Positions 1-64,000 of a stretch of DNA of 64,000 bases are shown piece after piece. The notes under the pieces were generated by a model. The model did no database searches, had not been told where the DNA came from, and saw only the letters and a program-made list of their open reading frames with translations. Every line of letters starts with the position of its first letter. Position 1 is the first letter of the stretch. The stretch comes from Spirochaetia bacterium (GTDB taxonomy: Bacteria > Spirochaetota > Spirochaetia > SZUA-6 > Bin103), in the NCBI GenBank assembly GCA_965208575.1, contig CBDBOV010000004.1:224001-288000 (forward strand), given 5' to 3'. The position numbers were made by a program, and so were the translations under genes.

Positions 1-210
1 TGTCAGCCATGGTCGAAAAGATATCCGGAACTTGGCACACCGTCTACCCCGTGCCAAGCGATCAATCGCGTTGAATATTGTGCGCTCGCCATACCGCCCG
101 GTCAATCGTGTTTCATAGCGGGCGCTCGGGCCGATCGATGAGGAGCCGACCGACTGACTCGGAGCTGCCGGATTGGCCGGGCCGTCCGGAATGCTTGCTC
201 CAGGACGTCG

Positions 211-1299
211 ATGACACCGTTCGCAACGTGCCGCCGGGCCGTCCGAGGCGCCGGGTGGCGTCTGCCGAGCACGCGTTGCCGGGCGGCAGCACACGCGAAC
301 CGTACCGAGTCACGCAGGACGCGGCTGCGGTACACTCTCCACTGCGTGCTCCCCAATCCCGCACAGATCGGCTCGGCGCTGTCGGATCTCATCGGAGGCG
401 GCGCCCGGCGGCGTGACCGGCCCGACTTCCGCCAGGGGTTCTACCTGGCCCTTGCCAAGGTGCTTGCCGCCGCGGCGTGGATCGATGCGCCGATCAATCA
501 GCCCGAGGTGAACGTGATCAAGAGCCTGCTCAACGAGTTGTCGCCGCGTCTCACCAGTCGCGAATTGCAGTCGGTCCAGCGCTACCTCGCCGAGCCGGTG
601 CCGGACGCCCACTGGGATGAGTTGCTGCTTGCATTGAGCGCCTTCACGCGACGCCGCCCGCGGTTGCAGTTCGCGCTGCAGCGGTTGCAGTCGCTGCTGG
701 CGGCCGACGGCGAGCTCAACGCGGCGGAGCAGAGGCTGTTCGCGCAGGCGCGATCGGCGCTTGACTGGCGAGGCAGTCACCCGGATGCCAACGAGCCGGA
801 CCCGACGCAAGCGGCGTCCGCTGCGGCGGACGCCGGCGATGGCCGCGACGACGGCGCGATACGCCTCGGCGACCTTGCCGGCGGCGGCGCTCGCGATGCT
901 GCCCCGCCGTTGGTGGATCGGGTGCGGGAAGCGGCCGCTGCGCGCTTGGGTTACCCGGCGGACGTTCGCGTGCCGCGCCGGCTGGCGGTGTGGTGCGCAG
1001 CCGTAGTGCACGTCACGGTTCACCGCGCCCGTACCGACGGCGAAGACGCGGAGCTGGTAGGTTTCCTGGCCGCGGTCGGCGGCGTCGATGAAGCCACCGC
1101 CGAGACGGTGCTGGAACAGGCCCGCGAGGCGGGGCCGGCCGCCGCGGCGCGCGCGGAACTGGCCGCCGAGCTGCACGCTGTCGCCACCGCGGTCGAGGTC
1201 GCCTCTCTCGCGCAGTTGCTCAACGCGATGGCCGGCGGCGACGCCGCCCTGCGCCGCCTGCAGGAGGTGAGCCGCGGGATGGAGGGCCTCGCCTGGTAA
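211..1299 (+). CDS. TerB-like (tellurite resistance / co-chaperone-like) domain protein; start uncertain, probably downstream of 211
   Basis: ALAKVLAAAAWIDAPINQPE and LLAADGELNAAEQ resemble the TerB helical motif (A-x-x-D-G-x-x-x-x-E). Confidence 0.55.
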   Translation: MTPFATCRRAVRGAGWRLPSTRCRAAAHANRTESRRTRLRYTLHCVLPNPAQIGSALSDLIGGGARRRDRPDFRQGFYLALAKVLAAAAWIDAPINQPEVNVIKSLLNELSPRLTSRELQSVQRYLAEPVPDAHWDELLLALSAFTRRRPRLQFALQRLQSLLAADGELNAAEQRLFAQARSALDWRGSHPDANEPDPTQAASAAADAGDGRDDGAIRLGDLAGGGARDAAPPLVDRVREAAAARLGYPADVRVPRRLAVWCAAVVHVTVHRARTDGEDAELVGFLAAVGGVDEATAETVLEQAREAGPAAAARAELAAELHAVATAVEVASLAQLLNAMAGGDAALRRLQEVSRGMEGLAW

Positions 1300-1311
1300 C
1301 GTCCCGACCGC

Positions 1312-2505
1312 TCATGCCGGGCGCTGCTGGATGGCGCGCAGGATCTCGTAACAGGCGCCGAGCGGGTGATAGTCGGTCTTGCTCGGCGGGCTCTTCCTGT
1401 CGTCGTAGCGGCGCCCGCGGCGGTCCAGCACCCGGTACCACGCGCCGTGGACGTGGTCCACGAAGTGGCTGTCGGCATAGTGCCAGGCGCGGTCGTACCA
1501 GTCCCAGTAACGTGCTTCTCCGGTGCGCACGGCCAGCACCGCCGCGGCGGCGACCGTCTCGGCGAGCACCCAGTAGTAGCGGTCGGTGTCGAGAATCTTC
1601 CCGTCCGGCGCGAACGTGTAGTGCATGCCGCCGTACGCTTCGTCCCAACTGCGCGCCAGCGCGGTGTCGAACAGCCGCACGGCAGCCGGCAACTGCCACG
1701 GCTCGGGCCGATGGCGCTCCAGAATCAGCAGCAGCTTGGCCCACTCCGCGAAGTGTCCGGGCAGATAGCCGTAGGGGCGGAACAGGTTGCGGGGATCGTC
1801 GCGGTTGTATTGCCAGTCGTGTTCCCAGTCGGTGGTGTAGTGCTCCCAGATCAGGCCCTGCGCCGGCGCCGCCAACTCGACGCAGATTCGGTTCGCCAGG
1901 GTGAGCGCCCGGTCCAGGTAGCGCGCTTCGCGGGTGGTCCCGTATGCCGCGAGCAGCGCCTCACACAGGTGCATGTTGGCGTTCTGGCCCCGGTAGGGGT
2001 CCACCGCCCGCCAGTCTTCGGCGGCGATCTCATCCGCGTAGAGGCGCGCGGACGGTTCCCAGAACCGCTGTTCGAGCAGGCCGTAGACTTCGCCGATGAG
2101 CGTGTCCGCGCCGGCCACGCCGACGCGCGCCGCCTGCGCGGCGGCAAGCAGCACGAAGGCGTGGCCGTACGCGTGGCGGGCGCCGTCCTCCACCCCGCCT
2201 GCGCCGAGCACCCAGGCGAAGCCGCCGTCGGCCTGCCGGTGTCCCGACCGCAGGAACGCAACCCCGTGGGCGGCCGCCGACCGGTACGCGTCGTCGTCGA
2301 ACAGTTCGGCGGCGACCGCGTAGTTGAACACGAAGCGGCAGGTGCCCACCAGGTGCTTGGTATCCCGGTCATAGATGGTGCCGTCGTCGGTGAACTGGTT
2401 GATGTAGCCGCCGCGCTCGGTGTCGATGCACGCGGGGTGGTAGAAGTGCATGATCCGCCGAACGTGCTCGCGGAGCACCGCGGGATCGCGGTAGTTCATG
2501 GCCAT
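1312..2505 (-). CDS. AGE-family epimerase/isomerase (N-acylglucosamine 2-epimerase / mannose isomerase-like)
   Basis: Motifs GTCRFVFNY, YGHAFVLLA, RGQNANMHLCEA, PGHFAEWAKL, YYWVLAE, KTDYH. True start MAMNYR lies inside the 1312..3627 ORF. Confidence 0.9.
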   Translation of the reverse strand: MAMNYRDPAVLREHVRRIMHFYHPACIDTERGGYINQFTDDGTIYDRDTKHLVGTCRFVFNYAVAAELFDDDAYRSAAAHGVAFLRSGHRQADGGFAWVLGAGGVEDGARHAYGHAFVLLAAAQAARVGVAGADTLIGEVYGLLEQRFWEPSARLYADEIAAEDWRAVDPYRGQNANMHLCEALLAAYGTTREARYLDRALTLANRICVELAAPAQGLIWEHYTTDWEHDWQYNRDDPRNLFRPYGYLPGHFAEWAKLLLILERHRPEPWQLPAAVRLFDTALARSWDEAYGGMHYTFAPDGKILDTDRYYWVLAETVAAAAVLAVRTGEARYWDWYDRAWHYADSHFVDHVHGAWYRVLDRRGRRYDDRKSPPSKTDYHPLGACYEILRAIQQRPA

Positions 2506-2513
2506 GAGCGCGT

Positions 2514-3560
2514 TCAACCGTTGGGATTGATATGCACCTTGATGGACTGCGAGGACTTGTCGAGGGCGGCGCCGAACGCATCGTGCACCGCATCGAGCGG
2601 GAAGCGCTGGGTGACCAGGGAGCGGGCGGCTTCGGCGTTGTCGGCAACCATTTCCATCGCGATCTGGTAGTCGGCGCGGCCGTTGGTGGCCGAGTAGGTC
2701 ATGGCGCCGACGATCTCCACCTCGTGCTTGGCCAGCAGCAGCGGATTGATGCCGACGGTGGGCACGGTGAATACGCCGAGCAGCAGGAGCCGCCCCTTCG
2801 GCCGTATCGCGAGCTGGGCGGTAAGCAGGGTGTCTCCCCGCCCGCCGACCGTTTCCACCGCCACGTCGATCACGCGCATCCGGGCGAGCTCCTGCAGGCG
2901 CTCGTGCCCGGCCTCGTCGTCGGCAATCACCTCGTCGGCACCGAGGCGCCGGGCCGCTTCCTGCTGGTGCGGGTGGCGGGCGGTGATCAGGGCCGTGGCG
3001 CCGCTCGCCTTGGCGGCGATCAGGGCGGTCAGACCGATCGATCCTGCGCCGATGATCAGCACCGTCTCGCGGGCGCGCAGGCCAATCTTGCCGTAGCCGT
3101 GCACCGAGCACGCGAGCGGCTCGGCAAGCGCGATCACTTCGCCGTCGGCGCCATCCGGGGCACGGTAGGCGGTGCGCGCCGGAACCGTGGCCAGCTCGCT
3201 CATGCCGCCGGCGACCGTCTCTCCCACCAGTCCGCGTTCGGTGCACACGTGGTAGTTGCCGGTCAGGCAGAATGAGCAGGATCCGCAGCTCAGCAACGGT
3301 TCGACACCCACGAGGTCGCCCTCTCGCACGTGGCGGACGCCGGCGCCGACCGCGGTCACCGTACCCGCCACCTCGTGGCCGGGCGTCACTCCCGGGCGCG
3401 GCGTGAACTCGTTGCGGTAGAAGTGCAGGTCGGAGCCGCAGATGCCGGCGCTTGCCACCGCGATCTGCACCTCGCCCGGCCCCGGGTCCGCCACCTCCGA
3501 CTCCCCGATCGCCAGCTTCAGATCGTCCGTCCAGCGTACCGACTTCATCTTGTTCGCCAT
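2514..3560 (-). CDS. Zn-dependent (MDR) sugar/polyol dehydrogenase
   Basis: GICGSDLH, GHE, CGSCSFC...C structural Zn cluster, GAGSIG Rossmann motif; probably co-transcribed with the AGE gene. Confidence 0.9.
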   Translation of the reverse strand: MANKMKSVRWTDDLKLAIGESEVADPGPGEVQIAVASAGICGSDLHFYRNEFTPRPGVTPGHEVAGTVTAVGAGVRHVREGDLVGVEPLLSCGSCSFCLTGNYHVCTERGLVGETVAGGMSELATVPARTAYRAPDGADGEVIALAEPLACSVHGYGKIGLRARETVLIIGAGSIGLTALIAAKASGATALITARHPHQQEAARRLGADEVIADDEAGHERLQELARMRVIDVAVETVGGRGDTLLTAQLAIRPKGRLLLLGVFTVPTVGINPLLLAKHEVEIVGAMTYSATNGRADYQIAMEMVADNAEAARSLVTQRFPLDAVHDAFGAALDKSSQSIKVHINPNG

Positions 3561-3755
3561 TGCGTCCTGCCTCCTCGGTTCGAGTGCGCGGCACGGCGGC
3601 TGCAGGCCGTAGCCGATCGCGGACCACAGTATAGCCGGAAAGCCGCCCGCCTCGCCGGCAGCAATCGCGGTATTTCAGCGGTGGTTGCCACGGGCACTGG
3701 CGTCGGGCTATAGTTCGGGCAACACCTTGCCTACCGCGCGGGAGGTAAAATCGTT

Positions 3756-4772
3756 ATGGCCGAAGCCGATCTTACGGGGCGCTCAGTACGGGGCGAGTGG
3801 CAGCCCGAGTCGCTGCCCAAACCGTCACCGCTGTTCACCAAGCCGCTCAAGTTGCGTCCGATCTTCAACTTCTTTTTCGCACATGACGGGTTGCTGTATC
3901 CCAAGAACGCCATCTATGCCGGCCTCGCCGTGGTCGCCTGGCTGTGGTTCACGCCGAGCTTCGCGCGCACCGAGACGTTCGCGATCGGCTGGATCGCCGA
4001 ACTCTATCTGCGCAACGCGGCGCTGCTGATCCTGGTCGCCGGCGGCCTGCACCTGCGGCTGTACATGAAGCGCGTCCAGGGGCAGCGCTACAAATACAAC
4101 CCGCGCTGGCTTGCCGGCAGCAGCCGCGCGTTCATGTTCGGCAACCAGACCCGCGACAACGTGTTCTGGACGCTCGCGAGCGGCTGCACCATCTGGACGC
4201 TCTACGAGGCGGTCACGCTGTGGTTCTACGCCAACGAGTTCATCTTCTCGGTCAGTTGGGCACGGCATCCGCTGTACTGCGTGCTGATGATGGTGTTCAT
4301 CCTGCTGTTCCGGCAGGCGCACTTCTACTGGACGCACCGCCTCACCCATTGGAAGCCGCTATACAAGTGGGCCCACTACCTGCATCACAAGAACGTAAAC
4401 ATCGGGCCATGGTCGGGGCTTTCGATGCACCCGATAGAGCATGTGCTCTACCTTTCCGGTGTGGTGATCCACTGGATCATCCCCTCGCATCCGCTGCACG
4501 CCATCTTCCACCTGCTGCACGCCGGCATCAGCCCGGCTGCCGGCCACGCCGGGTTCTACAAGTTCGAGCTCGGTGAGAAGCATGCGATCAGCAACGGCGG
4601 CTACTTTCACTACCTGCACCACCGCTACTTCGATTGCAACTACGGCAACGAAGGGGTACCGCTGGACAAGTGGTTCGGCAGCTTTCACGACGGTTCGCCG
4701 GAGGCGCACAAGGCGATGCGCGAGCGCAAGCGCAAGCTCGGCAACCGTGGAGCACCGGTCACCATAAACTGA
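3756..4772 (+). CDS. Sterol desaturase / fatty acid hydroxylase family membrane protein
   Basis: His boxes HRLTH, HYLHH, HYLHH; GLSMHPIEH; NYG; hydrophobic segments. Confidence 0.9.
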   Translation: MAEADLTGRSVRGEWQPESLPKPSPLFTKPLKLRPIFNFFFAHDGLLYPKNAIYAGLAVVAWLWFTPSFARTETFAIGWIAELYLRNAALLILVAGGLHLRLYMKRVQGQRYKYNPRWLAGSSRAFMFGNQTRDNVFWTLASGCTIWTLYEAVTLWFYANEFIFSVSWARHPLYCVLMMVFILLFRQAHFYWTHRLTHWKPLYKWAHYLHHKNVNIGPWSGLSMHPIEHVLYLSGVVIHWIIPSHPLHAIFHLLHAGISPAAGHAGFYKFELGEKHAISNGGYFHYLHHRYFDCNYGNEGVPLDKWFGSFHDGSPEAHKAMRERKRKLGNRGAPVTIN

Positions 4773-4791
4773 CAGCGCGCCGGCGGCCGGC

Positions 4792-5769
4792 TTGTCCGCG
4801 GCGGTGGCTGAACATTCCTTGAACCGCCGTACCGCGGTCGTGACCGGCGCCAATTCCGGCGTCGGGCGTTCGGCCACCGGGTTGCTGCTGGCGGCCGGTG
4901 CTCGCGTCACCTTGGTGTGCCGCGACCGAGGCCGGGGCGAACGCGCACTGGCCGAGTTGCAATCCGATCATCCGTCCGCATCCGCGACGCTCGAGATCGC
5001 CGACCTGGCGGCCATGGGGAGCGTGCGCGCGCTGGCGGCACGCCTCGCCGGCAGGCACGACAGCATCGATATCCTGGTGAACAACGCCGGCGTGTGGCGC
5101 AACCGGCTGGAGTTGACGGCCGAAGGGTTCGAGCGCACGTTCGCCACCAATCACCTGGGCCATTTCCTGCTGACCAACCTGTTGCTTCCGCGGCTGAGCG
5201 GCAGCGGCCACATCGTCAACGTCAGTTCCGAGGCCCACCGCAGCGGCGACCTGCGGCGCGCGGACTTGGACGAGATTGCGCGCGGCCCGGCCTGGCGTGG
5301 CACCTTTCCCGCCTACGCCGACTCGAAGCTGGCCAATGTGCTGTTCACGGTCGAGGCGGCGCGGCGCTGGCGGGAGCACGGCGTGACCGTCAACGCCGTG
5401 CATCCCGGCGTGCTGGCGACCGGCCTCTGGAATCAGAATAGCGGTGTACTTGCGGCCGTCCTGCGCCTCTTCACGTTGTTCATGCGAAGCCCGAGAGTCG
5501 GCGGCAATGCAGTGTTGAATGCGCTGGAATCGGCGCTGCAACATGAGGCTGTACGGTCACTCCGGGACAGGGAAGACGATGATAACCGGTGCCCGAGCAT
5601 CGCCCACCAGCCGGCTATTCCGGAACGGGCCACTGGACGCTACTTTCGGGTAACCCGCGAATCGGCCCCGCAGCCGCAAGCAGCCGACAGGGCGCTGGCA
5701 CATGAACTCTGGGAGCGTAGTCTCACGTGGACCGAAAGCACGGCAGTATGCACCGATTCGGGGTGCTGA
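4792..5769 (+). CDS. SDR-family oxidoreductase (retinol-dehydrogenase-like)
   Basis: TGANSGVG, NNAG, NHLGHFLL, VSS, YADSK, HPG. Confidence 0.9.
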   Translation: MSAAVAEHSLNRRTAVVTGANSGVGRSATGLLLAAGARVTLVCRDRGRGERALAELQSDHPSASATLEIADLAAMGSVRALAARLAGRHDSIDILVNNAGVWRNRLELTAEGFERTFATNHLGHFLLTNLLLPRLSGSGHIVNVSSEAHRSGDLRRADLDEIARGPAWRGTFPAYADSKLANVLFTVEAARRWREHGVTVNAVHPGVLATGLWNQNSGVLAAVLRLFTLFMRSPRVGGNAVLNALESALQHEAVRSLRDREDDDNRCPSIAHQPAIPERATGRYFRVTRESAPQPQAADRALAHELWERSLTWTESTAVCTDSGC

Positions 5770-5818
5770 TATTTTCGTAATATTTTTTTGTTGACCATCC
5801 GATCAGCTAGTAACGATA

Positions 5819-6364
5819 TTGCGCGTCACATTAGCCACGCCCGCCGATGCAAGCGTTATCGCGTGTGTGCAAGTGGTTACGTGGCGCACCACCTACGGGG
5901 GGATCGCACCGGATGTACGCCTGGCCACCCTCTCCTACCGTCACCGCGAGTCCGCGTGGCGGAAAATCATTGCCGAATAGCGCTCCGAGGAACTTCAGTT
6001 CGTTGCCGAGACGGACGCCGGCGAAGCGGTCGACTTCGCCAGCGGCGGCCGTGAACTCGGGGGCGACCTCGAGTACGACGGCGAATTCCACGAGATCCAT
6101 TTCCTTACCCCGCAGCAGCGGCTTGGCGTCGGACGGCGGCTTGTCGCGGCCGTAGTCGAACGCCTGATCGACGCCTCGTTCGGCTCCATGTCGATCCGGG
6201 TATTGCAGGACAATCCATCGTGCCGCTTGTGCGCGGCGATCGGCGGTTCGCGGACGCGCAACCGCATTACTACGATTGGCGGTGCCGATTTCGCGGAGGT
6301 CGCCTACGGCTGGCATGACCTCGCACTCCCGAGGAGGAATCGGCACCGAAGGGAGGGGGTATGA
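5819..6364 (+). pseudogene. GNAT acetyltransferase pseudogene with in-frame TAG at 5978-5980
   Basis: Manual translation from TTG 5819: LRVTLATPADASVIACVQVVTWRTTYGGI...WRKIIAE*RSEELQFVAETDAGEAVDFASGG...QQRLGVGRRLV...DNPSCR...EVAYGWHDL; not in the ORF track. Confidence 0.8.
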
Positions 6365-7302
6365 CTCCGAAAGTTGCTGTCCTTGGCGCCGGAGCCATGG
6401 GATGTCTGTTCGGCGGAGAGCTCGCCGAGCACGGCCTCGACGTCACGCTGATAGACGTGTGGCGCGAGCATGTCGATGCGATCAACCGCGACGGGTTGCG
6501 CATCGTGGGCCATCGCGGCAATCGCCGGGTCCGCGTGCGGGCGACTACCGATCCCGCATCGTGCGGAGCGGTGGACGTGGTGCTGGTGCACTGCAAGGCG
6601 GCGTGCACCGTGGCCGCGGTGAGCACCGCGCGCGACGCCGGATTGTTTCGCAACGGTACGGTCGCGATCAGTTTCCAGAACGGCCTCGGCAACGAAGAGA
6701 CGATCGCCGAGGTGATCGGTTCGCGGCGGGTGCTCGGCGGCGTGACCGCGCAGGGAGCGAGCGTCGAGGGGCCGGGCTGCATCCGCAGCTACGCCGACCT
6801 GCCGAGCCAGATCGGCGAGATGGGCGGCGGTGTCAGCGACCGCGCCACCGCGATTGCGGCCGCGTTCAGCGAACACGGTCTGCAGACCGTAGCGAGCGCC
6901 GACATCCGCCATGACATGTGGAAAAAGCTGATGGTGAACGTCAGCGTGAGTGCGATGTCGGGTATCACCAACCTGACCATCAGCGAGGCGGTGGCGACTC
7001 CCGAACTGAAGGCGATGTGCTACGGCGCGGTGGCGGAGGCGGTGCCGGTGGCCTGTGCCGACGGCGTCGCCCTCACGCACGAGGAGAGCCGCAAGACGCT
7101 CGACCTGATTGTCGGTCCGGGCGGTACCGGAGCCAACAAGTCGAGCCTGTGCGTCGACATCCTGAACCGGCGGCCCACCGAGGTGGACGTGATCAATGGC
7201 GCCGTGGTGTCGCATGGCGTTCGGCACGGCATCGACACGCCGATCAACGCCACCCTGGTAGCGCTGGTCAAGGGCATCGAGTCGCGTTACCTCGCCGGTT
7301 AG
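6361..7302 (+). CDS. Ketopantoate reductase (PanE/ApbA) family 2-keto-acid reductase
   Basis: GAGAMG, HCKA, FQNG, WKKL..N, SS..D....R.TE.D.ING. Confidence 0.9.
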   Translation: MTPKVAVLGAGAMGCLFGGELAEHGLDVTLIDVWREHVDAINRDGLRIVGHRGNRRVRVRATTDPASCGAVDVVLVHCKAACTVAAVSTARDAGLFRNGTVAISFQNGLGNEETIAEVIGSRRVLGGVTAQGASVEGPGCIRSYADLPSQIGEMGGGVSDRATAIAAAFSEHGLQTVASADIRHDMWKKLMVNVSVSAMSGITNLTISEAVATPELKAMCYGAVAEAVPVACADGVALTHEESRKTLDLIVGPGGTGANKSSLCVDILNRRPTEVDVINGAVVSHGVRHGIDTPINATLVALVKGIESRYLAG

Positions 7303-7321
7303 AGCGGAGTGAGACCGAACC

Positions 7322-8314
7322 ATGGTGCTTGCCCCTCAACCCTGCGTGGATACCAGCGGCGCGCGGCTGAGTGCTCCGCCCCTGGAAGCGTTGCGTGAAG
7401 CGCTCGCCCGCGGTCTGCAGGCCAACTACCGCGATGTTCGCGTGCGGGTGGTGCCCTGCCCCGACCTGCGCCGTGTCGGCTGTTCGTGGGCCGGCCTGGG
7501 GGGCTCGCCGGGCATTGTCGACGTCGGCGGCGAGCCGTACGCCCACAACCCGCGTTACCGCGACGTCCGGTTCGCGGTGCCGGACGTGCTGCGCTGCACC
7601 GGCCTCGCCGGCACCGGGGTGCTCGGCGCCGGCATGGCGTGCCCGGCCCACATCGATGGCCACTGCGGCGAGGTGATCGCCAACCTCGACGTGGGCGTCC
7701 GCGACCGGTCGCGGGTGGCACGGGTGGACGAAGGGGGACGCTGCGTGGTGGAGCCGTACGGCGCCGGCGTGTTTGCCGGGCTTGCCAACCTGTACGTGTG
7801 TGACGGCGCCCCGGGGCCGGTCCTGGAAGTGGAGGTCGGCCACCGCATCGGCGCGGAGGGGTCCCTGCCGCAGGCGATGCGGTCGGCCCTGGCGCCGCTG
7901 GCGGCGACCGGGCTGGGGCCAATCGCCCTCGGCGGCGTGTTCGAGCTGGTGGCCGGGCAGATCCGCAGCCACGTCATGCCTGACTACGACTGCATCGACA
8001 TGCCCTACTACGACGCGGAGCGCGACGAGGTGGTCGGGGATTTCCTGCGCTTCTTCGAACCGGTCGGCCCCGATCTGGTGTGCTTCTCGGTGCTGTGGAC
8101 CGGCGACCCGACGGGAGGGGCGCTGGATCTGCGCCCGTCGGGCGAACACACGCACTTTTACCACCCGCGCGATCCCGGCCTCGGCGGCCACTACCACCAC
8201 GACGTGACGCCGGACGCCGTGCACTACCGCGGCTGGTTTGCGCCGGCGGAAGCGGTCTACCGGGTGGGCAACATCTACGCGCGGCTGCGCAGCATGGAAG
8301 ACCGCGTCGCCTGA
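7322..8314 (+). CDS. DUF1907 / C11orf54 (PTD012)-like Zn-binding protein
   Basis: Full-length resemblance to human C11orf54: PPLEAL..GL..NY..V.V.VVPCPDL, VGG.PY, LGAG, LANL, GGVF, SHVMP, EHTHF, GGHYH.D.TPD.V.Y.G.F.PAE..YR. Confidence 0.85.
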   Translation: MVLAPQPCVDTSGARLSAPPLEALREALARGLQANYRDVRVRVVPCPDLRRVGCSWAGLGGSPGIVDVGGEPYAHNPRYRDVRFAVPDVLRCTGLAGTGVLGAGMACPAHIDGHCGEVIANLDVGVRDRSRVARVDEGGRCVVEPYGAGVFAGLANLYVCDGAPGPVLEVEVGHRIGAEGSLPQAMRSALAPLAATGLGPIALGGVFELVAGQIRSHVMPDYDCIDMPYYDAERDEVVGDFLRFFEPVGPDLVCFSVLWTGDPTGGALDLRPSGEHTHFYHPRDPGLGGHYHHDVTPDAVHYRGWFAPAEAVYRVGNIYARLRSMEDRVA

Positions 8315-8534
8315 CGAGCATGACGTCCCGGCGTTGGTGGCCGTTCCGCGGCTTGCCGGCCGCCGGCGTCGCGGCGGGTCTGCGCCTCCGGAACTCGCCA
8401 ACTGCTCGTGACCCCGGGCGTCGACTTGCCAGCTCGCGGCGTCACGATGTGGCGCCGTGCCTACCGACCGGCGCGCCTCGTAACGGCAGCGACCGGCACG
8501 GTACGGCCGAGTGCAGCCGCGGTCGTGGTCGCGG

Positions 8535-9221
8535 TCACGGGGTGACCTCGCCTGCTGACCAGAAGTGGGTGATGACGGCGTAGCGCGGGGTGCCGGTGGC
8601 GTTGCCGCCGGCGTAGTGCAGCGTGCGGCAGTGGTGGAAGGTGGCGTCGCCCGGCTGCAGGGTGACGGCCACCGCCTTGCCGGCGTCGGCGGTGGTGGCC
8701 AGGGCGCCGTTGATCTCCGACCGGTCGGCGATGGAGACGTGCTCCCGGATCGGGCCGCGGTGGCTGCCCGGAATGAACTGCATGCCGCCGTTGGCCTTCC
8801 ACGCCGGGGTCAGCGCCAGCCAGCAGGTCACGGCGCGGCCCGAGCCGTTGCGGTCCTGCCAGTAGCCGGCATCCTGGTGCCAGTCGGTCTGTGCCGGATA
8901 GTGCGCCGGCTTCATGATGAGCTGATCGTACTGGTACGCCGCGTCCGGCCCGATCAACCGCCTGGCCGCCGCCAGCGCGCGCCGGAAGTAGGCGTGCCCG
9001 CGCCAGTGCGCCATGTGCTGCGACGGATTGGCAAACTGCACCATCGCCCCCTTGACCCGCCGGTCGCCAAACGCCGGCACCTCGATCTCACCGCGCAGCG
9101 CCCGGTCGTAGTCGGCCAGCAGCTCCCCCACCTGCCCTTCCTCGATCAGTCCGCGCAGCACGACGAATCCGTCCCGCCAGAACGCCGCGACTTGTGTCCC
9201 TTGTAGCGTTGCTGTACTCAC
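8535..9221 (-). CDS. Phytanoyl-CoA dioxygenase (PhyH) family Fe(II)/2OG oxygenase
   Basis: FWRDGF, WHQD, W.AL, NGG..FIPGSH, FHH..T.H...N....R. Confidence 0.9.
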   Translation of the reverse strand: MSTATLQGTQVAAFWRDGFVVLRGLIEEGQVGELLADYDRALRGEIEVPAFGDRRVKGAMVQFANPSQHMAHWRGHAYFRRALAAARRLIGPDAAYQYDQLIMKPAHYPAQTDWHQDAGYWQDRNGSGRAVTCWLALTPAWKANGGMQFIPGSHRGPIREHVSIADRSEINGALATTADAGKAVAVTLQPGDATFHHCRTLHYAGGNATGTPRYAVITHFWSAGEVTP

Positions 9222-9307
9222 GGCGCCCCAGCATCCGCTACTCGACCAGACCGAAACTCGCCGCCACGGATTGCATGATTGGCGTCAGGCCTGAGATAAC
9301 GCAATAC

Positions 9308-9937
9308 TCAGTCGTCCAGGTCGCGATGGGAGACGGAGTCCTCGTCTACCCAGTCCTCCTCTTCCCACGTCGTTCCTTGGCGGCCCGGGACTTTGCGGGT
9401 GGGACCGGCCTTGTAGATTCGACAGGAGAGCGGTCCGTAGCAGAAGGTCTCCTCACGATAACGCTTGTGGGCGGGGTTCCAGTGGTCGACGATGATTTCC
9501 ACCGGCATCCGGCACCCCCAGATGCAACTCGTGCACGACGCCGAGTAGGTCCGTGCGGCGAGGCGTCGGCAGCCGCGCTCGCGGTACGCCTCAAGGTCCG
9601 GTGGCACTCCATGCCACGGCGGCGGCGCACCGGCTCGGTCCGCGCGGTGCAAGACCTTGAGCTTGGAGATTCGGTACAGTTCGGCGGTCTCCCTGCGCGC
9701 ATCGGGAACGGGTACGCCCATCCCGCTCAACGTGTTGCCGACCTCGATGCGATGCCTGGCGTGCGCCGCCTCACCAATGGCGATGGCGAACATGCGCGGT
9801 TCCTCGTCGACCGAGCCGGCGAGCCGGAGCACGTAACCCAAGTAGGTGTGGCTGCGTTGGTCGAACGACCGCAGCAACCGGATCCGCGGCTGAATCGACA
9901 CCACCACGCCGGACCACATGAGCGCCATGGGCGTCAC
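9308..9937 (-). CDS. Cys-rich hypothetical protein (possible Zn-binding); start GTG 9937 or ATG 9928
   Basis: Protein-like composition: QPRIRLLRSFDQRSHTYLGY, CTSCIWGC, CYGPLSC, acidic C-terminus. Confidence 0.65.
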   Translation of the reverse strand: MTPMALMWSGVVVSIQPRIRLLRSFDQRSHTYLGYVLRLAGSVDEEPRMFAIAIGEAAHARHRIEVGNTLSGMGVPVPDARRETAELYRISKLKVLHRADRAGAPPPWHGVPPDLEAYRERGCRRLAARTYSASCTSCIWGCRMPVEIIVDHWNPAHKRYREETFCYGPLSCRIYKAGPTRKVPGRQGTTWEEEDWVDEDSVSHRDLDD

Positions 9938-10129
9938 GGCCCCACCCTCGTGCCACTGATCATCAAGACTCGGAAGTGTCGCACATATTTCCGGCGGCTG
10001 CACGGGAGTCCGAGCAACCGAGCAAATCGCGCTGTCTCCTCTCCTCTGTGCATGGTTTGTCTCTGGCAACGGTGGGGCTAATCTCGTGAGGAGAGGTGGA
10101 TAGTGGCAGTCCAGACCCGCCAGACAAAT

Positions 10130-10285
10130 GCAAGGCCGATCGCCGATCGCGTATCCAGGAGACCGCGATCAGTGCGGAGGCGATGTTGCCCGGCGGTCCC
10201 TACGATTTGTGGCGCGAGGACGAGATTGCGCGGCGGGTCAAGAACCTAGTGGAGGCTATCGCGCAGTTTCCGAAGCTGCCGAAGC
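10130..10285 (+). pseudogene. Short remnant resembling an internal part of a DUF499-type ATPase
   Basis: KADRRSRIQETAISAEAMLPGGPYDLWREDE..RRVK.LV.A.AQFPKLPK recalled as similar to DUF499 proteins; flanks are non-coding-like; unverified. Confidence 0.35.
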
Positions 10286-10448
10286 AGCAGCTGGCGTGGC
10301 GCTGGCTCAGGCGTCGAGGCCGTAGGGGTCGTCGTAGATCTCCTGCCACATGCGTCCGCCGGTTGCCAAGCCGGCATCGTGGCCTTGTGAGCGTCGGGGC
10401 GGCGCAGGTAGGATACGGCGTGCGGTGCGGGCGGCACCGCCGGCCACC

Positions 10449-13260
10449 ATGACCAAGGCAGGAAAGAGAGGAAAATCGAGGCGCAAGCGGCGGCCGCGAG
10501 ACGGACCGCCGCCGACGGTCGGGTGGATCTCGACCGACGAGGACGAGATCACGCGCCGGCAGTGGCGCGGGCGCACCGAGATCGACCGGGTACTTCCCGT
10601 CGACGCAAATCACCACCCGTTCGGCGATTACCGGGTCACCTCGTCGAGCGGCCGCAGCTACGTCGTCGAGATCCGCTCCCTGAGCGAACGCATCAACTCG
10701 TGCGAGTGTCATGATTACCGCACCAACCGGCTGGGCAGTTGCAAGCACGTGGAGGGCGTGCTGCATCGGATCCGGAACGACCGTGCGCTGCGTGTCCGGG
10801 CCGGAGCTGCCAGCCGCCGCATCGAGATTTTCCTCGATGAGGGCGCCGGACGTGCGGTGCGTGTGACCACCCCTGCCGAGCCTGCTGGCGCCGAGCCTGA
10901 TCTCATGGAGGAGGTGCAGCGACTGTGCGTCAACCTGCGCCGCGGCTCGCAGCGTGCGCTGCGCACGCTGCACCGGTTGGCGGACTTGCATCCTGATCAC
11001 CTGCGGGTTTCGCGCTTGCTGGAGGGCTGGACCGCCGCACGCCGGGCGGTGCGGCGCCGGCGGCGCGAGTACGACCGCTTCCGGGCCAGTCTGACTGCCG
11101 ACGGGGCGCGGGAGCTGCTCAAGCAGCCGCTGCTGCCCTACCAGGTCGACGGCGTGCTGCACCTGGTGTTTCGGGAGCGCGCGCTGCTGGCCGACGACAT
11201 GGGCCTCGGCAAGACCGTGCAGGCGATTGCCGCGTGCGCCCTGCTGCGCAAGCTGCGCGGCATCGAGCGCGTGCTGGTGGTGTCACCCGCGTCGCTCAAG
11301 GCGGAGTGGGAAGAACAGATCGACCGCTTCTCGGCGTTGCCGGCGCGCGTGGTAACGGGCAACCGGCTAGTGCGGCGCGCGGCGTACCGCAGCCGAACCT
11401 TCTTCACGCTGTGCAACTACGAGCAGATTCTGGCCGACGGCGACGACCTGCTCGACCTCCTGCAGCCGGAGGTGGTGATCCTGGACGAAGCGCAGCGCAT
11501 CAAGAACTGGCAGACCAAGACCGCGAGTGCGGTCAAGCGGTTGCACAGCCGCTATGCGTTCGTCCTCACCGGCACGCCGCTGGAGAATCGCATTGACGAG
11601 CTCTACTCCATCGTTCAGTTTCTCGACCCCGACGTGCTCGGCCCGCTGTTTCGCTTCAACCGGGAGTTCTACGAGCTGGATGACAAGGGCCACCCGACCG
11701 GCTACCCGCAACCTCGAACGGCTTGCCGACCGCGTCGCCCCGGTAATGCTGCGACGCCGCAAGGAGGAGGTGGAGCACGAACTCCCGAGCCGGATGACGA
11801 AGACGTTCTTCGTCCCCATGACCGATACCCAGCTCGACGTGTACGAGGACTACGAGTACTGGGCACGGCGTCTCGCCGCGATTGCGCAGCGCCGCCCGCT
11901 CACCAAGGAGGAGTACGAGCGCCTGCAAATGTTCCTGGCCTGCATGCGCATGGTGTGCGACACGCCCACCATTCTCGACGGCGAACGTCACGAGTGTCCC
12001 AAGCTCGACGAGATCGAACGCCTGCTGCCCGAACTGCTGAGCGACCCGCAACGCAAGATCCTGATCTTCTCCGAGTGGGTGCGGATGCTGGAACTGGTGC
12101 GCGAGTGCGCCGTCGCCGCCGGCGTCGAATTCGCCTGGCACACCGGGTCCGTGTCGCAGGTACGGCGCCGGGCCGAGATACACCGCTTTCGCGAGGACCC
12201 CGAGTGCCGGCTGTTCCTCTCTTCCGAGTCGGGGGGCGTAGGACTCAACCTGCAGGCCGCCGACACGGTGATCAACCTGGACCAGCCGTGGAATCCGGCG
12301 CGATTGGAGCAGCGCATCGCGCGCGCCTGGCGCAAGCATCAGACGCGTCCGGTCACGGTGATCAACCTGGTGAGCGAGAAGACCATCGAGCATCGCATGC
12401 TCGGGCTGCTGGACGCCAAGCGGGCTCTCGCGGACGGCGTGATCGACCGGCGCGGCGATCTGTCCGCGATCCGCATGCCCACCAGCCGCGCAGCGTTCAT
12501 GGAGCGTCTGAACGCCGTGCTCGATACGGATGGCGAGCGGGACGCCGTTGCGACCGCCGAGCCTCAGCCGCGCACCGAGACCGAGCGACTGCGCGACGAC
12601 CTGGTGGCCCGGTATGGTTCGGCGTTGCAGCGCATCCTGGTCGGCGAGGATGCAGATCAGTCCGAAGATCGGGGGGCGATGCTGGTGGTGCTGGACCTGC
12701 CCGCGGCAGGCGCGGCGGAGGAAGAGCGCCGCCTCGCCGAGGCCACCGGCATGCGCGTTACGGTGATCGACGCGGCCAGCCACGAGGCGATGCAGCGCCT
12801 CGCCCGGAACGGGTTGATCACCATGCCCGGCGAGCGGTTGCGGGAGATACATCCGACTCCTGGCGCAGAACAGGAGCGAGCCGCGGCGCGGGCGGCTCGG
12901 GCGCGCACCCTGGTTGACCAGGCAGTGCACAAGCTCAAGGCTGCGGCACTGCTGGAGGGAGGCGGCTTCGCGGAGGAGGCGCAGGCGCCGGCGCTGGAGG
13001 GTGCGCGCCTTGCGGTCGGCGCGCTGGCTGCGGGACGCGGCGAGCCGGAGCCGGACGACGCCGACGGGGCCGCGGCATTCCTGCTGGGTAACGGGCCGGA
13101 AGAGATACCCGACGGTCTGCCGCATGAAGCGATCCGCATCCTGTCGGGAGAGCGGGCCGACGACGGCATCGTTACCCCGGTGCGAGGGTTGGTAGAACGC
13201 ATTTCCGGGATCGTCGAAGACCTGCCCTGCTCCACGCTTGCGAGCGGCGAGGAGCGGTAA
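10449..13260 (+). CDS. SWIM Zn-finger + SNF2/SWI2 helicase with degenerate MNT-like and HEPN-like C-terminal region; +1 frameshift at ~11705-11707
   Basis: SWIM CECHDY..CKH; motif I ADDMGLGKT; DEAQ; LTGTPLEN in ORF 10350.. Continues in ORF 11527..13260 (LRRRK, IFSEW, GGVGLNLQ, WNPARLEQRIAR). GGC TAC CCG C has one extra C relative to GY-RNL. Confidence 0.85.
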
Positions 13261-13263
13261 GCG

Positions 13264-14746
13264 TCACTCCCTCTGTCGCCGGCCCGCGGACTTGTGCCAC
13301 CGCCCGCGTAGCGTGTGCAACTCCTCCTGGAATCGTTTTTCATCCGGGAGCAGGGCGATAGCCCGTTGATAGGACTGCTCGACCTCGTGAACTGGTGCTC
13401 GCAGACGGTTCAGCGTGCGCCCGAGATCGCGCCTCGCCCAGCCGTGGCGGGACTTCGGCGCTTCGAGCTGAAGCACACGTTCCAGGAGCGCGCGCGCCTC
13501 ACCGAGCAGCCGCCGACTTGCGCCAGGTGCGTCCCTCGTCGAAGTCGAAACGCGGGACCGGTGATCCGTTGTCCTCCATGGCTTGAAAGATCCTCGGGAG
13601 CCCGGTGAGGCGCTGCTCGGCGAGCCGCAACTCCCTGAGGAAATCGCCGATGCGGCGATTGCGCGGTGGTACGAGCGGAATGTTCGCGTCTGGTTCCAGA
13701 TGACTCAACTCTATTCCCGCGACCGGCCCGGGATAGCTGACGATCTCGATCCGATCAGGGTACAGATACACCTTGGTGGGTTCCACGTCACTTTCCTGAT
13801 AGCCGCGGTGGTACAGGGCGTTTACCAGCGTCTCGCGTAGCGCGCGTTGCGGATAGTTTACCCAGCGCCGCACCTGGATGCGGTCGTGTTCCTTCTTCAG
13901 ATGGGCTTCCGCCAGATTCTCCAGGTAGTCGAGACAGGCCCGCAGCTGGGTAACGAGCGAGCCCTTGAACATGCGTTCTTCCTGGACTTCGCCGGCGCGG
14001 TCGGCGGCGAATTGCACCACTTCGATCCAGGCGCCGCGAAACCAGCGCTGCGGCGCATCCGAAAAGAACAGCAGGCCTACATTGCGCGGAACGCCGTGTC
14101 CATTCACCGGCACCGTGAGCCGCATGCGCCGGTAGATTTCCAGCGCGTCCGGCTGATCGATAAGACCGCTGCGCACGTCGCGCAGGTACTCCCGCACCAA
14201 CTCGGCGCGCAGATCCTCGACCCGTGCCTGCAGCGCTCTGCGGTCGTCCCATGGCACCCGCGCCGTGGTCTCGAGCAGCGCCTGCAGCATGCCGTTCGCC
14301 TGAGCATCGACGGTCTCGGCACCAAGCCGAATCCAGAACCGGCGCTCCTCCCCACGCCCTTCCGGCGCCGCGTGAGGTCTCGTATCGCTCGGTGGCACCC
14401 ACACGACGAGGATGTGACGGTCGTCCACAATCTCCGGGGACACTACCGGCTGGTAGACGGGATCGATTCTGTTGCAATTGCCGCGTATCCACTTCTGGGC
14501 AGCGGCGAGCTGGTCCGGCGTGAGACCCGCCGGGGGCAATGCTGCCCGGCCATCTGCTTCCTTCACGCCGAGCACTACGTAACCGCCGTTGAGGCTCTGC
14601 AAGTCGTTGGCGAATGCGCAGATCGTCTTCAGAACCTGCGGTCCCGTGGTCTTGGGATCCCATCCGGCCTTGAACTCGACGCGAACGGACTCCACCACGC
14701 GACAGTGGAGCAGGTCATCGAGATTGATGGGCAGCGTGCGGCTCAC
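13264..14746 (-). pseudogene. AlbA_2/Schlafen + HATPase_c_4 (RecG-C-like) protein with out-of-frame TPR-like C-terminal remnant (internal deletion)
   Basis: VESVRVEFK, CAFAND, GGY.VLGV, LRETLVNALYHRGY, PRNRRIGDFL. The ORF stops right after FDFDEGRT; another frame gives RRLLGEARALLERVLQLE...YQRAIALLPDE to 13264. Confidence 0.7.
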
Positions 14747-14814
14747 CGTGCCTCATTGTCTCCGCGGGCGAGCACATTGACAACTGCATCCGTGCGCCCG
14801 CGGGGCGGAACGCA

Positions 14815-14845
14815 AAGGAGGCGGCGTGAACCGCCGCCTCCTTGA
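14815..14845. terminator. Hairpin, probable terminator for the solute-binding protein gene
   Basis: AAGGAGGCGGCG-TGAAC-CGCCGCCTCCTT perfect inverted repeat. Confidence 0.65.
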
Positions 14846-14899
14846 TCGAGTCGAAGTGAACGCTCGCTTGGTGCGTTCGCTGTCAGAGCGACCCGCTCG

Positions 14900-16555
14900 T
14901 CAGAGTGGCCGGACCGGGTGGCCGGTGCCGCGGTCGTGGGGGCGCGGGGTGACGCCGCCGGTGCCTGCCAGGAACTTGTCCAGGTTCTCCTGCCAGATCT
15001 CCATCAGCCGCGGCAGGCCGATCGAGTTCAGGTCTTCCTGGAACTGGTCCCACTCCTCGTCGGCGCCGCCCTCGGTGATCCACCGGGCGAGGGTCTTTTT
15101 CACCAGGGCCTGAATGTCAGGCAGCATCGTCTGTTCCTCGTTGATCTGCGCAGAGGACAACATCGGACGCGGCCAGTACATCTCCGGCCACTGGTCGGCA
15201 TAGGTGTCGTACTTCACCGTGCCGCACATCTCGGCGGCCTCGAAGATGAACATGTTCAGGTACATGTCGTTGTCGATCGAGGTGATGAACCCCGGTCCGA
15301 TGGTCTCCAGGTCGCGCCATTCCGACAGCCCGAGGCCCTCCGGGGTCGGCGCCACGCCGTAGGTGCCGTCGTCGTTCTCGATCACGCGCACGCCGAGCGG
15401 GCCCTCCATGGTGGTGAGGCTGTTGAGCGGATCGTACCAGTAGTCGATCCAGCGCATCACCACCTCGGGGTGTTCGGCGGCAGCGGTGATCGGCGCAATT
15501 CCGCGATCCCAGGAGAAGCGGTAGTTGGCCTGCGGCTCGTAGCCGGGAGCCTTCAGCGCCGGCAGGTACTCCCAGTCCAGCCAGCGGCTGGTGTCCACGC
15601 TGTTCTGCGCCCACCAGTCATTGAAGCTGAACAGTTGGTCCTGCTTGAACTTGGCAACGTAGCCGCTCCAATCGTGGGAAAACACCTCCGGATCGACCAG
15701 TCCCGCCTCCCACAGCCGGTGCAGGTACTTGGCCGTGTCCCGGAAGCCCTCCTGCGTGGGCGCGTAGACTACCTTGCCGTCCTGCACCATCATCAGGTCG
15801 CGGTTGTCGCTGAAGCCTTCCTCCACCGGCAGGCCATGTGCCCAGAAAAACGTGCTCATGCCCTGAGCACAGCCGCCGAAGTTGAACGACAGCGGGATCT
15901 CGTCCGCCTCGCCGTTGCCGTTCAGGTCGCCGGCGTTCTTTACCGCCATCAGCAGCTCGTAGTACTCCTCGGTGGTGGTGGGCACCTCGGCGCCAAGCTG
16001 ATCCAGCCACGGCTTGTTCAGGTAGGTCAGGGGACAGGTGGTGGTCCAGCTTCCCTCGTTGAGCTTGAACAGCGCGTAGATGTTGCCGTCGGACGCGGTA
16101 ATGAACGGGCGCAGCGTGGGTTTCTTGTCGAAAATCGCGGTCACGTTGGGAGCGAACTGGTCGATCAGGTCGTTCATCGGCAGGAACGCGCCCGCTTCGC
16201 CGTTGCTGACCACGTTGAAGTCGCTCAACGGCGCCCCGAACGTGTCCGGCAGGTCGCCCGACGCCAGCATCAGGTTGGTGCGCTCCAGCCACGCATCGCC
16301 GTTCACGGCAATCCAGTCGACCTCGACCCCGGTAATCTCGCGCGCCTGCTCCGGCACCATCATCTCGGAGGGATCCTTGACGTGGCTGGCCCACTTCTGC
16401 CACACCACGCTGATGGTTACCGGCTCGTCGACGATCGGGTAGCCGGTGGCGTTGAAGCCCGCGGCCTCGGCGGCCGCCTCCTCCGTTGCCGAGGCGAAAG
16501 CCCCGGCGGTCACCGCCAGCAACAGGCCGGCGGACAAGGCGAACATTCGTAGCAT
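14900..16555 (-). CDS. Carbohydrate ABC transporter extracellular solute-binding protein
   Basis: Signal peptide MLRMFALSAGLLLAV, GFNATGYPIV, LMLASGDLPD, DGNIYAL, PTTTEE; RBS AGAGGAGG upstream. Confidence 0.9.
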   Translation of the reverse strand: MLRMFALSAGLLLAVTAGAFASATEEAAAEAAGFNATGYPIVDEPVTISVVWQKWASHVKDPSEMMVPEQAREITGVEVDWIAVNGDAWLERTNLMLASGDLPDTFGAPLSDFNVVSNGEAGAFLPMNDLIDQFAPNVTAIFDKKPTLRPFITASDGNIYALFKLNEGSWTTTCPLTYLNKPWLDQLGAEVPTTTEEYYELLMAVKNAGDLNGNGEADEIPLSFNFGGCAQGMSTFFWAHGLPVEEGFSDNRDLMMVQDGKVVYAPTQEGFRDTAKYLHRLWEAGLVDPEVFSHDWSGYVAKFKQDQLFSFNDWWAQNSVDTSRWLDWEYLPALKAPGYEPQANYRFSWDRGIAPITAAAEHPEVVMRWIDYWYDPLNSLTTMEGPLGVRVIENDDGTYGVAPTPEGLGLSEWRDLETIGPGFITSIDNDMYLNMFIFEAAEMCGTVKYDTYADQWPEMYWPRPMLSSAQINEEQTMLPDIQALVKKTLARWITEGGADEEWDQFQEDLNSIGLPRLMEIWQENLDKFLAGTGGVTPRPHDRGTGHPVRPL

Positions 16556-16720
16556 CAGGTTCCTCCTCTGCTTGCTCGGTTCGTATGCTCCGATCCTAAC
16601 CCGAGGTTTGAGAGGCCGTTCTTGTAACTGTTTCCTATTACAGGAATTAGCGTGTTCATGGGTGTAAATCGTGTCCATGTAAATAGTCCTGTGGTTCAGC
16701 GTTAATTTTCTCTCATCTGG

Positions 16721-16750
16721 TTGACATGTAATTATTAAATGATCTACCAT
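16721..16750 (+). promoter_or_regulatory. sigma70-like promoter for the IS1634 transposase
   Basis: TTGACA-18 nt-TACCAT, ending 18 nt before the ATG. Confidence 0.55.
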
Positions 16751-16768
16751 TCCCTCCGTAGGGTGCCC

Positions 16769-18499
16769 ATGTACATCGACACCGTCCCCAACCGCAACTC
16801 TCCCCCAGCCGTCCTCCTCCGCGAGTCCTTCCGCCAGCACGGCAAGGTCAAAAAACGCACCATCGCCAACCTCTCCAAGTGGCCCGATCACCTCGTCGAG
16901 GGTTTGCGCGTCCTCCTCAACGGCGGTATCGCTCTGCGCTCTCCCAACGAACTGCTCTCCATCTTGCGCAGCTATCCCCACGGCCACGTCGCCGCCGTCC
17001 TCGGTTCCCTCCGCAAGCTCTCCCTCCATTCCCTCGTCGCTCGTCCCGCCTCCCGTGAACGCGACCTGGTCGTCGCCATGATCGTCGCTCGCGTCGTCGA
17101 CGCTCGCTCCAAACTCGCCACCGCTCGCGGCCTGAACCCCGAAAGCGCCGTCTCCTCCCTCGGCCACCTGCTGCAGTTGGGAGCCGTCGACGAGAATGAG
17201 CTGTATGCCGCCATGGATTGGCTGCTCGCTCGCCAGCACGGCATCGAGCAGCGCTTGGCCAAGCGCCATCTGCATGACAACACGCTCATGTTGTACGACC
17301 TGACTTCCAGTTACTTCCATGGCCACACCTGCCCGTTGGCGCGCCGTGGTCACAGCCGCGACGGCAAACGCGGCACCTTGCAGATCGTGTTCGGCCTGCT
17401 GTGTACCGCAGACGGCTGTCCCATCGCCGTCGAGGTATTCGAGGGCTCCACCAGTGACCCCAAGACGGTCGCCGCTCAGGTCGACAAGATTCGCAACCGT
17501 TTCGGCTTGCAGCGCGTCGTGCTGGTCGGCGACCGCGGCATGCTCACCGGCGCGCGCATCCGCGAGGACCTGCAGGGGATCGACGGCCTGCGCTGGATCA
17601 CGACCCTGCGGGCGCCCACCATCCGCAAGCTGATCGAGGCCGGCGAAGTGGCGCAGACCATGTTCGACGAGCGTGACCTGGCGGAGATCAGCTCACCCGA
17701 GTTCCCCGGCGAGCGGCTGATCGTGTGCCGCAACCCGATCCTGGCCGAGCAACGGCAGCGCAAGAGGCAGAAGTTGCTGGCCTCCACGGAGGAGGAACTG
17801 ACGCCGATCGTGACGGCCACGCAGCGCGCCAAAAAGCCGCTGCGCGGCGCCGCCGCGATCGGCCTGCGGGTGGGCAAGGTGATCAACCACTACAAGGTGG
17901 GCAAGCATTTCACCACCACCATCACCGACGACTCGTTCTCGTTCGTGCGTGACCTGGACAAGATCGCGGCCGAGGAAGAACTGGACGGGCTCTACATCGT
18001 GCGCTCCAACGTGGAGCCGGAGCTGTTCGACGCCGAGCAGACGGTGACGGCGTACAAGGATCTGGCCAAGGTGGAGCGCGCCTTCCGCAGCATGAAAACG
18101 GTGGATCTGAAGGTGCGACCGATCTATCACCGCAGTGCTGACCGGGTGCGGGCGCACGTGTTCCTGTGCATGCTGGCCTACTACGTGGAGTGGCACATGC
18201 GCAGCAAGCTGGCGCCGGTGCTGTTCGACGACCACGACCGCGCCGCCGGCGAGGCGCTGCGCGAGTCGGTGGTGCAACCGGCGGAACGCTCACCGGCCGC
18301 ACACCGGAAGGCGGCGAGCAAGCGTACCGACGACGGTCTGCCGGTGCACAGCTTTCGCAGCCTGATGAGCGAGTTGGGGACGCTGACGGCCAACCGCGTG
18401 CGGATAGTGGATAGCGGCGCCACGTTCACCATGCACAGCGAACCGACCGCGCTGCAGCAGCGCTGTTTCGATCTCCTGGAGGTCAGCGCCCAAGTGTAG
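16769..18499 (+). CDS. IS1634-family DDE transposase
   Basis: MYIDTVPNRNSPPAVLLRES, LYDLTSSY, VGDRGM, YKDLAKVERAFR.MK, RVRAHVFLCMLAY. Confidence 0.95.
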   Translation: MYIDTVPNRNSPPAVLLRESFRQHGKVKKRTIANLSKWPDHLVEGLRVLLNGGIALRSPNELLSILRSYPHGHVAAVLGSLRKLSLHSLVARPASRERDLVVAMIVARVVDARSKLATARGLNPESAVSSLGHLLQLGAVDENELYAAMDWLLARQHGIEQRLAKRHLHDNTLMLYDLTSSYFHGHTCPLARRGHSRDGKRGTLQIVFGLLCTADGCPIAVEVFEGSTSDPKTVAAQVDKIRNRFGLQRVVLVGDRGMLTGARIREDLQGIDGLRWITTLRAPTIRKLIEAGEVAQTMFDERDLAEISSPEFPGERLIVCRNPILAEQRQRKRQKLLASTEEELTPIVTATQRAKKPLRGAAAIGLRVGKVINHYKVGKHFTTTITDDSFSFVRDLDKIAAEEELDGLYIVRSNVEPELFDAEQTVTAYKDLAKVERAFRSMKTVDLKVRPIYHRSADRVRAHVFLCMLAYYVEWHMRSKLAPVLFDDHDRAAGEALRESVVQPAERSPAAHRKAASKRTDDGLPVHSFRSLMSELGTLTANRVRIVDSGATFTMHSEPTALQQRCFDLLEVSAQV

Positions 18500-18601
18500 C
18501 CAGTAACGGACATCGGCTGTTGAGCGCAATTTTCAGATCAATAACGAATTAACAAGATTCCCGCTCTGGAACTTCGGCCTAACAAGGCCGGACCCGCCAC
18601 G

Positions 18602-19570
18602 CTACCCCTTCAGCGATCCGATCATCACCCCGGTCATGAAGTAGCGCTGCAGGAACGGGTACAGCAGCAGGATCGGCGCCGAGGCGACCACGATGGCGGA
18701 GAACTTGATCAGCTCGGCCAGCATCTGGATCTCCGCGAACTCGCGCGGGTCGCCGGTGAACATCATCTCCGACAGGCGGGCGCGCAGCAGGATGTCGCGC
18801 AGCACCATCTGCAGCGGGTACTTGTCGGGATCGTTGAGGAAGATCAGCGCCTCGAAGAACGCGTTCCAGTGGAACACGCCGTAGAACAGCACCTCCACGG
18901 CGATGATCGCGGGCGAGATCGGCAGCACGATCTGAAAGAAGAAGCGCGCGGTGCCGCAGCCGTCCACGCGTGCCGCCTCCAGCAGTTCGTCGGGAATGGT
19001 GGTGGCGAAGAAGGTGCGCGCGATGATCAGGTTGACCACGTTGACGGCGGTTGGGAGTACCATGGCGCCGATGGTATTGAGCAGCCCGAGGTTGCGCACC
19101 AGCAGGTAGAGCGGGATCAGGCCGCCGTTGAACAGCATGGTGAACACGATGAACGCGGAGATCAGGTTGCGGCCCTTGAAGTCGCGCCGCGACAGGGCGT
19201 AGCCGGCGAGCACGGTGAGGGTGACGTTGAGCGCCGTGCCGACCCCGGTGTAGATGAAGGTGTTGCGGTAGCCGATCATGATGTTGGGATCGCGAAACAC
19301 GCGCGTATAGCCCTGCAGGGTGAGCCCGCGCGGGTACCAGGTCACCTTGCCGGTGTTCACCAGGCTCGGTTCGCTGATCGAGGAGATCAGCACGAAGTAG
19401 AGCGGGTACACCAGCGCCGCCAGCACCAGCGTCAGGATGGTCAGGTTGACGGCGTCGAACACCCGGTCGGGGGCGCTCGGCCGGGTCCGGCCGCGGCGCC
19501 TCGGGGCGGCCTCCAGGACCCGGTCGAGCGGCTGTCCGGCGGCGCGGCCGCTCAACTCGCGGTCTGCCAT
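18602..19570 (-). CDS. Carbohydrate ABC transporter permease (MalG/LplC-like)
   Basis: GYALSR, FNGGLIP, EAARVDG EAA loop, YPFLQRYF..G.MIGSLKG. Confidence 0.92.
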   Translation of the reverse strand: MADRELSGRAAGQPLDRVLEAAPRRRGRTRPSAPDRVFDAVNLTILTLVLAALVYPLYFVLISSISEPSLVNTGKVTWYPRGLTLQGYTRVFRDPNIMIGYRNTFIYTGVGTALNVTLTVLAGYALSRRDFKGRNLISAFIVFTMLFNGGLIPLYLLVRNLGLLNTIGAMVLPTAVNVVNLIIARTFFATTIPDELLEAARVDGCGTARFFFQIVLPISPAIIAVEVLFYGVFHWNAFFEALIFLNDPDKYPLQMVLRDILLRARLSEMMFTGDPREFAEIQMLAELIKFSAIVVASAPILLLYPFLQRYFMTGVMIGSLKG

Positions 19571-19589
19571 CGCTCCCCTGCCACTCCGG

Positions 19590-20555
19590 CTACCACAGGC
19601 TGTTGCCGGTGACCCGCTTGGAAATCTGGTTGACGAGCAGAATCAGCGCCAGGTTGATCACCGCGTTGAACAGCCCCACCGCGGCCGAGAAGCTGAACTG
19701 CGCCCCGATCAGGCCCTGCTTGTAGACGTAGGTGGGGATGATCTCCGAGGCGTCCATGTTGAGTTCGGTCTGCATCAGGAACGCCTTCTGGAAGCCGATG
19801 TCCATGAGCCGCCCGACGCGCAGGATCAACAGCACGATGGCGGTGGGAAGGATGCCGGGGATGTCGATGTGGATGATGCGCTGCAGCTTGGTGGCGCCGT
19901 CGACGATCGCGGCTTCGTGCAGCTCCGGGTTGATGGTGCTGAGCACCGCGAGGTAGATGATGGCGGCGAAGCCGGTCTCCTTCCAGATCTCGGTGCCCAC
20001 GTAGACGTGCCGGAACCAGGCGGCGCTGCCCATGAAGTCGGTCGCCCCGCCGCCGAGGAACATGATCAGGCGGTTGACCACGCCGTTGGTAGGCGACAGG
20101 AACAGGAAGATCATGCCGATGAACACCACCATCGAGATGAAGTAAGGGACGTAGGAGGCGGTCTGCAGGGTCTTGCGCAGCAGCGGATACTCGACCTGGT
20201 TGACCATCAGCGCGAAGGCGATCGGCACCGGGAACGCCGCCACCAGCACGTACACGCTGATCAGGATGGTGTTGCGAATGAGCAGTTCGAAGAAGTAGGA
20301 GTTGAAGAACCGTTCGAAGTGGGCGAAGCCGGCCCAGGGGCTGCCCAGGATGCCCTTGATCGGCGTGAAGTTCTTGAACGCGATGACCGCCCCGTACATC
20401 GGCCAGTAGTGGAAAATGACGAAGTAGAGGACGGTCGGCAGCACGAACAGGTACAGCACCCAGTTCTCGCGCAGGTAGCGCGCCAGCGGTTGTCCCCTCG
20501 TTGCCGTGGCCTGGAGATCCTGGCCGGCAGGCGATTCCTGGATATCGGTTGCCAT
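19590..20555 (-). CDS. Carbohydrate ABC transporter permease (MalF/LplB-like)
   Basis: PMYG..IAFK, SPWAG, PYFIS, EAAIVDGA, AAVGLFN. Confidence 0.92.
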   Translation of the reverse strand: MATDIQESPAGQDLQATATRGQPLARYLRENWVLYLFVLPTVLYFVIFHYWPMYGAVIAFKNFTPIKGILGSPWAGFAHFERFFNSYFFELLIRNTILISVYVLVAAFPVPIAFALMVNQVEYPLLRKTLQTASYVPYFISMVVFIGMIFLFLSPTNGVVNRLIMFLGGGATDFMGSAAWFRHVYVGTEIWKETGFAAIIYLAVLSTINPELHEAAIVDGATKLQRIIHIDIPGILPTAIVLLILRVGRLMDIGFQKAFLMQTELNMDASEIIPTYVYKQGLIGAQFSFSAAVGLFNAVINLALILLVNQISKRVTGNSLW

Positions 20556-20702
20556 CGTGTTCCGTGTTGCCGGTGACGCTAGCACGCGCCCGGAGGGTGG
20601 TCAACCGTTCCCGGCGTCGTGGGCGTCGTGACGGCACGGTGCTGTGGGAGGTCAATCGTGGTTCCGGGTGACACGGGCCGGCGCATGCGGGATGATGGGC
20701 GC

Positions 20703-21983
20703 GTGAACGTAGAACTGGTGGCGATCGGCTCCGAGCTGCTGCTCGGCCAGATCGTGGACAGCAACTCGGCGTGGATGGCGCAGCGGCTGGCCGAGGTGGG
20801 CGCCAACCTGTTTCGCAAGACCACCGTGGGCGACAACCTGGAGCGCATGGCAGACGTGCTCGGCGGCGCGATGGCGCGGGCCGACTGCGTGATCACCGGC
20901 GGCGGACTTGGCCCGACCGAGGACGATCTGACCCGCCAGGCGGTGGCCAGGGTGACCGGACGCCCGCTGCACCCCCACCCCGACGCCCTGCACGACCTCC
21001 AGGAGCGGTTCCGCTCGCGTGGATTCGTGCTCACGCCCAACAACGAGAAGCAGGCGCTGCTGCCGCGCGGTGCGATTCTGGTGCAAAACCCGAACGGCAC
21101 CGCTCCCGCGTTCGTCGTCGAGGACGACCGCTGCACCATCATCTGCCTGCCGGGCGTACCGTTCGAGATGAAGTGGCTGATGGAGCACGTCGTGGTGCCC
21201 TATCTCCGCCGGCGCTGGCGGCTCAAGCAGGTGATCCACCACCGGGTGCTCAAGGTGGGCGAGCTTGGCGAGAGCGCCGTGGATCACCGCATCGGCGCCA
21301 TCATGACCGCCTCGACCAATCCCAAGGTAGGGGTGCTGGCGCACCCGGGGCAGGTCGACGTGCGCATCAGCGCCCGCGCCGATTCGGAGGAGGCCGCCCG
21401 CCGCCTGATCGAGCCGACCGAAGCCGGGATCCGGGCAGCCCTGGGCGATCACGTCTTTGCGGTCGACGAGGAGACCCTGGAGAGCGTGGTCGCGGCCGCG
21501 CTCGCGCGGCGCGGCTGGCAAGTGGCTAGCTACGAGGATCGCACCGGCGGCACGGTCGCCGCGGCGCTCCGGGAGGCGGCCGGTGAGCGGTTCGTGGAGG
21601 GGCGCATCGTCACCGCCGACGCCGCCCGCGTGCGCCTGGCCGATGCCGCCGGCGAGGGAACGGATGGGTCGGGCGGGGCACTGGCGTCGGCCCTGGCCCG
21701 CGCCGTGTGCCGGCTCAGCGGCGCCGACGTGGCCCTCGCGGTGCACTCCACCGACGCTGCAGCGGCGGGCTCCGGTGGCGGCGCCGACGGGCAGATGGCG
21801 GGCGCCGCTACGGTCGCGGCGTCCGCCGAGCCGCAGAACCTCGGTCCCGGCAACACGTGGCTGGCGGTTGCCGGGGCGACCGGCGAGCACAGCCATCACC
21901 TGGGCATCGGCGTGCGAGGTCAGGTGGACCGGCGCCGGGCCGCCGTCGCTGCCTTGAGCCTGTTGCGCCGCTCACTGTTGTGA
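20703..21983 (+). CDS. cinA: CinA-family protein (MoCF/ADP-ribose pyrophosphatase domain + degenerate PncC domain)
   Basis: IGSELLLGQIVDSNS, VGDN, TGGGLGPTEDDLT, GTAP, LPGVPFEM. Confidence 0.85.
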   Translation: MNVELVAIGSELLLGQIVDSNSAWMAQRLAEVGANLFRKTTVGDNLERMADVLGGAMARADCVITGGGLGPTEDDLTRQAVARVTGRPLHPHPDALHDLQERFRSRGFVLTPNNEKQALLPRGAILVQNPNGTAPAFVVEDDRCTIICLPGVPFEMKWLMEHVVVPYLRRRWRLKQVIHHRVLKVGELGESAVDHRIGAIMTASTNPKVGVLAHPGQVDVRISARADSEEAARRLIEPTEAGIRAALGDHVFAVDEETLESVVAAALARRGWQVASYEDRTGGTVAAALREAAGERFVEGRIVTADAARVRLADAAGEGTDGSGGALASALARAVCRLSGADVALAVHSTDAAAAGSGGGADGQMAGAATVAASAEPQNLGPGNTWLAVAGATGEHSHHLGIGVRGQVDRRRAAVAALSLLRRSLL

Positions 21984-22015
21984 TCCGGTCGCGCCGCATC
22001 CGCACCGGCCACTGA

Positions 22016-23731
22016 GTGATCACCTCCCGCCGGTTGCCGATCGACCGCCGCTACCTGCACATCCCGGTGCGCTGCGACGCCCGCGCCGGGTTGATGCGCG
22101 TGCACGCCGGCGGCAGGCAGGTGCTCAAGTTCGCCGCCAAGGTCACCGCGGCGCATCCCGACTACGTGACCTTCGCCGACCTGGAACCGTTCCGCGGCCG
22201 GACCCTGGAAATCACCTTCGACAGCGGTCCGGAGCCGGGCGTCGCGCTGGACGGACTGGCACTCGCCGACGCGCTGCCGGATGCCGACGGCATCTACCGC
22301 GAACGCTACCGCCCGCAGTTCCACTTCTCGTCGCGGCGCGGCTTCATCAACGACCCCAACGGGCTGGTGTACTTCGCCGGCGAATACCACCTGTTCTACC
22401 AGCACCAGCCGTTCGGCACCGACATTGGCCACGACCTCAAGTTCTGGGGACACGCCGTGAGCCGCGACCTGGTGCACTGGGAAGAGCTGCCGCCGGCCCT
22501 GGCGCCCGACGAACACGGCGCCATGTACTCCGGGTCGGCGGTCGTGGATTGGCACAACACGAGCGGCCTGCAGAGCGGCGGCGATCCGCCGCTGGTGGCG
22601 CTGTACACCGCCGACGGCCGCTCAGCCGACGAGGAACGCCCGTTCACGCAGTGCCTGGCGTACAGCAACGACCGCGGGCGCACCTGGAGCAAGCACCCCG
22701 ACAATCCGGTTGTGCCGCACATTGCCGGCCTCAACCGCGACCCGCGCGTGTTCTGGCACCAGCCGCAGGGCTGCTGGGTGATGGTGCTGTACCTGGATGA
22801 CGACCGGTTCGCCCTGCTCACCTCGCCCAACCTGCGCGAGTGGAGCCGGCGTCACGAGGTGCGCCTCCCCACCCATAGCTGCCCCGACCTGTTTCAGCTC
22901 GCGGTGGACGGCGATCCGGATGATCTGCGCTGGGTGCTGTGGGCCGCGGACACCCAGTACCTCCTGGGCAGCTTCGACGGCGAACGGTTCGTCCCGGACG
23001 CGGCGGACGGCGGCGCGCGGGAGTTGCGCCAGCAGCCGCTGGGCACCGCGTACGCCGGCCAGACCTGGAGCGACCTTCCGGCGGACGACGGGCGCGTGTT
23101 GCAGATCGCCTGGCTGCGCACCACGACGCCGGGCATGCCGTTCACCCATTGCATGACGCTCCCCTGCGAACTGACCCTGCGCCGCACTGCGCGCGGCGTG
23201 CGGCTGTGCGCGGTGCCGGCGCGCGAACTGCAGGCGCTGCGCCGCGGCCATCGCCGCTGGCGGGGCCTGGTGCTGGATCCCGGCGCGGTGCCGCCGCCGG
23301 CACCTCCCTTCCTCGGCGTGCCGGTGCGGCATGGTGATTGGGGAGTCGTGCCGCTGGCGCGCATGCCGGACACCGCGGAGGTGGTGGTGGAACTGGAGCC
23401 CGGCGGCGCGGATGTCGTGGCGGTGGTGCTGCGCGGCATCTGGATCGTATATGATGCCGGTGCCCGCGCGCTGTCGTGTACGTTGGGGCGGCGCGGGTCG
23501 GGCAATCCGGCCGGGACCGCGATCGAGTTGAAGCGCGGACTGCTGCGACTTCACGTCTTGCTGGACCGTGCATCGATCGAGGTGTTCGGCGCCGACGGCG
23601 AGGTGGTGATCCCGCTCGGCGTCGTACCGGTGGATGACGCCAACGAACTGGCGGTGGCGGCACGCGGCGGGATAGCACGGCTGCGTTGCCTGGACCTGTG
23701 GCGCCTCGCGTCGATCTGGAACGAGGAGTGA
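22016..23731 (+). CDS. GH32 levanase/beta-fructosidase-like protein
   Basis: RPQFHF, FINDPNG, WGHAVSRDLVHW, SGSAV, RDP, DRASIEVF; the EC motif reads SC. Confidence 0.88.
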   Translation: MITSRRLPIDRRYLHIPVRCDARAGLMRVHAGGRQVLKFAAKVTAAHPDYVTFADLEPFRGRTLEITFDSGPEPGVALDGLALADALPDADGIYRERYRPQFHFSSRRGFINDPNGLVYFAGEYHLFYQHQPFGTDIGHDLKFWGHAVSRDLVHWEELPPALAPDEHGAMYSGSAVVDWHNTSGLQSGGDPPLVALYTADGRSADEERPFTQCLAYSNDRGRTWSKHPDNPVVPHIAGLNRDPRVFWHQPQGCWVMVLYLDDDRFALLTSPNLREWSRRHEVRLPTHSCPDLFQLAVDGDPDDLRWVLWAADTQYLLGSFDGERFVPDAADGGARELRQQPLGTAYAGQTWSDLPADDGRVLQIAWLRTTTPGMPFTHCMTLPCELTLRRTARGVRLCAVPARELQALRRGHRRWRGLVLDPGAVPPPAPPFLGVPVRHGDWGVVPLARMPDTAEVVVELEPGGADVVAVVLRGIWIVYDAGARALSCTLGRRGSGNPAGTAIELKRGLLRLHVLLDRASIEVFGADGEVVIPLGVVPVDDANELAVAARGGIARLRCLDLWRLASIWNEE

Positions 23732-23739
23732 CAAAAGAA

Positions 23740-24522
23740 GTGGAAGATGCTGTTCAGGAATTGAAGGCCGGAGCGCAACTCTACACCGTGCGCGATTACA
23801 CGCAGACGGCGAGCGGCGCGGCGGAGTCGTTGCGCAAGGTGGCCGAGATCGGTTACCGCGCCGTACAGGTATCCGCCTTCGGTCCGATTGCGCCGCCGGA
23901 GGTGGCGCGGATGGCAAGCGACAACGGCCTCGAGATCGTCGCCACCCACTTCGCCTGGGACGAGTTCCGCGACAACACCGAACACATGGTGGAAGTGCAC
24001 CAGGCGTGGGGCTGCCCGCACGCCGCGATCGGCGGCCTGCCCGCGGAGTACTTCCAGGCCGGCGGCGCGGCGCGCTTTGCCGGCGAGCTGGCCCCCGTCG
24101 CGGAGCGGCTGGCGGCGGCCGGGATCGACTTCTCCTACCACAACCACAGCCACGAGCTGGTCCGCTACGGCGCCACCACCTGGCTGCACCAAGTGTACGA
24201 CGCGGCGCCTCCCGAGCACCTCAAGGCGGAACTGGACGTGTACTGGCTGGCCGCCGGCGGTGCCGACCCGGCGCAGTGGATCGGCGACCTCGGAGCTCGG
24301 CAGCCGGTCATCCACTTCAAGGACATGGTGGTCCTGCCGGATCGCACGCAGCGCTTCGCCCCGGTCGGCGCCGGTAACCTGAACTGGCCGCGCATCGTGG
24401 CGGCGTGCCGCGGCGCGGGCGTGGAATGGGCGCTGGTCGAGCAGGACCAGACCTACGGTGCCGACCCGTTCGCGGAACTGGCGGCGAGCCTGCGCTTTCT
24501 GCACGGCATGGGAATCGGTTAG
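23740..24522 (+). CDS. Sugar phosphate isomerase/epimerase (AP-endonuclease-2 TIM barrel)
   Basis: QLYTVR, YHNH.HE, ELDVYW, HFKD, VEQD. Confidence 0.88.
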   Translation: MEDAVQELKAGAQLYTVRDYTQTASGAAESLRKVAEIGYRAVQVSAFGPIAPPEVARMASDNGLEIVATHFAWDEFRDNTEHMVEVHQAWGCPHAAIGGLPAEYFQAGGAARFAGELAPVAERLAAAGIDFSYHNHSHELVRYGATTWLHQVYDAAPPEHLKAELDVYWLAAGGADPAQWIGDLGARQPVIHFKDMVVLPDRTQRFAPVGAGNLNWPRIVAACRGAGVEWALVEQDQTYGADPFAELAASLRFLHGMGIG

Positions 24523-24530
24523 CCCGGGCG

Positions 24531-25193
24531 ATGACGGCGGCAGTGGACCACCTGGTGTACGGGGTGCCGGAGCTGGCAGCGGGGATTGCACGAATCGCCG
24601 AGCTGCTTGGCGTTACCCCCGCTCCCGGCGGCAGCCATGAAGGGCGTGGTAGCCACAACGCGCTCCTTTCGCTCGGCGACGACGCGTACCTCGAAATCAT
24701 CGCGCCCGACCCGGCGCAGCCGCGGCCGCGGCGCCCGCGGCCGTTCGGCCTCGACTCGCTCGCCACGCCCCGCCTGGTGACCTTCGCGGTGCATGCCGAT
24801 CGCACCGGCGCGGCAGAGCCGGCGGCGGCGGAGGATCGGCTGGAACGCTGGCGTGCGCACGCCGCGGCACACGGCTACGACGCGGGCCCGGTGGCAGCCG
24901 GAAGCCGCCGCCGGGGCGACGGCTCGTTGTTGTACTGGCACCTGTGCCAGCACCAGGAACTGCCGTTCGACGGCGCGGTGCCGTTCCTGATCGATTGGGG
25001 CGCGGCCGACTCTCCCGCGGCATCCGCCCCGGCGGGCTGCCGGTTGCTGGACCTCGAGGTGCAGTCTCCCGAACCGGGAGCCGTCGGTCCCGCGCTACGC
25101 GCGCTCGGTGTACCGGTGGCGGTGCGGGCCGCGGATCGCCCCGGGCTGCGCGCCACGGTGGCCACCCCGCGCGGCTCGGTCCAGTTGACCTGA
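24531..25193 (+). CDS. VOC / glyoxalase-like (Glyoxalase_3) protein
   Basis: VDHLV, GG.H...G.HNALL, YLEIIA, PFLIDW, TPRG. Confidence 0.88.
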   Translation: MTAAVDHLVYGVPELAAGIARIAELLGVTPAPGGSHEGRGSHNALLSLGDDAYLEIIAPDPAQPRPRRPRPFGLDSLATPRLVTFAVHADRTGAAEPAAAEDRLERWRAHAAAHGYDAGPVAAGSRRRGDGSLLYWHLCQHQELPFDGAVPFLIDWGAADSPAASAPAGCRLLDLEVQSPEPGAVGPALRALGVPVAVRAADRPGLRATVATPRGSVQLT

Positions 25194-25200
25194 TCCCGCG

Positions 25201-26241
25201 CTACTCGGCGCACTTCGTGTCGAAGGTAGCCGATCCGTCGACCGTGAGATACAACAGATCGGTCAGTTCGCACGACCGGCCCCCAACGGACACACTCAAG
25301 CCCAATACCTTGACCTCGCCAGATGTGGGATCCGGGTAGGCTCGCACATCGCCCCTCCCGGCGATGCGCACCCGTAGCGAAGCGCGCTTGATCATCGGTT
25401 CGTTCTCGTGGACACGGCTGCCACAATTACGTCGTGCGCTCCAAGGAGCCAGATCCCGGTAGGTCCGGAAGGCAGGATGCGCCCGGTCGCAACGATAAGT
25501 AGACCGCCCGTCCGGCAACCTGGAGAACCTGACCCACGGCGGATCGGACACCTGCCGGCCCTCGGTGCATTTCAGCAGGGGCACAGGATCCCTCGTGCGC
25601 ACCGTGAAGACAGGCGACCATGCGCCGACATTCGTACCGTCGCCCCTCGCGCGAACCCGTACCGTGTACTCGGTACCTGCTTTCAGCCCCGTAATGGTGT
25701 AGTGCGTGACCTTCGAACTCTGCATGATCGTCGCATCCGGGAACGGGTCGCCTGCGCGAGTCCAGGCCAGTTCGTACGTTTTGACGGGCCAGGTCGAGCT
25801 GGTCGCCTTAGGCCACCTCACCGTTATTCGGTTCTGTTGTTGCGGCTCGCGGCCCAGTCTGTACCCCAGCCGAAGCACCAGAGGTGGAGTGTGGCCCGCC
25901 GGCGGGGGCGTAGAGGCTGAAGATGGGGCGGGAGGGCGCTTGTACGGATCGTCGTAGAACAAGACCTTGCAGTATCGTCCCGGGACCCTCGGACTGCCCG
26001 GCGTGCCGGAAGGCACGCCGGTGGAGGGTGGCGGCGTCTCGGGCTCGGGCGGCGTCTCGGGCTCAGGCGGCGTCTCCGGCTCGGGCGGCGTTGGAACTGG
26101 CTCCGGTAGCGGCGCTTCGGCGGTGGAGGTCGTGGCCCCTCCCCTTCCGGAAGTGGCCAAACTGCAGCCCGTCATCGACAGAGACAGGACCACTGCCACG
26201 GTCAGCGCCATGGCACGTTGCCCGCTGAGTGTGCCGTTCAT
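25201..26241 (-). CDS. Fibronectin type III domain lipoprotein, copy A
   Basis: Lipobox LSMTGC, PEPETP repeats, FN3 (ITVRW..YEL.W..YTITGLKAGTEYTVRVRA...WS), Cys-containing C-terminal domain. Confidence 0.8.
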   Translation of the reverse strand: MNGTLSGQRAMALTVAVVLSLSMTGCSLATSGRGGATTSTAEAPLPEPVPTPPEPETPPEPETPPEPETPPPSTGVPSGTPGSPRVPGRYCKVLFYDDPYKRPPAPSSASTPPPAGHTPPLVLRLGYRLGREPQQQNRITVRWPKATSSTWPVKTYELAWTRAGDPFPDATIMQSSKVTHYTITGLKAGTEYTVRVRARGDGTNVGAWSPVFTVRTRDPVPLLKCTEGRQVSDPPWVRFSRLPDGRSTYRCDRAHPAFRTYRDLAPWSARRNCGSRVHENEPMIKRASLRVRIAGRGDVRAYPDPTSGEVKVLGLSVSVGGRSCELTDLLYLTVDGSATFDTKCAE

Positions 26242-26349
26242 GGGGAGGAGTATATACTGACACGGAGTAGAATATCATGATGCTACGCATGTGGTAGAAT
26301 CTGATTCTCTGATTTGATTCCATTGTTTGACCAACACCCGAAACACCTC

Positions 26350-26545
26350 GACGTCGAGCACCTCCTGTACGAGGTGCCGGAACTGTCGGCGGGGGTTGCA
26401 CAAATCGCCGAGTTGTGAGGCGCTACCCCCGCTCCCGGCGGGGGCCATGAAGGGCGTGGTAGCCACGGTGCGGGCTGCGGATCCGGCACGGGCTGCGCGC
26501 CACGGTGGCCACACCGCGCGGCACGGTCCAGTTGACCTGGTCCGG
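26350..26545 (+). pseudogene. Internally deleted duplicate of the VOC gene
   Basis: DNA matches the 5' end (~24540-24657) and 3' end (~25121-25193) of the VOC gene, joined directly; contains a premature TGA. Confidence 0.85.
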
Positions 26546-26547
26546 CG

Positions 26548-27693
26548 CTACTCGGAACACGTCGTATCGAAGGTAGCCGTTCCGTCGATCATGAGATACA
26601 GCAGATCGGTCAGTTCGCACGACTGGCCCCCAACGGACACACTCGAGCCGAATACCGGAAGCCGGCCAGATGCGGAATCCGGGTAGACGCGCACGTCGCC
26701 CCTCCCGGCGATGCGCACCCGCAGAGAAACGCGCCGGATCCTCGGTTCCCGCCACCGGGTGCTCACGCTGGCACAAGTCCTTGATGCGTTCCAAGGAGCC
26801 AAGTCCTCGAAGGTCTTGTAGGCAGGATGCGTCTTGTCGCACACCGCGTGCTCGTTACCGTCTGGCCCAGTGGCGATCGTGAACCACGGACTCTTGTGCA
26901 CAAACTGGCCCTCGGTGCAGTCCAGCAGGGGCTCAGGATCCATCGTGCGCACCGTGAAGACCGGCGACCATGCGCTGACTCTCACACCCGCTTCATAGTC
27001 GGCGCCTTCATACCTTGGGCGAACCCGGACCTGGTACTCCGTACCTGCCGTCAGCCCCCAAATGGTGTAGTTCGTTGTGATGAATCGCTTCTGCCCCACC
27101 TGGTACACCCGCATGCTCGTCGCCGGCGGGAACGGGTCGCCGGCGCGGGTCCAGGCCAGTTCGTACGTTGCGACGGGCCAGGGCGCGCTGGTCGCGCTCG
27201 GCCACGTCACCGTCATGGCGTTCCGTTTTTGCGGCATGCCGTCGTTAGTATGCCCCAGCCGAATCACCAGAGGTGGAGAGTAGTCCGCCGGTGGAGGCGT
27301 AGAGGCTGAATTTGGGGGAGGAGGGCGCCTGTGTGGATCGTCGTAGAACAACCTACTGCAGTATCGTGCCGGGACGCTCGGGCTGGCCGGCGTGCCGGAA
27401 GGTCCGCCGGTGGAGGGTGGCGGCGTTTGCGGCGCGCCGGCGGGAGGGCTGTCGCCGTCCGTCGGCTGGCTCGGGTCCGGCGTCTCTTCCTCGGGCGGCG
27501 TCTCGGGCTCGGGCTCGGGCGGCGTTTCTGTCTCGGGCGGCGTTGGCACCGGCTCCGGGAGCGGCGCTTCGGCGGCGGAGGTCGGGGCCCCTCCCCTCCC
27601 TGCGGTGGCCGCACTGCAGCCCGCCATCGACAGAGACAGGACCATTGCCACGGTCAGCGCCATGGCAAGTTGCCTGATGAGTGTGACGTTCAC
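26548..27693 (-). CDS. Fibronectin type III domain lipoprotein, copy B (paralog of copy A)
   Basis: Lipobox LSMAGC, Pro/Glu/Thr linker, FN3 (YELAWTRAGDPFP..YTIWGLTAGTEYQVRVR), conserved SVSVGG.SCELTDLLYL..DG.ATFDT.C.E. Confidence 0.8.
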   Translation of the reverse strand: MNVTLIRQLAMALTVAMVLSLSMAGCSAATAGRGGAPTSAAEAPLPEPVPTPPETETPPEPEPETPPEEETPDPSQPTDGDSPPAGAPQTPPPSTGGPSGTPASPSVPARYCSRLFYDDPHRRPPPPNSASTPPPADYSPPLVIRLGHTNDGMPQKRNAMTVTWPSATSAPWPVATYELAWTRAGDPFPPATSMRVYQVGQKRFITTNYTIWGLTAGTEYQVRVRPRYEGADYEAGVRVSAWSPVFTVRTMDPEPLLDCTEGQFVHKSPWFTIATGPDGNEHAVCDKTHPAYKTFEDLAPWNASRTCASVSTRWREPRIRRVSLRVRIAGRGDVRVYPDSASGRLPVFGSSVSVGGQSCELTDLLYLMIDGTATFDTTCSE

Positions 27694-27938
27694 AGGGAGG
27701 AGTTTATACTGTCACGGAGCAAAACATCATGATACTACGCACTTGGTAGTATTCACTCCCCTGATGTGATGCAATGTTGACCGACGACCCAAACTCCACG
27801 ACATCGTGGAGGTGCGAGCCATGGTGGCCACGGCGCGCGGGGCGGCCGAGTGTGCCTGATCCGCCACGCTCGTGGCGTGCGCCGCGCTGGCGATCCGGCA
27901 GCGCGCGGTTGCGTTGAGCTGTGCTGGCGCCCCGAACC

Positions 27939-29078
27939 CTACAACGGCGCGGATCCGGGCGCGAGGTGGGCGTTGACCACGGTCTCGTCGAGCTCGACAC
28001 CGAGACCGGGTCCGCGCGGCACGACGAAGCGTCCGCTGTCGACCAGCGGTTCGGGGCTGCGCACCAGGTCCCAGCGCCACGCGACTTGGTCGGAGTGATA
28101 CGGCAGCTCCATGCTGTTCAAGTTGCGCACCGCCGCGCATACGTGCGCGCTGGCAACGAGGCCCAGGGGCGAGGTGATGTTGTGAGCCGCGAACGGCAGG
28201 TAGTAGAGGTCCGCGAGATCGGCGATCCTCTTGGCTTCCGACATGCCTCCGGTGGCGGCGACATCCACGTGCAGCAGGTCGCACGCCTGTTGTTCGATCA
28301 GGTCGCGAAATCCGTCGCACCGGTAGCGCCACTCTCCGGTGCACACCGGAATCGGGGTGCTGCGCGTGACTTTCGCCAGAGCGGCGACGTTTTCCGGGGG
28401 CACCGGGTCTTCGAGGAACATGAGCCGAAACGGGGCCAGCCGTTCGGCCAGCAGCAGCACGTCGCGCACCTGGTACATGCCGTGACAATCGATCGCCAGG
28501 TCGACACCGTCCCCGGCCCCCTCGCGCGCCGCCGCCACCAGCGCCGTCATGCGCTCCAGTTCCGCCAGGCTCAGTCCGCGCGCCAGCAGGTCGTGGCTCA
28601 ATTCGTCGGCCGAGTGGTCTATGTCGAACTTGAGGGCATCGAAACCTTCGGCGGCGGCCTCGCGGGCGCGCGCCGCCCAGCTCGCCGGCGTGTTTTCCAT
28701 GGCGATGCCGCGGCCCACGTCCGCATAGAGGCGAATTCGGTCGCGGTACGCACCGCCGAGCAGTCGACAAGCCGGCACGCCGAGCGCCTTGCCGGCAAGA
28801 TCCCACAGCGCGGTTTCCACTCCGCCGATCGCTCCTACCAGCATGCCGCCGGCCGAATCTCCGGTGCTCGACGCCAGCATCCGCCGATGCAGCGGCTCCA
28901 CGTTGCGCGCGTCCGCGCCGATCAACATGGGCGCCAGGCGGCGCTCGATCAGGTCGCTGATGCCCGCTCCCGGGTGCGCTTCTCCGGTCCCGGTAATGCC
29001 GGAGTCGGTCTCCAGCCGCACGTAGTTCCAAATCTTGGAACCTGCTACCGAAACCGTCTTCAGTGACGTAATGGTCAT
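27939..29078 (-). CDS. Mandelate racemase / enolase superfamily acid-sugar dehydratase
   Basis: ALWDLAGKALGVP, LLGG, KFD, DCH, FLEDP, TGE, HN. Confidence 0.9.
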   Translation of the reverse strand: MTITSLKTVSVAGSKIWNYVRLETDSGITGTGEAHPGAGISDLIERRLAPMLIGADARNVEPLHRRMLASSTGDSAGGMLVGAIGGVETALWDLAGKALGVPACRLLGGAYRDRIRLYADVGRGIAMENTPASWAARAREAAAEGFDALKFDIDHSADELSHDLLARGLSLAELERMTALVAAAREGAGDGVDLAIDCHGMYQVRDVLLLAERLAPFRLMFLEDPVPPENVAALAKVTRSTPIPVCTGEWRYRCDGFRDLIEQQACDLLHVDVAATGGMSEAKRIADLADLYYLPFAAHNITSPLGLVASAHVCAAVRNLNSMELPYHSDQVAWRWDLVRSPEPLVDSGRFVVPRGPGLGVELDETVVNAHLAPGSAPL

Positions 29079-29336
29079 GATCGATTTATATCCGAGAGCG
29101 CCTAGTGGCGCAATGTTGGACGATGTTTTTTCCGCTAGCGGGGTCTTGACGTACTCGTGAGATGACGATAATGGTACGGAAATCTCGCATTCTCGGCAGC
29201 ATCGTCGGCTGACGGGGTTGGCCGACGCCGCACTTGACCCGAGGGAATGCGTGCTACATTATTTGGTTACCGGTGGCTACGGCGCGGTGCAATATGAGCG
29301 CCCGCACGAGCAACCTGAACCTGACAGGAGGATGTC

Positions 29337-29594
29337 ATGCCAAGATTCTCGATTCTTCGGACGAAGGAAGTCAAGGAGAAAGGCGTTTCGAAAAAGCTGG
29401 TCGAAAAGTACGAGAAGTATGTCCAGCGCGTTGTCAACGAGGGACCCGGACAGTTGACGTTCGCAGAGTCCGAGGACATGTCCCAGGCCAGAGAAGCCCT
29501 CAAGGCCGCAGCGGAAAACCTGGGGGTAGATCTGATTGCCCGTCGTCCGCGCGGCGACAAAGACCGCCTGGTGCTGCGCCTGCGAAACGGCTGA
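29337..29594 (+). CDS. Small charged hypothetical protein (85 aa)
   Basis: Strong RBS AGGAGG, protein-like K/E-rich composition. Confidence 0.75.
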   Translation: MPRFSILRTKEVKEKGVSKKLVEKYEKYVQRVVNEGPGQLTFAESEDMSQAREALKAAAENLGVDLIARRPRGDKDRLVLRLRNG

Positions 29595-29899
29595 TTTTTC
29601 ATTACAGCCGCCCCTGAGGCGGTGCGAGCAACCGCGGCCGACCAGATAAGAATGCCGGGCACCCGGTGTCCGCCGGGCGCCGGCCGCGGTCGTTCGCCAC
29701 CCCGACCCGCTCCACGTGCGGCCGCCTGCCGCCCCGGTGCGGTCCCAGCTCCCCGGTGGCATTTCACCGCTTATGGGAAGATTGGTTGCCGCAGTCACGA
29801 CTCGATGCGTAAGCTGGTCCCGCGTATACACCGTTGCAGCGCCCTCAGTGGGGCGTGAACAACGATGACGGCTCCACCGCACACGCCGGGAGGTGTCTT

Positions 29900-30619
29900 G
29901 TGATTTCAGTGGACAAGGTGACCAAAGTGTATCGCAGCGGCAGCACCGAGGTCGCGGCTCTGCGCGGCGTCAGTCTGCGGGTGGATGGCGGCGCGTTTCT
30001 GGCGATTGCCGGCCCCTCCGGTTCCGGCAAGACGACTCTGCTCAATCTGATTGGCTGTCTGGACACGGCGACCAGCGGCGAGGTGGTGATCGGCGGCGAG
30101 CGCGTATCGGACCTGAACCGCAAACAGCTTGCCCTGTTTCGCCGCCATCGTCTCGGATTCATCTTTCAGTCGTTCAATCTCATCCCGGTACTCACCGCCT
30201 ACGAGAATGTCTCGTTTGCGCTGTCGCTGGTCACCCGCGACCCAAAGCAGGTGCGTGACCGCACCCTGGCGATGCTCGGCGACGTCGGGTTGGGCGACAT
30301 GGCCGACCGTCGCCCGGGCGAGCTGTCGGGCGGGCAGCAGCAACGGGTGGCGATCGCGCGCGCGCTGGTGAAGGACCCGGACATCGTGCTGGCCGACGAA
30401 CCCACCGCCAACGTCGACTCGGAGATCGGCGAGGGGTTGCTGGACCTGATGCGCACGCTCAATCGCCGCCGCGCCACCACCTTCCTGTTCTCCACCCACG
30501 ATGCCATGGTCATGAATTACGCTGAGCGGTTGGTGAGATTGCAGGACGGCCGGATTGTCGGCGATGAGACGCGCACCGGCGAGGACCGCGCGCCGGCTGC
30601 CGCGGACGCCCTCCGGTAG
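29900..30619 (+). CDS. ABC transporter ATP-binding protein (LolD/MacB-like)
   Basis: GPSGSGKT, FQSFNL, LSGGQQQRVAIARAL, ADEPT, STHD. Confidence 0.93.
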   Translation: MISVDKVTKVYRSGSTEVAALRGVSLRVDGGAFLAIAGPSGSGKTTLLNLIGCLDTATSGEVVIGGERVSDLNRKQLALFRRHRLGFIFQSFNLIPVLTAYENVSFALSLVTRDPKQVRDRTLAMLGDVGLGDMADRRPGELSGGQQQRVAIARALVKDPDIVLADEPTANVDSEIGEGLLDLMRTLNRRRATTFLFSTHDAMVMNYAERLVRLQDGRIVGDETRTGEDRAPAAADALR

Positions 30620-30627
30620 GATCGGCG

Positions 30628-31967
30628 ATGGCTTCACTTTCGTCGAACGCGGTGACCGCCGCCCCGGCGTCTCCGGCGAAGTCGCCCGGGCGTGGTGACG
30701 CGAAGTTTCTGCTCCGGCTGGCGTGGCGGAATCTGAGCCGGCACCGGCGCCGTACCGTCATTACCACGATAGCCCTGGGGTTCAGCGTCGCCGTGCTGAT
30801 TTTCATGGACTCCATGCTGGGAGGCATCGACCAGGAGTCTCAGCGCAATCTTGTCTGGTATGAGACCGGCTCCGGCAAGGTGGTGACGAGCGCCCAGTTG
30901 GAGGACTTGGACCAGGTGGCGCTGAAGCACGAACTGGTCGATTATGTGCCGATCACGAACGCGCTGTCCGAACTCGGCATCGCCAATACCCCCCGCATCA
31001 GCTTTGTCGGCGAGTTGTTCTTCGGCGAGGGGTCGTTGCCGATTCGGTTTGTCGGCATCGATCCGGATACGGACGAGGAGGTGTTCCGGCTGCGTGACGC
31101 CTTGTTGCCGGGCAGCTCATACGTGGAAGCGGGTATACCGGGCTCGTTCTGGGCTCCTGGACGACCGACGACCTGGGACTCTCGGTTGGTGACTTCGTCG
31201 AGGTTCGGACCCGCACCCGGCATGGAGCGATGCAGGTGTTGGAGCTGGAGCTGGTGGGCATCCTGCTCAGTGCCAATCCGACCGTCAACCGGGGAGTGGG
31301 CTACTTGCCGCTCGACATCGCCCAATACGACCTGGACATGGAGGGGGTGACCGAGATTGCGCTCGGCGCGTTGCCCTCCGTGCTTGGGCGCACCATAGCA
31401 GTTCCCGGCGGCGCCTTCCTGAGCCGCGAGATAGAGCGTTTGAACGGGCAGCTTGGAGCACGGTTTTCCGACGTGGCGGCGGTCGGGTGGCCACAGATCG
31501 CGCGTGACTATCTGGCGTTGATGGAGTCCAAGAGTTCAAGCAACGCCATGCTGCTGTTTCTCATATTTCTGATCGCCGCCGTCGGTATTTCAAACACCAT
31601 GTTGATCGCGGTGTTCGAGAGAATCCGTGAGTTCGGCATGATGCGCGCCCTTGGTATGGACGACGCGGCGATCCGGGCGACGATGGTGTTCGAGGCGGGC
31701 ATTATCGGACTGCTCGGGTCATTGACGGGTCTCGTCCTGGGTGCAGCCTCGACCTTCTGGCTGGTCAATTGGGGAATCGACGTGAGCGGACTGTACGGCG
31801 ACGTGAGTATCGGCTACCGCGTCACCGGGGAGTTCCGCGGCGCCTGGAATCCCGGCACCATGGCGACCGCGGTTGTGTTCGGCGTGCTTGCCAGCATGGC
31901 TATTGCCCTGCTGCCGGCGCGCCGCGCGCTGCGTCTCGACGTGGTGCAGTGCCTTCGTCATGAATGA
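30628..31967 (+). CDS. FtsX/LolE-like ABC permease, copy 1; -1 frameshift at ~31140-31142
   Basis: Two ORFs (30628.., 31230..) together align with paralog 35341..36639; one G missing in CCG GG(G) CTC GTT CTG. Confidence 0.85.
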
Positions 31968-32026
31968 CGGAGTTCGTCATGAATGACGGAGTGCGCCATG
32001 AATGACGGAGCGCGTCATGAGCGACC
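31954..32026. repeat. ~4 tandem 19-bp units TTCGTCATGAATGACGGAG
   Basis: Read directly; each unit holds the palindrome CGTCA-TGAA-TGACG and overlaps the permease stop. Confidence 0.85.
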
Positions 32027-32083
32027 GTCCGCGCCGCGAGTGAGTGAACGAGCCGACTCGGGTAACCTGATGCTGGTAGACCG

Positions 32084-33373
32084 ATGAATCTGTGGAGAAT
32101 CGCGTTGCGCAACGTCGCGCGCAACAAGCGCCGCTCGCTGCTCTCCGGCACTGCCATCGCGGTGGCGACCCTGGCCGTGGTGCTGCTGTTCTCGCTGATC
32201 GCCGGCGTGCTCGGCGACACGGTATCGATTGCGTTGACGTATGACACCGGTCACGTTCAGGTACGCCACCCGGAGTTCGGGCGCTACGAGCATCTCAGCC
32301 CCGTGCACCTGGCGGTGACCGGCGCGGCGGAAGTGCAGGCGCGGCTCGCCGAGTTGCCGGAAGTGGCGGCGGTGCTGCCGCGGGTGCGGTTTGGCGGCGC
32401 CGTCTACCGGGAAGACCAGAACCACGCCGTGTACGGGATCGGCGTCGACTTCGGCCGGGAGGTCGCGACCGCGGCCCGGCGCTTGCCTCATCTCGCGCCG
32501 GCCGCCGGCGCCGCGCCCGGCCTGGAGGACTTCGCGCGGGTGTGGCGGCTGGATCTGTTCGGCGGTGCCCTGCCCGACCCGCATGCGCGCGAACTGGTGA
32601 TGGCGAAGACCCTGGCCGACGAATTGGGCGTGGCGGTCGGCGACAAGCTGACGATTCTGACCCGTACCGCGGTGATGAGCACGCAGGCGTGGACGTTTCG
32701 CATCAGCGGACTGGTGGGGTTTCCGGTCGGTGGACTGAGCCGGGTGGTGCTGCTTCCGATCGGCGTGGCGCAAGCCTTTCTGCAGCTCGACGCGAGTGGC
32801 GCGGTCACCGACCTGCTGCTGTACAGCGAGCACGACGACCGGGTGCCGGCCCTGGCGCAGGCCGTGCGGGATGCGGTGGGCGACCGGCTCGAGGTGCGGT
32901 CGTGGACCGAAGAGAACGCCATGTACCGGTTGTTCGAGCTCGCGACGCGCATCTACGACATCATCGCGCTGGTGTTTTTCCTGCTGGCCACCACGGTGAT
33001 CGTCAATACGACGATGATGGTGGTGTACGAGCGGATGCGTGAAATCGGTACCATTGCGGCGCTCGGGATGACCGGCGCGCAGATAACGCGCCTGTTCTTC
33101 CTGGAAGCGCTGTTCATCGGTGTGGCCGCCGCGCTGGTGGGAGTGGGACTGGGTGTCGCGCTCGTGGTGCCGCTGTCGCAGGTCGGGATCGACTACACCG
33201 AGGCTATGGAAGGAGTGGAACTGAACATGTCCAATATCATCTACCCGCAACTCAACCTGCGTTCCACGGTGCTGGTGCTGTGCTACTCGATTGCCGTGAC
33301 CGCGGCCGCCTCGTTCTGGCCTACCCGCCGGGCCGCCAGGCTGCACCCGGTGACCGCGCTCCGCGCCACGTGA
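32084..33373 (+). CDS. FtsX/LolC-like ABC permease
   Basis: IALRNVARNKRRS, NTTMM.VYER.REIGT..ALG, P.RRAARL.PV.ALR. Confidence 0.9.
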   Translation: MNLWRIALRNVARNKRRSLLSGTAIAVATLAVVLLFSLIAGVLGDTVSIALTYDTGHVQVRHPEFGRYEHLSPVHLAVTGAAEVQARLAELPEVAAVLPRVRFGGAVYREDQNHAVYGIGVDFGREVATAARRLPHLAPAAGAAPGLEDFARVWRLDLFGGALPDPHARELVMAKTLADELGVAVGDKLTILTRTAVMSTQAWTFRISGLVGFPVGGLSRVVLLPIGVAQAFLQLDASGAVTDLLLYSEHDDRVPALAQAVRDAVGDRLEVRSWTEENAMYRLFELATRIYDIIALVFFLLATTVIVNTTMMVVYERMREIGTIAALGMTGAQITRLFFLEALFIGVAAALVGVGLGVALVVPLSQVGIDYTEAMEGVELNMSNIIYPQLNLRSTVLVLCYSIAVTAAASFWPTRRAARLHPVTALRAT

Positions 33374-33375
33374 CC

Positions 33376-34182
33376 ATGTTTGGCACGATGCTTCGCACGA
33401 CGCGCGGCCGCCAGGACGTTCGCCGGTTGCCGCGCACACGCCGGCGCAGCCTGCTGGCGACGTGCGGCGGCGTGCTCGCGCTGTTCGCCGCGGATCCGCT
33501 CCTCGCCTTGACCGGCGACGAGATCATCCGTCGCATGGAACGGCACGAGCGCCACAGCTCGGTGCACTCCACCGGCTCGATGGAGATCACCGATCGCTTC
33601 GGCACGCGCACCAAGACATTCATTTCGACGGCGCTCGGCGACGACCACTCGCTGCTCGAATTCACCAATCCGGAGGAGGCGGGCCAGAAGGTGCTGCGCC
33701 TGGAGGACGAGATCTACCTGTACTTTCCCGACTCGGAGGACGTGATCCACCTGCAGGGCGCGGCGCTGCGCGACAGCGTGCTTGGATCCGACTTCTCCTA
33801 CGAGGACATGACCGGCAGCAGCAGCCGGCTGGACGACTATGACGTGGTGCTGGAGGACACGGAGGAGGTCGACGGACACGAGACGTTCCGGCTGCGCCTG
33901 ACCGCGAAGCGGCGCGACGTCGTATACCCGGTGCAGGTGGCCTGGATCGACAGCGAGCGGTTCGTTACCCGGCGGGTCGACCTGTTCTCGCTCCGCGGCC
34001 GGGCGCTGAAGCGGTTGGCGGTTACCGAGTTTCGCGAGGTTGGCGACAAGGTAATCGGGGTTCGCCTGGAGATGTCCGACTTCATGAAGAAGGACTCGCT
34101 GACGGTGTTCACGATCGATGAGATCGCGATCGATGAGCCGGTCGACGAGAGTCTGTTTTCGCTCGAGGAGCTGACTTTTTGA
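33376..34182 (+). CDS. Outer-membrane lipoprotein-sorting (LolA-like) protein
   Basis: Signal peptide; EFTNPEEAGQKVL, YLYFP, LGSDFSYED. Confidence 0.85.
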   Translation: MFGTMLRTTRGRQDVRRLPRTRRRSLLATCGGVLALFAADPLLALTGDEIIRRMERHERHSSVHSTGSMEITDRFGTRTKTFISTALGDDHSLLEFTNPEEAGQKVLRLEDEIYLYFPDSEDVIHLQGAALRDSVLGSDFSYEDMTGSSSRLDDYDVVLEDTEEVDGHETFRLRLTAKRRDVVYPVQVAWIDSERFVTRRVDLFSLRGRALKRLAVTEFREVGDKVIGVRLEMSDFMKKDSLTVFTIDEIAIDEPVDESLFSLEELTF

Positions 34183-35324
34183 CCGCGCGCCGCGGCGCGG
34201 CGCTGCTCCTGCTCGCGACTGCTGCGGTCGCCGCTGCCGATCTGCGCACCACGGTCACGCTCAACGCCGAGATGAGCGCCGTCGCGGACCCCGAGGAGAC
34301 GCTGCTGTTGGGGGGCGGGGGGAGCGCCCGGCTGGACCTGGCCGCGACCGGCAACCGCAACGTGCGCGGCCAGTTGAGCATTTCCGCGGATCTGCACCGG
34401 CCGCCCTCGGCGTCCGGCACGGCGGGAAGCAGCCCGGACCACCTGGTGACCAGCCTCGGCGTCGAGCGCGCCTTCATCCGCGCGCGGCTTCCCGGTTTCC
34501 GCCTGACCGCCGGGAAGACGCGGCTGTCGTGGGGCCGGGGCCGCTTTTTCAACGCCGGCGACATTCTGTTTGGCCAGGAACCGGGATTCACGTCCGGCGC
34601 GCGCGAGTACCTGACCGCGACCGATTGGCTCGTTGCCGCCTATGTTGCGGTCGATCGGCGCTCGTTCCTGGAGGCGGTTGTGCTGCCCCCTCCCCTGCCG
34701 GATCGTCTGGCGGAGACGGCTGCCGGGGCGCGCGCCGTGATCCGGATCGGCGAATTGACCAGCGAGGCGGGCTACCTGTACGGCGCCGGCCCGGATCCAC
34801 CCGCGGGACACGAGCACCGTGCCTACGTGGGCCTGAAGGGCGCCTTGCTCGGCATCGACTGGCACGTGAGTGCCGGCTCGGCACTGCCGGCACACGACGG
34901 CCGCGACCTGCGCGAGACGGCACAGGATCGCCTGTACGTCACCGCCGGCGGATTCGGCTTCGTGGACCTGGGGCCGGAGTCCGGGCTGCTGAACCTGCGG
35001 CTGGAGGCCGGTGTGCGGCCGTGGCGGAGTTGGCAGGAGCAATCGGGAACGTCGGCGGCGCTCGATCGATATGGATTGTACCTGTTCCCTGAAATCGGCT
35101 TCGCCCCGGCCGACAACTGGAACCTGAGCCTGAGCGGGGTGATCTCCCCAATTGACGGCTCGGCCGTAGCCGCCGCCGGCGCGTCGTGGAACATGCTGCA
35201 GGGATTGACGTTCAGCCTGTTTGCGAGTGCCATGCTGGGCGACGAGGATGACACCTTTGCCTGGGACCGGCAGGGCAATCTGGCCGCCACCGTGGCGGCA
35301 AGGTTCGTGTTCGGGTCGTCCTGA
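34179..35324 (+). CDS. Exported protein, probable outer-membrane beta-barrel
   Basis: Signal peptide; AGKTRLSWGRG.FFN; amphipathic strands; position in the LolA-like operon. Confidence 0.65.
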   Translation: MTARRGAALLLLATAAVAAADLRTTVTLNAEMSAVADPEETLLLGGGGSARLDLAATGNRNVRGQLSISADLHRPPSASGTAGSSPDHLVTSLGVERAFIRARLPGFRLTAGKTRLSWGRGRFFNAGDILFGQEPGFTSGAREYLTATDWLVAAYVAVDRRSFLEAVVLPPPLPDRLAETAAGARAVIRIGELTSEAGYLYGAGPDPPAGHEHRAYVGLKGALLGIDWHVSAGSALPAHDGRDLRETAQDRLYVTAGGFGFVDLGPESGLLNLRLEAGVRPWRSWQEQSGTSAALDRYGLYLFPEIGFAPADNWNLSLSGVISPIDGSAVAAAGASWNMLQGLTFSLFASAMLGDEDDTFAWDRQGNLAATVAARFVFGSS

Positions 35325-35340
35325 CGGTGGCGGCACCGAC

Positions 35341-36639
35341 ATGAGCGGGGCGGCGTTCCGGCGCGGCGAGTTGCGGCTGCTGCTGCTGCTGGCGTGGCGC
35401 AATCTGGCCCGGCACCGGCGGCGCACCGTGATCACGATGCTGGCCCTGGCGTTCAGCATCGCCGTTCTCATCTTCATGGATTCCATGCTGCGCGGGGTTG
35501 ACCAGGAGTCGCAACGCAACCTGGTGTGGTACGAAACCGGGTCCGGCCGGGTGGTGACGCGGGAGCAGCATGATGATCTGGACCGGGTGGCGCTGAAGTA
35601 CGAACTGATCGACTACGCCCGGCTGGGGACCAGGCTGACCGAGATGGGAATTGCCAACACACCGCGCATCGGTTTTGGCGGCGAGATGTTCTTTGGCGAG
35701 GGATCGTTGCCGATTCGGCTCATCGCCATTGATCCGGTCACGGACGGGGCGGTATTCCGGTTGCGGGATGCGCTGCTTGCGGGCAGCGGCTACCTTGAGC
35801 CGGGCTCGCCGGGCCTGCTGCTGGGCGCGTGGATGGCCGACGACCTGGGAATGTCGCTCGGCGACATCGTCGAGGTGCGTACCCGCACCCGCCACGGCGC
35901 GATGCAGGTGCTGGAGCTGGAACTGGTCGGCACCCTGCTCAGCCCCAATCCCACCATCAACCGCGGCGTCGGATTTCTGCCGCTCGACGTGGCGCAATTC
36001 GACCTGGAAATGGCCGGCGTCACCGAAGTGGCGCTCGGAGCGATGCCGTCGAGGCTGGGACGAGCGGTTGCCGTGCCTGCCGGCGCCTTCCTGGCCGGCG
36101 AGGTCGAGCGCGTGAACGCGATGCTTGCCGAGGAGCTGCCGGGGGCGGTTGCCGTGGGGTGGCCGCAGCTTGCGCGCGACTACCTGGCGATGATGGAGTC
36201 GGAGAGATCCGGCAACGTACTGTTGTTGCTGCTGGTATTCCTGATCGCCGCGGTGGGGATCTCGAATACCATGTTGATTGCGGCGTACGAGCGTATGCGG
36301 GAGTTCGGGATGATGCGGGCGCTCGGCATGGCGGACGGCGCGGTGCGCGCCACGATGGTGTTCGAGGCGGGTCTCATCGGCTGCCTCGGATCGCTCTGCG
36401 GTTTGCTGCTCGGCGCCGTCGCCGTGTTCTTCCTGGTCGATCGAGGCATCGACATGAGCCGGTTCTACGGCGACATCAGCATTGGCTATCGCGTCACGGC
36501 GGTGTTTCGCGGCGCCTGGAACCCCGGCACGATGGCGGTCGCCGTGGTGTTCGGCGTGCTCGCGAGCATGCTCATCGCGCTGCTGCCGGCACGCCGGGCG
36601 CTGCGCCTCGACATCGTGCAGTGCCTTCGTCATGAGTGA
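35341..36639 (+). CDS. FtsX/LolE-like ABC permease, copy 2 (intact paralog of 30628..31967)
   Basis: Near-identical blocks DQESQRNLVWYETGSG, GISNTML, GAWNPGTMA, QCLRHE*. Confidence 0.9.
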   Translation: MSGAAFRRGELRLLLLLAWRNLARHRRRTVITMLALAFSIAVLIFMDSMLRGVDQESQRNLVWYETGSGRVVTREQHDDLDRVALKYELIDYARLGTRLTEMGIANTPRIGFGGEMFFGEGSLPIRLIAIDPVTDGAVFRLRDALLAGSGYLEPGSPGLLLGAWMADDLGMSLGDIVEVRTRTRHGAMQVLELELVGTLLSPNPTINRGVGFLPLDVAQFDLEMAGVTEVALGAMPSRLGRAVAVPAGAFLAGEVERVNAMLAEELPGAVAVGWPQLARDYLAMMESERSGNVLLLLLVFLIAAVGISNTMLIAAYERMREFGMMRALGMADGAVRATMVFEAGLIGCLGSLCGLLLGAVAVFFLVDRGIDMSRFYGDISIGYRVTAVFRGAWNPGTMAVAVVFGVLASMLIALLPARRALRLDIVQCLRHE

Positions 36640-36717
36640 CGCCTTCGTCATGAATGACCACTTCGTCATGAATGACGCCTTTCGTCAGGAGTGACGGCGC
36701 CTTCGGCAACGAGTGAC
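36623..36717. repeat. ~5 tandem ~18-bp units GCCTTCGTCATGAATGAC, degenerating rightward
   Basis: Read directly; same seed as the 31954 array but a different unit length. Confidence 0.85.
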
Positions 36718-36793
36718 GGTCGCACTCGAGCAGCGATAGCAGCGATCCGGGCACGCTGACGAGTGACGCGCCGTGCGATATGATGGAGCGACC

Positions 36794-37114
36794 ATGCTGC
36801 ACGTAATCGTTACCATGACCATCAAGCCGGGCCGGCTGAACGACTTTCTTGCCCTGGCCCGCCAACTCGCTCCGCTGGTGCACGCCGAACAGGGCTGCAT
36901 CCGCTACGAGTACACCCTCGACACGACCTCTCCGCTCCCGATTCAGGGAGCCATCGACGACCACCGCGTCACCTTGATCGAACAGTGGGAGTCTGCCGCG
37001 GCGTTGGCGGACCACCTGCAGGCGCCGCACATGAAGCAGTACGGACCGGCAATGGGGGCGCTGCGCACCGGCGGCGTGACCGCCCGGGTGACGCGCCCCA
37101 TCGACGGCGCCTGA
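36794..37114 (+). CDS. Antibiotic biosynthesis monooxygenase / YgiN-like quinol monooxygenase
   Basis: IKPG, AEQGCIRY, IEQWES..AL..HL.APHM. Confidence 0.88.
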   Translation: MLHVIVTMTIKPGRLNDFLALARQLAPLVHAEQGCIRYEYTLDTTSPLPIQGAIDDHRVTLIEQWESAAALADHLQAPHMKQYGPAMGALRTGGVTARVTRPIDGA

Positions 37115-37130
37115 TCACGGCCGCGGCGCC

Positions 37131-37586
37131 ATGGTGCGCACCGGAATCGCTGCACAGATAGCGCTCGGGTACCTGGGCGTGCTGCGGGTGGCCGCGTTCC
37201 TGGTGACGATCGTTGCCGGCGCGGCGGTCGCTGGCGCGCTGATCGCCCTGCCGTTGTGGCTGTTCGCGACGCGTGCGACCGGGGTCTACAACTGGTTCGT
37301 GGCGGTCGTCCTGGCGGCCGGTGCGCTGGCGGCCATTGCGGGACGCGTGGTGCGCGCGGCGCGCAGCGCGCCAAGCGGGGCCGGCTACCTGCGCGCCTGG
37401 GCCTTGCGCGCGGCGCGCGGCGCGCTGCGCGTGCTGGCCGTGGCGGCGCTGGTCGCCGGCGCGCTGCTTGCGTTTGCCCGTGGCGGCACGCTGGCTGGAC
37501 TGCTGGCCGCGGCGGTGGTGGCGGTATTGGCCGGTGCGGTGCTGTTTGTCTCCTTCCCCGGCTCGAGAGCGCGCCGGAACGAGTGA
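37131..37586 (+). CDS. Hypothetical membrane protein
   Basis: About four hydrophobic helices. Confidence 0.65.
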   Translation: MVRTGIAAQIALGYLGVLRVAAFLVTIVAGAAVAGALIALPLWLFATRATGVYNWFVAVVLAAGALAAIAGRVVRAARSAPSGAGYLRAWALRAARGALRVLAVAALVAGALLAFARGGTLAGLLAAAVVAVLAGAVLFVSFPGSRARRNE

Positions 37587-37596
37587 TCGGCAACTA

Positions 37597-37626
37597 TTGA
37601 TTGGCGAATCACGCTTGGTCTATACT
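37597..37626 (+). promoter_or_regulatory. sigma70-like promoter
   Basis: TTGATT-18 nt-TATACT. Confidence 0.55.
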
Positions 37627-37632
37627 TGGATC

Positions 37633-37829
37633 AGGCTCCTGATGAGGACGCCGGCCGGCAATTGCGTATCGACGACGCGGGCGGCCTCGGCCTCTTAGGT
37701 TTCGCCATTCGGTGTCGATAATTAGGGTGTCGGTTACAAGATTAAGTTCCCCTCCCAGTTTACTTCGTTTTGTGCCGGCGCCCGAAAGGGTAGGTCGGTC
37801 CCCTCTTGGGGGGGCCGACCGTTTTTCTT
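37633..37829 (+). ncRNA. Candidate structured RNA (sRNA or PBP1A leader), family unknown
   Basis: Bounded by a promoter and a terminator; long-range stem 37646-37655/37774-37783; inner stem TATCGAC/GTCGATA. Confidence 0.5.
37793..37829 (+). terminator. Intrinsic terminator
   Basis: GGTCGGTCCCCTC-TT-GGGGGGGCCGACC followed by GTTTTTCTT. Confidence 0.75.
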
Positions 37830-37899
37830 GGTGCGTCCGCCGCGGACCTCGCCCGGGAGGTGACCCTTCATTACCCGAGTAGGGGTTGTCGTCTGCCTG

Positions 37900-40350
37900 T
37901 TGGTCGCCGTTGCGGTCGGCGCCGCCGTCGGGTTGTCGACTGCGGGTACTCGGAACATTCGCAGCCTCGACGTGTACGAGCGCGACAGACCGGCGCTGCC
38001 CACGCAGATCCTCGACCGCCACGGTCGCCTGATCACGCAGTTCTTCCGCGACCAGAAACGAGACATCATCCGCTATGAGGAGCTTCCGCCTCACCTGATC
38101 CAGGCCCTGCTGACCCGCGAGGATCGCCACTTCTTCGAACACCGCGGTTTTCGCATACCCGATACGATGCGCGCCGCCTGGAACATGGTCGCGGGACGCT
38201 TCTGGTCCGGCGGCTCCACCATTACGCAGCAGCTTGCCGGCTCGATCTACGCCGACCGCACGGAGATCACCATACGGCGCAAGCTGGTAGAGCTGTGGTG
38301 GGCGATTCAACTGGAACGCTGGCTCACCAAGAACGAGATTCTGGAGCGTTACCTCAACCTGGTCTACTTCGGCGAAGGCACCTACGGCGTGGAGGCGGCG
38401 TCGCAGTTCTACTTCAAGCACTCGGCCCGGGACATCACGCTGGCGGAAGCCGCCATGCTGGTGATCCAACTGAACCGGCCGGGCGGCAACTCCCCGATCA
38501 ACCATCCGAATCGGGCTCGCACCTTGCAGCGCGAGATTCTCAACCAGATGGTCGAACGCGGGCTGACCACGGCCGCAGAGGCGGACCTGTCGTTCAAGCA
38601 GTACTGGGACAACTACGACTTCACACGCTCCAACCGCTCCACGGCGTTCCTGGAGCGCCAGGACGCGGCCCCCTACTTCAGCGAATACGTCCGCGGACGG
38701 CTGGACGAGTTGATGCTCGGCTCGATGGACGTGTATCAGGATGGCCTGGTCGTGCGAACGACGCTCGACCTCGACTACCAGCACGCCGCGCAGCAGACCC
38801 TGTCCCGCCACCTCGAACGCGTGAACCGGACGCGCAGCAACAGCTCCCGTCAGCGCCGGACCGTGGCCGACAGCACCTTCCTGCCTACCGTCGACCTGCT
38901 CTCGCTCGCCTTCGGCATCGACGGGATGCGGGTGGCCGGCATCCGGGAGCGCAAGAAGGGCACCGACCGTTTCATCAAGGAGCTTGCGCCGGCTCTCGAC
39001 GTATTCGGCATGATGCTGGACGATCGCGACCTGCGCGCGATTTCAACCGCCGCCTACGGCCGTGGCGAGCAGGAGGCGCGACGCACCGAGGTCGAGGGCG
39101 CCTTGATCACACTCGATGCGCGCACCGGTCACGTCCTTGCCATGGTAGGCGGCAGCGAGTTCGGCACCGGCAATCAATTCAACCGCGCCACTCAGGCAAA
39201 GCTGCAGCCGGGATCCGCGTTCAAGCCGTTGTACTACTCGGCCGCGATCAGTTCCGGACGCTTTACGCCCGCAACCATGATTACGGATGCGCCGGCGATT
39301 TTCGTGAACGACGACGGGACCCCCTACATTCCGCTCAACTACAAGGGCGAGTGGACCGGCCGCGTGCTTCTGCGCACCGCCCTGGCGCGGTCGATGAACG
39401 TGCCTTCTCTCAAGGTGCTGGAGGAGATCGGATTCGATGCCGCTATCGAGCGTGCGAGCCGCATGCTGGGCGTGGAGACGCCGGCGGAGATCGAGGCGAC
39501 GTTTCCGCGCAAGTACCCGCTCGGTCTGGGCGTGATCGCGGTCTCGCCGCTGCAGATGGCGCGCGCCTACGCGACATTCGCCAACCACGGGCAGGAGGTG
39601 TCTCCGCTGGCGATCCAGTACGTCATGGATCGCAACGGACGCATGGTGCTGGAAGTGGAGAAGGAACTGCGTGCGCGGCAGCGGGTGCAGCAGCAGGAAC
39701 GGCAGATCATGAGTCCCGAGGCGGCGTACGTGATGACCGACCTGTTGCGCAGTACCGTACAGTGGGGCACGTTGCGCTGGGCGTCGGGAACGGTCGGCGG
39801 TTTTCGGACCGACACCGCGGGCAAGACAGGCACGACGCAGAACTGGTCGGATGCCTGGACGGTCGGATTCACCCCGCTGCAGGCCACGGCGCTGTGGATG
39901 GGCTTCGACGAGCGTGGCGAAACCCTGGGACTGAACCTTACCGGAGCAACTGCCGCCGGCCCCGCCTGGGCCGAGTACATGAAGGCGGTGGAGCCCGGAC
40001 GGGCGGTGCAATTCGCACGCCCCGCGACCGGGTTGATCGAAGTCACGGTGAACGCGCGCTCCGGCCTGTTGCCGTCGGGCGCCGACGGCGAGGAGATCAT
40101 TCAGGAGATCTTTCTCTCCGGAACCGATCCCAAGGAGCGTGACGGCCTGCTGGCATATGAGTCCGAACGGCGCGGGGAGATTGTGAATAATCTGCGCCTG
40201 GCGATGCGGCGCGTGGACGCCGGCCAGCCGCTCGGCCTGGCGCCCGATCCGTTGGGACCGGTGGGCTCTGCGCCGCCCTTGGTACGGGGAGACACCGGCA
40301 CGGCAACGCAGCGCCAACAGCCGCGCGGTGGCAATCCGCTGCTCGATTAG
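37900..40350 (+). CDS. Class A penicillin-binding protein (PBP1A); start uncertain
   Basis: Transglycosylase EDRHFFEHRG, GGSTITQQL, YLNLVYFG; transpeptidase SAFK, SMN, KTGT. Confidence 0.93.
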   Translation: MVAVAVGAAVGLSTAGTRNIRSLDVYERDRPALPTQILDRHGRLITQFFRDQKRDIIRYEELPPHLIQALLTREDRHFFEHRGFRIPDTMRAAWNMVAGRFWSGGSTITQQLAGSIYADRTEITIRRKLVELWWAIQLERWLTKNEILERYLNLVYFGEGTYGVEAASQFYFKHSARDITLAEAAMLVIQLNRPGGNSPINHPNRARTLQREILNQMVERGLTTAAEADLSFKQYWDNYDFTRSNRSTAFLERQDAAPYFSEYVRGRLDELMLGSMDVYQDGLVVRTTLDLDYQHAAQQTLSRHLERVNRTRSNSSRQRRTVADSTFLPTVDLLSLAFGIDGMRVAGIRERKKGTDRFIKELAPALDVFGMMLDDRDLRAISTAAYGRGEQEARRTEVEGALITLDARTGHVLAMVGGSEFGTGNQFNRATQAKLQPGSAFKPLYYSAAISSGRFTPATMITDAPAIFVNDDGTPYIPLNYKGEWTGRVLLRTALARSMNVPSLKVLEEIGFDAAIERASRMLGVETPAEIEATFPRKYPLGLGVIAVSPLQMARAYATFANHGQEVSPLAIQYVMDRNGRMVLEVEKELRARQRVQQQERQIMSPEAAYVMTDLLRSTVQWGTLRWASGTVGGFRTDTAGKTGTTQNWSDAWTVGFTPLQATALWMGFDERGETLGLNLTGATAAGPAWAEYMKAVEPGRAVQFARPATGLIEVTVNARSGLLPSGADGEEIIQEIFLSGTDPKERDGLLAYESERRGEIVNNLRLAMRRVDAGQPLGLAPDPLGPVGSAPPLVRGDTGTATQRQQPRGGNPLLD

Positions 40351-40361
40351 GGGCGTTGGCT

Positions 40362-40745
40362 ATGGAGCTTCGTTATTCTCTGGATCATCATTGGGTGCGG
40401 CGCGACTCGGCGGAACGCATCACCGTTGGGCTGTCCGACTTCGCTCAACGCGAGATGGGCGAAGTCGCCTACCTCGAGTTGCCGGAAGTCGGCACCAGGG
40501 TCGCCGCCGGGGCGGCGGTCTCCGCCATCGAGTCGTTGAAGTCGGCGGGTGAGCTGTACGCGCCCGTCGGCGGCATGATCGTGGCACGCAACGAGGAGTT
40601 GGCACGCGGCGGCGCGCGCTTGATCAACAGCGATCCCCTCGGCGCCGGTTGGTTGTTCGTCATGGAAATGGACGACCCGGGCGAATTCGAATCGCTGTTG
40701 TCGGCATCCGAATACGCGCGCCGCACCGCCGGCGACCTGCCATAG
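40362..40745 (+). CDS. gcvH: Glycine cleavage system H protein
   Basis: VGLSDFAQ, lipoyl site IESLKSA, INSDP.GAGW. Confidence 0.9.
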   Translation: MELRYSLDHHWVRRDSAERITVGLSDFAQREMGEVAYLELPEVGTRVAAGAAVSAIESLKSAGELYAPVGGMIVARNEELARGGARLINSDPLGAGWLFVMEMDDPGEFESLLSASEYARRTAGDLP

Positions 40746-40789
40746 CAGCCGGTGTTGCGTCACGGGCTGCCGAGGCCGATAAGAAAAAT

Positions 40790-41197
40790 ATGCAGGTCCG
40801 CATCGACGCGGTAGTGGTGCGTGAGCGAATCCGCTCCGACTTGGGAGAGTTGGAGCCGCTGATGGAGAGCCTGCGTCGCCACGGACAGTTCAGCCCGATA
40901 CTGATTTCCCGCGACTCCGAGCTGGTCGCCGGCCACCGGCGCCTGGAATCGGCGCGGCGGCTTGGTTGGAGCAGCATCGAGGCGATCGTGCTCGACCAGG
41001 CCAGCGACGAGACACTGCTGGAGTTGGAGATTGAGGAGAACGTGCAGCGCAAACAACTCAGCCATGAGGAACTCGCCGCGGCCGTGGCACGCCTGGAACG
41101 GCTGCGCCGCCCTTGGTGGTTCGAGCGCGTGTTGAGCTGGCTGACCCTGCGTTGGCGGCAGCTCACCTGCTGGATTGGCGTCCCACCTGGGCGCTGA
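40790..41197 (+). CDS. ParB N-terminal (ParBc) domain protein
   Basis: RIRSDLG, GQ.SPI, LVAGHRRL, EIEENVQRK. Confidence 0.85.
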   Translation: MQVRIDAVVVRERIRSDLGELEPLMESLRRHGQFSPILISRDSELVAGHRRLESARRLGWSSIEAIVLDQASDETLLELEIEENVQRKQLSHEELAAAVARLERLRRPWWFERVLSWLTLRWRQLTCWIGVPPGR

Positions 41198-43031
41198 CTT
41201 GATCCCGGGTTACCGAGTACCACAGCGGGCGCCCGTGCGGACAGTGCTGCAGGTCGATGGCAAACGACTCCCGCGCTATGGCAGCCGCCGCATCGCGGTC
41301 CAGCACTTCGCCATCCTTGACCGCCAGTTTGCACGCGACGTCGGCAAGCACGGCGCGCTCCAGATCCGCTCCGCTGCCCCGCACTCCGGCGACGTACTCC
41401 CGGAGCCACCGTGCCGGTAGTTGATGCAGCGGTTCGGCCAGTGCCGTGATGCGTCGCGGCCGGCCCTTCTCCAGCTCTACCACGATGCCGACCCCGACGA
41501 GCAGGTCGCGCGCCTCGTGCAGCGCATCGGCGGATTCCGGCTCCAGGTCGAGTTCGATGGGGAGCAGCAACTGCTGGATGGCGAACGAGCGCCGGCGGAG
41601 GCGCTCGTAGAGCACCCGTTCGTGGGCCGCGTGCTGATCGACGAAATACAGGGTCCGTCCGATCTCGACGAGCAGAAACGTGCCGAGTGACTGGCCGATG
41701 TAGCGGATGCCGGCGCTCCGGTCCGGGAGCGAGATGCCGTCGTCGGCAGCGGAGGGTCCGGGTGTGATCACCCCGGGCGTGCCCGCCGTGGCGACATGCG
41801 CCGCGGAGTCAGGCCCCGGCCCGGTTGAGTGGACGGTCCCCGCGCCGGCGCCGCTTGCCGGGTTTCCGGCCACGTACGGACGGGCGGGATCCGCAACCGT
41901 GGCAGGCGGTCGGGCGGGGCCGGGGAAGGCGCGGCCATCGCGGCCGGTGAGCGGCAAGGACTCCGGCCCGCCCTGCTGCGCCGGCAACGGCGATCGGTGG
42001 CCGAACCGAACCACCGCTTGTTGCACGAGTCGTACCACCGCCTGGTGGAGCGGCGCCAGGTTTCGAAAGCGCGCCTCCCGTTTCGCGGGATGCACGTTGA
42101 AGTCCACGAGATGGGGAGCAATCTCCACGAACAGGCAGGCAACCGGGTGTCTGCCGCCCGCGAGGATCGCGCCGTAGCCGTACTCGAGCGCCTGCACAAG
42201 CCCGAACTGCTGGATCCGCCGGCGGTTCACGAACACCATGAGCCGCGCGCGGTCGCGGCGTGCCAGCTCCGGGCGCGCGCCGATTGCCGCAACCCGAAAC
42301 TCGGCATAGTCGCGCCGCGCCTCGAACAGGTCATCCGGCATCACCGGGCTGCCGAGCACGTCCGCAACCCGGTCGCGCAGCCCGGCGGAGGCCAGGGTGG
42401 TGTCCGCCTCGCCGTCCACGGAGAGGCGCAATGTCACTCCCGGATGAGCGAGCGCCTTCTCCAGCACCATGCGCCGGCACAGGGTGGTCTCGGTGCCGGG
42501 CCGGCGCAGGAAGCGGCGCCGGCCCGGCATGTCGGCGAACAACCGGGTTACCTGAACGCGGGTACCCGGCGCCGCCGCCGCCGCGCTGATGCGCCGCTCG
42601 CGGCTGTCGGCAACCAGGCGCGCCGCCGTCGTTGCCGTGCGCGTACGGGTAACCACTTCGAGGCGTGCGCATGCCGCGATGCTCGCCAGTGCCTCGCCGC
42701 GGAATCCGAGGGTGGTGGCATGCAGCAGGTCGTGCTCATTGCTGATCTTGGAGGTCGCGTGGCGCAGACCGGTCCGTTGCAGTTCGGATCGCGCTATGCC
42801 ACGGCCGTTGTCATGCACGGAGATCTGACCAAGGCCGCCCGAGTCGAGTTGCACGTCGATCTCGCTTGCGCCGGCGTCGAGCGCGTTGTCGATCAGCTCG
42901 CGTACGATCGAGAACGGGCGTTCGATTACCTCGCCGGCGGCAATGCGGGCGGCAACGTCGGCGTCGAGCACGCGGATGGCACCGGGTGCACGCGCCTGCC
43001 GGCCGCCGCCGCCGGACGCTGCCGCCGGCAT
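41163..43031 (-). CDS. mutL: DNA mismatch repair endonuclease MutL
   Basis: IAAGEVIERP, DNGRG, HATSKI, GFRGEALASI, DFNVHPAK, DQHAAHER, CPHGRP. Confidence 0.95.
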   Translation of the reverse strand: MPAAASGGGGRQARAPGAIRVLDADVAARIAAGEVIERPFSIVRELIDNALDAGASEIDVQLDSGGLGQISVHDNGRGIARSELQRTGLRHATSKISNEHDLLHATTLGFRGEALASIAACARLEVVTRTRTATTAARLVADSRERRISAAAAAPGTRVQVTRLFADMPGRRRFLRRPGTETTLCRRMVLEKALAHPGVTLRLSVDGEADTTLASAGLRDRVADVLGSPVMPDDLFEARRDYAEFRVAAIGARPELARRDRARLMVFVNRRRIQQFGLVQALEYGYGAILAGGRHPVACLFVEIAPHLVDFNVHPAKREARFRNLAPLHQAVVRLVQQAVVRFGHRSPLPAQQGGPESLPLTGRDGRAFPGPARPPATVADPARPYVAGNPASGAGAGTVHSTGPGPDSAAHVATAGTPGVITPGPSAADDGISLPDRSAGIRYIGQSLGTFLLVEIGRTLYFVDQHAAHERVLYERLRRRSFAIQQLLLPIELDLEPESADALHEARDLLVGVGIVVELEKGRPRRITALAEPLHQLPARWLREYVAGVRGSGADLERAVLADVACKLAVKDGEVLDRDAAAAIARESFAIDLQHCPHGRPLWYSVTRDQVSAQVGRQSSR

Positions 43032-43086
43032 CACTTCGGCTCCGCCGCCGCCGGCAGCGCTGTTATACTGGCCACGAGAAAGCTGC

Positions 43087-43374
43087 ATGGTTGTGTCGAT
43101 GCTGCACCTGACTGTCGATCTCCCCGGCGTGGGTTCGCTGAAGGAAAAGCGCCGTGTGATCGGATCGTTGAAAGAAAGGATTCGTCACAAGTACAGGGTA
43201 TCAATTGCCGAGGTGGGCACCAATGACCTGTGGAACGTTGCCGAAATCGGGTGCGCGGTGGTATCCAATTCGCATACGTTCGGTGAGTCAGTGTTGCACA
43301 AGGTGATCGGTTACGCCGAGGAGCACCTGGCCTACCCGATCCGCAGCGCACAGGTGTTTTCCGAACACTACTGA
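43087..43374 (+). CDS. DUF503 / YlxP-like protein
   Basis: SLKEKRRV..SL.....KY.VS.AEV..D.W. Confidence 0.88.
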   Translation: MVVSMLHLTVDLPGVGSLKEKRRVIGSLKERIRHKYRVSIAEVGTNDLWNVAEIGCAVVSNSHTFGESVLHKVIGYAEEHLAYPIRSAQVFSEHY

Positions 43375-43454
43375 GAGGGGTGCGCCCGGTGCTGCGCGGG
43401 CGGGGCCGGCGCGCGGCAGTTGAACGGCGGCGGGTATTCTGGTACCTATCGAGT

Positions 43455-44153
43455 GTGTCGCTGACGAGCGTTGTGCGGCTTGCGGTGGCGGTTCTGACTG
43501 CGGCGCTGCTGTCGAGCTGCAACGGAGACGATTCCCAGGCCTCGCCGGCCGCGGAGCGGACGGCGGCGGCGGAAGGCGGCGCCGAAACCAGCGATGGCAG
43601 CTTGCAAGCGGCGGCCGGGTCCGATTCCGCGCAGCCGCCCTCCGCGTCCGGGGCGGAGCTGGATGCGTGGTTCCTCCACCGGAGTGCGCCCCGCCTGCTG
43701 CCACACGACTACGAGATCGGGCCATTGCAGGATCTGCTTGCGGCCGGGGGTACCGAACGCGAGGTGCTGGACACCCTGCTGTCGTTTCTCGGCTCGCTCG
43801 CCGAGGGGAAGATAGCGGAAGCGGCTCTTGCTTCGGAACGCCGGCAAAGCCTGTCCAGGTCGTTGCGGTTCCACGTGCGTGACGGGCGGTTGCCGCACGC
43901 GGCACGGATCGGTGCGGTGACTGTCACGGAAGACCAGGTATACGTCGCCCTGCGCCTGTTCGGCGAACCCGGCCGGGTGGCGGGAGAGGCATACCTGGAA
44001 GCCACGCCCGACGGGTGGCGCATTGCCGACCTGCAACTTGACCTGCATCGGCTGGCACAGCCGTACCAGGTAGCGGCGGAGTTCGAGCCGAGTGCCGCAC
44101 GCTGGCTGCTCCTGAGAAACAACAATCAGGCGGCCTCCGGGACAAGCTCATAA
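43455..44153 (+). CDS. Putative lipoprotein; last codons replaced by the IS110 insertion
   Basis: Lipobox LLSSC; reconstructed empty site ends ...WLLLSP*. Confidence 0.65.
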   Translation: MSLTSVVRLAVAVLTAALLSSCNGDDSQASPAAERTAAAEGGAETSDGSLQAAAGSDSAQPPSASGAELDAWFLHRSAPRLLPHDYEIGPLQDLLAAGGTEREVLDTLLSFLGSLAEGKIAEAALASERRQSLSRSLRFHVRDGRLPHAARIGAVTVTEDQVYVALRLFGEPGRVAGEAYLEATPDGWRIADLQLDLHRLAQPYQVAAEFEPSAARWLLLRNNNQAASGTSS

Positions 44154-45514
44154 CCGAGTGCGTGTGCCTGCCTTCGGAGCCGGCGTTCAAAGCGGCGCCG
44201 GTCCTGGCGCTCCTCGGCGGCGAGGATGCTGTCATCGTAGGCCACGCGATGCGTGATCAGATGGTAGATGATCCGAGCCAGTTTATGCGCGACTGCAGTG
44301 GTCGCTTCGGGAGTACCCAGACGCGCCCGCATGCGGCGGAAGTGCTGGCCCAGGGCCGATGGGCTGCGGTACAACGACTGGGTCGCCCAGTGCAGCGCCT
44401 GGGCGGCCCGATTGGTGCCCCGACCGGTGTGCGAGCTGATGATCTTGCCGCCGGTGATCTGGTTGTGGGGGCACAGGTGCAGCCAGGAGGCGAATTGCGG
44501 TGCGGTCGGAAAGCGGGACAGTTCCGGGCCGAGTTCGGTGAACAGAACCAGCGCCGTACTTTCGCCGATGCCGGGAATCAGCGTCAGGTCAGTGCCGAAC
44601 AGGTGCGTAAGGTGGCCGCGCAGGTCGAACCGCTTGGCCGGTGACTCGGTTGGCGCCTCGGGCTCCGCATCGATTCCCTCATCCGGTGGGTCGTCGCCCA
44701 CCGCGCCGGGTGGCTCGCTGCTGGCTTCGAACGCGCGGATGCCGGCTTCGATTTCCTGATCGCACTCCGTGATGAGTTGTTGGTAGTGGGCATAGGTCGC
44801 TCGCGCGTGCCGCAACGCCAACAGGTGCTCGGCGCGCCAGTCGCCCTGCAGCGCCTTGATCAAGGTCTCGCGGCTGGCTTTGATCCGCCGGTCGGCCAGA
44901 GCGGCCAACCGCGCCGGATCCCGCTCACCCGCCAGGATAGCGTCCGTAATGGCCAGACCGGTCGTCCCCGTCAGGTCAGAGATGGCATGGTGCAGATGCA
45001 CGTTCATCTGGCTGTACGCCTTCTGCATGTGCAACACGCTGCGCGACGCCATCTTGATCAAGGTGTCGCGATGGCGCAGCACCGAGCGCAGTGCACACAC
45101 CTCGTCGGCAGGGCGGAATGAGCCGCGCAGCAATCCCACCGAGTGCAGGTAGCGCAACCACTCGCAGTCGGCCACGTCGGACTTCCGACCGGGTACCGAG
45201 TGCACGTGACGCGCATTCACCAGCACCACGTCGAAGCCGTGTGCCTCCAGGATCTGATACACCGGAATCCAGTACACACCGGTGGACTCCATCGCCACCG
45301 TGGTGACCTCGCATTCCTTGAGCCAGTCGGCCAAGGCGTGCAGGTCCGCGGTGAACGTAGCAAAGTTCCGGATCGGGTCCGGGTCGCGCTCCGGGCGCAC
45401 AGCCGCGTACACCTCGGTAGCGCCTATGTCCAAGCCGGCAGCGTCCGGGTGCATCACCTTTGGTTGCGCTGTGCGACTGCCCTTGCCCTTGCGTCTGTGT
45501 CTGCGTCGTGCCAT
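44126..45514 (-). CDS. IS110-family transposase/recombinase
   Basis: AAGLDIG, VAMESTGVYW, KSDVAD, IPGIG, FASWL.LCP...ITGG, A.AHKLAR. Confidence 0.95.
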   Translation of the reverse strand: MARRRHRRKGKGSRTAQPKVMHPDAAGLDIGATEVYAAVRPERDPDPIRNFATFTADLHALADWLKECEVTTVAMESTGVYWIPVYQILEAHGFDVVLVNARHVHSVPGRKSDVADCEWLRYLHSVGLLRGSFRPADEVCALRSVLRHRDTLIKMASRSVLHMQKAYSQMNVHLHHAISDLTGTTGLAITDAILAGERDPARLAALADRRIKASRETLIKALQGDWRAEHLLALRHARATYAHYQQLITECDQEIEAGIRAFEASSEPPGAVGDDPPDEGIDAEPEAPTESPAKRFDLRGHLTHLFGTDLTLIPGIGESTALVLFTELGPELSRFPTAPQFASWLHLCPHNQITGGKIISSHTGRGTNRAAQALHWATQSLYRSPSALGQHFRRMRARLGTPEATTAVAHKLARIIYHLITHRVAYDDSILAAEERQDRRRFERRLRRQAHALGYELVPEAA

Positions 45515-45780
45515 GAAACCTCCGCTACGACTGAGTGGTGCGGCCAAGGCGTGTGTAGCAGGTATTCTCCTGAACGGGATGATCGCCACCCGGCCGCGCC
45601 GGCTGACAACCTCACCAATGACTACGCCACCCGCCCCGGGGCCAAGCTCTTGAACGGGTTCGCAGAACGTAACGCCAGTGACGCGCCGGCCTACTTTCGC
45701 GCTCCACCCAGAACTCTGCCCACACTATAGCTCACCCTTGTTTCTTTCATGACTGCGCCGGCCCAGGGGCCGGTGGGATA
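45515..45780 (-). ncRNA. Putative IS110 bridge RNA region
   Basis: Non-coding end upstream of the recombinase holds CCCGTTCAAGAG (target match) and CCCGTTCAGGAG (donor match). Confidence 0.6.
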
Positions 45781-45792
45781 GCTCTTGAGTCC

Positions 45793-47100
45793 GTGATCGG
45801 GAGGTGGCGCCGACCGCACGCGGCCGGTGTGCTGGTGTTGCTCCTGGCTGCCGGTGCGGCGCCGCTCGCGGCACAGGTGCCGCGCGCCCCGCACGCGGCG
45901 CAGGGCCCGCCGGCGGCGGAAGGCGACCAGGTGTCTGCACCGGCGGAAATAGACCGATTGGCGGCGCGCGCCGCGCTCTTGCTGCACCGGCAGGTGCCGG
46001 ATCGAGCCGGCGCAACCATCTGGCTGCTTCCCTTCCTGACCGACACGGGGGTACCGACGCGCCTCGGTCACCGCCTGCAGAGCGCCGTGCACCTGCGGCT
46101 GCTGCGTCACTATCGCTCAGCGGAGATACGGGTCGTGGAGCGGCGGCCGATTGCCGGCGTTGCACCGGCGACCGGCGCACTGCCCGCCGGCGCCGCGTCG
46201 GCGGCTCATGCGCTGGAGTTGGAGATGCAGCCGTTTCGCGACATCCTGAGGGTAGTCCTGCGGGTCCGCAGTTCGGGTATGGTGAGTGACGGCGAATGGA
46301 TCGACCTGCCGGTCAACGAGGAACTGTGGGAGTTGCTCGACGGCGCGGAGGCCGGCGTGCCTCGTTCCGGCGACCTGCCATCCACCGCGGCGGGCGTTGA
46401 ACCGGAAGCATCGCGGACCCCCCTGCCGGCCGCGATCTCGGTCGACCAGGGCCAGCACCGGTACACCTCGGCGGGTGAGGACTGGGTTGCTCTGCAGATC
46501 CCCGCTCCCGGATTCTACCTGCTCGAGGGGCGCTCCTTCGCCGGTCCCCTGGCGGTGTCCCTGCACTACGACCGCCGCGGCGCGCCGGTAGTGACGGGGC
46601 GGGCAGACGCACCCTCCCCTGCCGGCCGCGATCCCGAAGGACTGCCCCGGGGCGTGGATAGCAAGCTCGGGATCTTCTCGGGACTGCGGAAAAGCTACGC
46701 TCGCGTCAGCACGACAACCGGTGACGAGGTGGCGTATTACCTGCGCTTGCGTCCGCTGGACGCCGAGCGCCGCTTCGCCGACGGAACTGCACATGAGGTT
46801 CCGCTCGAGCGCGGCACCGGGTTCCAGACGCTGCGCGTGTTTCGCTCCGGCTCGTACCGGGTGGTTGTCGAAGCCGGCGCCGGCGAAGCCGAGCTGCGCG
46901 TGTTCGGCGTACCGCACATGCGTTCCGTGGCACCGGTCTCCGGAGCGCAACCCGCGGAGCGCGGTTCCACCGGAGCGGGCGGGCAGCGATACGAGCTTGC
47001 AGCCGGAGACTACCTCATCGAGGTGACGTCGGCCCCGGCGGCGCGCACGGCCCGGTTGTGCTGGGCGGCATCCGACTCGTCCGCCCGCTGCGCAGGTTGA
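45793..47100 (+). CDS. Exported hypothetical protein with beta-rich repeats
   Basis: Signal peptide; PG.YLLE / SGSYRV / AGDYLIEV beta-sandwich-like repeats. Confidence 0.6.
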   Translation: MIGRWRRPHAAGVLVLLLAAGAAPLAAQVPRAPHAAQGPPAAEGDQVSAPAEIDRLAARAALLLHRQVPDRAGATIWLLPFLTDTGVPTRLGHRLQSAVHLRLLRHYRSAEIRVVERRPIAGVAPATGALPAGAASAAHALELEMQPFRDILRVVLRVRSSGMVSDGEWIDLPVNEELWELLDGAEAGVPRSGDLPSTAAGVEPEASRTPLPAAISVDQGQHRYTSAGEDWVALQIPAPGFYLLEGRSFAGPLAVSLHYDRRGAPVVTGRADAPSPAGRDPEGLPRGVDSKLGIFSGLRKSYARVSTTTGDEVAYYLRLRPLDAERRFADGTAHEVPLERGTGFQTLRVFRSGSYRVVVEAGAGEAELRVFGVPHMRSVAPVSGAQPAERGSTGAGGQRYELAAGDYLIEVTSAPAARTARLCWAASDSSARCAG

Positions 47101-47161
47101 CAGCGGACTCCGACAGCGGTAACTATACGTGGTCCATCACGTAACGAATTCGGAGCAGCGC

Positions 47162-47473
47162 TTGACGTCATACGAGGCTACATTCGTGTTTCTCCCGGAC
47201 GCGGAGTCCGTGGAGCGAGGTAAGCAGGCAGTGCAAGGCATGTTTGCCAAATCCGGCGTAGAGATTGCCGGTGAGGACGACATCGGAGAGCGGGTGCTCG
47301 CTTATCCAATCAGGAAGCGGGACCGGGGATACTACCTCCTCTACGAAATCGAGTCCGATCCACAGAACGTGCAGGGGCTCTATCAGGCTGCCGGGCTGAT
47401 TCCCGACATTCTGAAGTGCTTCATCGTGCATCGCGTTCCCACCGTCGCGCCATCCGCTGCGCAGACGGGATAG
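47162..47473 (+). CDS. rpsF: 30S ribosomal protein S6
   Basis: YE..F, G.R.LAYPI.K...G.Y; TTG start after GGAG; TTGACA at 47097. Confidence 0.92.
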   Translation: MTSYEATFVFLPDAESVERGKQAVQGMFAKSGVEIAGEDDIGERVLAYPIRKRDRGYYLLYEIESDPQNVQGLYQAAGLIPDILKCFIVHRVPTVAPSAAQTG

Positions 47474-47485
47474 GGGGAGAGGGAA

Positions 47486-47914
47486 ATGGCTGACATCAAT
47501 CACGTCACGCTGGTGGGACGGCTCACGCGCGACGCCGAACTGAAGTACACCAACTCCGGCCAGGCGGTTTCCAATATCGGCATCGCCATCAATCAGCGGC
47601 GCCGGCGGGATGATCAGTGGGTCGACGAGGCGCATTTCTTCGACTGCGTGGTATGGGGCAAGACGGCCGAGGCTCTCAATCCCTATCTGGTCAAGGGCAA
47701 GCAGGTCGGCATCGAAGGTCAGCTTCGCCAGAGTCGATGGGAGCAGGATGGCCGGACCCGTAGCCGGGTGGAGATTTCCGTCAATAATCTCCAGTTGCTC
47801 GGCGGACGCAACGACGGCGTCGCGCCTCGGGACGACGGTCCCGTGGGGCGCGCCGCGCCCCCGCGCGGCGGCCTGCCGGCGGCGGATGACTTCGACGACG
47901 ACATACCGTTCTAA
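47486..47914 (+). CDS. ssb: Single-stranded DNA-binding protein
   Basis: INHVTLVGRLTRDAELKY; C-terminal DDDIPF. Confidence 0.97.
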   Translation: MADINHVTLVGRLTRDAELKYTNSGQAVSNIGIAINQRRRRDDQWVDEAHFFDCVVWGKTAEALNPYLVKGKQVGIEGQLRQSRWEQDGRTRSRVEISVNNLQLLGGRNDGVAPRDDGPVGRAAPPRGGLPAADDFDDDIPF

Positions 47915-47935
47915 CGATTATGAGGATCCTTATTC

Positions 47936-48280
47936 ATGTCTGACACCACTCCCTCCGCGCCGGAGGCACCGCTCGGGTCATCCGCACCCCCGACACCGTA
48001 TGCGACGGGCGGCATCCGTGAACGGCGCGACGGGCGGGTCCGCACTCGTCCGGGCCGCCCGTTCTATCGCAAGAAGTTCTGCAAGTTCTGCGCCCGCAGT
48101 TCCAACGGAGTGGTCATCATCGACTACAAGGATACGGACACCCTGCGCCGCTATACGACCGATCGAGGCAAGATTCTGCCTCGCCGCGTAACCGGCAACT
48201 GCGCCAAGTGCCAGCGGAAGGTCTCGGCGGCGATCAAGCGCGCTCGTGCACTGGCGCTGCTTCCGTTTACGGCGCAATAA
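47936..48280 (+). CDS. rpsR: 30S ribosomal protein S18
   Basis: [32 protein letters not shown]. Confidence 0.96.
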
Positions 48281-48322
48281 CCCGTCTGCCGGCGAAACAC
48301 CGCGGCTGGTGGCGCGCGCCAC

Positions 48323-49339
48323 ATGAGTAGCCAGGGCGTACCGAACCGCGTCTGGATAGAGGTCGGGGTATTCGCCGCGGTGGCGCTCGGGTTGTATCTC
48401 CTTACGCCGGGCGTGTTCCTGTTCCTGGTTCCCTTGCAGATGCTCGCCATTCGGCGTGGCAGCAGCGCATTCAATCTTGCCGCGCTCCTGCTGGTGTTGC
48501 TGGCGGCGGTGGTGGAGTTGGCGATGGCCGGCTGGCGCAGCGACATGCCGGCGGAAGAAGGCTACCTGCGCGACATAGGTCTGTTTCTTTCGGCGCTCCT
48601 GCTCGGCGGCCTGTGGCTGGTGAACCAGCCGCGCGTGCTGCCATACCGCAACCTGCTGCGCATTCTCATCGCGACCGGCGCCGCCGGTCTGGTCGCGGTA
48701 CCATTTGTCGGAGGATTGGCGAGCGACCCCGAATTCGTGCCGACCATGCGCGACTACATAGCCGGGCAGCCGATCCTGCGCCTGGGCATCGCCCCGGCCG
48801 ACGTGTCCGGCGTAAGCGGCGCGCCTGCCGTAACCAGCGAGCAGATCGACCTGTTCATCGACACGGTCGGCATGGTGCTGCTGCGCGGCGTCCTGTTCGT
48901 GTACATGGTGTACCTGATGGCGGCGTGGTGGCTGGGCTCGCTGTGGGGGGCGCGCACCATCGGCATGCGGTCGCCCATAGGTCGCCTGTTGACGTTCCGT
49001 CTGGAGCCCTGGAGCATCTGGGCACTGCTGCTGAGCGGCGCGGCGGTACTGGGCGACGCACTCGGCGACCTTGGCGTGCTCGGATACGTCGGGTGGAACG
49101 TATTCTCGGTGTTCCTCCTGCTGTTTGCGCTCCAGGGAATCGGTGTATTGCAGTGGCTGTTCAGACGGTATAATGTTCCCGGCCCGATGCGGGTAGTGAT
49201 CGGCGTGGCGATGGTGTTCATGCTGTTCCGTTCGGTCCTCACCTTCGTACCGGTGTTTGGGTTGCCGCTGCTCGGATTGTCCGAAATATGGATCGACTTC
49301 AAGCGTCCGAAGCCGGGCCAACAGAACGACGTCACCTGA
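48323..49339 (+). CDS. DUF2232/YybS-like membrane protein
   Basis: Multi-TM, LQGI, GLSEIWID; position between rpsR and rplI. Confidence 0.75.
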   Translation: MSSQGVPNRVWIEVGVFAAVALGLYLLTPGVFLFLVPLQMLAIRRGSSAFNLAALLLVLLAAVVELAMAGWRSDMPAEEGYLRDIGLFLSALLLGGLWLVNQPRVLPYRNLLRILIATGAAGLVAVPFVGGLASDPEFVPTMRDYIAGQPILRLGIAPADVSGVSGAPAVTSEQIDLFIDTVGMVLLRGVLFVYMVYLMAAWWLGSLWGARTIGMRSPIGRLLTFRLEPWSIWALLLSGAAVLGDALGDLGVLGYVGWNVFSVFLLLFALQGIGVLQWLFRRYNVPGPMRVVIGVAMVFMLFRSVLTFVPVFGLPLLGLSEIWIDFKRPKPGQQNDVT

Positions 49340-49354
49340 CGACAGGAGCAAGTA

Positions 49355-49807
49355 GTGAAAGTGATACTGCAGCAGGATGTGCCGGGCCTCGGCGAAGAGG
49401 GCGACGTGTGCGAGGTAGCCACCGGCTACGCGCGCAACTTCCTGTTTCGTACCCGGGCGGCGCTGCCCCATACCACCCAGGCGATGACTCTGCTCGAGCA
49501 TCGCCGGGAGGGTATCGAGCGCCGCAAGGAAGAGAAACGCGCCGGCGCGGCCGGCCTCCGCGAGCGGCTCGAGAACGAGGAGCTGACCTTCCAGATGACC
49601 GCCGGGGCGAGCGGCAAGCTGTTCGGCTCGATCACGAACGTGGCAATAGCCGGTGAACTGGAGCGGCGTGGATACGACGTGGATCGCCGCCGCATCGAGG
49701 TGCCGGACCATTCGCTGAAGATGATCGGCGACCACACGGTCCGAATCCGGCTCTACGAGAACCAGTCAGCAAACGTGAAGGTTGTCATCGAAGCTGACCA
49801 GGAATAG
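49355..49807 (+). CDS. rplI: 50S ribosomal protein L9
   Basis: MKVIL..DV..LG..GDV..V..GYARNFL, GKLFGSI. Confidence 0.97.
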   Translation: MKVILQQDVPGLGEEGDVCEVATGYARNFLFRTRAALPHTTQAMTLLEHRREGIERRKEEKRAGAAGLRERLENEELTFQMTAGASGKLFGSITNVAIAGELERRGYDVDRRRIEVPDHSLKMIGDHTVRIRLYENQSANVKVVIEADQE

Positions 49808-49812
49808 CTGGC

Positions 49813-51156
49813 GTGGCCGACTCCGCCGCGCCGGCCGGCGTACCGCTGCGAGACTCGATTCCGCCGCACAACATCGATGCAGAAGTCGCCACGCTCGGGG
49901 CGTTGCTGCTCGATCCCGAGGCGCTGTCGACCGTGTTGCGCTACCTGCGCGCCGACGACTTCTACCGAGCCGCGCATCGCAAGGTGTACCAGGCGATCCT
50001 GGCCTTGTTCGACCGCAATGAAGCAATCGACTTGATCACGCTGTGCGACGAACTCGGCCGCGTCGGCGAGCTCGAGGCATGCGGTGGGATGGCGCGCATC
50101 TCACAGCTCACGTCGGCCGTCCCCACCAGCGCCAACGTCGAGTACTACGCACGCATCGTGCAGGCACTCAGTATGCGGCGCGAGTTGCAGCGCATCGCGG
50201 CCTCCATCATCGCCGACTCGTTCGACGACTCGCGGGAAGTCCGCATCATCATCGAGGAGGCCGAACGGCGCATTTTCGAGATCACCGATCGCCAGCAGTC
50301 CGGATCGTTCCGGCTTGCGCGGGAGATCATCAACCAGACTGTCGACGCGATCGAGCGGCTGTACCACTCCAGCGGCAGCTACACGGGTATACCGAGCGGG
50401 TTCGCAGATCTCGACAATCTCACCAGCGGGTTCCAGAATTCCGAGTTCGTGGTAATCGGGGCACGTCCGTCGGTGGGAAAGACCGCGCTCGCACTCACCA
50501 TGGCTGCCAACATTGCCGTACAGCAGCGCAAGCCGGTAGGGTTCTTCACTTTGGAGATGTCCGCCGTTGCGCTGATGCAGCGGTTGCTGGCCGCCGAGGC
50601 GCGACTCGATTCGAACCGCATCCGTTCCGGAATGCTGCGGCCGTCCGACTTCCACAAGATCACCGACGCGGCGGGGCGCCTCTACGACGCGCCGTTGTTC
50701 ATCGAAGACTCGCCGAATCTCAAGCTGCTCGACCTGCGCGCCCAGGCACGCCGCATGAAATCGAATCACTCGATCGAGATCGTTTTCATCGACTATCTCA
50801 CCCTCATTTCATCGGAGAACCAGGATCTGCCCCGGCATGAACAGATTGCCGAGATCAGCCGCTCGCTGAAGGCACTCGCGCGCGAACTCGATGTGCCGGT
50901 GCTTGCGCTTTCCCAGGTGCGCCGCGAGACCGAGGGCAAGCTCCCTAACCTCGCCGACCTGCGCGAGTCGGGGTCGATCGAGCAGGATGCCGACGTGGTG
51001 ATGTTTCTGCATCGCGAACGCGGTACCGACGAGAGTCTGAACGAGCGCGAGACAGACCTGATCGTGGCCAAGCAGCGCAACGGCCCGGTCGGCAAGATCA
51101 ACCTCACGTTCTTCCCGGAGTACACCACCTTCGAGTCCCATTCTCCGCGCGATTAG
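49813..51156 (+). CDS. dnaB: Replicative DNA helicase DnaB
   Basis: PPHNIDAE, GARPSVGKT, IDYL, LRESGSIEQDAD, KQRNGP. Confidence 0.97.
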   Translation: MADSAAPAGVPLRDSIPPHNIDAEVATLGALLLDPEALSTVLRYLRADDFYRAAHRKVYQAILALFDRNEAIDLITLCDELGRVGELEACGGMARISQLTSAVPTSANVEYYARIVQALSMRRELQRIAASIIADSFDDSREVRIIIEEAERRIFEITDRQQSGSFRLAREIINQTVDAIERLYHSSGSYTGIPSGFADLDNLTSGFQNSEFVVIGARPSVGKTALALTMAANIAVQQRKPVGFFTLEMSAVALMQRLLAAEARLDSNRIRSGMLRPSDFHKITDAAGRLYDAPLFIEDSPNLKLLDLRAQARRMKSNHSIEIVFIDYLTLISSENQDLPRHEQIAEISRSLKALARELDVPVLALSQVRRETEGKLPNLADLRESGSIEQDADVVMFLHRERGTDESLNERETDLIVAKQRNGPVGKINLTFFPEYTTFESHSPRD

Positions 51157-51157
51157 A

Positions 51158-53326
51158 TCAGAACGGCGGCTGTCGCCCCGAGGAGGTCGCGAGGTACTGC
51201 TCCGCACCCGGCGAGTGGACATAGGCGCCGTTCGGGCGCGCCACGATCCAGTTGAAGTCGTGGAACAGGTAGAGGTGAAACAACACGCTGCGGGTGAACC
51301 GGTTCCAGACGGTGAACGTGGCATCCGCGTTGCGCGCCACCAGCAGGTCCCCGACCATGACGAGTTCGCGCGGTTGCCGGTCGGTGCGTTCCATCTCCTG
51401 CAGCCGCGTCCCGTCCCACACGCGGACCGCGTCTGCGCCGAGCGTGAAATAGATTCGCTGACGGTCCGGCGCCTCGGCAAGCGTCGCGGACAGGTCTTCG
51501 CCGGAGAATCCGTACACGACTCGTTGCCGGGCAAGGTCGCTGCCGTCGCGCATGCGCAGCACGGTGCGCGTACGGCCGGAGCCGGCGCCGTCTCGCGGCG
51601 GCTCTACGCCAAGCGTCAGGAGTTGTCCGCTGGCATGTTGGGCCAGGTCGAAGATGAGCAGCGCATCGTCGGGAATCAGCAGCGTTTCGGCGTGGGTGGC
51701 GTCGATCTTCAGAAGCGGCGTCGTGGTGGCGTGCGCCCGGGTCCGCCCCGCGATGAGGTGGTCGCCGATGTTGAGCACCGTGCCGGTGCCCGGAGCCCAG
51801 AACTCTCGTTCAGGCTCCGGTGCCGTAAGCACGGTGGCATTCATCACGTCGGCGACCCGGTACATCGCTATGTTGCCAACGCTGTCGAGCAGCACCAACC
51901 GCTGGTCGACCAGGCTCACCTGGCTCAGCGGCGCGGGCAAGCCGGAAATGCGCATTCGGTAGCGGCCGGTGCGTGGATCCAACGTGCCCAGGCGGCCGCT
52001 CTCTCCCTCGCGATTCCACACCAGGATGGCGCCGCTCTGCCGGGGCGGCCGACCGGCGTCGGGCGACCGGGTTGAGGCCGGCACGGGTGCGGACGATGCC
52101 GCCGCCGGCACTACCGTCAGCCCCACCGCGCTTCCGAATGGATTGCGCAACACGCTCGCCGTGGCCAGCCGCGGCATCTGCGCGCCGGCCGACAGCGGGG
52201 CGAATTCCGGCACGAGCGTCGCCTCCGGCCGCTGCAGCCGGGCAACGGCGATGCGGCGCCGGGTAGCGACCAACAGCATTGCGCCATCCGCCGCCAGCGC
52301 CTCCGCATCCACCAGTTCGTCGCGCACGAACGGCACGACCCCACTTGGGAGCACCTCCCGAATCGTGCCGCCTTCCGCGAAGAACAGCGTGCGGCTTGCG
52401 TAGGCCGCCGCGGTCGGCGCCGCGTCCAGCGGGAGGCGGCGTTCGGGGTGCGGGGTGAGTGCTCGGTCGAGGGCGCGTTGTTGCAGGACGAATACGCCAT
52501 CCTCACGGTCGTCCGGCTGCAACACGCTGATTTGGGCGAACTGATCGGCCACCACTACCTGTGCCTGCCGCGGCATCCGGAGTCGGCTCCGCACCGCTCC
52601 GGTGACCACGTCGATGGCGACCAGGTCTCCACCGGAGCGTGCCACCAGGAGGTTCTTGTCTGCGCTGAGCGCGATCGACTCCAGCCCGGGCAGGGTCGGC
52701 ACCGCCGCCTTCAGCGCGGACGTTGCCGCGTCCCAGTAACGCACCTCGCCGGTTGGCTGATAGGTCATGATGGTGCGCTCGTTGGTTGACATCGCGACGT
52801 AGGAAACGATGCCGAACGCCGCCGACAGACGGTCCTGACGTTTACCGGTTACGGGTTCGAGGAACACCACGCTGTCGAATTGAGCCCGGCTGTACACGAG
52901 CGAGGAGCCGAGGCTGGTGAATCCGAGGTGCAGCGGAGCATCCTGCAGCCGGTGGCGGTACAACCGGCGTTCGCTCCGCCAATCCCACACCTCGAGCAGG
53001 TCGTGGCCCATCGTGGAGCGTGCTACCGCCGCAACCAGCGGTCGATCGGGATGCAGGGCGATGCGCAGGACACGCACCGCGCCGAGCGGCAAATGCCGGA
53101 CAATCGCACGTCGGTCGTGACTCCAGACCCGTACCGTGCCGTCTTCTCCCGCCGAGAACAGCATCCGCCGCTGCGCATCGTAGGCGAGATCGTTGATCGT
53201 GCCGCGGTGACTGGTATTCACCAGGGGAGTCGGGCCGGCGGCGGCGGTGGCGCCGACGCAGGCAAGCAGCGCGAACGAGCATGCGCGTATCAGCGGCAGC
53301 ACTGTCCAGCGCAGGCCTTGGCTCAT
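51158..53326 (-). CDS. Exported WD40-repeat protein
   Basis: Signal peptide; HRGTINDL..LFSAGEDGTVRVW; repeated VWD/YWD ends. Confidence 0.8.
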   Translation of the reverse strand: MSQGLRWTVLPLIRACSFALLACVGATAAAGPTPLVNTSHRGTINDLAYDAQRRMLFSAGEDGTVRVWSHDRRAIVRHLPLGAVRVLRIALHPDRPLVAAVARSTMGHDLLEVWDWRSERRLYRHRLQDAPLHLGFTSLGSSLVYSRAQFDSVVFLEPVTGKRQDRLSAAFGIVSYVAMSTNERTIMTYQPTGEVRYWDAATSALKAAVPTLPGLESIALSADKNLLVARSGGDLVAIDVVTGAVRSRLRMPRQAQVVVADQFAQISVLQPDDREDGVFVLQQRALDRALTPHPERRLPLDAAPTAAAYASRTLFFAEGGTIREVLPSGVVPFVRDELVDAEALAADGAMLLVATRRRIAVARLQRPEATLVPEFAPLSAGAQMPRLATASVLRNPFGSAVGLTVVPAAASSAPVPASTRSPDAGRPPRQSGAILVWNREGESGRLGTLDPRTGRYRMRISGLPAPLSQVSLVDQRLVLLDSVGNIAMYRVADVMNATVLTAPEPEREFWAPGTGTVLNIGDHLIAGRTRAHATTTPLLKIDATHAETLLIPDDALLIFDLAQHASGQLLTLGVEPPRDGAGSGRTRTVLRMRDGSDLARQRVVYGFSGEDLSATLAEAPDRQRIYFTLGADAVRVWDGTRLQEMERTDRQPRELVMVGDLLVARNADATFTVWNRFTRSVLFHLYLFHDFNWIVARPNGAYVHSPGAEQYLATSSGRQPPF

Positions 53327-53327
53327 G

Positions 53328-54674
53328 TCACCTGCCGAAGAAGAACAGGATGTCGCTGAAGGTGACCGTGATAGCCAGCACCAGCAGCAGCGACATGCCG
53401 AGTGTCTGGATTCGGTACACCAGGGCCGGCCGGAGCGGCTTGCCGCGGATCAACTCGGTGACATAGAGCACCAGGTGCCCGCCGTCCAGCGCCGGCAAGG
53501 GCAGCAGGTTCATGATGAACAGGACAATGCTGATCAGGCACAACAGGCGGAAGAATCGTACCAGACCGGCTCCGAAGCTGCGCTCGAAGCCGTCGGTGGC
53601 GGCGCGTCCGACGAAGTAGGTAATGCGCAGCGGTCCGGCCACGGCCTTCCGGGCGTTGCCGTCGAACAGCCGGGCGAAGCCGCCGAAGGTGAGGGCGATG
53701 GTGTTCCAGGTGTCGTCCACGCCGCGGGCCAGCGCGCCGAGCGGCGACAGGCGGGGCGAACGCGACTGCGGGAGCCGGAACCCCAGCCCCCAATCCTCGC
53801 TGCCTTCGGCGGGCACCACCGTGATGGTCACTGTCTGACCCTCACGCTCCACCGTAAAGTCGACCTCCGACACGCCGGCGCCGAGGCGCTGCACGATGTC
53901 GATCGAGTGGCGGACCTCGGCCGAGTCGAGGGCCACGACACGGTCGCCGCTGCGCAGCCCGGCAATCGATGCCGCGCCTCCGAGGCGCACTTCGAGCACC
54001 GGGTCGATCCAGGGGTAGACCCAGATCCGTCCGCCGCCGGTGTCCGGATCGACTTCCGGCGTGATGACCGTGGACAGCAGCATACCGTCCCGCTCCACCG
54101 TCATCGCCAGTTCCTGTTGCGGTGCCGACGAGATGTGGCGGCGGATGTCCTGAAAATTGGCGATCACGTGGCCGGCGATGCCGGTGATGCGGTCGCCGCT
54201 GTGCAGGCCGGCCGCCTGCGCGGGGGTCGGTTCCGACACGGCATCCAGAGAGAAGTCGGAGGCCAGCAGAATGCGGTTTCCCGGACTGTCGATACGGAAC
54301 CCCGCCCACCAGATCAAGCTGAGGACCACAATCGCGAATGCGAGATTGGCCAGAGGACCGGCGGCAATGATCGCGATGCGGCGCCACGGAGACGCCGCGA
54401 AAAACGATCCCGGTTCCGCCCGAACGCCCGCGTCGTCGTTGCGCCACGCCTCGCGCAGCGCGCTGTCGCCCTTCATCCTGCAGTAGCCGCCAAGCGGGAA
54501 CCAGGAGATCTGATAGGTGGTGCCGCCGCGCTGGAAGCCGACCAGGCGCCGGCCCCAACCGAGCGAGAACACCTCCACTTCGACGCCGTTCGCCTTGGCG
54601 GCCAGGAAGTGCCCGAGCTCATGTATGAGCACCATGATTCCGAGACCGAGAATGCCGAAGAAGATGGTGGCCAT
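53328..54674 (-). CDS. rseP: RIP metalloprotease RseP
   Basis: HELGH, AGPLAN, two PDZ domains, NLLP.PALDGG. Confidence 0.95.
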   Translation of the reverse strand: MATIFFGILGLGIMVLIHELGHFLAAKANGVEVEVFSLGWGRRLVGFQRGGTTYQISWFPLGGYCRMKGDSALREAWRNDDAGVRAEPGSFFAASPWRRIAIIAAGPLANLAFAIVVLSLIWWAGFRIDSPGNRILLASDFSLDAVSEPTPAQAAGLHSGDRITGIAGHVIANFQDIRRHISSAPQQELAMTVERDGMLLSTVITPEVDPDTGGGRIWVYPWIDPVLEVRLGGAASIAGLRSGDRVVALDSAEVRHSIDIVQRLGAGVSEVDFTVEREGQTVTITVVPAEGSEDWGLGFRLPQSRSPRLSPLGALARGVDDTWNTIALTFGGFARLFDGNARKAVAGPLRITYFVGRAATDGFERSFGAGLVRFFRLLCLISIVLFIMNLLPLPALDGGHLVLYVTELIRGKPLRPALVYRIQTLGMSLLLVLAITVTFSDILFFFGR

Positions 54675-54679
54675 AGACG

Positions 54680-55564
54680 TCAAGCTGCTGTCCAATGCAC
54701 GTGCTGCATCCAGAAGTAGAACAACGGCGCGCACAGCATCAAGGAATCTATCGAGTCCAGCAATCCGCCCCGTCCCGGAATGAGTTCGCCGGAATCCTTG
54801 ACTTGCGCGGCGCGCTTCAAGGCCGACTCCACCAGGTCGCCGACCGCGGCGCAGACGCCCATGGCCGCACCTCCCAGTGCCGCCTCAAAGGTACCGAACT
54901 GTGGGGCGCCGGGGAATACACGCTGCGCGACGATCAATGCCGCCACCGACGCGGTGATGCCGGTGATGTAACCGATGGCGGTCTTGGCGGGACTCGCCGG
55001 CAGGCCGAGCGTAGTGCGCCCGCGGGCCAGCTTGCCTGCCAGGTAGGCGATGGTGTCGTTGCTGAACACCGCCACGAAGAAGGTGAGCAGCAGCCACTGA
55101 GGCGTGCCGAAACCGGCGAGACGCACGATGAAGCCGATGAACAATCCGGGATAAAGGCTGGCAATCAGTGTCGCGCCGGCCTGACCGAGCGGATCGTGGT
55201 GCCGGCCGCGCGCCGAGGTTCCCGGCAGCAGGGTGACCGCGAGAATGAGTGCGATCACCGCGGCGGCCACGCCGCCGAATGCATGCCCGGATACCAGGCC
55301 CCAGTTCTCCAGGTAAGCGATTGCCGGAAACAGCGCCGAACAACCCGCCGCCAGGTGCCAGCGGCCGGCAACCGCGCGGCGGGCGAACAATGCGCCCACC
55401 TCACGCGATCCGAGCACGGCCGCGACGGTGGCGCACAGGCTGAACAGGAGGTGGCGATACGCAGGGACGGCAAAGATCAGCACGAAGAACACCGGTACCG
55501 CCGCCACGAACAGCAGGAGGCGGGTCCAGAATCGATCGGCCGACAACAGCGTCTGCGGCTTCAC
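54680..55564 (-). CDS. cdsA: Phosphatidate cytidylyltransferase
   Basis: D..AY..G, SPAKT..G, GDLVESALKR...KDSG.LIPGRGGLLD..DS. Confidence 0.93.
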   Translation of the reverse strand: MKPQTLLSADRFWTRLLLFVAAVPVFFVLIFAVPAYRHLLFSLCATVAAVLGSREVGALFARRAVAGRWHLAAGCSALFPAIAYLENWGLVSGHAFGGVAAAVIALILAVTLLPGTSARGRHHDPLGQAGATLIASLYPGLFIGFIVRLAGFGTPQWLLLTFFVAVFSNDTIAYLAGKLARGRTTLGLPASPAKTAIGYITGITASVAALIVAQRVFPGAPQFGTFEAALGGAAMGVCAAVGDLVESALKRAAQVKDSGELIPGRGGLLDSIDSLMLCAPLFYFWMQHVHWTAA

Positions 55565-55606
55565 GATCGACGCAGGATCTTTGAATTCGGTGCCACCGCT
55601 AAACCG

Positions 55607-56158
55607 TCAGATCTCCATGATCTCCTTTTCTTTCGCGGCGAGGAGGTCGTTGATCTCGGCGATGCGCTCGTCGGTCGCGGTCTGCACCCGTTCCGACGCG
55701 CGCTTTGCCTCGTCTTCGCTGAGACCTTCCTTCTGGTCCTGCTTGATGCCCTCATTGAGGTCGCGACGGATGTTGCGCACCGCGACCCGAGCCTGCTCGG
55801 CGGCGTTGCGCGCCTGCTTTACGATCTCCTTGCGCCGCTCCTCGGTGAGCGGCGGAATCGCGATGCGGATCACCTTGCCGTCGTTGCTTGGATTGAGCGA
55901 CAGGTCCGACTTCTGGATTGCCCGCTCGATCTCGGTCAAGGTGGATCGGTCCCACGGCTGGATAACGACCAGCCGCGCCTCGGGAATGGAGATTGTCGCC
56001 GTCTGGTTGAGCGGCATCTGCTGGCCATACGCCTCAACGCGTATCCTGTCGAACATGGCGGCGCTGGCACGCCCGGTACGGATGGTCTTGAACTCGCTCG
56101 ACAGCGCGTCAAGCGTTTTCTGCATGCGCTGTCGTGCCTCGCCGGCGGGATCGGCCAC
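55607..56158 (-). CDS. frr: Ribosome recycling factor
   Basis: IRTGRAS, IQPWD, PPLTEERRKE, RNIRRD, KEKEIM. Confidence 0.97.
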   Translation of the reverse strand: MADPAGEARQRMQKTLDALSSEFKTIRTGRASAAMFDRIRVEAYGQQMPLNQTATISIPEARLVVIQPWDRSTLTEIERAIQKSDLSLNPSNDGKVIRIAIPPLTEERRKEIVKQARNAAEQARVAVRNIRRDLNEGIKQDQKEGLSEDEAKRASERVQTATDERIAEINDLLAAKEKEIMEI

Positions 56159-56184
56159 GGTTTCCTCTCCTCAGGTGGTGCGCC

Positions 56185-57036
56185 TCAGCCTGCCGCCGGG
56201 GCCTCCTCACCTACCTTGTAATAGACGTAGTCCGCGATCTGTACCTCGGTGCCAAGCTCCTTTCCGAGCCCGGCCACGAGCTGCTTTACGCTCAGCTTCT
56301 GATCCTTCACGAATGCCTGCTCAAGCAGGCAGATCTCCTGCAGATGCTTGCGGAGCTTGCCTTTGACAATGCCGGCAACCACCCTTGCAGGTTTGTCGAG
56401 CAACTCCGCCTGCTTGCGGAAAATCGCCTCCTGCTCGGCCAGGTAATCGCCGGTCACGTTGTCGGGGGTAAGAAACGGCGGCGCATAGGCGGCTACGTGC
56501 AGCGCCAGGTCGAAGGCGGTCTCACTGATGCGCTCGTGGCCGGCGAAAGCGGCGTCCGAGGCATGCAGCTTGACCAGCACGCCAATGGTGCCTTCGCCAT
56601 GCAGGTAGTGGGCCACGGTATCGCCGTCGCCGATGGCCACGCTGCGAAACCGGCGCAAGGCGATGTTCTCCTTGATCCGGCCGATTGCCGCGGTGATCAA
56701 CTGTTGCATCCGGTCGGTGGGAGCCTGCGGACTCTCGGCGGCGACTTCGGAGACGAGCTCCTCGCCAAGCGTCACGAACTGATCATTGCGGGCCACGAAG
56801 TCGGTTTCGCTCGACAGCTCCAGAATCGCGGCCGTGCCGTTTACGGTGGTGAACACGCGGCCCTCGTTGGTGGCGCGCCCGCTGCGCTTGGCGGCCGCCG
56901 AGAGGCCCATCTCCTTGAGCCGGCGTTCCGCAGCGGCCAGGTCGCCGCCGCTGTCCACCAATGCGCGCTTGCAGTCCATCATGCCGGCCCCGGTCTGCTC
57001 GCGGAGCCGTTTTACATCTTGTGCGGAAATTGCCAA
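56185..57036 (-). CDS. tsf: Elongation factor Ts
   Basis: VKRLREQTGAGMMDCK, ETDFVARN, CLLEQ.FVKD; TTG start after CAGGAG. Confidence 0.96.
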   Translation of the reverse strand: MAISAQDVKRLREQTGAGMMDCKRALVDSGGDLAAAERRLKEMGLSAAAKRSGRATNEGRVFTTVNGTAAILELSSETDFVARNDQFVTLGEELVSEVAAESPQAPTDRMQQLITAAIGRIKENIALRRFRSVAIGDGDTVAHYLHGEGTIGVLVKLHASDAAFAGHERISETAFDLALHVAAYAPPFLTPDNVTGDYLAEQEAIFRKQAELLDKPARVVAGIVKGKLRKHLQEICLLEQAFVKDQKLSVKQLVAGLGKELGTEVQIADYVYYKVGEEAPAAG

Positions 57037-57085
57037 TGGTAACTCCTGGTTGTAGGCGCGCTCCGGCCCGTGCCGGCACGCCGCG

Positions 57086-58072
57086 TCAGCGATCGTAGAG
57101 CGTGTCTTCGTCGATCCCGGCTTTGTCGGTGACCGTTTCCTGTTCCGGCTGCGCTTGCTCGGGCTCATCCTGCGGCGTGTAGTTGGAATAGTCCTGGTCG
57201 GTGAATCCCTGCTGTCCCTGATCGTCGACCAGTCCGGCGGCGCCGGCCATCTCGCCGAGCGACACCGTCTCGAGCTCCTGCGCCGGTTCGGCGTCGTACT
57301 CTTCGCCGAATTGATCCTTGTCGATGATCTGGTCGTAGTCGTACTCGTCGGGGCCCTCGTCCTGCAGGGTCTCGATAACCTCCAGACCAACCTCGTTCTC
57401 GGCCTCGACGACGGCGTTGGCAACGATCTGGGTAAACAGGTTGATGGCCCGAATGGCGTCGTCATTGCCGGGGATCGGCAGGTCGATGACGTCCGGGTTG
57501 CAGTTCGTATCGACGATGGCAACCACCGGAATCTTCATCTTGTTGGCCTCGGCGATCGCGATTGCCTCCTTGCGGGTGTCGACCACGAACATGACCCCGG
57601 GAAGATCCTTCATTTCCTTGATGCCGCCCAGGTTGCGCTCCAGCCGCGCCTGCTCCTTCTGCATGCGCGAAATCTCTTTCTTGGTCATGTTGGAGAAGGT
57701 GCCGTCAACCTCCATCTTTTCGATCTTCTTGAGCTTGAGCAGCGAGCGCTTCATGGTCGAAAAGTTGGTGAGCATGCCGCCGAGCCAGCGATTGTTGACA
57801 TAGAACATGTTGCAGCGCCGGGCTTCCCGTTCGATCGACTGCTGGGCCTGCTTCTTGGTGCCGACGAACAGCACGTGCTTGCCGGCCAGAACACTCTGGC
57901 GGACGGTCTCGTAGGCTTCCTTGATCGCGACGATGGTCTTCTGCAGGTCGATGATGTGGATGCCATTGCGCTCGGCGAATATGTACCGCTGCATGCGCGG
58001 ATCCCAGCGCTTGGTCTGGTGTCCGAAGTGCACTCCGGACTCCAGCAGGTTTTTCATGGTAACGACGGCCAA
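57086..58072 (-). CDS. rpsB: 30S ribosomal protein S2 with long acidic C-terminal tail
   Basis: [30 protein letters not shown]. Confidence 0.97.
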
Positions 58073-58099
58073 CTAGCTCCCCCTGTCTTTGCAACCTGT

Positions 58100-58699
58100 T
58101 TATTGCGGGCTGCGAAACGGATAACCGCTCCGCGCCAACATACGATATATCGTTTCCAGCGGCAAGCCTACGACGTTGCTGTAGGAGCCGTCCAGGTGAG
58201 TGGCCAGGAGCGCGGCGCGGCCCTGGATGCGGTACCCGCCGGCCGCGCCGCGCCACTCGCCGCTGTCCAGGTACCAGTCCACTTCCGCGCCACTGAGCGG
58301 GGCGAAGGTGACGGCGGTACGGGCCAGCGCCACGTCCAGCACGCGGTCCGGGGTGGCGAGCGCAACGCCGGTCAGCACGTGATGGACGGCACCGGCAAGC
58401 CGCCTCAACGTGGCGCGGGCGGAGTCGCGGTCGGCGGGCTTGCCGACCAGGTCGGCGCCGATCAGGACGGCGGTGTCGGCCGCGATCAGCCAGCCCGTTT
58501 CCGGCACGCGGGCGAGCACCGCGCGCGCCTTGCGGCGGGCGAGTTCTACCACCGCCCGCTGCGGGGGAACGTGCGCCGCCACCGTCTCGTCCGCGCCCGA
58601 CGGCACTACGCGCACCGCAAAGCCCGCCGCCCGCAGCAGGGCAAGGCGCTGCGGCGAGGCGGAAGCGAGGGTAACGGTCGGCGGCGCGCAGGCGCTCAT
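58100..58699 (-). CDS. maf: Maf-family nucleotide pyrophosphatase
   Basis: LASASPQR, AADT, GKP, AGGY.IQG, SNVVGLP. Confidence 0.9.
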   Translation of the reverse strand: MSACAPPTVTLASASPQRLALLRAAGFAVRVVPSGADETVAAHVPPQRAVVELARRKARAVLARVPETGWLIAADTAVLIGADLVGKPADRDSARATLRRLAGAVHHVLTGVALATPDRVLDVALARTAVTFAPLSGAEVDWYLDSGEWRGAAGGYRIQGRAALLATHLDGSYSNVVGLPLETIYRMLARSGYPFRSPQ

Positions 58700-58700
58700 G

Positions 58701-59624
58701 TCAGCGGTGCGCCGTGTAGCGCTGCGCGGGCGCCGCGGCGCAGAGGGCGGCCGCTTCGCCGTCGCCGAGAGGAGTGCTGGCCGTGGCTGCCACGTTGTCC
58801 TGCAACTGTACGAGGCTGCTCGCTCCGGGGACCGCGGCGGCCACGGCAGGCGCCGCCAGTGCGAAGCGCAGTGCACTCTGCGCCGGCGAGCGCCTGGCCG
58901 CCGCGCTGACGTCGCCGAGTACCTGCTGGATTGCCGCTACCCGTTCCCGGTCATGGCCCAACTCGGCACGCGATCGCTTACCGTGCCCGCCGCATGGCGT
59001 CGGGCCGGCAAGCAGCCCCCTGGCCACCGGTCCGCGTACGATCACCGAGATGCCGCGGTCGCGCAGCAGTGGCAGCGCCTGTTCCTCGGGGCGGCGGTCC
59101 AACACGCTGTACTGCATCATCACGCTGGCGACCGACGAGCGCGCCGCGTACTCGCGGATCACGTTGGGACGGATCGAGGAGATGCCCCAGGCGCGGATCG
59201 TGCCGGCCTGCCGCAGCGCTTCGAAGGTGGCGATGACGTCGTCGATCGGGTCGTCGATGGTGCCGCCGTGCAGTTGATACAGGTCGATGTAGTCGGTTCC
59301 CAGGCGGCGCAAGCTCGCCTCGACCGCGCCGCGGATATAGGCCGGTGACGGATCCCAGTCCCAGCCGTCGCCGCCGGCATGCCAGCGGTTGCCCACCTTG
59401 GTGGCGACGATCACCTCCCGGCGGCGCCCGCCGAGCGCGCGCGCGAGCCGCTCCTCATTGGCGCCACGCTCATACAGGTCGGCGGTGTCGAAGAAATTGA
59501 CGCCGAGGTCGAGCGCACGGTGAACGATCGCATCGGCCGCATCGCCCGCCTTCGCCAGCGACATGCAGCCAAGGCCGATCTCGCTGACCGACAGGCCGCT
59601 CGATCCCAACCGATTCCGTTTCAT
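58701..59624 (-). CDS. Aldo/keto reductase
   Basis: LGCM, FDTADLY, ATKVG, SLRRL.TDYIDLYQLH. Confidence 0.93.
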   Translation of the reverse strand: MKRNRLGSSGLSVSEIGLGCMSLAKAGDAADAIVHRALDLGVNFFDTADLYERGANEERLARALGGRRREVIVATKVGNRWHAGGDGWDWDPSPAYIRGAVEASLRRLGTDYIDLYQLHGGTIDDPIDDVIATFEALRQAGTIRAWGISSIRPNVIREYAARSSVASVMMQYSVLDRRPEEQALPLLRDRGISVIVRGPVARGLLAGPTPCGGHGKRSRAELGHDRERVAAIQQVLGDVSAAARRSPAQSALRFALAAPAVAAAVPGASSLVQLQDNVAATASTPLGDGEAAALCAAAPAQRYTAHR

Positions 59625-59728
59625 GGCGGCAGTCTATCATCGACGTGATCCGGTCGTGTCCGTGTGTCGGGTTGTCCGCGCCTGCTCCGGATTGACAGCG
59701 GCCCGGCGGATGCGCACGATTACCGCCG

Positions 59729-60670
59729 ATGCAGCGCACCGCGGTAGAGCCCCTGGAAGTGCGGAGTACGCCGCTTGCCGTGCGCATCATCCGATCCTAC
59801 CAGTTGTACCTGCTCCTGCTGCCCACCGTCGCGCTGGTGTTCATCTTCCAGTACGTGCCGATGTACGGCGTCACCATCGCGTTCAAGAATTTCAAGCCGC
59901 ACCTCGGCATCATCGGCAGCGACTGGGTCGGCCTGCGCCACTTCATCCGCTTCTTCGAGTCACCGAGCTTCTGGCGGCTGATCCGCAACACCATCTTCCT
60001 GAGCGGTTACGAGTTGCTGGTGGGATTCCCGATCCCGATCATTCTGGCGCTGATGATGAACATGGTGACCGGCGCCCGCTTCAAGCGTACCGTGCAGATG
60101 GTCACCTACGCGCCGCACTTCATCTCCACCGTGGTAATCGTCGGCATGCTCGGCGTGTTCCTGTCCAAGAACTTCGGACTGACCAACCACTTCCTGGACG
60201 CGCTCGGTGGCGAGCGGGTGTTCTTCCTCGGCAAGGAGCAGTGGTTCCGGTCGCTGTACGTGTTCTCGGGGGTGTGGCAGAACGCCGGCTGGGGCACCAT
60301 CATCTACCTGGCCGCGCTCAGCGCGATCGACCCTGAGCTGCACGAGGCGGCGATCGTGGACGGCGCCACCCTGTGGCAGCGGGTGTGGAACATCGACATT
60401 CCCGGCATCCTGCCCACCATCGTCATTCTGCTCATTCTCAACGTCGGGCAGATCATGGGGGTCGGCTTCGAAAAGGCGTTCCTGATGCAGAACGCGCTCA
60501 ACCTGCAGGTGTCGGAAATCATCTCCACCTTCGTCTACAAGGTGGGACTGCTCGACGCCCGGTTCAGCTTCTCGGCGGCGGTGGGCCTGTTGAATGCGGT
60601 CATCAACTTCGTGCTGCTGGTGTCGGTGAACCGGTTCGCAAAGGTGCTCGGGCAGTCCGGGCTGTGGTAG
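59729..60670 (+). CDS. Carbohydrate ABC permease (LplB-like)
   Basis: PMYGV.IAFK, YAPHFIS, EAAIVDGA. Confidence 0.92.
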   Translation: MQRTAVEPLEVRSTPLAVRIIRSYQLYLLLLPTVALVFIFQYVPMYGVTIAFKNFKPHLGIIGSDWVGLRHFIRFFESPSFWRLIRNTIFLSGYELLVGFPIPIILALMMNMVTGARFKRTVQMVTYAPHFISTVVIVGMLGVFLSKNFGLTNHFLDALGGERVFFLGKEQWFRSLYVFSGVWQNAGWGTIIYLAALSAIDPELHEAAIVDGATLWQRVWNIDIPGILPTIVILLILNVGQIMGVGFEKAFLMQNALNLQVSEIISTFVYKVGLLDARFSFSAAVGLLNAVINFVLLVSVNRFAKVLGQSGLW

Positions 60671-60689
60671 CTCAGGCAATGGTAACGCC

Positions 60690-61601
60690 GTGGCGGTGAC
60701 CGCGCTGTCGCGGCAGGACCGCGTATTGAACGCGATCCTGTACCTGTTGCTGTCGCTGATCCTGGCGGCGGTGGCCTACCCGCTGTTTTTCGTGCTGATC
60801 GCATCGATCAGCGATCCGGTACTGGTCAATACCGGCAAGGTGTGGATCATCCCGCGCGGCCTGACCCTGGACGGCTACGCGCGCATCGTGCAGCACGAGG
60901 ACCTGTTGCGCGGCTACCGCAACAGCCTGGCGTACGCCACGCTCGGCACGGCGCTCAACCTCGGGTTGACCCTGACCGCCGCCTACGCTCTGTCGCGCCG
61001 CGACCTGCCGGGCCGCAACGCGATCATGCTGTACCTCACCTTCACCATGTTCTTCTCGGGCGGCCTGATCCCGACCTTCCTGCTGATCCGCGACCTCGGG
61101 CTGTACAACTCGTTCTGGATCATGATCCTGCCCGCCGGCGGCAGCGCCCTGCACCTGGCGGTGAGCGTGTTCAACATCATCATCGCCCGCACCTTCTTCA
61201 TGAACACCATTCCGCAGGAGCTGCTCGACGCCGCAGTGATGGACGGTTGCAGCGACCTGCGCTTCTTCCGCTCGGTGGTGCTGCCGCTGTCGGGGGCGAT
61301 CGTCGCGGTGCTGATGGTGTTCTACGCGGTCGGCCACTGGAACGGCTTCTTCCATGGGCTGATCTACCTGCGCGAGCGGGAGCGGTTCCCGCTGCAACTC
61401 ATCCTGCGCGACATCCTGATCCAGAACACGTTCACCGAGGAGCTGGAGATCGACGACGAGAACGCGCTCGCCGCCATGATGCTCGCCGAGTCGATCAAGT
61501 ACGGCATGATCATCGTGGCCAGCGTGCCGGTGCTGATCCTGTACCCGTTCGTGCAGAAGCACTACGTGCGCGGCGTGATGATCGGCGCGATCAAGGGTTG
61601 A
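60690..61601 (+). CDS. Carbohydrate ABC permease (LplC-like)
   Basis: AYALSR, FSGGLIP, DAAVMDG, GVMIGAIKG. Confidence 0.92.
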   Translation: MAVTALSRQDRVLNAILYLLLSLILAAVAYPLFFVLIASISDPVLVNTGKVWIIPRGLTLDGYARIVQHEDLLRGYRNSLAYATLGTALNLGLTLTAAYALSRRDLPGRNAIMLYLTFTMFFSGGLIPTFLLIRDLGLYNSFWIMILPAGGSALHLAVSVFNIIIARTFFMNTIPQELLDAAVMDGCSDLRFFRSVVLPLSGAIVAVLMVFYAVGHWNGFFHGLIYLRERERFPLQLILRDILIQNTFTEELEIDDENALAAMMLAESIKYGMIIVASVPVLILYPFVQKHYVRGVMIGAIKG

Positions 61602-61655
61602 CCGACCGTTGATCATTCGCCGGGATTGGCGTAGGGTGGCGCCATCTCAAGGAGG

Positions 61656-63275
61656 ATGCTTGTGAAAGGAATGCATCGTTTCGCCGCTGCCGTGCTGGCA
61701 GCGGTCTTGGTTCCCGCCGGTGTGTCGTTCGCCGCGGGAGAGGTCGAATCGGGTGCCGAGGCCGCCGGCGACCGGCTGGCGGAGGTTGGCTTCAACAGCG
61801 CGGGCTACCCGATCGTGGACACGCCGATCACCGTGCAGGCGATGATACGCGGCGCCGCTCACGTGCACTACGAATTCGACGACATGACGCTCATCGCGGA
61901 CCTGCAGGAGCGTTCCAACATCGACCTGGTGTTCGAAACCGTGCCGGGTGCGCAGGCGGCCGAGAAGCGCAACCTGATCTTCGCCAGCCGCGAGTACCCT
62001 GACCTGATGCTCAACATGGGGGTTTCCGACCGCAACCTGTGGGGCGCGGCCCAGGCCGGCGACGTGTGGGCGCTCGACGAGATGATCGACGCCTACGCGC
62101 CGAGCTGGAAGCGGGCGTTCGCCGAACGGCCCATCGTGCGCAAGGCGATCACCCAGCCGGACGGCAAGGTGTACAGCCTCCCCTACTATCGCGAGATTCT
62201 CAACGACTATGGCATCCGCGACACCATGGCGATCAACGTGGACTGGCTTGCCAAGATGGGCATCGACCGGGTCCCGGAGACCACCGAGGAGTTCTACGAC
62301 GCGCTCAAGGCGTTCCGCACCGGCATCGACAACGGCACCCTGCCGGAGAACGGCGTACCGTGGCTCGGGCGGTTCCACGCCTGGGGCAACGGCGGCGAGT
62401 GGGAGCTGTACAACGCCTTCGGCCTGTGGATGAAGGGCCAGGGCTCGGGTGCCGAGAAGTACCTGTCGGTCAATGACGGGGTGGTGGAATTCGGCGCCAC
62501 CGATGCCAAGCTCAAGGATGCGGTCGAGTTCCTGCACCGCCTCTACTCCGAGAGCCTGATTACCGAGGAGTTCTTTACCAACAAGGGGTCCGACTTCACC
62601 CCGAGGTCGCGCTCGGTGCCGCCGATCTCCGGCTACTGGGGCTCCTATTTCATCACCTCCCCGGTGGAGGAGTTCTACGATCCCCTGCCGCCGCTGATGG
62701 GCCCCACCGGCGTGCAGCGCTACCGCTCGCAGCCGGTGCGCCTGCAGAAGAACCAGTTCACGATCTTCAGCAAGTTCGAGTACCCGGAGGCGCTGGTGCG
62801 TTTCATCGATCCGTGGGCGGACGACACGTTCAGCGTCGAAGCCTCCTACGGCGGGCCGCTGATCCGGCAGGAGTCTGACGGCACGCGCACCGTGACCGGC
62901 CGCGGCGTGGACTGGTTCGAGCACGGACCGCACAACTTCTTCCCCACCTACGTGTCGAAGCGCGCCGCCGACAAGGTGAACTGGACCGGGGAGCAGGGCA
63001 ACCGCGACCGCTACATCCGCGAGATCTACGAGCCCTACCTGTGGCCGCAGGAGCGTCATTTCGCCTACATCACCTACACCGACGAGGAGCAGGAAGAGCT
63101 TGCGGTGAGCAGTACCGAAATCGCCAACTACATCCAGACCTCGATCGCCAGGTGGATGGTGGACGGAGGAGTCGACGAAGGCTGGGACGAGTACCTGAAT
63201 GAGCTTGACCGGCTCGGTCTGGACAAGGTGATGGAGATTTTCCAGACCGCGTACGATCGCTTCCACGGCAACTAG
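61656..63275 (+). CDS. Carbohydrate ABC solute-binding protein (start may be 61662 or 61671)
   Basis: Signal peptide; GFNSAGYPIV, DGKVYSLP, PETTEE; paralog of 14900..16555. Confidence 0.9.
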   Translation: MLVKGMHRFAAAVLAAVLVPAGVSFAAGEVESGAEAAGDRLAEVGFNSAGYPIVDTPITVQAMIRGAAHVHYEFDDMTLIADLQERSNIDLVFETVPGAQAAEKRNLIFASREYPDLMLNMGVSDRNLWGAAQAGDVWALDEMIDAYAPSWKRAFAERPIVRKAITQPDGKVYSLPYYREILNDYGIRDTMAINVDWLAKMGIDRVPETTEEFYDALKAFRTGIDNGTLPENGVPWLGRFHAWGNGGEWELYNAFGLWMKGQGSGAEKYLSVNDGVVEFGATDAKLKDAVEFLHRLYSESLITEEFFTNKGSDFTPRSRSVPPISGYWGSYFITSPVEEFYDPLPPLMGPTGVQRYRSQPVRLQKNQFTIFSKFEYPEALVRFIDPWADDTFSVEASYGGPLIRQESDGTRTVTGRGVDWFEHGPHNFFPTYVSKRAADKVNWTGEQGNRDRYIREIYEPYLWPQERHFAYITYTDEEQEELAVSSTEIANYIQTSIARWMVDGGVDEGWDEYLNELDRLGLDKVMEIFQTAYDRFHGN

Positions 63276-63288
63276 CGGCGCACGGTGG

Positions 63289-63333
63289 TCTGCGTTCGGA
63301 GTCTGTCGCAACCGGACAGACTCCGGACGCGGA
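63289..63333. terminator. Long inverted repeat after the SBP gene (terminator or mRNA-stabilising hairpin)
   Basis: CTGCGTTCGGAGTCTGTC-GCAACCG-GACAGACTCCGGACGCGG. Confidence 0.55.
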
Positions 63334-63433
63334 GTCCGCCCCCCGCCCCCCGCGTCCGCGCTTCCGGCGCAACGCCAAGCTTGCAGCTTGCAGCTTGCAG
63401 CGCGCCGCGGGCGGCGGTGTATGCTCGCAGTCG

Positions 63434-64000
63434 ATGGCAGTGCAGCTTGGTATCGCACCGATTGCCTGGAGCAACGACGACCTGCCGCAGTTGGGCGCCG
63501 ACACCCCCCTGGAGACCTGCCTGCGGGAGAGCCGCCTGGCGGGATTCACGGGTGTCGAATCGGGCGGCAAGTTTCCCCTGGACGCCGCCGCGCTGGGGGC
63601 GCAACTGCGCGCGCATGAGCTGAAGCTGGTTTCCGGCTGGTTTTCCGGGCGGTTGCTCGACGGTTCGGTAGCGCGCGAGCGGGAGCGCATCGAGCGGCAG
63701 CTCGCCACCTTCAAGGCGCTCGGCGCGCCGGTGCTGGTGTACGCGGAGACCACCGGCAGCGTGCAGGCGCAGCAGGACGTGCCGGTGAGCCGGCGCCCCG
63801 CCCTCGCCGACTCCGACTTTCCCGACTACGGGCGCGAACTGACCGAGTTGGCCGACTACCTGGCAGATCGCGGCGTGCCGATGACCTACCACCACCACAT
63901 GGGTACCGTGATCGAGACCGAACGCGAGGTGGACCTGCTGATGGCCCATACCGGGCCGTCGGTGGGCCTGCTGGTCGATACCGGCCACATGGTGTTCGCC
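63434..64000 (+). CDS. iolE: myo-inosose-2 dehydratase (partial, runs off the window)
   Basis: MAVQLGIAPIAWSNDDLP.LG, GF.GVE.G.KFP, YHHHMGT, DTGH (manual translation). Confidence 0.9.
   Translation, partial: MAVQLGIAPIAWSNDDLPQLGADTPLETCLRESRLAGFTGVESGGKFPLDAAALGAQLRAHELKLVSGWFSGRLLDGSVARERERIERQLATFKALGAPVLVYAETTGSVQAQQDVPVSRRPALADSDFPDYGRELTELADYLADRGVPMTYHHHMGTVIETEREVDLLMAHTGPSVGLLVDTGHMVFA

Follow-up and report, generated by a model that had tools for sequence, protein, structure and literature searches.

The window analysed here, a 64,000-nucleotide stretch of a contig from a sponge-associated Spirochaetia bacterium, carries a block of co-directional genes that faces a convergent oxygenase gene (Table 1). 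Within this block, a gene of the PanE/ApbA oxidoreductase family is followed by a gene encoding a DUF1907 protein, and the short spacer between them, whose length had been given correctly in the first-pass annotation, leaves no space for a promoter or a terminator, its GGAG motif standing 12 nt ahead of the DUF1907 ATG. Spacer DNA of the locus has no repeats elsewhere in the genome, and a promoter and terminator scan of positions 3500-9500 returned counts no different from those of shuffled sequence.

Table 1. Features of the PanE-DUF1907 locus, in coordinates of the window
Feature	Position	Strand	Basis
FA_hydroxylase-family membrane di-iron oxygenase, 338 aa, at the head of the co-directional block	3756..4772	+	Pfam, dN/dS
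Short-chain dehydrogenase (SDR), 325 aa	4792..5769	+	family match, genus loci
GNAT acetyltransferase pseudogene, between the SDR and PanE genes	5822..6364	+	one in-frame TAG after '...RKIIAE'
PanE/ApbA-family oxidoreductase, 313 aa	6361..7302	+	Pfam, TIGR00745, orthologue alignment, dN/dS
Intergenic spacer, 19 nt, GGAG ribosome-binding motif	7303..7321	+	read directly from sequence
DUF1907 / C11orf54-type Zn-dependent decarboxylase (putative), bacterial branch, 330 aa	7322..8314	+	Pfam, 1XCR match, alignment, dN/dS
PhyH-family Fe(II)/2-oxoglutarate dioxygenase, 228 aa, convergent with DUF1907	8535..9221	-	Pfam, genus loci

Gene neighbourhood and its decay in the genus

The genes that surround the pair are unevenly preserved among members of the genus. 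The FA_hydroxylase gene is far better conserved than the pair itself (97-99% identity in G006 and G007, dN/dS 0.05), while the SDR gene lies directly upstream of PanE in two genus members (G003 and G004, with gaps of 29-62 nt), has decayed in G007 and did not turn up at the G001 locus. The TGA stop of the GNAT pseudogene overlaps the PanE ATG; the same gene is intact in G001 and more broken in G006. An open reading frame of 171 aa on the opposite strand (5831-6346, minus) was rejected in favour of this pseudogene, as it has no family match and is frameshifted in G006, and an Rfam search of positions 5700-6420 gave no match. The PhyH gene is kept beside DUF1907 in all genus loci, and distant PhyH or 2OG-oxygenase genes also occur near the pair in SAR11 and in one Caldilineaceae; since those of different phyla are only 22-27% identical, they are not counted as one conserved partner. 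A PhyH identity was also considered and rejected for the N-terminal domains of two DUF1907 fusions (P0124 and P0153, 41% identical to each other in that domain), which reach 18.8 bits for a cut-off of 22, BLASTP E 1.0 against the PhyH protein of the window, and an hhalign probability of 2.4%.

Is the block a relic being lost, without function? A pseudogene lies within it, and in the relatives, besides the decayed SDR, PanE and PhyH are interrupted by frameshifts (G003), or a transposase separates truncated copies of PanE and DUF1907 (G001). A 588-aa protein listed as a DUF1907+ApbA fusion (P0272) was rejected as such, being a frameshifted read-through, and the pair as a whole is missing from part of the genus: the same five of ten genomes carry both genes, and neither was found in the other five. 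Against this, both frames of the window are full length with every conserved residue present, and the dN/dS values obtained with three relatives, 0.07-0.17 for the PanE-like gene and 0.17-0.24 for the DUF1907 gene, are those of sequences under purifying selection. Contigs from an RNA library, of a run labelled sponge metagenome, also lie on both genes at 90-95% likeness, which does not by itself prove transcription; they give no cover over 5757-6317. A functionless block is thus a very improbable explanation of this locus.

A bacterial branch of the DUF1907 family

As the first-pass annotation had proposed, the 330-aa protein follows human C11orf54 over its whole length. It matches PF08925 (DUF1907) with 192.6 bits for a cut-off of 25 (E 1.3e-56) and over profile positions 1-285 of 285, and the human PTD012/C11orf54 chain 1XCR with E 1.5e-37 (query 17-316, chain 10-305); the same chain is recovered at E 1.1e-100 when a 28-sequence DUF1907 profile is compared with the PDB. 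The human enzyme turns 3-dehydro-L-gulonate (beta-keto-L-gulonate) into L-xylulose and CO2 (EC 4.1.1.34; PDB 1XCR), so that the link to beta-keto-gulonate decarboxylation, as initially cited, was correct, and the activity of this enzyme is abolished by H217N and by R263Q (PMC12337341). This essential substrate-binding pair is retained in the window protein as H217 and R271. The His-rich motif, found as it had been quoted, reads LRPSGEHTHFYHPRDPGLGGHYHHD, and the three zinc-binding histidines of the family (human H266, H268 and H278) align with H276, H278 and H290; all five residues are invariant in both branches of the 28-sequence alignment. These comparisons confirm, at the level of sequence, an intact, full-length and true DUF1907 homologue with a predicted zinc site, which shares with its human counterpart the same Pfam family, the histidine triad and both essential residues (PMC12337341).

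The match to 1XCR also predicts a four-layer fold like that of acetolactate decarboxylase (ALDC). ALDC and DUF1907 enzymes have the same fold, a superimposable three-His zinc site and an analogous chemistry on 2-hydroxy-3-oxo acids, but ALDC has Arg and Glu at the places of His217 and Arg263 (PMC12337341). No sequence-level match to ALDC was detected for the window protein, as Pfam reported PF08925 only, and the 28-sequence profile found no ALDC chain in the PDB at E up to 10.

The view of DUF1907 as mainly eukaryotic needs qualifying, since relatives turned up in 357 prokaryote species records in a motif-based scan, most of these records being from marine or sponge-associated organisms, indicating that the bacterial branch is small but real. 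All bacterial copies, together with their PanE fusions, form one clade apart from the animal-type sequences (99 SH-aLRT), and the window protein shares this clade with sequences from free-living SAR11. The transfer between host and symbiont that had been suggested is therefore not supported, and such transfers as the tree shows took place between bacterial phyla.

The bacterial branch also carries signatures of its own. A two-residue insert directly after the essential Arg and before EHTH (S-G in the window protein, between R271 and EHTH) is present in 35 of 35 named bacterial rows and lacking in the animal-type sequences, and is accompanied by an insert of about five residues (YYDxE) after H217 and by a GHCGE motif. 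In metazoan orthologues, a conserved C-terminal Asp touches one of the zinc histidines with its carboxylate and tunes the human enzyme, whose activity is reduced but not abolished by a C-terminal extension (PMC12337341). The window protein, in contrast, ends in ...MEDRVA without this Asp, and the C-terminal tails vary among the bacterial-type rows of the alignment. The branch is thus unlike the characterised enzyme at the rim of the active site, and its substrate may differ.

Such differences could also be taken as signs of another chemistry, either a weak esterase, as first reported for PTD012, or a Zn-dependent lyase or hydrolase special to the bacterial branch: the inserts stand beside both essential residues, the C-terminal Asp is missing, the gene is surrounded in this genome by oxygenases and an SDR instead of sugar genes, and the family has long been annotated as ester hydrolase (PMC12435205). 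Against it stand the invariance of all five catalytic and metal-binding residues in both branches, the weakness of the human esterase activity, nowadays seen as a side activity (PMC12337341), and the nature of the partner dehydrogenase, which suits the needs of a decarboxylase acting on an unstable keto acid. We give little probability to this explanation.

The PanE-type partner and its coupling to DUF1907

The 313-aa protein carries both domains of its family (PF02558, E 2.1e-35; PF08546, E 1.2e-31) and passes the TIGR00745 apbA_panE cut-off (229.6 vs 141.35 bits), features that it has in common, along with the catalytic Lys and Glu, with E. coli PanE (EC 1.1.1.169) and with the D-2-hydroxyacid dehydrogenases of the family. 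Unlike E. coli PanE, it passes none of the 2-dehydropantoate 2-reductase equivalog models (NF005091, 171 vs 252 bits; NF005092, 160.9 vs 500), and E. coli PanE structures are matched at E only about 1e-11 to 1e-12. Another difference is Asp32, which closes the second Rossmann strand (VTLID), is invariant in the PanE orthologues and occupies the NAD(P)-discriminating position, where it suggests an NAD-type cofactor use. Lys189, Glu274, Ser261/262 and Asn107 are invariant in 16 PanE orthologues, the first two being presumably the K176 and E256 of E. coli PanE.

The PanE-like neighbour is conserved well beyond the genus. Among the best 80 of the 357 DUF1907 relatives, whose genome loci were examined, a PanE orthologue adjoins DUF1907 in 40, upstream in 13, downstream in 7 and divergent in 20, hence in three gene orders. 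These orthologues are 42-58% identical to the PanE-like protein of the window, and the adjacency spans Spirochaetota, SAR11, Rhodobacterales, several gammaproteobacterial orders and one Caldilineaceae. Conversely, DUF1907 is present in 46 of 80 PanE-anchored metagenome loci; of the remaining 34, just 14 extend for 1.2 kb or more in both directions. The two proteins are even fused in four of 13 long representatives scanned (P0130, P0131, P0133 and P0165), the ApbA part always lying C-terminal to DUF1907 and the fused domain being 42% identical to the PanE-like protein of the window (E 2e-74). A metagenome scan with an alignment of these four fusions as query led to a further case, contig L099, where a single open frame of 1007 aa encodes DUF1907 followed by two ApbA/ApbA_C units; with P0131 as sole query, the metagenome scan gave no match, and a protein cluster search returned generic PanE clusters only.

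The pairing of PanE and DUF1907 is not due to chance. Together with the joint presence and absence of both genes in the genus, adjacency and fusions support the existence of a functionally coupled module, in which a putative reductase and a putative keto-acid decarboxylase would act together, as the first-pass annotation had suggested. PanE is not an obligatory partner, being absent from the other 40 of the 80 loci, chiefly from 30 of 31 Caldilineaceae, where DUF1907 is flanked by an enolase-superfamily dehydratase and an ADP-ribosylglycohydrolase. A predicted-complex run combining the PanE and DUF1907 alignments scored 0.00, which gives no answer either way.

Could the upstream gene simply be the ketopantoate reductase that the cell uses for pantothenate synthesis, its position beside DUF1907 being meaningless? 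The TIGR00745 score agrees with this, as does a PanB-like gene found about 1 kb from DUF1907 in SAR11 loci, but that protein falls far under the panB cut-off (90 vs 207 bits), and the best equivalog score of the PanE-like protein and its distance from the E. coli PanE structures argue in the opposite direction. Its genome contains a second ApbA paralogue, and the gene was not found in the same five of ten genus members that are without DUF1907, a pattern hardly expected of a housekeeping function. The adjacency, moreover, outlasts three rearrangements, and fusions exist. In its distribution, the gene follows DUF1907 and not the genes of pantothenate synthesis. We give hardly any credence to this possibility.

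A putative two-step route and its metabolic context

Our preferred reading, to which we assign a probability of around 60%, is that of a two-enzyme module where an NAD-type oxidoreductase of the PanE family feeds a Zn-dependent beta-keto-acid decarboxylase of the bacterial branch. A carboxylic acid from sponge or seawater would be converted by the PanE-like enzyme into an unstable 2-hydroxy-3-oxo acid, either by oxidation of an aldonic or dihydroxy acid, or by reduction at C2 of a 2,3-diketo acid, for example 2,3-diketo-L-gulonate. In the decarboxylase, the carboxylate, the keto and the hydroxyl group of this acid would then be bound at the zinc, and the reaction would release CO2 and a ketol (a ketose in the case of a sugar acid). 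In this scheme we infer the step order, the cofactor and, most of all, the identity of the substrate, and the intact pair points to a probable two-step route of hydroxy-acid breakdown not described before.

Human C11orf54 likewise has a functional link with a 6PGDH-C-like superfamily dehydrogenase, but this partner is the 3HCDH-type CRYL1 instead of a PanE-type enzyme. Rotifers fuse DUF1907 to a CRYL1-like 3HCDH domain, the upstream L-gulonate 3-dehydrogenase (PMC12337341), and these fusions of a decarboxylase with an NAD-dependent dehydrogenase are read as consecutive steps (PMC12337341, PMC12435205). One such representative (P0144) occurs among the 13 long ones scanned, and the bacterial-type fusions differ from it by their C-terminal PanE/ApbA dehydrogenase and by their place within the bacterial-type clade.

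Which of the two enzymes acts first? The decarboxylase could precede the PanE-like enzyme, whose role would then be to reduce the resulting ketone; acetolactate decarboxylase and C11orf54 are followed in this way by acetoin reductase and L-xylulose reductase, respectively. Adjacency and fusion data are silent on order, and the two PanE-type units per DUF1907 in L099 would be in keeping with one oxidoreductase step ahead of the decarboxylation and another behind it. Ketopantoate reductase, we assume, holds the carboxylate and the 2-oxo group of its substrate through residues matching Lys189, Glu274, Ser261/262 and Asn107, and their invariance argues for an acid substrate, that is, for a PanE-like step preceding the loss of CO2. 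The rotifer fusion also involves the upstream dehydrogenase rather than a later one (PMC12337341). The reverse order is, in our opinion, distinctly unlikely.

Within the preferred order, with the PanE-like step first, a sugar acid resembling 3-dehydro-L-gulonate is our leading, though tentative, candidate for the substrate, about which we have considerably more doubt than confidence. PanE-family enzymes normally yield D-2-hydroxy acids, a habit that counts against 3-dehydro-L-gulonate, which has the L configuration at C2.

The sugar-acid pathway initially proposed for this locus is plausible only, the neighbours here being the FA_hydroxylase, SDR and PhyH genes and the GNAT pseudogene, with no transporter, sugar or iol gene in the block. 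The context differs by group, with TRAP transporters and inositol genes in Proteobacteria, and oxygenases in this spirochaete. TRAP DctPQM genes directly precede the pair in 10-11 of the best 80 of 357 loci, gammaproteobacterial ones among them, and iol-type genes occur in 27 of these 80, where models for IolG, IolB, IolD and IolC/J pass their cut-offs beside the pair, pointing, in these other genomes, to acid uptake and to the catabolism of polyols or sugar acids. The best solved relatives of two TRAP binding proteins (L024 and L061) are found at E about 1e-33, with no obvious ligand-defined orthologue, and the large subunit reaches 229 bits on the YiaN model for a cut-off of 800, which does not indicate the same cargo.

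In the genome of the window, IolD lies about 1 Mb from the pair (C4:1294772) and IolB was not found; a search for MIOX gave no match, the control genomes being silent as well. Seven full-length FGGY-kinase matches, none above the XylB cut-off, and five Ldh_2 (YiaK-family) genes are also present. Counting against the module reading are the altered rim of the active site, the 40 of 80 loci without PanE, the decay of the block, and the lack of a sugar or transporter gene at this locus.

The yiaK-S/ula system of E. coli has a comparable overall logic. The YiaMNO TRAP transporter imports 2,3-diketo-L-gulonate, the YiaK reductase makes 3-keto-L-gulonate and, following phosphorylation, the SgbH/UlaD decarboxylase gives the L-xylulose skeleton. 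Unlike in that system, the proposed route would proceed without phosphorylation; the enzymes are not homologous, and TRAP genes are missing from the block of the window. A wider proposal, unlikely in our judgement, is that the module represents a widespread non-phosphorylative marine pathway, shared by SAR11, sponge symbionts and the fusion-bearing organisms, and leading from ascorbate- or uronate-derived acids to L-xylulose, or from an inositol-derived deoxy-acid to a deoxy-ketose. The ascorbate- or uronate-derived acids would be 2,3-diketo-L-gulonate or L-gulonate.

Not until 2025 was the function of C11orf54 established (PNAS), and for animals only (PMC12337341). In the papers searched, bacterial homologues are given no more than a brief remark, as being 'also found in some bacteria' (PMC12435205), and no work on a bacterial member appears among the matches listed, as excerpted, from the full-text literature on DUF1907, PTD012 and C11orf54. 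The data delineate a separate bacterial-type branch, recognisable by its signature insert, and a steady partner from a family other than the animal one; the natural fusions of the two would be good targets for expression. As carriers include SAR11 and many sponge symbionts, the identity of the substrate would add a step to the turnover of marine dissolved organic carbon and to sponge-symbiont metabolism, and would show how animals and bacteria have linked the same decarboxylase chemistry to dehydrogenases of different kinds. Should the marine pathway prove real, the most abundant ocean bacteria would possess a route for carbon that has so far escaped notice, and the animal glucuronate-xylulose pathway would have its first counterpart in bacteria.

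The DUF1907 gene and its PanE-type neighbour

The first-pass annotation had placed a DUF1907 homologue 19 nt behind a PanE-like gene, and this is borne out by matches to Pfam and to 1XCR (the crystal-structure chain of human PTD012/C11orf54) and by both ApbA domains in the upstream product. The DUF1907 protein (P0002) matches the Pfam model at 192.6 bits (E 1.3e-56) and 1XCR across residues 17-316 (E 1.5e-37), and its gene is single-copy in the 6.5-Mb genome. Both frames are whole, and the spacer between them contains a GGAG motif as read from the sequence. The PanE-type protein (P0001) clears the cut-off of the TIGR00745 apbA_panE subfamily and stays below that of every ketopantoate-reductase equivalog model checked; its solved relatives are all annotated as 2-dehydropantoate 2-reductase (closest E ~1e-33), with E. 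coli PanE structures matching at E ~1e-11 to 1e-12. A second ApbA-family gene lies on another contig of the genome.

Features of the PanE-DUF1907 region (window positions)
Feature	Position	Strand	Description
GNAT acetyltransferase pseudogene	5822-6364	+	One in-frame TAG; TGA overlaps the PanE ATG
PanE/ApbA-family gene (P0001)	6361-7302	+	313-aa open frame, both ApbA domains
DUF1907 gene (P0002)	7322-8314	+	330-aa open frame, Pfam DUF1907 end to end

Malatesta et al. (2025, PMC12337341) showed that C11orf54, through its DUF1907 domain, converts beta-keto-L-gulonate into L-xylulose by decarboxylation, which bears out the link given in the first-pass annotation. In the same paper, the zinc is bound by H266, H268 and H278, activity is abolished by H217N and by R263Q, efficiency falls when the conserved C-terminal Asp is extended, the fold is superimposable on acetolactate decarboxylase (ALDC), and in rotifers DUF1907 is fused with the dehydrogenase of the preceding step. 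Among the matches listed by a full-text search, no literature on bacterial DUF1907 or its PanE partner was found; one 2013 metagenome survey just lists the domain.

In pairwise alignment with 1XCR, H217, R271, H276, H278 and H290 of P0002 fall on the five human positions, and all five are invariant in a 28-sequence DUF1907 alignment. Unlike human C11orf54, the bacterial sequences carry a two-residue S-G insertion between the essential Arg and EHTH, a YYDxE insert of ~5 residues after H217, and GGEPYAHNP and GHCGE motifs, and their tails lack the terminal Asp. All 35 named bacterial rows, the window protein and the fusion proteins have the R-x3-EHTH spacing; R-x-EHTH is found in 24 other rows, several of which terminate in SKL or GRD, a peroxisomal signal or animal-type terminus. 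The two-residue insert is a signature of the bacterial-type branch.

Distribution and linkage of the pair

An exhaustive search of 1.84 billion protein representatives returned 488 clusters with E no higher than 1e-3. A motif-based scan in which each prokaryote species was represented by one genome verified 357 of 360 pattern-matching stretches as DUF1907 relatives, the best 80 of these 357 providing the taxonomy and neighbourhood counts. These 80 comprise 3 Spirochaetia MAGs, 31 Caldilineaceae, 1 Anaerolineales, 24 Pelagibacteraceae (SAR11) and 21 gamma- and alphaproteobacteria (Rariloculaceae, Woeseiaceae, Arenicella, Paracoccaceae, others), and many of their isolate names resemble sponge-MAG series. 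Closer to the window, DUF1907 is present in 5 of the 10 other genomes of the genus, in 1 of 13 sister-genus genomes (as a stop-containing fragment), and was found in none of 17 genomes from other families of the order. Across several studies, runs carrying the label sponge metagenome contain 0.2-0.4 of the sampled words of the stretch, and in two such DNA runs (X5 and X6) contigs of 90-99% likeness cover 30/30 bins of window 3700-9300.

That the PanE-like neighbour is conserved is upheld by genome loci, by the reverse test and by gene fusions. A PanE orthologue 42-58% identical to P0001 adjoins DUF1907 in 40 of the 80 genome loci (best 80 of 357): 13 have it upstream on the same strand, 7 have it downstream, and in another 20, all SAR11, the two genes are divergent; a distant 26% paralogue (locus L056) and a fragment (L019) were left out of this count. 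The 40 loci without PanE are 30 Caldilineaceae, L018, L020-L023, L069 and four SAR11. Conversely, 46 of 80 metagenome loci anchored on PanE-type motifs (best 80 of 470) contain DUF1907, just 14 of the 34 DUF1907-less loci having at least 1.2 kb on both sides. Among 13 long representatives scanned, four (P0130, P0131, P0133, P0165) fuse DUF1907 to a following ApbA unit and one is a rotifer-type 3HCDH fusion; the PanE domain in P0131 shares 42% identity with P0001 along its full length (E 2e-74). At the DNA level, an uninterrupted 1007-aa frame in the metagenome contig L099 (51-3074) encodes DUF1907 followed by two complete ApbA/ApbA_C units, and contig L100 holds a fusion too, its frame broken further along. 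Within the genus, a PanE orthologue (78-98% identity) occurs in exactly the five DUF1907-bearing genomes and was not found in the five DUF1907-less ones (81-95% complete), a co-occurrence that, in kin genomes with adjacent genes, counts as one block gained or lost and not as ten independent trials. Taken together, the PanE adjacency is meaningful.

The L099 contig, at 3183 nt, resembles one gene with short flanks. P0272 (588 aa), listed as DUF1907 plus ApbA, was rejected as a true fusion: in a close relative the PanE-DUF1907 pair is frameshifted twice, and the gene caller read through it. In P0124 (645 aa) and P0153 (912 aa), DUF1907 stands behind a common ~300-aa domain, 41% identical between them, with an H-x-D...H pattern and a sub-threshold PhyH score.

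Genomic context and proposed reaction

In the genus, the co-directional block runs FA_hydroxylase, SDR, (GNAT), PanE, DUF1907, with PhyH convergent; SDR, PanE and DUF1907 are spaced 13-62 nt apart in two of the other genomes (G003, G004), and the apparent 590-nt gap upstream of PanE in the window is the GNAT pseudogene. This gene is whole in G001 (L012:5380-5907; Acetyltransf_1, 53 bits) and in G006 is broken by three stops and a frameshift. Elsewhere the contexts differ. Gammaproteobacterial loci have a TRAP transporter immediately before the pair in 10-11 cases out of the 80 (best 80 of 357), in some of them with a TonB-dependent receptor or RpiR-type regulator ahead of it, and beside such pairs lie genuine inositol-catabolism genes that pass their models (IolB 371 vs 205 bits, IolG 390-404 vs 355, IolD 932 vs 715, IolC/J 772 vs 600), phytase being present as well. 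In SAR11 loci, one strand carries PhyH, a 2OG-Fe(II) oxygenase and PanE, and on the other side lie DUF1907, a PanB-like protein, an HpcH-type aldolase, an aldehyde dehydrogenase and IolD (803 vs 715 bits). Caldilineaceae show a fixed context (L025, L027-L034, L037-L044 and others) of ADP-ribosylglycohydrolase, DUF1907 and an acid-sugar-dehydratase-like enolase-superfamily gene, with an ANKH-like transporter/membrane protein on the opposite strand and no PanE; in this lineage the partner of DUF1907 seems to be a different one.

Of the 80 loci (best 80 of 357), 27 carry iol-type genes, and none of these 27 is spirochaetal or Caldilineaceae. The window's own genome encodes IolD ~1 Mb off (C4:1294772-1296652; 798 bits, over the equivalog cut-off); IolB (TIGR04378) was not found in it, nor was MIOX, for which control genomes were silent too, and its inositol pathway may be incomplete or variant. 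In Proteobacteria the link to inositol is real, yet it is no property of the module itself; the common theme of these contexts is the catabolism of hydroxylated carboxylic acids.

Farther out in the window, a 771-aa frame (1312-3627, minus strand) has a C-terminal half resembling GlcNAc 2-epimerase/mannose isomerase (231 bits against a cut-off of 600 for the D-mannose isomerase model); no family match was obtained for the first ~385 residues, which may reflect an over-called start or a separate N-terminal domain. At 10350-14746, an SNF2-family helicase (855 aa, plus strand) is followed by a Schlafen AlbA_2/HATPase_c_4 protein (415 aa, minus strand), possibly a defence or DNA-processing pair unrelated to the module.

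For the partner enzyme, Lys189, Glu274, Ser261/262, Asn107 and Asp266 are invariant in 16 PanE orthologues, as is Asp32, which ends the second Rossmann strand, VTL(I/V)D. In E. coli PanE, Lys and Glu are the catalytic pair, with Asn and Ser holding the 2-oxo-acid, and a Rossmann strand with an acidic residue in this place usually goes with NAD and not NADP. On these presumed equivalences, P0001 is suggested to be NAD-linked and to act on a 2-hydroxy/2-oxo carboxylate, the acid prior to CO2 loss. In the proposed reaction, the PanE-type enzyme would turn an imported or host-derived hydroxy-acid into a 2-hydroxy-3-oxo acid, which the DUF1907 enzyme would bind on zinc, as in C11orf54 and ALDC, and convert to CO2 and a ketol; since beta-keto acids are unstable, adjacency or fusion of both genes would be sensible. 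Two routes would fit PanE chemistry: C2 reduction of 2,3-diketo-L-gulonate, or the oxidising of an aldonic acid, which is what CRYL1 does in animals. According to PMC7660916, E. coli YiaK reduces 2,3-diketo-L-gulonate, imported by the TRAP system YiaMNO; the reaction is that of the first route, but YiaK is not homologous to the PanE type. The active-site inserts and the PanE product stereochemistry counsel caution over both routes. The two PanE units fused in L099 could reflect a second redox step.

Decay and movement of the module

Against three other genomes of the genus (G006, G007, G004), dN/dS is 0.07-0.17 for PanE and 0.17-0.24 for DUF1907, which speaks for purifying selection on a working pair. 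RNA-library contigs labelled sponge metagenome match PanE (6439-6746, 6875-7210) and DUF1907 (7317-7532, 8174-8316) at 90-95% likeness; these are a relative's sequence in the library, not proof of transcription. Against this, the block is eroding in relatives: SDR is decayed in G007, and PanE and PhyH are interrupted in G003. G001 has PanE without residues 21-94 and DUF1907 without its first 121 residues, and between them a 578-aa DDE-transposase ORF (L012:6842-8578): its module is destroyed by an insertion element. Within the SDR gene (window 5539-5629), contigs from the DNA runs X1, X6 and X5 skip 89 bases and have 8 or 31 other letters instead, the left edge in X5 being unlike that in X1 and X6, which is strain variation or decay of this gene.

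In a quick maximum-likelihood tree of DUF1907 (LG+G4, SH-aLRT only, unrooted, 92 rows, without named eukaryotic rows), one 41-row clade (support 99) holds every named bacterial row, three PanE fusions, P0124, P0135 and P0099, and within it the window protein clusters with two Spirochaetia. Next to these (support 100) come three Chloroflexota and three Proteobacteria rows (two Gammaproteobacteria, one Immundisolibacterales), all without PanE, and L048, the sole PanE-bearing Caldilineaceae of the best 80 of 357, is nested in a gammaproteobacterial PanE-linked group (support 100). From these placements, the gene, sometimes with its partner, has moved between bacterial phyla. Of a recent host-to-symbiont transfer the tree bears no sign, animal-type rows lying on the opposite side from the bacterial clade. 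The picture is that of a cassette moving between phyla and decaying within a genus.
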